Positions 1 through 22,817 of a stretch of DNA of 22,817 bases are shown in pieces (the stretch's first letter is position 1; the number at the start of each line of letters is the position of its first letter). The notes beneath the pieces were generated by a model that was not told where the DNA came from, ran no database searches, and was given only the letters and a program-made list of their open reading frames with translations. The DNA comes from a virus (taxonomy: Duplodnaviria; Heunggongvirae; Uroviricota; Caudoviricetes): IMG/VR virus record IMGVR_UViG_3300013126_000015, positions 1 to 22,817 of that record; one strand, written 5' to 3'. A program made the position numbers and the translations under genes.

Positions 1-210
1 AATGGTCCTGCTATAATCTATTATAACGAAAATGGTAATATACAATATGAAGCATATATCATCAATGGATCAAGACATAACAACAATGGTCCTGCAGTAA
101 TCAGCTATTTCGAAAACGGCACCATCAATGTAGAAGAATTCTGGATTAATGGCACAGAATTAGAAAAACTACAATTCTGGATTCATAAAAAGAACTTGGC
201 TACTTCATAA
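1..210 (+). CDS. 5'-truncated H-x-x-x-G-P-A (MORN-variant / YwqK-like) repeat protein
   Basis: Frame 1 is open from base 1 to TAA at 208-210 (NGPAIIYYNENGNIQYEAYIINGSRHNNNGPAVISYFENG...LEKLQFWIHKKNLATS). It is a clear paralog of 256..543 and is missing from the ORF track. Confidence 0.85.
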   Translation, partial: NGPAIIYYNENGNIQYEAYIINGSRHNNNGPAVISYFENGTINVEEFWINGTELEKLQFWIHKKNLATS

Positions 211-255
211 TATTATGGTATAATAAAAACATACCAATCATTTGAAGATGACATT

Positions 256-543
256 ATGAATAAACCAATCATAACCTATTACGACAATGGTAATATAAAA
301 TCTAAATCATATTTAATCAATGGATTAAGACATAACGATAATGGTCCTGCTTATACCAGCTATTGCGAGAATGGTAATATACAATATGAAGCATATATCA
401 TCAATGACCAATTACATAACGATAATGGTCCTGCATCAATCTATTATTCCGATAATGGTAATATAATATCTGAATCATATTGGATCAATGACATTCAACT
501 CGAAAAACTACAATTCTGGATTCATAAACATAACCTACCATAA
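256..543 (+). CDS. H-x-x-x-G-P-A (MORN-variant / YwqK-like) beta-hairpin repeat protein
   Basis: Repeated YY-x-NGNI and HNDNGPA units; shares the C-terminal LEKLQFWIHK with 1..210. Confidence 0.85.
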   Translation: MNKPIITYYDNGNIKSKSYLINGLRHNDNGPAYTSYCENGNIQYEAYIINDQLHNDNGPASIYYSDNGNIISESYWINDIQLEKLQFWIHKHNLP

Positions 544-965
544 ATTCCTAATAGCCTCTTCCTCACCCATTCCCCACTATACCCTATACCATTACCTATC
601 TCTTTATTACTCTTTCCAAGTAACTTCCCTATCAATATCTCTCGATTATCTTCACTATCCATCATCCCAACTATATCTATTAATAATCCAGCATCATAAT
701 CATCATCCTCTAACTCTTCCACTATATCATCAATATCTTCATAATCCAATACAAGGTTCCTCTTTAAATATCTGTTCATACTATCTAATATATACATATG
801 CGCGTAACTTATAAAACTTAGTCCATATGATTCATCATAATTACTCCTCGCTCTATATAACGATAATATCCCCTCATGTACTAAATCCATCCTCTCTATC
901 GTACTAGGTAAATATCTATAACGATAACTTAACCTCTCTACATACCATATACTCTCTAATATCAT
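522..965 (-). CDS. Compact sigma-70-family RNA polymerase sigma factor (region 2 plus region 4-like HTH)
   Basis: DLVHEGILSLYRARSNYDESYGLSFISYAHMYI matches the region 2.2-2.4 pattern (DLxQEGxxGLxxAxxxFDxxxGxxFxTYAxxxI). REILIGKLLGKSNKEIGNGIGYSGEWVRKRL resembles the region 4.2 HTH. Confidence 0.8.
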   Translation of the reverse strand: MILESIWYVERLSYRYRYLPSTIERMDLVHEGILSLYRARSNYDESYGLSFISYAHMYILDSMNRYLKRNLVLDYEDIDDIVEELEDDDYDAGLLIDIVGMMDSEDNREILIGKLLGKSNKEIGNGIGYSGEWVRKRLLGIYGRLCL

Positions 966-1094
966 CTCATATCCTTTATTATTTTTCTTAGTATACTATT
1001 ATAGCACTTTTTCTTATTTTTATTTCCCTTTTTGACATCTTTATGATAATTTTTTTATCTTTATCATTATTTTTAAAATTTTAACCTTAAAAAA

Positions 1095-1136
1095 CCTTTA
1101 AAATCAATAGGTTATATAAGGTGTTGATTTTAAAGG
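1095..1136. repeat. 13-bp perfect inverted repeat
   Basis: CCTTTAAAATCAA (1095-1107) / TTGATTTTAAAGG (1124-1136), 16-nt spacer, in an AT-rich divergent intergenic region. Confidence 0.9.
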
Positions 1137-1268
1137 GAAAATGGTGGTCATTGAGGGCCTATAGTGTCGAGTCGAAACTAACCCATCCCTGACACTAGAC
1201 TGCATAAGAATCGTTAAAAGAATGTTTGTATATAGTAAAAACAGTTGCTATAATGAATAAATAGAAAT

Positions 1269-1472
1269 ATGAGTAAACCATTCAAAGGTGAAATAACATT
1301 TCAGAGTCATAGTGTCACGGTAGAATTACTGGAAGATAGGATATATTGTTTCAAGCACAATGATACTAATTGTGAGATGAAGATATTTGATGATTTTGAT
1401 ACAATGATAGAATGGACGTTAGAACCATTTCCGAATATTAGGTATACATTGGTATTAGATAAGGAGGAATAA
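1269..1472 (+). CDS. Hypothetical protein
   Basis: 67-aa ORF downstream of a TTGTAT-N17-TATAAT-like promoter; its stop overlaps the next start. Confidence 0.7.
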   Translation: MSKPFKGEITFQSHSVTVELLEDRIYCFKHNDTNCEMKIFDDFDTMIEWTLEPFPNIRYTLVLDKEE

Positions 1473-1678
1473 TGTATCGAGTTATTAACACTATGGTAGA
1501 TAGGATAGTAGAAGAACGATTAACCTATGAAGAAGCATTAGAGATTATGCATACATTAAATGATACACCTAATAGGAAATTAATAGCAAGGAGTTGGTAT
1601 CAAAATATAGAACGAGAGTTATATAAAGATACTAGTGGTAATAAGATATATGGACCATATGTAATCAAGGTAGAATGA
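1472..1678 (+). CDS. Hypothetical protein
   Basis: 68-aa ORF with AAGGAGG RBS and TAATG stop/start overlap. Confidence 0.75.
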   Translation: MYRVINTMVDRIVEERLTYEEALEIMHTLNDTPNRKLIARSWYQNIERELYKDTSGNKIYGPYVIKVE

Positions 1679-2239
1679 TTATTTATTTTTTAGATATTCG
1701 ATAGCAATATGACAAGCATCCTGATGAAGAGTGATGCCAGCATTTTGATATAGATATTCAATAGTAACATGATTAGATAATGCGGAACGATAAGGACGAT
1801 CAGTAGACATTGCATCGACTATATCAGCGACAGCGATGATTTGAGCTTCTAGCATGATATTGGATATACCATAAGGATACCCTGAGCCATCAAGACGTTC
1901 ATGATGTTGTAGAACGATATCAGCTAATGGGTATATCCACTTTATTTTTGATAAGATATCATAACCTAGAATTACATGACGTTTTAATAATGCTAATTCT
2001 TCATTTGATAATTTTCCAGGTTTAATTAATATTTCGATAGGTAGAGCGATTTTACCGATATCATGAACCATGCTTCCCCAATAGATAATATCTTTTAAAG
2101 TATCTGATAAGTTTAATTCATTACAAATATGAGTAGAGATAGTTGCCACATTTTCAGAATGAGTAAAAGAATAATAATCTTTTAAAGAGAAAGCATGTAA
2201 TAAAGTTTCTAAGAATTGTTTTTGTTCTGTTAGTGTCAT
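1679..2239 (-). CDS. Stand-alone HD-GYP domain metal-dependent phosphodiesterase (cyclic dinucleotide PDE family)
   Basis: Contains HSENVA, HDIGK, HHERLDGSGYP, AVADIVDAM and RPYR, the full HD-GYP signature, with no sensor domain. Confidence 0.92.
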   Translation of the reverse strand: MTLTEQKQFLETLLHAFSLKDYYSFTHSENVATISTHICNELNLSDTLKDIIYWGSMVHDIGKIALPIEILIKPGKLSNEELALLKRHVILGYDILSKIKWIYPLADIVLQHHERLDGSGYPYGISNIMLEAQIIAVADIVDAMSTDRPYRSALSNHVTIEYLYQNAGITLHQDACHIAIEYLKNK

Positions 2240-2246
2240 AGTATGG

Positions 2247-2329
2247 AGAGTTCCCGCTGCGGTATCTACATTATGTATTTATCCTGTATTTAATGGTTTC
2301 TTAATGTAGAGTTCCCGCTGCGGTATCTA
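2247..2329 (+). repeat. Two identical 22-bp direct repeats AGAGTTCCCGCTGCGGTATCTA, 61-bp period
   Basis: Copies at 2247-2268 and 2308-2329; the core also occurs four times at 9201-9349. Confidence 0.95.
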
Positions 2330-2407
2330 TGAAATGATGATATGAAACCGAAAGTAGTTGACAAATATTAAATATTGAGATAAGATAAAACATTGGAGGT
2401 GATAATA

Positions 2408-2536
2408 ATGAAAAGGTTCAAAACAAGAGAACATCGAGTATTATTTTTATCTGGATTATATAAGCAGAAGATAGTAGAATCGAAGTTGGTATATAAACGA
2501 GAAAAGAAACATAGAGGAAAGAGTGATGACGAATAG
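2408..2536 (+). CDS. 42-aa basic peptide with weak ArfA-like pattern (not in ORF track)
   Basis: Promoter TTGACA(2358)-N17-TAAGAT, RBS GGAGGT (2395-2400), then MKRFKTREHRVLFLSGLYKQKIVESKLVYKREKKHRGKSDDE. It overlaps the next start. Confidence 0.7.
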   Translation: MKRFKTREHRVLFLSGLYKQKIVESKLVYKREKKHRGKSDDE

Positions 2537-2858
2537 ATATGAATATATTGGCACAGAAGCTGGAGCCATTCTTATGGTGGATAGTAATGGGATGAAAGAA
2601 TTATTTTCATGTGATAGTAATCCATATATTGACAAGGGTGATTTTTATGCATCATTAGGAACAACCTGTGATCGATTTTCATTTGATCAATTCATCAATA
2701 ATGTTGAGTTGCCATGGTGGATGAGTATTAAGGGAACAGTTGAAGATAGTGGCGAAGGTTATGTAATTAATCCGGTTACTAGTATATATTGGTATGATAG
2801 TTCCCATGATGTATGGATCACTACTGCAGAGAACATGATGTATCATATTTTTAAATAG
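2523..2858 (+). CDS. Hypothetical protein
   Basis: 111-aa ORF (GTG 2523 or ATG 2526), apparently coupled to the upstream peptide. Confidence 0.75.
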   Translation: MMTNRYEYIGTEAGAILMVDSNGMKELFSCDSNPYIDKGDFYASLGTTCDRFSFDQFINNVELPWWMSIKGTVEDSGEGYVINPVTSIYWYDSSHDVWITTAENMMYHIFK

Positions 2859-3142
2859 TATTGATTCGATATTATTGATAATGATATTCAATAACTATTG
2901 TGAATGATAATGATTATTGACTGATTATTGAATGATAATGATTCTTGTTATATATTAATTATTAAAGAGCGATACTAAATGGTAAGCACATATTGATGAT
3001 ATTGTCAAGTATTATATTTGAAGAATTCATTGTGTGATGTTCTCTTTTATGATACACATACTTTGGGAAAAAAGTCAATACTTGACAAAAAAATAAAAAT
3101 GTGTATAATAACGTTGTGGGAGAATGGTTGTTATATATAAAC

Positions 3143-3190
3143 GCGAAGCAGCCTTCCGGGACCTCCTGGACTCGTAGTCGGCATCACCCG
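3143..3190. ncRNA. Repeated GC-rich hairpin element, copy A (candidate small RNA; strand unresolved)
   Basis: GCGAAGCAGCCTTCCGGGACCTCCTGGACTCGTAGTCGGCATCACCCG, between + promoter TTGACA(3082)/TATAAT(3104) and - promoter (TGTCAA 3262-3267). Confidence 0.55.
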
Positions 3191-3363
3191 TACATCCTCA
3201 TTTAATTTCCTTTTACCCTTTCCTTTTAATCTGGGTATATTATTTCATATAATGCTCTAGATGTCAAGTGGTATTTTGAAAAAAATATTGCTAAAATGAA
3301 TGATTGACAAAATGGGTTGATCATGTATACTATATTAAAACATCAAGATGAATTGGAGCAAAT

Positions 3364-4254
3364 ATGTTTGAGCATATTACGTATCGTATTATTGGACCAT
3401 CTGACGGTAAGCAGCTTGTGAGTACTGGAAGAGAGAATGCTATAAAGGTGATGGATAATGTTATCACCAATGTAGAAACAGATGAAGAGATAATAGAGAG
3501 GATGCGTGTACGGTTTAATGTATTGGTTGACATGACCAAAGCGGTAAAGAAGGGTCATGTTAGATCGATGATTGTATCGGGACCTCCAGGAGTAGGCAAA
3601 TCATTTGGAGTTGAACAAGAATTAAGTAAGAATAAACTGATAGCTGAATTGGCCAGTAATGAATCATTGAAAAAATATGATATTGTAAAAGGATCAATGA
3701 CAGCATTAGGATTGTATGCTAAATTGTATCAATATAGACATGATCGTAATGTATTAGTGTTTGATGATTGTGATGAAATATTCTGGGATGTGGTATGCAT
3801 GAATTTATTAAAGGCAGCATTAGACAGTTCTAGAACCAGAAGGATAAATTGGTTAGCTGATAGTAACATGTTGCGGAAAGAAGATATCCCACATTCATTT
3901 GATTTTCATGGTGGAATTATATTTATTACTAATATGGATTTTGAAAAAGCCAGTCCAAAAATGAAACCACATGTAGAGGCATTGGAATCACGAAGTCATT
4001 ATTTAGACTTGACAATTAAGACAGAACGTGAGAAGATGTTAAGAATAAAGCAGATAATCATGGATGGAATGTTAGATGATTTAAGCTTGACAGACAACCA
4101 AAAGGATGATATCATAACTTATATAACTGATAACAAAACGAGATTGAGAGATTTATCATTAAGAACGGTATTAAAGACTGCTGGATTAGTAGCATCATTT
4201 CCTGATAGATGGCAATCTGTAGCGGAAATGACAATGATTAAAAAGAGCCGATAG
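3364..4254 (+). CDS. AAA+ family ATPase (phage type)
   Basis: Walker A GPPGVGKS, Walker B LVFDD, sensor FITN, Arg-finger ALESR; own promoter at 3304 and GGAG RBS. Confidence 0.9.
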   Translation: MFEHITYRIIGPSDGKQLVSTGRENAIKVMDNVITNVETDEEIIERMRVRFNVLVDMTKAVKKGHVRSMIVSGPPGVGKSFGVEQELSKNKLIAELASNESLKKYDIVKGSMTALGLYAKLYQYRHDRNVLVFDDCDEIFWDVVCMNLLKAALDSSRTRRINWLADSNMLRKEDIPHSFDFHGGIIFITNMDFEKASPKMKPHVEALESRSHYLDLTIKTEREKMLRIKQIIMDGMLDDLSLTDNQKDDIITYITDNKTRLRDLSLRTVLKTAGLVASFPDRWQSVAEMTMIKKSR

Positions 4255-4264
4255 GTACAATAGT

Positions 4265-4672
4265 ATGAAACCATTAGCTATACTGAAACAATTATCAGAA
4301 CATGAAACTGATGTAATCAATCATAAATTCATTACTGAACATGAAATTACGGTATCAGCTGATGTTTATTGGAATTGGTTCAAACAATTTAATATAGTAA
4401 AGGTTCATCATAGGGATAATGGGTTATCATTATATTTTGATATCCAGGAATCATGTGACAAGTTTATGGAAGTACTTTTGCGGCATGAGCTTACTATATC
4501 GAAAGAATATTTTGACAAGATACCTGATGATATGATAGAATCAGAATATCATCAGGTATTTAACATGATTGAAACGGTACCGGTAGATTTAGTATATATT
4601 ATATGTTTACCAACTAATAAAAGATTACAATTACGTGATCATGCACGACAACAAGTTGCTCCCTGGTTCTAG
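4265..4672 (+). CDS. Hypothetical protein
   Basis: 135-aa ORF 10 bp after the ATPase, followed by a terminator-like hairpin. Confidence 0.75.
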   Translation: MKPLAILKQLSEHETDVINHKFITEHEITVSADVYWNWFKQFNIVKVHHRDNGLSLYFDIQESCDKFMEVLLRHELTISKEYFDKIPDDMIESEYHQVFNMIETVPVDLVYIICLPTNKRLQLRDHARQQVAPWF

Positions 4673-4714
4673 ATAATTAATTGTCTCCTTATGGAATTAT
4701 CTAGAACCTTTTTT
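4667..4714 (+). terminator. Probable intrinsic terminator
   Basis: TTCTAGATAATT (4667-4678) / AATTATCTAGAA (4695-4706), followed by CC and a T-run. Confidence 0.6.
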
Positions 4715-4867
4715 GGAGTTGACATGATATATGAATCATGTTAATATAAGAATACATCAACGCACTTTCGAATATATCACTATGATGGTATATTGGTAGC
4801 AAGGTCCAATCATAGTTGGATTAAAGTGTAATAAACTATGAAACAAATAGTTGACAACAGATTAAAA

Positions 4868-5292
4868 ACGTAGTATCATTTAAATATACCTTAACAACAA
4901 CGGAGCATTCCAAATGAGTATTACTGTAGAATTTAGTAAAGATATTGCTGATAATGAAATAATGACGTGGAAAATAAATGGTGTGATTCATAAAGAAGAT
5001 GGACCTGCCATTATATGTGAAAATGGATATCAAGAATGGTATCTCTATGATCAGTTACATCGTTTAGATGGCCCAGCTATTATTCATCCACAAGGATATA
5101 ATGAATGGTATTATAATGGAAAACTTCATAGAATGGATGGAACGGCACTGGATCATCCTCATGTAAAAAAATGGTATATCCACGGTACTGAGTTAACTGA
5201 ACAACAATTTAATAAATTTATCTTGACAATAATCTGAATACGTAGTATCATTTAAATATACCTTAACAACAACGGAGCATTCCAAATGAGTA
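4868..5292 (+). repeat. 53-bp identical direct repeats (4868-4920, 5240-5292) containing -10 box, leader, RBS and start codon
   Basis: ACGTAGTATCATTTAAATATACCTTAACAACAACGGAGCATTCCAAATGAGTA occurs twice, each after TTGACA (4851, 5223) at 17-bp spacing. Confidence 0.95.
4914..5237 (+). CDS. H-R/K-x-D-G-P-A repeat protein
   Basis: HKEDGPA, HRLDGPA and HRMDGTA repeats with EWY-x-x-G/D units; same repeat class as 256..543. Confidence 0.85.
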   Translation: MSITVEFSKDIADNEIMTWKINGVIHKEDGPAIICENGYQEWYLYDQLHRLDGPAIIHPQGYNEWYYNGKLHRMDGTALDHPHVKKWYIHGTELTEQQFNKFILTII

Positions 5293-6383
5293 AAGAAGTA
5301 GAAATCGTAACAAGAGCAGTTGGACCAAATGGTGCGAAACGCGCATTGCGCAGAGCATTCAAAGCCCAACGTCCAATTTTCCTATGGGGTGCTCCTGGAC
5401 TGGGTAAATCAGATATTATTAAACAATTGGGTTATGAACTGGAAGCTCCGGTTATTGACATTCGATTGTCACTGTGGGAACCCACCGATATCAAGGGTAT
5501 TCCATACTTCAATCCTGAGTCACATACGATGGAATGGGCACCACCAATGGAATTGCCCAATGAAGAGTTTGCATCGAAACATGATAAAGTTATCTTGTTT
5601 CTGGATGAAATGAACTCTGCAGCACCATCAGTTCAAGCAGCTGCATATCAGTTGGTATTGAACCGTAAAGTCGGTACCTATACCTTGCCAGACAATGTAT
5701 TGTTGGTTGCTGCTGGTAATCGTGATGCTGATAAAGGTGTTACTTACCGTATGCCAGCACCATTGGCAAATCGTTTCGTTCACTTGGAAATGAAAGTTGA
5801 TTTCGACGATTGGTTCCAATGGTCAACATTGAATAAAATTCATAAAGATGTTGTGGGTTTCTTGACCTTCTCTAAAAAGGATCTGTATGATTTTGATCCT
5901 AAAAGTTCAAGTAAAGCATTTGCAACACCACGTTCATGGTCATTTGTATCAGAACTGTTGTTCGATGATGATGAAGATGTCAACGTATTGACTGACCTGA
6001 TTGCTGGTTCAATTGGTGAAGGTCTTGCAGTCAAGTTTATGGCACATCGTAAGATTGCAGGTAAGTTGCCTGATCCACGTGACATTTTGACTGGTAAAGT
6101 AACCAAGTTGCAAACCACTGAAATTTCAGCGATGTATTCATTGACTATCAGTTTGTGTTATGAACTGAAAGAAGCCAGTGACAAAAAAGATAAAGACTGG
6201 AACAAATATGTCAACAACTTCTTCAAATTTGTCATGGGCAATTTTGAAACAGAGTTGGTAATCATGGGTACCAGATTGGCACTGACACAATATCAATTGC
6301 CATTCGATCCAGATGACATTGATTGCTTCGATGATTTCAATGATCGCTACAGCAAGTTTATCGCAGCTTCACAAAGTAGATAA
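5286..6383 (+). CDS. MoxR-like AAA+ ATPase
   Basis: Walker A GAPGLGKS, Walker B LFLDEMN, AGNR, LANRF and TPRSW motifs; adjacent to a vWA gene. Confidence 0.9.
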   Translation: MSKEVEIVTRAVGPNGAKRALRRAFKAQRPIFLWGAPGLGKSDIIKQLGYELEAPVIDIRLSLWEPTDIKGIPYFNPESHTMEWAPPMELPNEEFASKHDKVILFLDEMNSAAPSVQAAAYQLVLNRKVGTYTLPDNVLLVAAGNRDADKGVTYRMPAPLANRFVHLEMKVDFDDWFQWSTLNKIHKDVVGFLTFSKKDLYDFDPKSSSKAFATPRSWSFVSELLFDDDEDVNVLTDLIAGSIGEGLAVKFMAHRKIAGKLPDPRDILTGKVTKLQTTEISAMYSLTISLCYELKEASDKKDKDWNKYVNNFFKFVMGNFETELVIMGTRLALTQYQLPFDPDDIDCFDDFNDRYSKFIAASQSR

Positions 6384-6400
6384 TTGGATTACATTATAGC

Positions 6401-6430
6401 AGAATGGGGCAGATAATGCCCCATTCTTTT
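6401..6430 (+). terminator. Intrinsic terminator
   Basis: AGAATGGGGCA-GATAA-TGCCCCATTCT followed by a T-run, immediately before TTGACA (6432). Confidence 0.85.
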
Positions 6431-6487
6431 ATTGACAAAATAACAGAATGTTGCTATAATTAAATAATAGTAAACGGAGACAACAAC

Positions 6488-7657
6488 ATGTCAAGAGCAA
6501 TTGAATCAGTAGCAGATAAATTAACGACAGCAAAAGTAAAATTGCTGTTTAGTCATCCATTTTTTGGAAATCTTGCTACCAGACTAAAAGTAAAAGATGC
6601 ATCAGAATGGTGCAATACATTAGCAACTGATGGTCGTAATTTATATTACAATCATGAATTTCTTGACAAATTGTCAATTAATGAAATCGAATTCGGGGTT
6701 GCTCATGAGCTATTGCATAATGTGTTTGACCATATGCGAAGAGTTGATAATCGTGATCGGAAGATTTGGAACTTTGCAACCGACTTTGCAGTAAATGGTC
6801 AATTGGTTCGAGATAAGATTGGAACGGTACCACATACCATCAATATCTTACATGATGCAAAATATTATGGAATGGGTTCAGAAGAAATATATGATGAACT
6901 CATTGAAAAACATAAAGACATGTTGGATAAGTTGGGACAATTGTTAGATGATCATATTGATTGGTCTAATGAAGATGGTAATGCTGATCCTAATCAACCG
7001 ACTTATACCAAAGAAGAATTGCAAGCCATTCGGGATGAAGTGGTTGAATCTGTGATTCAGGCATCACAAACAGCTGGTAATGTTCCAGCCGAGATTGCCC
7101 GATTGATTAAAACGATGACAGAACCAAAAATGAATTGGAGAGAGGTTCTAAGGAATCAAATTCAATCTATTTTGAAAAATGATTTCACATGGCAAAGACC
7201 ATCACGAAAAACGATGGCATATGGTATTTACCTACCATCATCAAATCATGATGAAACCATTGACATTTGTATTGCAATTGATATGTCAGGAAGTATTACA
7301 GATCAACAAGCTGGTATCTTCTTGAGTGAAATTCAAGGCATTATGGATGAATATAAAGAGTACAAGATTAAACTTTGGACATTTGATACCAAAGTTTATA
7401 ATGAACAAGACTTTTCATCTGATCAAGGTGATGATTTATCTGACTATGAAGTCATTGGAGGTGGTGGAACATCATTCGAATGTAACTGGGAATATATGAA
7501 AGAAAATAATATTGAACCTAAAAAGTTCATTATGTTCACGGATATGTATCCAAATTCCAGTTGGGGCGATGAAGATTACTGTGACACTATATTTTTGGGT
7601 CATGGAACAACTTCAATTGTTGCTCCATTTGGGACCACTATTTATTACGAAGATTGA
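6488..7657 (+). CDS. Putative metallopeptidase (HExxH) plus vWA domain protein, DUF2201-like MoxR partner
   Basis: N-terminal PFFG/ATDG, HELLH zincin motif; C-terminal MIDAS DMSGS, GGGGT and FTD. Confidence 0.88.
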   Translation: MSRAIESVADKLTTAKVKLLFSHPFFGNLATRLKVKDASEWCNTLATDGRNLYYNHEFLDKLSINEIEFGVAHELLHNVFDHMRRVDNRDRKIWNFATDFAVNGQLVRDKIGTVPHTINILHDAKYYGMGSEEIYDELIEKHKDMLDKLGQLLDDHIDWSNEDGNADPNQPTYTKEELQAIRDEVVESVIQASQTAGNVPAEIARLIKTMTEPKMNWREVLRNQIQSILKNDFTWQRPSRKTMAYGIYLPSSNHDETIDICIAIDMSGSITDQQAGIFLSEIQGIMDEYKEYKIKLWTFDTKVYNEQDFSSDQGDDLSDYEVIGGGGTSFECNWEYMKENNIEPKKFIMFTDMYPNSSWGDEDYCDTIFLGHGTTSIVAPFGTTIYYED

Positions 7658-8406
7658 TTTTTATTATAATCCTCATATAATTCTTCTATAGTTTTATGTG
7701 AGGATTTATGTTTCTTATAATTATCTTTATCAGAAATCATTCTGAGATTAGAAATATCGGATAAAATATTAATAGGAACATCATTTAGGAAACCATCGGT
7801 GACACTGTAAATATGGTCAAGATGATAATATTTACCACGTAATCCATCAGGGTCAATAATATGTTTGTTTCTTTCATATTGAGTATTAGCATATTGTTGA
7901 GCACGATGTCTATATTGTAGACGAGTCAATCCATCTATAGTATACGTTTTATTTTTATATACTTCTTTCCAATATTGTTTTTTTGAATTAGAAATTTGTT
8001 GTCTGACTTTTGGTATATAGGCTGGATTTGAAACGCCATAATTTTTCATAGTTGTTTCAATTTTCTTCAATTTGACACTTTCTAATTGAGATGCGTTGCC
8101 AACGCCTAATAATGTTTTCATATCATTCATTGCACAGGTACTATTACAATACCTATGATATTCTCTAGGTGTGTGTTTTCTAAATGATATTTCTTTACCA
8201 CATGATAAACATCCTGGTCGTTGTTTGATATTATAGGTGTAACAATATAAACGTTCATATAAAGAACACTTGCCAAGAAATGAAGTTTGTGATACAATAG
8301 TATTATACAATGATGGATATTTAAGTTTAAAATGATACTCTCGCACGGTGTGATATATGGTATCTAATCCATGAGATATTAAAAATTGTTCTACTTTGCT
8401 TGCCAT
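7645..8406 (-). CDS. Free-standing HNH-type homing endonuclease-like protein
   Basis: CxxC...C motif, (Y/L)GV-x-N repeats and C-terminal HLDHIYS...SNLRMI...DNYKKH; convergent with the vWA gene, overlapping it by 13 bp. Confidence 0.7.
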   Translation of the reverse strand: MASKVEQFLISHGLDTIYHTVREYHFKLKYPSLYNTIVSQTSFLGKCSLYERLYCYTYNIKQRPGCLSCGKEISFRKHTPREYHRYCNSTCAMNDMKTLLGVGNASQLESVKLKKIETTMKNYGVSNPAYIPKVRQQISNSKKQYWKEVYKNKTYTIDGLTRLQYRHRAQQYANTQYERNKHIIDPDGLRGKYYHLDHIYSVTDGFLNDVPINILSDISNLRMISDKDNYKKHKSSHKTIEELYEDYNKNQSS

Positions 8407-8493
8407 AATTGTTAACCTATGTTATAATATACTATTATAGACAAAAAATTAATATGATACAACTATCTACTATGAAGATTAATAAATACTGTC

Positions 8494-8691
8494 ATGAAAC
8501 AGTATAATATTACCCTTCACTATCAAGAACCCTTACGGGATGACTATGGGTTTCCACGCTTCGGAGAGAAGGTCGTGGAAATCCTATCAACCAATATGAA
8601 TTATGTTTATTCTACATTAGATAAAATGTTTGGTAAAGGTAATTATGATATAACAAAAATATCTGAAACAATGGTTGACAATTCTAAATAA
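8494..8691 (+). CDS. Hypothetical protein
   Basis: 65-aa ORF; the next promoter's TTGACA (8675) lies in its last codons. Confidence 0.65.
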   Translation: MKQYNITLHYQEPLRDDYGFPRFGEKVVEILSTNMNYVYSTLDKMFGKGNYDITKISETMVDNSK

Positions 8692-8731
8692 TTCATGTAT
8701 CATTAAGACTAATAAACAATACAGGTGATTT

Positions 8732-8980
8732 ATGACAGATACATTTATTGCAACTGGTATGGGTAGGGTTAATGGTAAATTAAAACTACGTTGGTCTAAT
8801 GATCCAGGATTCTGTTTAACACAGTATAAATCACGTGGTGAGAAAGATGTCATCATGATTGAATTATCTCAACCATTGACTAAGGTTGGTTGTGTTCGAT
8901 ACATGAAACAAATGGTATCAGAATTTCATGATCAAGAACATCTTCAAGTTATCGATCAATATCTTGAAAAACATTTATAA
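8732..8980 (+). CDS. Hypothetical protein
   Basis: 82-aa ORF with AGGTG RBS and promoter 8675/8698. Confidence 0.75.
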   Translation: MTDTFIATGMGRVNGKLKLRWSNDPGFCLTQYKSRGEKDVIMIELSQPLTKVGCVRYMKQMVSEFHDQEHLQVIDQYLEKHL

Positions 8981-8993
8981 TTAAAATAACAAT

Positions 8994-9197
8994 ATGCGAT
9001 ATGATAAAGATTCAGTAAAGATTCTAATTAAACAAGCTACCACCATATTCATGGATGATAAACTCTATGAAATCAATTGGTGTGATGATGATCAATTCCA
9101 GGCTACAGATGAAAATGGAATCCCTGATATCTTTTGGTATGAAGATATTAATATCAATGAAGTATTAATATATAAGACTACTCTACTAAACCCATAG
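8994..9197 (+). CDS. Hypothetical acidic protein
   Basis: 67-aa ORF, possibly a distant paralog of 16771..16998. Confidence 0.7.
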   Translation: MRYDKDSVKILIKQATTIFMDDKLYEINWCDDDQFQATDENGIPDIFWYEDININEVLIYKTTLLNP

Positions 9198-9200
9198 ACG

Positions 9201-9349
9201 AGAGTTCCCGCTGCGCTATCTCTATACTGGGTATTATATACCAAGAGTTCCCGCTGCGCTATCTAGCGATGCTCAATTGTGGTAGGTTCCCGCTGCACTA
9301 TTGACATAACCATGTCATATATGATATAATATAATAGAGTTCCCGCTGC
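9201..9349 (+). repeat. Four direct copies of the GTTCCCGCTGC core around a promoter
   Basis: Cores start at 9204, 9247, 9286 and 9339 (periods 43, 39, 53); TTGACA(9301)-N18-TATAAT(9325) lies between copies 3 and 4. Confidence 0.95.
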
Positions 9350-9368
9350 TACATATGAGGATAAGTTA

Positions 9369-9632
9369 ATGTTCAAAAAGATTAAAACATTTTTCGTTGG
9401 ATTACCATTATCAGAACGTCCTGATGTTCCATGTGGTGATAAAGCAGAACATTACTATTGGACAGATGATCGGTTAATGTGTCCCAATTGTTTGTCAATT
9501 AAATTGAAAGAAAAAGCTCAAATTCAATTGAGATTGGATACTGAACGGGAGAATGAACGGAAGATGAACGAATATGAGATATTATCAGATATGATAGCAG
9601 CTAAGGTATTGGCAAGGTTGAATGATAAATGA
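9369..9632 (+). CDS. Hypothetical protein (C-x4-H...CxxC possible Zn site, coiled-coil tail)
   Basis: 87-aa ORF with GAGG RBS. Confidence 0.75.
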   Translation: MFKKIKTFFVGLPLSERPDVPCGDKAEHYYWTDDRLMCPNCLSIKLKEKAQIQLRLDTERENERKMNEYEILSDMIAAKVLARLNDK

Positions 9633-9892
9633 TGGCACTTGAAGAGACCATGCCATATATTGATTTGATGACTATCATATATGCTGCAGAACAGGAAAAT
9701 GCTAATATCGATTTTGCCATCTTTACCCAATATGAAAATAATATCAGGGGATTAATACATTATCTGTATTTTCGTCAGCAAATGTTGGGACAAGATAACT
9801 ATCATCTTGAAGATGTTACCATTGAATTATTTTTCCATGATTATACTGACATTGAATGGTACAACACATTCAAAGAATTTCTCAATAGATAA
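9629..9892 (+). CDS. Hypothetical protein
   Basis: 87-aa ORF with ATGA overlap to the upstream gene. Confidence 0.75.
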   Translation: MMALEETMPYIDLMTIIYAAEQENANIDFAIFTQYENNIRGLIHYLYFRQQMLGQDNYHLEDVTIELFFHDYTDIEWYNTFKEFLNR

Positions 9893-10129
9893 TCATTCTC
9901 ATTTTGTATTTTAAATCATAATCATTCTCATTTTAAATGTGAGTTAAGAATATAATTTGCATAATACAATCATATCATAATTTTAAAGAGCTGTCAAGGA
10001 TTATTTTCAAGATCCTGATTTTTGTGATTGTCACTTCCAGTATACCATGAAAAAATAATTTTGTCAAGTCTTGACAACAACGTCGAACTATGCTATAATA
10101 ATAGTAGCGAATATTAGTTTACCTATATT

Positions 10130-10174
10130 CGAGACAACGTTCCGGGACTCCCTGGACTCTTAGCCACCATCACG
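10130..10174. ncRNA. Repeated GC-rich hairpin element, copy B (diverged)
   Basis: CGAGACAACGTTCCGGGACTCCCTGGACTCTTAGCCACCATCACG, between + promoter 10071/10094 and - promoter (TGTCAA 10248-10253). Confidence 0.55.
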
Positions 10175-10336
10175 TGAGCATCATCATTTAAAATCCTTTT
10201 TATCTTTCCCTTTTTGTTGGACATATTATTTCATATTATCATCTATATGTCAACAATTATTTTTATTATTTTTTAGTTGACAATTGAAATTTTTCCTGTA
10301 TTATATACCTATCTTTTAAATAACGGGATTATGGTC

Positions 10337-10513
10337 ATGGCCAAAATTACAATTAGTTTACCGTTACGTCGATATGCTATGTTTTGGGACAGTATTAGAT
10401 GCCGTAATTATATGATTGTAATATCAGGCAATGATTTAGATTATGCACCACTATGGGGAAATTTTGTTACCTGGGTTGGCGCAATAAAACAACCAACGAT
10501 TATCACAAAATAA
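10337..10513 (+). CDS. Hypothetical protein (start corrected from track; ATG 10331 or 10337)
   Basis: The track's TTG start at 10277 is the -35 box of its promoter; GGGA precedes the ATGs. Confidence 0.5.
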   Translation: MAKITISLPLRRYAMFWDSIRCRNYMIVISGNDLDYAPLWGNFVTWVGAIKQPTIITK

Positions 10514-10571
10514 TCCTTGACAAGTTTAAAAAATCCTGTATACTAATACCAGATTCAAACGGGAGCATATC

Positions 10572-11231
10572 ATGTTTAACTTTTCATTCACCGCAGTTTC
10601 AAGTAACGTAAAAACTGGCCCTATTCCTGTTACCAGAACAGATAAAAAATCATGTCCAGACTCATGTATCCTTAAAGGTAAAGGTTGCTATGCTGAGGGT
10701 GGCCCGGTTTTAATACACTGGAAAAAACTTGATGATGCTGGTTTATCATTGGATGAATTGGCACGGAAAATTAAAAAATTACCTAAAGGTCAATTATGGC
10801 GTCACAATGAAGCTGGTGATTTGCCAGGGTTTAATGATATGATTGATATAGCACAATTGACCAAGCTAGTTGATGCTAACAAGGGCAAAAAAGGATTTAC
10901 TTATACTCATTACCCTATGGTGCAACATAACATTAAAGCAGTAAAATTAGCAAATGATAGCGGTTTTACTATTAACATGTCATTGAATAACTTGAATGAG
11001 TTATCACAAGCTAAACATTTACCATTGCCTAAAGTGGTCATTTTGCCTAAAGATTCACCTAATAAATTTGAGCATGATGGCGTCACTGTTATGAAATGTC
11101 CAGCTCAAATTAAGGACGAAATGTCTTGTTCAAGATGTAAATTGTGTGCCGATCCTAATCGTAAAATGGTAATTGGATTTGACCCGCACGGTTTTAGAAA
11201 AAATAAAGTAATTGCAATTTCAACCATATAG
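10572..11231 (+). CDS. Cys-rich conserved phage protein (GP88-like)
   Basis: NVKTGPIP, CPDSCILKGKGCYA, WRHNEAGD, GFTYTH and C-terminal CPAQ...CSRCKLCA; own promoter (10517) and GGGAG RBS. The family name is from recall. Confidence 0.7.
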   Translation: MFNFSFTAVSSNVKTGPIPVTRTDKKSCPDSCILKGKGCYAEGGPVLIHWKKLDDAGLSLDELARKIKKLPKGQLWRHNEAGDLPGFNDMIDIAQLTKLVDANKGKKGFTYTHYPMVQHNIKAVKLANDSGFTINMSLNNLNELSQAKHLPLPKVVILPKDSPNKFEHDGVTVMKCPAQIKDEMSCSRCKLCADPNRKMVIGFDPHGFRKNKVIAISTI

Positions 11232-11238
11232 GTGTAAT

Positions 11239-11496
11239 ATGTTAGCCAACACAAAACAAACAAGAAAGATTGTCAATGATACATTAAACAGTGTATTGTA
11301 TAATTATTGCAATAAGACTTGGACAGATCGGGATCATCGAACGATTGATGATGGCAAGCGAATTGTTGTATTTGAAATAATGTCAAACAATTTAGATGTT
11401 CTGAGTCGAGAAATTAAACAACGATTTATCAATGCTGGATTTGACAATCGTATCACGGTATCACAAAAATATATTCGAATAGCATCAATATTGTGA
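11239..11496 (+). CDS. Hypothetical protein
   Basis: ATG 11239 after AGGTG RBS is more plausible than the track start 11212. Confidence 0.7.
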   Translation: MLANTKQTRKIVNDTLNSVLYNYCNKTWTDRDHRTIDDGKRIVVFEIMSNNLDVLSREIKQRFINAGFDNRITVSQKYIRIASIL

Positions 11497-11557
11497 TTGA
11501 CAATTAGCTGGGTATATGAAATAATATACCCACTTTCAAACAACTAGGACAACGATC
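11497..11557 (+). promoter_or_regulatory. Family-A promoter/leader cassette (TTGACA-N17-AATAAT, inverted repeat over -10, leader ATATACCCACTTTCAAAC); also at 13799, downstream half at 21412
   Basis: TGGGTATAT (11509-17) / ATATACCCA (11524-32); near-identical block at 13799-13859. Confidence 0.8.
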
Positions 11558-11899
11558 ATGACTACCATCACAAAATCATTCAATGAAGTTCATGCTGAAG
11601 CATTGGTTGCCGCACGTAAGGCAGGATTAGAGTACTTTAACACTGTATTGAATGGTGTTGATCAATATGCTTGCGGTTTTGCATGGGTAAGATTGCCTGA
11701 AGTGAAACTTAATACCAAACTTGGTAAACAGATTGCTGCTTGTGGATTTTCAAAATCATACAATAAAGGTGTGGAATTATGGAATCCATCCGGTTTACAT
11801 TGTCAAAATATTGACGCTAAAGAAGCTGGTGCTAATGCCTATGCTACGGTAATGCAACAAAATGGATATGTTGCTTATTCAGAATCAAGATTAGATTAA
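11558..11899 (+). CDS. Conserved phage hypothetical protein
   Basis: 113 aa with CGFAWV, WNPS and SRLD motifs typical of a phage early-gene family; AGGA RBS. Confidence 0.8.
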   Translation: MTTITKSFNEVHAEALVAARKAGLEYFNTVLNGVDQYACGFAWVRLPEVKLNTKLGKQIAACGFSKSYNKGVELWNPSGLHCQNIDAKEAGANAYATVMQQNGYVAYSESRLD

Positions 11900-11907
11900 A
11901 ATAATAC

Positions 11908-11961
11908 TTGACAAATAGCCAAGGATGGCTTATCATATGTCCATACTTTAGGGGATGTGTC
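11908..11961 (+). promoter_or_regulatory. Family-B promoter cassette with palindromic spacer GCCA-(A/C)GGA-TGGC; also at 12895, 15583, 21412
   Basis: TTGACA-AATAGCCAAGGATGGCT-TATCAT; the spacer is identical at 12895. Confidence 0.85.
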
Positions 11962-12096
11962 ATGACTGAACAAGAATTTATCGATACCTTGGTTACAATC
12001 TGGTCAACTGGTGATGCAGAATTGTTGAAATCATTTATTGAAATTCACAAAGATGTTTGGTACAATGTCATTAAATCGTTTGGATTTTTGGGATAG
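11962..12096 (+). CDS. Hypothetical 44-aa protein (start corrected)
   Basis: The track's TTG 11908 is the -35 box; ATG 11962 follows AGGGGA. Confidence 0.65.
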   Translation: MTEQEFIDTLVTIWSTGDAELLKSFIEIHKDVWYNVIKSFGFLG

Positions 12097-12100
12097 TGCC

Positions 12101-12286
12101 ATGACTACTACTGAATTGATGAAACTAGAACCAATCAGACACCAATTGCGTGTTCAAGCAATAGCCGCAATGAATGAAGGTGATTATGTGACGATCATTT
12201 CATATATTGCTGTTCCACGTGGAACAAGTTATATATCAGGACAAACATTTAATCATTGTCATTTAGTTGCAGTACATCACAATTAA
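12101..12286 (+). CDS. Hypothetical protein (start corrected)
   Basis: ATG 12101 after GGGA, 4 bp past the upstream stop. Confidence 0.55.
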   Translation: MTTTELMKLEPIRHQLRVQAIAAMNEGDYVTIISYIAVPRGTSYISGQTFNHCHLVAVHHN

Positions 12287-12397
12287 AAACTTGACAAATT
12301 ATTTAAAATATGAAATAATATAGTCATAGTAATCGGATAGGTAATCAATCCTATCGTGGCATCCAAGAGGGGATAGGTGCGTTTATAAAAAATATAT

Positions 12398-12444
12398 GCG
12401 AAGCAGCCTTCCGGGACTTCCTGGACCATGGTCGGCATCACCCG
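12398..12444. ncRNA. Repeated GC-rich hairpin element, copy C
   Basis: GCGAAGCAGCCTTCCGGGACTTCCTGGACCATGGTCGGCATCACCCG, between + promoter 12291 and - promoter (TGTCAA 12490-95, AGTATA 12468-73). Confidence 0.55.
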
Positions 12445-12579
12445 AACCACCTCTTTACTATGGTTATAGTATACACTAAAATTTTTTATTGTCAAGTTAT
12501 TTTTTAAATATATTTTTGTTGACATCTTAAATTTTTCCTGTATATTATGTTTCATCAAGTAACCAACCAGGAAAATAAA

Positions 12580-12891
12580 ATGTCAACCATCATCATCAAA
12601 TCAGTTTCATATGATAACTTCACTCATGAAGAATATCGTGATCTTACCTTTAGACCATCGCATGAATTGGTTAGAAAGCATCTACCACGTTATAAAGTAT
12701 CTAAACATATCATTGTTCCGCAATATGCCGAAGCAGCAGCTGAAGAAGCATTTGATCTAACCAACAATCCTTCACGTCAAGATGAACGTGAAGAAAAATA
12801 TGGTAATGGTAAATCATTATCAGTTGGTGATGTTGTCGAAGTTAATGGTGTGAATTATCTTTGTGAATCATTCGGTTGGGCAATACTTTAA
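12580..12891 (+). CDS. Hypothetical protein with YodL-like C-terminal motif
   Basis: SLSVGDVVEVNG...YLCESFGW; ATG 12580 after CAGGA; promoter 12519. Confidence 0.7.
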   Translation: MSTIIIKSVSYDNFTHEEYRDLTFRPSHELVRKHLPRYKVSKHIIVPQYAEAAAEEAFDLTNNPSRQDEREEKYGNGKSLSVGDVVEVNGVNYLCESFGWAIL

Positions 12892-12948
12892 TACTTGACA
12901 AATAGCCAAGGATGGCTTATAATTTATCCATACTTTCAGGAGAACATT

Positions 12949-13101
12949 ATGTACACTAAAAAAATCACTTTCAAAAAACTGGTTCATGGTATTTGGGTCG
13001 ATCAAGAATTGAGAACAACAAATGATACCATATGGTTTCATTTTAATCAATTATCATTGAGATCTGATGTAAAAGATATTGTTATTGTGGATATTGTGTA
13101 G
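12949..13101 (+). CDS. Hypothetical 50-aa protein (start corrected)
   Basis: The track's TTG 12895 is the -35 box; AGGAG precedes ATG 12949. Confidence 0.7.
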   Translation: MYTKKITFKKLVHGIWVDQELRTTNDTIWFHFNQLSLRSDVKDIVIVDIV

Positions 13102-13132
13102 TATAATATCCACCCAGTTTTAGGAGATTATC

Positions 13133-13342
13133 ATGTCCATACGATCATTAAGAAAAGAATTGATGAATCAGTATGAATACATGAAATGCGGCAATGTGCT
13201 GGAATTTAACCAACGATTGCAATGGTTAAGTGAAGGAATGTTAAAAAATCATTTAACTGGTATTATGCCATATACCATCAATCAAGATGAAATAATGTTA
13301 TATAAATCATTTTGTGAGAAAAGAAATAGGTTGACAACATAA
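13133..13342 (+). CDS. Hypothetical protein
   Basis: AGGAG RBS; ends RLTT across TTGACA 13331. Confidence 0.75.
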   Translation: MSIRSLRKELMNQYEYMKCGNVLEFNQRLQWLSEGMLKNHLTGIMPYTINQDEIMLYKSFCEKRNRLTT

Positions 13343-13389
13343 AAGAATCGTGTATAATATTATCCATACTAAATCACTTGGAGACTGAA

Positions 13390-13791
13390 ATGAGCGCTTG
13401 GATTGTATCAGAAAAACATATCATGACATTGGCATATAACTATCTGGTATTTGTCAAGGAGAGGGATGAACCAACTGATGCCGAAATCATGGAGGTTGCT
13501 AAGGTATTACTAAAGGAAAATGTTAAAAGTGTAAACTTTCGGTATGGTGACAAAAACAGATCAAGATTCTCAAAAAAACAAGTAGCACCAGATAAAACAT
13601 TATCTATTGCTGGATTGGTAAAAGCGATCCATTGTTGGGAATATCAAACATGCGAACATGATGGACATGAAAAATCAAAAGCATGGGTGATGATGCAACA
13701 ATTGCAAACGGCAATACTATCACAAATTTTTTACACCCATCAACCATATGCAAAAGAATATGAAGATGCAAAATGGGGATTAAGTGAATAA
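13390..13791 (+). CDS. Conserved phage hypothetical protein
   Basis: GGAG RBS before ATG 13390; ENVKSVNFRY and CWEYQTCEH motifs. Confidence 0.8.
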   Translation: MSAWIVSEKHIMTLAYNYLVFVKERDEPTDAEIMEVAKVLLKENVKSVNFRYGDKNRSRFSKKQVAPDKTLSIAGLVKAIHCWEYQTCEHDGHEKSKAWVMMQQLQTAILSQIFYTHQPYAKEYEDAKWGLSE

Positions 13792-13859
13792 ATAATCCTT
13801 GACAAATAAGTGGGTATGTGAAATAATATACCCACTTTCAAACAAACAGGACAATTATC

Positions 13860-14105
13860 ATGAAAACAGTTAACCTATTAACATTCGCAGAATTGATTAG
13901 CATAGTCGAAGCATGTTATGAAATTGAGTTCGATAATCAATTGGTATATCCATGTGTAACGATTGGTGATGATGATACAGATGCATTGTTTGAAATCACC
14001 AACGACGGTGGTCAACTAATTAGTTTTCATGAAGATGACATTTTTGTCAACATGAATGACAATAAAATCATCTTCATGATGGACAATGATAAAAAATACA
14101 TATAA
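13860..14105 (+). CDS. Hypothetical acidic protein
   Basis: Family-A cassette with AGGA RBS. Confidence 0.7.
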   Translation: MKTVNLLTFAELISIVEACYEIEFDNQLVYPCVTIGDDDTDALFEITNDGGQLISFHEDDIFVNMNDNKIIFMMDNDKKYI

Positions 14106-14194
14106 TATCAAACCATTACAACAAGTTGATATTTTAACAACGTTGATGCCACTTGTTAAATGTATGAAATAATCAAACAAACAGGACAATTATC

Positions 14195-14551
14195 ATGAAC
14201 TTTCAAAACATAAGCGAAACATACGCCAATGAAGTTAATGGATCATGCCTTCAAGGTCATGTCAATATCAAATATCATGAACTGGTAGAAATTTTCGGTG
14301 AACCTACGGATGGTGATGAATATAAGGTTCAAAAAGAATGGATACTACAATTCGAAGATGGTACAGTTGCAACCATTTACGATTGGAAATGGAGCGAAGA
14401 ATATAACGGTGATGGTCAAGGAACCCATTATACCATGGTGCCAGAATGGAACATAGGTGGTTTTAACATCAATGCCGTTTGCAATGTTCTGGCAGCAATC
14501 AAACAATTCGGTAGTATTGAAGGTGAATTGGCACAAAAACAGTTGACATAA
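14195..14551 (+). CDS. Conserved phage hypothetical protein
   Basis: LQG...Y.ELVEIFGEP, EW, TIYDWK and WNIGG motifs; the leader TCAAACAAACAGGACAATTATCATGAA is shared with 13860; ends KQLT across TTGACA 14543. Confidence 0.85.
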   Translation: MNFQNISETYANEVNGSCLQGHVNIKYHELVEIFGEPTDGDEYKVQKEWILQFEDGTVATIYDWKWSEEYNGDGQGTHYTMVPEWNIGGFNINAVCNVLAAIKQFGSIEGELAQKQLT

Positions 14552-14620
14552 TTTAGAAATTGTGGTATGATTTAACCATTATCTCGATGGTCGTTTTAAC
14601 AATTTACAAAGGTGAATATC

Positions 14621-15574
14621 ATGAATACAAATACAAACGTGGTCATTGGTACATTAAACAATGTACTAGAGTTTAAATCAAATTATCTTCGTTCATTACT
14701 GGATACATTGAACGTTACCCTTGACAAAGATGGATACACGGTATTCACGGATGATACATTCCATTTTGTCTATGATGTTGGTGAAGAGGGTGTTGGTGCT
14801 GAAGTCAATTTAAATAACGATCTTAACAATACTGTTGTAACTGGAGCGGGTGATGATGTTATCCTAATTGACGGAAATCATCATAACGTGGTGTTATCTG
14901 GGGGTGGTGGAGATTATATTGTCACTGGCATTGGGGATGATTATATCCATGGTGGGAATGGTGATGATTATATCAAATCATCATTCGGCAATGATCTTAT
15001 CATTGGTGGTAATGGTGATGACAGTATCTTTGCAGATGGTAATGCAGTTGTTTCAGGTGGTAATGGTGAAGATTGGATTATTGTATCTGGTCAAGCATCA
15101 GTTGATGCCGGGAATGGCGCAGATTATGTGTTTACGGGGGATTACAACGATACGGTTTATGGTGGTCGTGGTGATGATCAACTCGAAACAGGTAGCGGTG
15201 ATGACCTAGTATTCGGTGACAATGGGGATGATTGCATCTACGGTGATGCCGGTAATGATACCCTATATGGTGGTCGTGGTGATGATTTGCTGGATGGTGA
15301 TGCCGGTAATGACATTTTGATCGGTGGTAACGGCAACGATGAATTGAGTGGTGGCACCGGAAATGATTTATTCATCTTCGATAAAAATGATGGACATGAT
15401 GAAATCTATGATTTCGATGTTGGTGATTCAATTCAAGCTGGTGATGGTGCAACACTGTTCGATAATGAAGATGGTTCTTATACCATGCACTACGGTAACA
15501 CAACAGTTGAAATTGACATTACCGGATCAGTTCACAACATCACTCTGGTAGATGGTTTCTTTGTAGCATCTTAA
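14621..15574 (+). CDS. RTX / hemolysin-type Ca2+-binding repeat protein
   Basis: About 17 GGxGxDxUx-type nonapeptides (e.g. GGNGDDYIK, GGRGDDLLD, GGTGNDLFI), followed by FIFDKNDGHDEIYDFD; no catalytic domain seen. Confidence 0.9.
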   Translation: MNTNTNVVIGTLNNVLEFKSNYLRSLLDTLNVTLDKDGYTVFTDDTFHFVYDVGEEGVGAEVNLNNDLNNTVVTGAGDDVILIDGNHHNVVLSGGGGDYIVTGIGDDYIHGGNGDDYIKSSFGNDLIIGGNGDDSIFADGNAVVSGGNGEDWIIVSGQASVDAGNGADYVFTGDYNDTVYGGRGDDQLETGSGDDLVFGDNGDDCIYGDAGNDTLYGGRGDDLLDGDAGNDILIGGNGNDELSGGTGNDLFIFDKNDGHDEIYDFDVGDSIQAGDGATLFDNEDGSYTMHYGNTTVEIDITGSVHNITLVDGFFVAS

Positions 15575-15637
15575 AATAATACTTGACAAATCGCCAAGGA
15601 TGGCGATATAATATTTCAACATTTTAAGGAGAACATT

Positions 15638-15760
15638 ATGAAAATCTACTACAAAACCACTGAACAATTTTATGAAGGTATCTATCAGTTAACAGTAAAA
15701 GGGTTGACATTTGAAGCGGATGCTGATACACTAACCATCACAGTGTTAGGAGGATATTAA
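15638..15760 (+). CDS. 40-aa hypothetical protein (not in ORF track)
   Basis: Family-B promoter, AAGGAG RBS; MKIYYKTTEQFYEGIYQLTVKGLTFEADADTLTITVLGGY. Confidence 0.8.
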   Translation: MKIYYKTTEQFYEGIYQLTVKGLTFEADADTLTITVLGGY

Positions 15761-15761
15761 A

Positions 15762-15944
15762 ATGTCAAAAAGAATCTTGATTGTTGTTAACGGTGGTGTA
15801 GCAGATTGGGTTGCCGATGATGGTATCGAAGTGGGATTGTTTGATTTCGATAATTATGAAGCTGGTGATAAAATTGAAATACCATCAGAATTTGCTGATC
15901 TTGCCAATATAATGGGCATACCTGATGAGTGCATAGGAGAATAA
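15762..15944 (+). CDS. Hypothetical acidic protein
   Basis: AGGAGG RBS within the upstream gene's end. Confidence 0.8.
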   Translation: MSKRILIVVNGGVADWVADDGIEVGLFDFDNYEAGDKIEIPSEFADLANIMGIPDECIGE

Positions 15945-15945
15945 C

Positions 15946-16116
15946 ATGAAAGTAATATTCAGTGATATTGAATGGGATTCTGATGACAATTCATTACCTT
16001 TATTGGTTACAGTGAATGTTGATGATGCAATTGATGTTGAACAGAATGGAGCTGATATATTATCAGATGAATATGGATATTGTGTACATTGTTTCAGTTT
16101 TGAAATAGGGGAATAA
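15946..16116 (+). CDS. 56-aa acidic hypothetical protein (not in ORF track)
   Basis: AGGAG RBS; MKVIFSDIEWDSDD...LSDEYGYCVHCFSFEIGE; fills the gap between flanking genes exactly. Confidence 0.8.
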   Translation: MKVIFSDIEWDSDDNSLPLLVTVNVDDAIDVEQNGADILSDEYGYCVHCFSFEIGE

Positions 16117-16117
16117 C

Positions 16118-16708
16118 ATGGGATTAGATATGTTTTTTCATGGTGAGAAAATACTATCACCAAAATCGAAGGTTGAACGGAAATTAATCAATGAATTAAA
16201 TAATTATCCATTCACTGATAATGAAATCAAAGAATTGGATGATGAGAATGATTACCTATATGTGTCTGATTGGCATAATGCTGTATTGAATACGTTGGTT
16301 AATGCTAGGAAATATACTGGTCAAATTGGCGAAATAAAAGGAATAAAACGAAAAATTAATAAAAGTGGAAAACAACATTGGACTATTATAACTGAGTCAT
16401 GGTATCTACGCAAAGCTAATGCTATCCATCAATGGTTTATAGTTCATGCACAGAACGGTGTTGATGATTGTGGTACATATCCTATCGATCATGTATTGGA
16501 TGACTTTATAGCGCAAGCTAATGATGTTTTGAATGGTGTTAAAACAGCTCAGGACACCATACCAACACAGTCAGGGTTTTTCTTTGGTGGTACTGATTAT
16601 GATGAATACTATTACCACAATTTGCGCGAAACACGACAACAATTTAAAAGAATGGTTGCAAAATGCAGAAAAAATAAATGGAATTATTTTTATCATTCAT
16701 CATGGTAA
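16118..16708 (+). CDS. Conserved phage hypothetical protein
   Basis: MGLDM, YLRKANAIHQWF and PTQSGFFFG motifs of a common phage family. Confidence 0.85.
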   Translation: MGLDMFFHGEKILSPKSKVERKLINELNNYPFTDNEIKELDDENDYLYVSDWHNAVLNTLVNARKYTGQIGEIKGIKRKINKSGKQHWTIITESWYLRKANAIHQWFIVHAQNGVDDCGTYPIDHVLDDFIAQANDVLNGVKTAQDTIPTQSGFFFGGTDYDEYYYHNLRETRQQFKRMVAKCRKNKWNYFYHSSW

Positions 16709-16770
16709 AGTAGTTGACAGAATTTAAAAATGGTGTATACTACCATCATCAAATCAATTAGGAAAACATC

Positions 16771-16998
16771 ATGAACACAGAACAATTGAAAGCATTATTA
16801 AATTCATGCAATGTAATGGTGCCACATGCAGATGAAGAGTCAATGAGAATTGATTTTGTGGCAGATGATGAAAACGCAGTGTATTGTACTGGAGAAGAAT
16901 CAGGTGAACAATACTTCATCGATCTGAACGATATTGATGTAAATGATTATAGGTTCTATCGTTTACAATTGGTTGATGTATTAGAAATTGAAAAATAA
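16771..16998 (+). CDS. Hypothetical acidic protein
   Basis: Promoter 16714/16736, AGGA RBS. Confidence 0.8.
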   Translation: MNTEQLKALLNSCNVMVPHADEESMRIDFVADDENAVYCTGEESGEQYFIDLNDIDVNDYRFYRLQLVDVLEIEK

Positions 16999-17058
16999 TA
17001 GTTGACATCAACCGATAATTGGATTATACTATACTCACTTTCTGAATAGGAGAACATC

Positions 17059-17376
17059 ATGAGTACCAGAAAAAGATTTGAAAAAGTAGCACAATTGATC
17101 GCCATTGCCAAGAATCCAATGATGGGAACCATTATCAACGACATTGCAAAAGAAGTTGAAGATGAGTTCAAAGAAGTATTGACTGGTAATGAAATTATGG
17201 TATCATGGTCAATAGGTGATGTACAATCACGATACATGGATAATCATGATACTGAAGCAGATGATTATCAAGATTTGACTGATGCCGATGCTCGTGATAT
17301 ACTGGTTAGAATTGAACGTAAACACGATGCTGACATTGGTATCAACTGGACAGTAATTGATGAATATACCAGTTGA
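17059..17376 (+). CDS. Conserved phage hypothetical protein
   Basis: WSIGDV...LTD..ARDIL...HDADIGINW motif; its stop TGA lies inside TTGACA 17373. Confidence 0.8.
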   Translation: MSTRKRFEKVAQLIAIAKNPMMGTIINDIAKEVEDEFKEVLTGNEIMVSWSIGDVQSRYMDNHDTEADDYQDLTDADARDILVRIERKHDADIGINWTVIDEYTS

Positions 17377-17407
17377 CAAACTCTAAAAAACATGGGATAA
17401 TATAATC

Positions 17408-17770
17408 TCAATAGCAAGTTAACCTAGATAATATATTGTAGGGTTCGAGGTGACCCAGCCATGTAAACGCTAGTTATTAAAGTTTATTATAAATTCGACT
17501 GCCATTATTAACTAACCCCCATAGGCGGAAAATGCGATGAATAGAATTAGAGATTCCACCGAATAAATCACTATTATTTTAGAGTTATGCACCAGTTTAG
17601 GACGGGTGTAAAAACAAAATCCTTTAACCGATATTGTACCATGTTGAATAGATAAGAAAACCATGGTACAATATCATTTATCGACGTGTTATCATTGCTG
17701 ACAAAAGCAATGACTGATCCTAGCAACGAAAATATAAAAAAATTCACTGATTTAAATAATGGATTAATAA
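17408..17770 (+). ncRNA. Candidate structured non-coding RNA region of unknown class
   Basis: Promoter TTGACA(17373)-N17-GATAAT; about 370 nt with no credible ORF; 14-bp stem 17630-43/17662-75 and 8-bp stem 17692-99/17706-13. Confidence 0.4.
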
Positions 17771-17782
17771 CTGGTAAATAAA

Positions 17783-18013
17783 ATGTTTCCAGTAAAATTA
17801 ACAGAATACTTACAAGAACAAATGATGGAAGGTCATGATGTTCATTATATTGCAGAACCAAAAAGTGATGCACTAACATGGGTTATCATTCCTACTCTTG
17901 AAGATTGGGTAATTATCTGTCAATGGTATGAAGGTTCTGAAAATTATGATCTGATCAATTTACAAGGTTGTGAATTGGAATATGTAAGAACTGTTGCAAC
18001 ATATAAGAAATAA
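17783..18013 (+). CDS. Hypothetical protein
   Basis: 76-aa ORF with normal composition; weak RBS. Confidence 0.65.
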   Translation: MFPVKLTEYLQEQMMEGHDVHYIAEPKSDALTWVIIPTLEDWVIICQWYEGSENYDLINLQGCELEYVRTVATYKK

Positions 18014-18048
18014 TGCTATAATAAATACTATAGAGATTGGAGAATATC

Positions 18049-18204
18049 ATGTCAACTATAGTTGAAAAAAATAAAAAAGTGGAATATGCGACACCAGAAC
18101 AAATAAAACGTCATGAAGAATTTATGGAAATCGCTGCTAGATTGATGATGATGGCAAATAATACTAAAAAAAATGCGCATATCAGAAATAACAATCAATC
18201 CTAA
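18049..18204 (+). CDS. 51-aa hypothetical protein (not in ORF track)
   Basis: GGAG RBS; MSTIVEKNKKVEYATPEQIKRHEEFMEIAARLMMMANN... Confidence 0.6.
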   Translation: MSTIVEKNKKVEYATPEQIKRHEEFMEIAARLMMMANNTKKNAHIRNNNQS

Positions 18205-18448
18205 TAAAAAGGTATTAGAACAATTATATTCTGATAAAATACATGCAGCATACGAGTTGTATGAATTATTTCAGAATATAACATCTGATTTTAGTAAATC
18301 ATCATCAGAATTATATGAAGATTCATTTGCAATTAAAATGATACATGAATTGGTTAGATTGATTGAATTATTACAAGAAGATAATGTACCAGATTCAACT
18401 CAAATAATAATAGCATTAAATGAATTGCTTGACTATTTCAACAAATAA
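18173..18448 (+). CDS. Hypothetical protein
   Basis: 91-aa helical-looking ORF starting MRISEI. Confidence 0.65.
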   Translation: MRISEITINPNKKVLEQLYSDKIHAAYELYELFQNITSDFSKSSSELYEDSFAIKMIHELVRLIELLQEDNVPDSTQIIIALNELLDYFNK

Positions 18449-18456
18449 TGCTATAG

Positions 18457-18607
18457 TATAGTTAAGACTGATAACTGCAATTGTCAGTAGATTGAAACGA
18501 TTATGGTTTGCAGACCATATAATACTTGGACTAAATAAGTCACTCACTAAAGTGAGTAATGTTGATAAGAATGCAACAGTATGTTATCGTTATCAGTCTT
18601 AACTATA
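18457..18607 (+). ncRNA. Multi-hairpin element closed by a 19-bp perfect inverted repeat (ncRNA or MITE)
   Basis: TATAGTTAAGACTGATAAC (18457-75) / GTTATCAGTCTTAACTATA (18589-607) encloses four short hairpins; it ends 4 bp before the first tRNA. Confidence 0.55.
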
Positions 18608-18611
18608 TTAC

Positions 18612-18692
18612 ACCCTCGTAGTTTAAATTGCAATAAAAACACCAAGCTCATAACTTGCGAGATTCTCAGTTGGATTCTGAGCGGGGGTACCA
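18612..18692 (+). tRNA. tRNA with CAU anticodon (Met or Ile2), non-canonical D/T loops
   Basis: Acceptor ACCCTCG/CGGGGGT, anticodon arm CAAG-CTCATAA-CTTG, T arm CTCAG-TTGGATT-CTGAG, encoded CCA. Confidence 0.8.
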
Positions 18693-18875
18693 TAAAAATA
18701 GTTTGCATGTTCTACCAAAATATGCTATAATGTATAAATAAACAGAATATGACGGTGTGTTGGAATGTATACAATCACGACTTAAAATCGTGCGCCTTCG
18801 GGATTGAGAGTGCGAGTCTCTCCACCGTTACCATAAAAATAGTTTGCATGTTCTATAAAAATATGCTATAATGTA
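18690..18875 (+). promoter_or_regulatory. Duplicated 45-bp tRNA promoter module (18690-18734, 18831-18875)
   Basis: 43/45 identical; TTGCAT-N17-TATAAT at 18703/18726 and 18844/18867. Confidence 0.85.
18751..18833 (+). tRNA. tRNA-Leu(UAA)
   Basis: GACGGTG/CACCGTT acceptor, CACGA-CTTAAAA-TCGTG, long variable arm, GAGAG-TGCGAGT-CTCTC, CCA. Confidence 0.92.
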
Positions 18876-18877
18876 AT

Positions 18878-18950
18878 AGCGGAGTAGAGAAGCAGTTATC
18901 TCGTTAGGCTCATAATCTAAAGACCGTGGGCGCACATCCCACCTCCGCTA
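18878..18950 (+). tRNA. tRNA-Met(CAU), fMet-like backbone, no encoded CCA
   Basis: AGCGGAG/CTCCGCT acceptor, GAGA/TCTC D stem, TTAGG-CTCATAA-TCTAA, GTGGG-CGCACAT-CCCAC. Confidence 0.88.
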
Positions 18951-18962
18951 CATTTCATAAAT

Positions 18963-19038
18963 GCGGATATGGTGTAAGTAGAAACATGAGAGTCTTCCAA
19001 ACTTTAGTCGAGAATGCAATTTTTCTCTATCCGCTCCA
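18963..19038 (+). tRNA. tRNA-Gly(UCC)
   Basis: GCGGATA/TATCCGC acceptor, U73, CCA, AGAGT-CTTCCAA-ACTTT, GAGAA-TGCAATTT-TTCTC. Confidence 0.9.
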
Positions 19039-19039
19039 A

Positions 19040-19864
19040 TTATGATATTATTGACAAGAATGCTGATTCTGGTGTATAATATCTATCTTCAAATATAAGA
19101 ACATTCCAACCCATATTTTTGATAATATTACATTTAATTCTATCACGATTCTGAACTTGTTTCAATGAATGATTTGATAATCCTGTTTCACGATAATGCC
19201 ATGGGCCATTCCATAAGATTGCAGTTTTAATATCGTGAATTATTATATCAGCATCCCATCCATTAAACATTGGTATATTATGTTCAACCATGATATAATG
19301 CTTGCAACATAACTCATATAACGTAATTTCATCTTTTGATCGTTTAATCATTTTTGCTGCTGACGCTTTACCACCTTTATATGCACCTTTATTTTGTGCA
19401 TATGTTTTGCATTCAGGTGAACAGGTTCTATTATTGTTTATACGTTTGAATGCTTTAAAACATGCAGTACAAAATCCTATTTTAGTATATGGTGATTTAT
19501 TGTCATATACTGATTGAACTTTTAATTTGATTTTATTTTTAGTCTCATTAGAATGATGTCTAGTATTTGCACAAGACCGAGAACAAAATAATCCATTCTT
19601 TGTATGTTCCTTATGACATTTTGGACAATACTTAATAACAACATTATGTGATTCAATATGTTGCGATAATCCAGATGATGTTAATTCTTTTTTGCATATA
19701 ATACAAGAACATTTTAATAAGAATTTTGTTGTTCCTTTACCACTATTTCTAGTTGATATATTTGTATGTTTTCTGATATAATGTGTATGAATACTTTGTG
19801 TTGAGAATGCTTGTTTACATTCTATACATGAGCATGCAGGTGATGTATAAATAGGATTAGACAT
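19040..19864 (-). CDS. Zn-finger-containing putative endonuclease (Vsr/DUF559-like C-terminus), likely homing endonuclease
   Basis: Two CxCxxC...H..H units, FCSRSC, and C-terminal DADII...ILWNGPWHY...RDRIK...GWNVLIF; its stop is 1 bp from the tRNA-Gly end. Confidence 0.7.
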   Translation of the reverse strand: MSNPIYTSPACSCIECKQAFSTQSIHTHYIRKHTNISTRNSGKGTTKFLLKCSCIICKKELTSSGLSQHIESHNVVIKYCPKCHKEHTKNGLFCSRSCANTRHHSNETKNKIKLKVQSVYDNKSPYTKIGFCTACFKAFKRINNNRTCSPECKTYAQNKGAYKGGKASAAKMIKRSKDEITLYELCCKHYIMVEHNIPMFNGWDADIIIHDIKTAILWNGPWHYRETGLSNHSLKQVQNRDRIKCNIIKNMGWNVLIFEDRYYTPESAFLSIIS

Positions 19865-19964
19865 AATTGATTACCTCTTTTAGTTGATTATGTTTAGATG
19901 ATAAGGGAAGGTGAGATTTCCCTTATCATTGTATTTATCATTTCCCACCTGCTCCAATAATATC

Positions 19965-20017
19965 TTGACAATCCAAAAATAATCCTGTATACTATCCCCA
20001 TACTTTAGGAGATGGTT
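19965..20017 (+). promoter_or_regulatory. Family-C promoter cassette (TTGACA...AATCCTG-TATACT-ATCCCCATACTTTA(A)GGAGAT); also at 20210, 22694, with variants at 10517, 20760, 21122 and a leader-only copy near 20482
   Basis: Near-identical blocks read directly from the sequence. Confidence 0.9.
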
Positions 20018-20206
20018 ATGAATAAATTACCTTGTACATGTTGTGGACAAGAAAAAGCTAATGGACACTGGTGGTCATTATCTAATTATCATGGTCTTAG
20101 TGGTAGATTCTGTCCTAAATGTTATGAAAAGGTCAGTCATGATCCATATGGTAATCCAAAACATCCAGAACAATATACTATGATTTTATTAAGAATGGGG
20201 AAATAA
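20018..20206 (+). CDS. Small CxxC...CxxC Zn-finger hypothetical protein
   Basis: CTCC and CPKC motifs; AGGAG RBS (ATG 20012 or 20018). Confidence 0.8.
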   Translation: MNKLPCTCCGQEKANGHWWSLSNYHGLSGRFCPKCYEKVSHDPYGNPKHPEQYTMILLRMGK

Positions 20207-20262
20207 TAGTTGACAATCAAACATAATCCTGTATACTATCCCCATACTTTAAGGAGATTGAC

Positions 20263-20484
20263 ATGTTCACACCAACCATTTTCAAACAACAAAAATCCAC
20301 ACTGGGTTACAATTATACTCAATTAAAAAAACGTATCAGGGAATGTGAAACAATTGGCGGCAATACTAAACAATATATTGTTCTATCATGCGCTGGATTT
20401 GTTAGACAATTTGATGTAAAAGAAATTACAGAAGAATTTTTGATTATCCAATCTGGACTTGTTCAATATAAAATTGTAAAATAA
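20263..20484 (+). CDS. Hypothetical protein
   Basis: Family-C cassette, AAGGAG RBS. Confidence 0.8.
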   Translation: MFTPTIFKQQKSTLGYNYTQLKKRIRECETIGGNTKQYIVLSCAGFVRQFDVKEITEEFLIIQSGLVQYKIVK

Positions 20485-20509
20485 TATCCCCATACTTTAG
20501 GAGATAATC

Positions 20510-20680
20510 ATGAAATTCTCAACTGATAAAAAGAATAATAGATTCAATCGTAGACCTAATCAACGAGTAGATTATTTTTTACGATGGAAACGATATACAG
20601 ATAAGAATTTCAAATTTAAAACTGGTATGAAGCAATCATTATTTCTGTATAAATTCACGAAAAAAATATATGTTATGTGA
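20510..20680 (+). pseudogene. Short ORF or decayed gene behind a promoter-less family-C leader
   Basis: AGGAG plus ATG 20510 gives 56 aa of atypical basic composition; an alternative frame to ~20790 is interrupted by TAG and TGA. Confidence 0.35.
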
Positions 20681-20815
20681 TGATATTCCATCTTATAAAT
20701 TGTATCTGGTAAATGGTACATTATCCAGATCAATGTTTGCAACTAAAATAAAAAGATCCTTGACAATCAAACATAATCCTGTATAATAATATCATAACTT
20801 AACCGGGAGTATATC

Positions 20816-21133
20816 ATGAAAACTAGAAAATATACCATGTATTCAGATGGTGGGCATGGATGGTTAAAGGTTGCAAAACTCGAATTGCAATGGTATGATG
20901 TTGGTGAACAAATTTCACCATATTCATATCAACGTGGCGATTATGCCTATCTTGAAGAAGATTGTGATGCTCCAAAATTCATTAAGGCATTAGATGAACG
21001 TGGTTATACTATCACAATTGTTGAAAAAACGTCAACTAAACAAAGTAAAATCAGATCATATGAACGGTATCTGACACCAGTGTATGAGAAACAAGTAACT
21101 GAATGGATTAAATCAGAACCCTTGACAATCTAA
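20816..21133 (+). CDS. Conserved phage hypothetical protein
   Basis: DGGHGWLKV...ISPYSYQ...YLEEDCD motif; ends PLTI across TTGACA 21122. Confidence 0.85.
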   Translation: MKTRKYTMYSDGGHGWLKVAKLELQWYDVGEQISPYSYQRGDYAYLEEDCDAPKFIKALDERGYTITIVEKTSTKQSKIRSYERYLTPVYEKQVTEWIKSEPLTI

Positions 21134-21180
21134 AATAATCCTGTATAATATACCCACATTAACCAATTAGGAGAAAGAAA

Positions 21181-21363
21181 ATGATTATTCCTTGGCAAGT
21201 TAGTACAGAAAACGAATATGCCTACGCTAGTGTTGCGGGGTTGGTAAACATAACTATCAAACAAGACGCAGAAGGAATTGTGATTGATGTTTGGAACAAC
21301 GATAGTACAGAAATTATTGATTCAATGACCGTGTGGAATGAAGATATGGAAGGTGACGAATGA
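21181..21363 (+). CDS. Hypothetical acidic protein
   Basis: AGGAG RBS; EGIVIDVW motif. Confidence 0.8.
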   Translation: MIIPWQVSTENEYAYASVAGLVNITIKQDAEGIVIDVWNNDSTEIIDSMTVWNEDMEGDE

Positions 21364-21472
21364 GTATTGTATTATGTTTTAAATCTACCGTATAACTATA
21401 TAAAATAATTGTTGACAATAGCCACGGATGGCATTATAATATACCCACTTTCAAACGAACTGGAGAACTACC

Positions 21473-21688
21473 ATGTTAGCACAATCAGAAATGTATCAAG
21501 CAGGTTTTAATGATTATATGAATGGCGAGTGCAATGCCCCCAGTAATATAGATGATGCACAAGAATACCTAGATGGATGGTATGATGGTCAGTTTGATGC
21601 TGACACTGACTATGATTCAGAATTGTTAAAAAGGATTGAATTAACTTCAGAATTATATGAAAACGAACACCTGTACTTTGAACAATAA
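21473..21688 (+). CDS. Hypothetical acidic protein
   Basis: Hybrid B/A cassette, GGAG RBS. Confidence 0.8.
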   Translation: MLAQSEMYQAGFNDYMNGECNAPSNIDDAQEYLDGWYDGQFDADTDYDSELLKRIELTSELYENEHLYFEQ

Positions 21689-21700
21689 CAACGTGTAAAT

Positions 21701-21731
21701 CATGAAGAAAGGGATGATCCCTTTCTTCATG
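21701..21731. terminator. 14-bp hairpin between convergent genes (possibly bidirectional terminator)
   Basis: CATGAAGAAAGGGA-TGA-TCCCTTTCTTCATG, overlapping the HNH gene's stop. Confidence 0.7.
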
Positions 21732-22353
21732 TGATATTACTGCCTTTTCGTAAATTATCTATTGCCCATAATGGCTGAAGATTGGTATAATGATTTAATT
21801 TTATTAGTTCATCTTCTGTTTTTGCTGACTTTAATGGTATAATATGGTCAATGTGCCATTCACTTCTATTATCCCAATTCATACCATCTTTAAATTGTGA
21901 TTCTATATGAATATATAATTCTTCAAAACTACATCCTAAAATTTCATATGTTTTGGATGTTTTAGAATATCCTTTACTTGTAATAGATTTTCTAATCAAT
22001 GATTTCATTCGAACTTTTAATGCAAAGATAGTATCATTAGCAATTCTCTGTTTAATATATTCGTTATTATATTTTCTTTCTCTATCTCGAATAGTGTCGG
22101 ATTTTGTTAATCTATATTCATTTTGATATTCTCTATGCTGTTTATTGTATTCTTCTCTATTTTGTTCCCTATACTGCTGTTTGTATTTTCTATCATACTC
22201 TTGAAATTTATCTTTATTCATTAGTACATGTTCTTTCCTGCATTGTTTGCATTGAAATACATGCCCATCTTTTGTTGACTTGTCTTTATAAAAATCTGAT
22301 ATAGGTTTAATAATGTTGCATTTAGTACAACATTTAGTTTGATAAATATCCAT
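21727..22353 (-). CDS. Free-standing HNH endonuclease with N-terminal CxxC/CxxC Zn finger and charged helical linker
   Basis: CTKC...CKQC; WHIDHIIPL...NHYTNLQPLWAIDNLRKG; GGAGG RBS. Confidence 0.85.
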   Translation of the reverse strand: MDIYQTKCCTKCNIIKPISDFYKDKSTKDGHVFQCKQCRKEHVLMNKDKFQEYDRKYKQQYREQNREEYNKQHREYQNEYRLTKSDTIRDRERKYNNEYIKQRIANDTIFALKVRMKSLIRKSITSKGYSKTSKTYEILGCSFEELYIHIESQFKDGMNWDNRSEWHIDHIIPLKSAKTEDELIKLNHYTNLQPLWAIDNLRKGSNIT

Positions 22354-22481
22354 GCTGATGCCTCCGGTGGTGTTAGAATAGTTGGGTACGCCAATACCGC
22401 GAACTATATCTTTTATTTATCATTCATAATTATATCCCCACATATAATATAAATAGAATTTTATAACATGGAAAAATAAAC

Positions 22482-22676
22482 ATGAAGGACATTAGCAAAG
22501 AATTAGCGCAAGAACTTGGCACAAGAATTGCCAACTTATTACAAGTTAAAGAAATTGGTAGAGATAGATATAAAACCTCATTAGGTGTTAGAGAATCTGA
22601 AGGACTAGGGAGGGTATTAAATACTATCATAAATGACATTGAACGCAAATCAAAAAAAGAATCAAGAGGGGCTTAA
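22482..22676 (+). CDS. Hypothetical protein
   Basis: 64-aa ORF followed by a terminator. Confidence 0.7.
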   Translation: MKDISKELAQELGTRIANLLQVKEIGRDRYKTSLGVRESEGLGRVLNTIINDIERKSKKESRGA

Positions 22677-22688
22677 AGCCCCTTTTTT
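22667..22688 (+). terminator. Intrinsic terminator
   Basis: AGGGGCT-TAA-AGCCCCT followed by a T-run. Confidence 0.8.
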
Positions 22689-22746
22689 AATGCTTGACAT
22701 TTTAAAATAATCCTGTATACTATCCCCATACTTTAAGGAGATGGTC

Positions 22747-22817
22747 ATGAAATATCATGAATTATTTGAAACAATACAATCAGAATTTAATACGGAATTG
22801 GCGATTAACGCAATTGC
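22747..22817 (+). CDS. 3'-truncated hypothetical protein
   Basis: Family-C cassette (22694), AAGGAG RBS, MKYHELFETIQSEF..., open to the window end. Confidence 0.7.
   Translation, partial: MKYHELFETIQSEFNTELAINAI

Follow-up and report, generated by a model that had tools for sequence, protein, structure and literature searches.

Introduction

Cis-antisense modules with convergent promoters include ColE1 RNA I/RNA II, R1 CopA/CopT, P22 sar/ant and the pR/pL pair of coliphage 186. The nut sites of phage λ (boxA/boxB) and the put sites of HK022 are organised as follows. Near the promoter, an RNA hairpin whose loop is conserved and whose stem varies with compensation adjoins a conserved linear element, and there is more than one copy per genome. 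The λ boxB and the MS2 operator are RNA hairpins that are recognised by proteins, with an invariant loop and a covarying stem. The replication origins of phage T4 depend on promoters. A further kind of element, the promoter-early stem-loop (PeSL) cassette, has been described in T4-type phages (Arbiol et al. 2010, PMC2839356; Comeau et al. 2014, PMC4122927). PeSLs are short intergenic cassettes, repeated in hyperplastic early regions, that combine consensus sigma-70 promoters with a stem-loop. The stem-loop lies inside or beside one promoter, in five subclasses, and serves as a terminator or attenuator; it is not conserved at the level of sequence. [quoted passage not shown]

Here we describe a unit present in three copies, A, B and C, in the window, a stretch of 22,817 nucleotides at the start of an IMG/VR virus record of 102 kb (IMGVR_UViG_3300013126_000015). 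Each copy has a conserved core with two hairpins, HP1 and HP2, set between a promoter on the + strand, P+up, and a facing promoter on the - strand, P-. The three-copy unit is real and matches no catalogued RNA family, and a literature search found no equivalent unit described. It looks like a variant of two kinds, being nearest to the PeSL cassettes and to the convergent-promoter antisense modules.

The unit resembles the PeSLs in being a repeated, short intergenic cassette with a stem-loop, in having promoters that match the sigma-70 consensus at 11–12 of 12 positions on both sides, and in having small ORFans as neighbours. The copies also seem to recombine, L089a being a mosaic, and promoter families are swapped between them; no indel bounded by copies was seen. 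The differences are as follows. The hairpins lie 35–85 nt downstream of P+up and 25–70 nt downstream of P-, and thus neither inside nor beside a promoter. A conserved core of 47–75 nt, with a covarying hairpin and an invariant loop, is placed between convergent promoters, one of which faces against the genes. There is no U tract, and a terminator feature is not evident.

With the cis-antisense modules the unit shares promoters that are face to face, about 100–200 bp apart, predicted short transcripts that are fully complementary, and small stem-loops with loops of 4–6 nt in the overlap. Convergent promoters and stem-loops are also what the kissing-loop systems of ColE1 and R1 have, both transcripts being predicted here. 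However, the discrete, terminated countertranscript of those systems is missing from the window copies, and only a variant on contig L090 ends in a terminator-like way. Further differences are that no target ribosome-binding site lies within the overlap of the unit (in the copy L057 the ribosome-binding site lies under P-), that the window phage appears to be lytic and has no switch gene, and that several copies per genome have one loop in common.

Results

The Phage and Its Early Region

The window has a G+C content of 32% and is dense in consensus sigma-70 promoters, 33 strong ones being found on the + strand by a promoter scan. CheckV puts the completeness of the record at 28%. The AAA protein encoded at 3364–4254 is about 40% identical to proteins of PA5oct and of KVP40-like and T4-like phages, and the window further encodes a sigma region-2 protein, an HD-GYP protein and DUF7227. 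Taken by their similarities, the window proteins point to a distant T4-like jumbo phage. Neither the element region nor the window as a whole had a BLAST match among GenBank phages. [quoted passage not shown] The genes neighbouring the three copies are small ORFans of no known family.

Three Copies in the Window

Exact matches to the core TCCGGGACNNCCTGGA number three, all on the + strand, at 3155, 10141 and 12410, against an expectation of 0.07 from shuffled sequences. A search with an nhmmer profile of the core found no fourth copy in the 102-kb record. The locus had been singled out in a first-pass annotation, which was made from the sequence alone and described a GC-rich hairpin, our HP1, between convergent promoters. 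Much of that description agrees with our results. The three loop variants of the core (ACCT, ACTC and ACTT) are correct in sequence, and the HP1 stem has the G-U pair on the + strand and the A-C mismatch on the - strand that were noted there. A and C are indeed near-identical across the core, with B retaining the stem and the CATCAC, and the promoter scan places every copy between a + and a - promoter, in pairs about 185–205 bp apart. Also present are the 5-codon mini-ORF on the - strand of A and B (MRMYG*/MMMLT*), which overlaps an ORF of 17/15 amino acid residues, and the absence of one nucleotide in C, by which the - strand frame is shifted. On reading the alignments, no ORF is shared by the copies on either strand, again as annotated. 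The CU-rich tails ascribed to the + strand of all three copies hold in their long form for A and B, and this form is common to the copies L058, L090b, L092 and L089b; the tail of C is short.

The annotation had recognised no described RNA family, and a check against Rfam (release 15) likewise finds none at the element. The scan of the whole window, with E values up to 1, gave four tRNAs and weak chance matches elsewhere, and nothing at 3100–3270, 10100–10260 or 12320–12500. The features of the three copies are collected in Table 1. HP2 and the tandem direct repeat within HP1 had gone unnoticed in the first reading, as had the additional leftward promoters of A and B, placed back-to-back with P+up, and the second + promoter, P+down, just to the right of each unit.

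Table 1. Coordinates of the promoters and hairpins of modules A, B and C in the window.
Feature	Position	Strand	Match, basis or remark
A, two more leftward promoters, left of the module	2979..3078 (-35 at 3078, 3008)	-	10/12 each; orthologous in L058, L092, L089a
A, P+up, TTGACA-16-TATAAT	3082..3109	+	12/12 match; kept in orthologous L058, L092, L089a
A, HP1, TCCGGG-ACCT-CCTGGA, in tandem 9-mer TTCCGGGAC|CTCCTGGAC	3155..3170	+	stem invariant
A, HP2, GTCGG-CATCAC-CCG(T)AC	3177..3193		RNAalifold prediction; compensatory changes across 16 copies
A, CU-rich tail on +	3194..3238		on -: purine-rich leader, SD-like boxes, 5-codon mini-ORF
A, P-, TTGACA-17-AATAAT with TG	3239..3267 (-35 at 3267)	-	11/12 match
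A, P+down of the AAA-ATPase gene, diverging from P-	3304..3331	+	promoter scan
B, two more leftward promoters, left of the module	9969..10067 (-35 at 10067, 9997)	-	11/12 each, with TG
B, P+up	10071..10099	+	12/12 with TG
B, HP1, TCCGGG-ACTC-CCTGGA	10141..10156	+	sequence, core count
B, HP2, GCCAC-CATCAC-GTG(A)GC	10163..10179		three pairs differ from A/C, all compensatory
B, P-	10225..10253 (-35 at 10253)	-	11/12 with TG
B, P+down equivalent	10277..10304	+	promoter scan
C, P+up	12291..12319	+	11/12 with TG
C, extra 5' hairpin HP0, GATAGG-TAATCAAT-CCTATC	12336..12355		sequence, folding
C, HP1, TCCGGG-ACTT-CCTGGA	12410..12425	+	sequence, core count
C, HP2, GTCGG-CATCAC-CCG(A)AC	12431..12447		covariation set
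C, P-, TTGACA-16-TATACT	12468..12495 (-35 at 12495)	-	11/12 match
C, P+down equivalent	12519..12546	+	promoter scan

Relatives and Distribution

The family comprises at least 17 copies on about 11 contigs, in a narrow clade of T4-like jumbo phages: the three in the window and 14 from about ten metagenome contigs. A metagenome scan with a 22-base pattern gave five true homologs (L057–L061). By their neighbouring genes, L058 is the ortholog of A and L057 that of C, and L060 sits in a 450-kb contig. The first eight copies then served to build a covariance model, and a search with it of the contigs of close AAA-ATPase homologs added nine more: three on L089, two on L090 and one each on L092, L093, L096 and L099. 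All 17 copies are co-oriented with the flanking genes. The covariance model found no copy in 25 IMG/VR relatives with 50–60% AAA-ATPase identity, nor in L094 and L095. Since relatives at this level of identity are without the element, it is dispensable for the gene layout. Homologs of the protein upstream of C, sought for more C-site copies, were limited to the protein itself.

Wider scans gave chance matches. The 53 IMG/VR matches to the HP1 core are all of this kind, mostly in GC-rich sequence coding for F-R-D-x-L-D, and the three AT-rich ones among them, L006, L011 and L033, lie inside a tail-tube-like gene that reads ..GSPGGPG... The IMG/VR scans with two HP2 variants returned chance matches only. 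In the species-genome scan with a pattern of HP1 and the CATCAC loop, a single chance match was found, in Streptomyces, and nothing in this result suggests that host sequence is mimicked by the core.

HP2: A Covarying Hairpin with an Invariant Loop

HP2 lies 6 nt to the right of HP1 and has five pairs, one bulge and an invariant loop, CAUCAC on the + strand and GUGAUG on the - strand, where it holds the ATG of the small ORF. The stems found are GUCGG/CCG.AC, GCCAC/GUG.GC, AUCGG/CCG.AU, AUCAG/CUG.AU and GUCAC/GUG.AC, so that four of the five pairs change on both sides across 16 copies. The number of compensatory cells is 16, compared with 5.1 ± 1.8 in shuffles, none of 500 of which reaches 16, and in a control in which the partner is slid by 1–3 columns it is zero. 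The changes are found even within one genome, where A and C have GUCGG..CCG.AC and B has GCCAC..GUG.GC. Such compensatory differences indicate a constraint on a single-stranded fold, not on a duplex-DNA dyad. The protein-bound DNA dyad, which the annotation had offered as an alternative, thus loses its footing at HP2. The extra 5' hairpin of C, HP0, reads GCAAAGG..CCTTTGG in L090b (L090:13716–13875), which amounts to two compensatory pairs relative to C.

As to which strand folds, the evidence of the alignments is mixed. The + strand fits HP1, with its G-U pair and a second G-U in L092, whereas the - strand fits HP2 of L089a, the sole half-compensated case, with A-C on + and G-U on -. A choice by thermodynamics was abandoned, as neither strand is unusually stable: with mean z values of -0.4 and -0.2, the core folds with ordinary energy on either one. 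These ordinary energies and the lack of an Rfam match argue against the ribozyme that the annotation had thought of testing. RNAalifold gave no support to a long-range helix closing the 5' leader on the 3' tail. A hairpin with a GUGAUG loop was also considered as a general feature of gene starts and rejected, only the three copies and a few unrelated chance sites being so arranged.

A promoter-proximal hairpin with a conserved loop, a covarying stem and an adjoining conserved linear element is what a nut- or put-type site would have, and HP2 is of this form. HP2 and the linear sequence might thus load a factor on RNA polymerase for antitermination, or bind a repressor as an operator, with a possible use in leftward transcription that reaches the minus-strand HD-GYP and sigma-like genes. 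In keeping with such a role, the window, L089, L090, L092 and L093 all have minus-strand HD or sigma genes to the left of the A-site copy, always at a distance of 0.3–1.5 kb. However, we regard it as very unlikely, for several reasons. No N-like or Q-like protein was found, and neither a boxA consensus nor shown downstream terminators accompany the unit; nut and put sites, for their part, lack a convergent promoter. Around the C site, no gene on the minus strand is nearer than 4 kb. L090 has a 252-aa minus-strand gene without a canonical B-site element and L089 shows the reverse, and a weak promoter at 2364 already serves the HD-GYP gene.

HP1: A Tandem Direct Repeat

In the annotation, the element was centred on HP1. 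Comparison with the relatives speaks against this, since it is the backward promoter and HP2 that make up the constant part: HP1 is replaced by unrelated short hairpins in L090a, L099 and L089c and is decayed in L089b. The stem covariation to which the annotation had looked for support is seen in HP2 and is absent from HP1. Across the 13 copies, four pairs of HP1 never vary, and the variable pairs change by one G-C to G-U (L092) and one G-U to U-U (L089a and L093). On this evidence, what is kept in HP1 is its sequence, and compensation plays no part.

The same stretch forms a tandem direct repeat, two copies of TTCCNGGAC, with the consensus TTCC(G/T)GGAC twice. The repeat is perfect in L093 and nearly so in L089a, in which only the last base differs. 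The G-U pair on the + strand may result from the two 9-mers differing at one base. The minus-strand complement reads as a tandem 9-mer, GUCCAGGAA|GUCCCGGAA, which in most copies lies beyond HP2 on the P- transcript. A third hairpin to the left of HP1, GAAG-CAGC-CUUC, was discarded because, by reading, it is broken in B and L059.

An invariant, non-covarying tandem direct repeat, perfect or nearly perfect in two copies, raises the possibility that the element acts as DNA. It could be a protein site on the doubled TTCCNGGAC, a transcription-activated origin, in which promoter-driven R-loops would form over the GC-rich core flanked by AT-rich DNA, or a PeSL recombination scar. The promoter dependence of the T4 origins can be cited for the second form, although the origin version is without specific support here. 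For the scar it can be said that the mosaic copy L089a shows recombination between copies, as for PeSLs (PMC2839356), but the strict retention of orientation and position across about 11 contigs tells against it. The compensatory changes of HP2 and HP0 between paralogs of one genome weigh more generally, as they point to a single-stranded fold and fit neither a neutral scar nor a duplex site. A DNA-level role is therefore, in our estimation, unlikely.

Promoters on Both Sides

Strong convergent promoter pairs within 450 bp are rare: there are four in the 102 kb, three of which are A, B and C, and the fourth encloses a 55-aa gene. The first 30 kb, which is + oriented, has only seven strong minus-strand promoters, including the three P- and two just to the left of B. 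In 14 of the 17 copies, P- matches the consensus at 10 or more of 12 positions and holds a fixed place, its -35 being 58–90 bp from the HP2 loop; the -35 boxes of L096, L099 and L089b are weaker by reading, and L059 is cut by the contig end. P+up is present in 12 of the 17; L093, L096, L099 and L090a, which are more distant, have none, and that of L060 is weak. The transcripts predicted from the convergent promoters overlap by 90–160 nt.

The promoters belong to families that are in use elsewhere. In A and B, the -10 and leader of P- are of the same family as those of the gene promoters at 11497 and 13799. In C and L057, P- is the same promoter-leader-RBS cassette as that of the gene starts at 19965, 20210 and 22694, and the ATG in the HP2 loop falls roughly where those genes have their start codon. 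L090b differs from C in having a P+up of the hairpin-in-spacer type, although the two have the same leader after this promoter. The families of both promoters have thus been exchanged among copies with their positions retained, which argues that selection maintains transcription from both sides. L089a, in which the 5' part of A is joined to the core of C, leads to a similar point: the copies recombine, yet each side retains a promoter.

Further promoters surround the unit. In A and B, P+up is back-to-back with a leftward promoter and a third lies further left, and in the relatives the corresponding gaps hold leftward promoters in arrays of two to five, whether or not the element is present. 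The second + promoter to the right of P- in A, B and C is missing in L057. There the gene that follows lacks a separate promoter, and its start codon falls on the -35 of P-, so that, on the layout, the L057 element is the 5' leader of this gene, opposed by P-. A MotA-box middle promoter on the minus strand (TGCTT) was tried and rejected, the spacing being inconsistent and the motif missing in B and L059.

A terminator scan found no intrinsic terminator flanking the three window copies on either strand. A variant on the minus strand of L090, at 11468–11560, has P- followed by two hairpins and then a hairpin with a U run, for a predicted RNA of about 88 nt; ARAGORN finds no tRNA in this gap.

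A terminator-like end in one variant, together with promoters of consensus strength, would suit a small RNA made in bulk right after infection that acts in trans, or as a protein sponge, by binding a host or phage factor. The partner might be a protein that reads the HP2 loop and either the 9-mer or the GGA-rich leader; alternatively, the CU-rich + RNA might act on ribosome-binding sites. The opposite promoter would then merely tune the RNA level. The invariant loop and covarying stem are as in protein-recognised hairpins, HP1 is kept in sequence without covariation, and the leader on the minus strand of A, B, L058, L090b and L092 is GGA- and purine-rich, with a CCUC/CU-rich tail on +. On the other hand, the canonical copies are without a terminator, the GGA motifs are gone where HP1 is replaced (L099, L090a and L089c), the CU-rich tail is fully accounted for as the complement of the standard leader and RBS cassette, and the core matches no host sequence in the species-genome scan. 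This leaves a trans-acting RNA rather doubtful.

Coding Potential

Every copy has an ATG-started ORF of 9–51 codons on the minus strand, with varying frame, length and tail. A 1-nt indel splits these ORFs into a class that reads ..SPGSPG(R/T)L.. and a class that reads ..VQEVPE.., on the same nucleotides. Since two frame classes use the same conserved nucleotides, we take it that the nucleotide sequence is conserved and not the peptide. All three minus frames are open across the GC-rich core, and the length of the ORFs therefore carries no signal. The + strand ORFs are equally inconsistent among copies. An anti-SD sponge, one of the annotation's suggestions, would be a possible use of the CU-rich tail on +, but this tail is simply the complement of the purine-rich leader and Shine–Dalgarno sequence that the minus-strand cassette carries. 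Given that this leader and Shine–Dalgarno sequence are those of real genes, the minus RNA is likely to undergo some translation.

It could then be the translation itself, or the peptide, that is the function, with the leader of P- and its Shine–Dalgarno sequence driving translation from the AUG of the HP2 loop. In the long-tail copies, a 5-codon upstream ORF would be coupled through UGAUG, and the + RNA would be an antisense repressor, in a layout like that of a type I toxin–antitoxin unit. The P- leader is the same cassette as at real gene starts, with the AUG where their start codons lie, a GAGG-type Shine–Dalgarno sequence is found by reading 8–11 nt upstream in 11 of the 17 copies, and the mini-ORF with its UGAUG overlap is retained in A, B, L058, L090b, L092 and L089b. 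The type-1 peptides have ..SPG(S/G)PG(R/T)L.(R/K)(V/I) in common. Against this must be set the two frame classes, a single nucleotide apart on the same conserved sequence, the open frames that make the universal presence of an ORF uninformative, the six copies that lack a Shine–Dalgarno sequence, and the L090 variant, which has no ORF. The tails of the peptides are unrelated and contain no membrane-type segment. We consider a micro-ORF quite unlikely as the function of the unit. For the type I toxin–antitoxin that the annotation had named among its candidates, the peptides give no encouragement, being non-hydrophobic, in two frames, 9–51 residues long and without a conserved hydrophobic segment.

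Discussion

The annotation's broader suggestion, that of a sense/antisense RNA module, is supported insofar as the unit is conserved, is non-coding and keeps promoters on both strands; its type I toxin–antitoxin form is not supported, nor is the ribozyme. We believe that the unit, which lies between early genes, probably controls early transcription. Our preferred reading, which we put forward tentatively and at somewhat less than an even chance, is that it is a countertranscript cassette acting at early gene boundaries through head-on transcription, sense–antisense pairing, or both.

The proposed mechanism is as follows. The constant part would be a backward consensus sigma-70 promoter, P-, borrowed from the ordinary promoter-leader-RBS cassettes and firing against the early genes. 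HP2, with its invariant GUGAUG loop, would be reached about 20–45 nt into the P- transcript. In the 12 of 17 copies with P+up, this promoter would fire into the same stretch from a distance of 90–160 nt, for a prediction of two complementary short RNAs. Polymerases coming from P- and P+up would collide head-on, and the complementary RNAs would pair. Collision and pairing together would gate or insulate rightward early transcription, both transcripts being confined to the gap. HP2 would be the structured RNA part that is recognised by a partner, either a protein or the complementary loop of the opposite strand from any copy. This would account for the HP2 loop being the same in all copies. In this scheme, the firing of the promoters, the ends of the transcripts and the regulatory effect are predictions, drawn from repeats, promoter matches, sequence conservation and HP2 covariation that are themselves observed.

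Several observations sit uneasily with the countertranscript model. The window copies have no intrinsic terminator, the core folds with ordinary energy, HP1 does not covary, the evidence on the folding strand conflicts, and relatives with 50–60% AAA-ATPase identity do without the element. An invariant loop, moreover, is not needed for cis-antisense pairing alone, and head-on collision leaves the conservation of the core sequence unexplained. Our confidence in the model is limited because, by itself, it leaves the invariant loop and the 9-mers unexplained. A bolder proposal is that HP2 and the 9-mer form the recognition site of an RNA-binding factor of the phage or host, and that both strands are deliberately made. 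The unit would in that case be a new kind of early-infection RNA device, perhaps a double-stranded or structured RNA serving as a decoy or sponge against a host nuclease, a regulator or a defence sensor, or else a loading site for processive backward transcription. The unit would then be more than a passive boundary of transcription. We think it improbable that this is so.

In large lytic phages, the early region is commonly viewed as an array of promoter-gene cassettes that all point one way. The unit described here appears, from the pattern of its conservation, to be a conserved non-coding unit under selection for transcription of both strands. If it is an insulator or switch, it would be a compact part, with no evident terminator, that controls transcription at gene boundaries, and the PeSL concept would be extended from promoter plus terminator to promoter versus promoter. 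If instead its product is an early RNA, made in abundance, to which a factor binds, the phage would have in it a new tool of take-over or counter-defence.

Backward Promoters and a Variant Unit in Related Phages

In related phages, the gaps that precede the genes for the AAA-ATPase and DUF7227 hold arrays of two to five tandem consensus promoters that face against the genes. Within one of these regions, on contig L090, lies a variant unit with a backward promoter. Its first hairpin, GCCGCU-ACA-AGCGGU, is followed by a block in common with the copy at L089:11743, on another related contig, and then by GGGUU-N10-AACCC and UAUUUUUU. The variant resembles a discrete gene for a small RNA, about 88 nt in length. 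On the same contig, downstream of the backward promoter at 11802, the minus strand of 11640–11740 contains two T-arm-like motifs, GGTTCGATTCC and GGTTCGAAACC; ARAGORN called no tRNA in this segment.

Features of the window and of related phage contigs
Feature	Location	Strand or orientation	Description
Backward tandem promoter array	L099:650–900	against genes	five promoters, 35–55 bp spacing
Backward tandem promoter array	L090:11380–11810	against genes	consensus promoters
Backward tandem promoter array	L093:9240–9450	against genes	consensus promoters
Variant unit	L090:11468–11560	minus	backward promoter, two hairpins, shared block
253-aa gene	window 7645–8406	minus, opposite strand	match to homing-endonuclease PHROG phrog_3339, E = 7e-7
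TnpB/IS605 OrfB-type gene	L094:723–1979	opposite strand	related phage contig
TnpB/IS605 OrfB-type gene	L094:7779–9035	opposite strand	related phage contig

Opposite-Strand Genes and Other Repeats

The 253-aa gene of the window is probably a mobile insertion; its counterpart is present in L090 and absent in L089. Both TnpB/IS605 OrfB-type genes of L094 adjoin ribonucleotide reductase genes.

A GC-rich 22-mer, AGAGTTCCCGCTGCGGTATCTA, recurs on the plus strand of the window, with two copies at 2247–2329, adjoining the start of a minus-strand HD-GYP gene, and four at 9201–9357. A separate hairpin, GGCCC-GCCACCATCACGTGAGC-GGGCC, is common to four viral contigs from IMG/VR (L138, L139, L140 and L142; 62–69% GC). 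It is unrelated to the convergent-promoter element, the sole likeness being a chance 17-mer match.

Sequences Flanking the Modules

To the right of modules C and B, the ORF starts listed at 12547 and 10277 (in the regions 12519–12580 and 10277–10340) fall within −10 or −35 boxes of the ORFs' own promoters. The true starts must lie further downstream; for the 114-aa ORF, one example is Met-12, near 12580.

Immediately to the left of modules A and B, at 2877–2952 and 9888–9929, respectively, are clustered Fur-box-like sequences, matching GATAATGATAATCATTATC at 14–16 of 19 positions. The whole 102-kb record has 35 such matches, against 10–18 in shuffles. The clusters stand directly 3′ of the leftward promoters 3008 and 3078 (module A) and 9997 and 10067 (module B). 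Leftward transcription may be under iron-dependent control.
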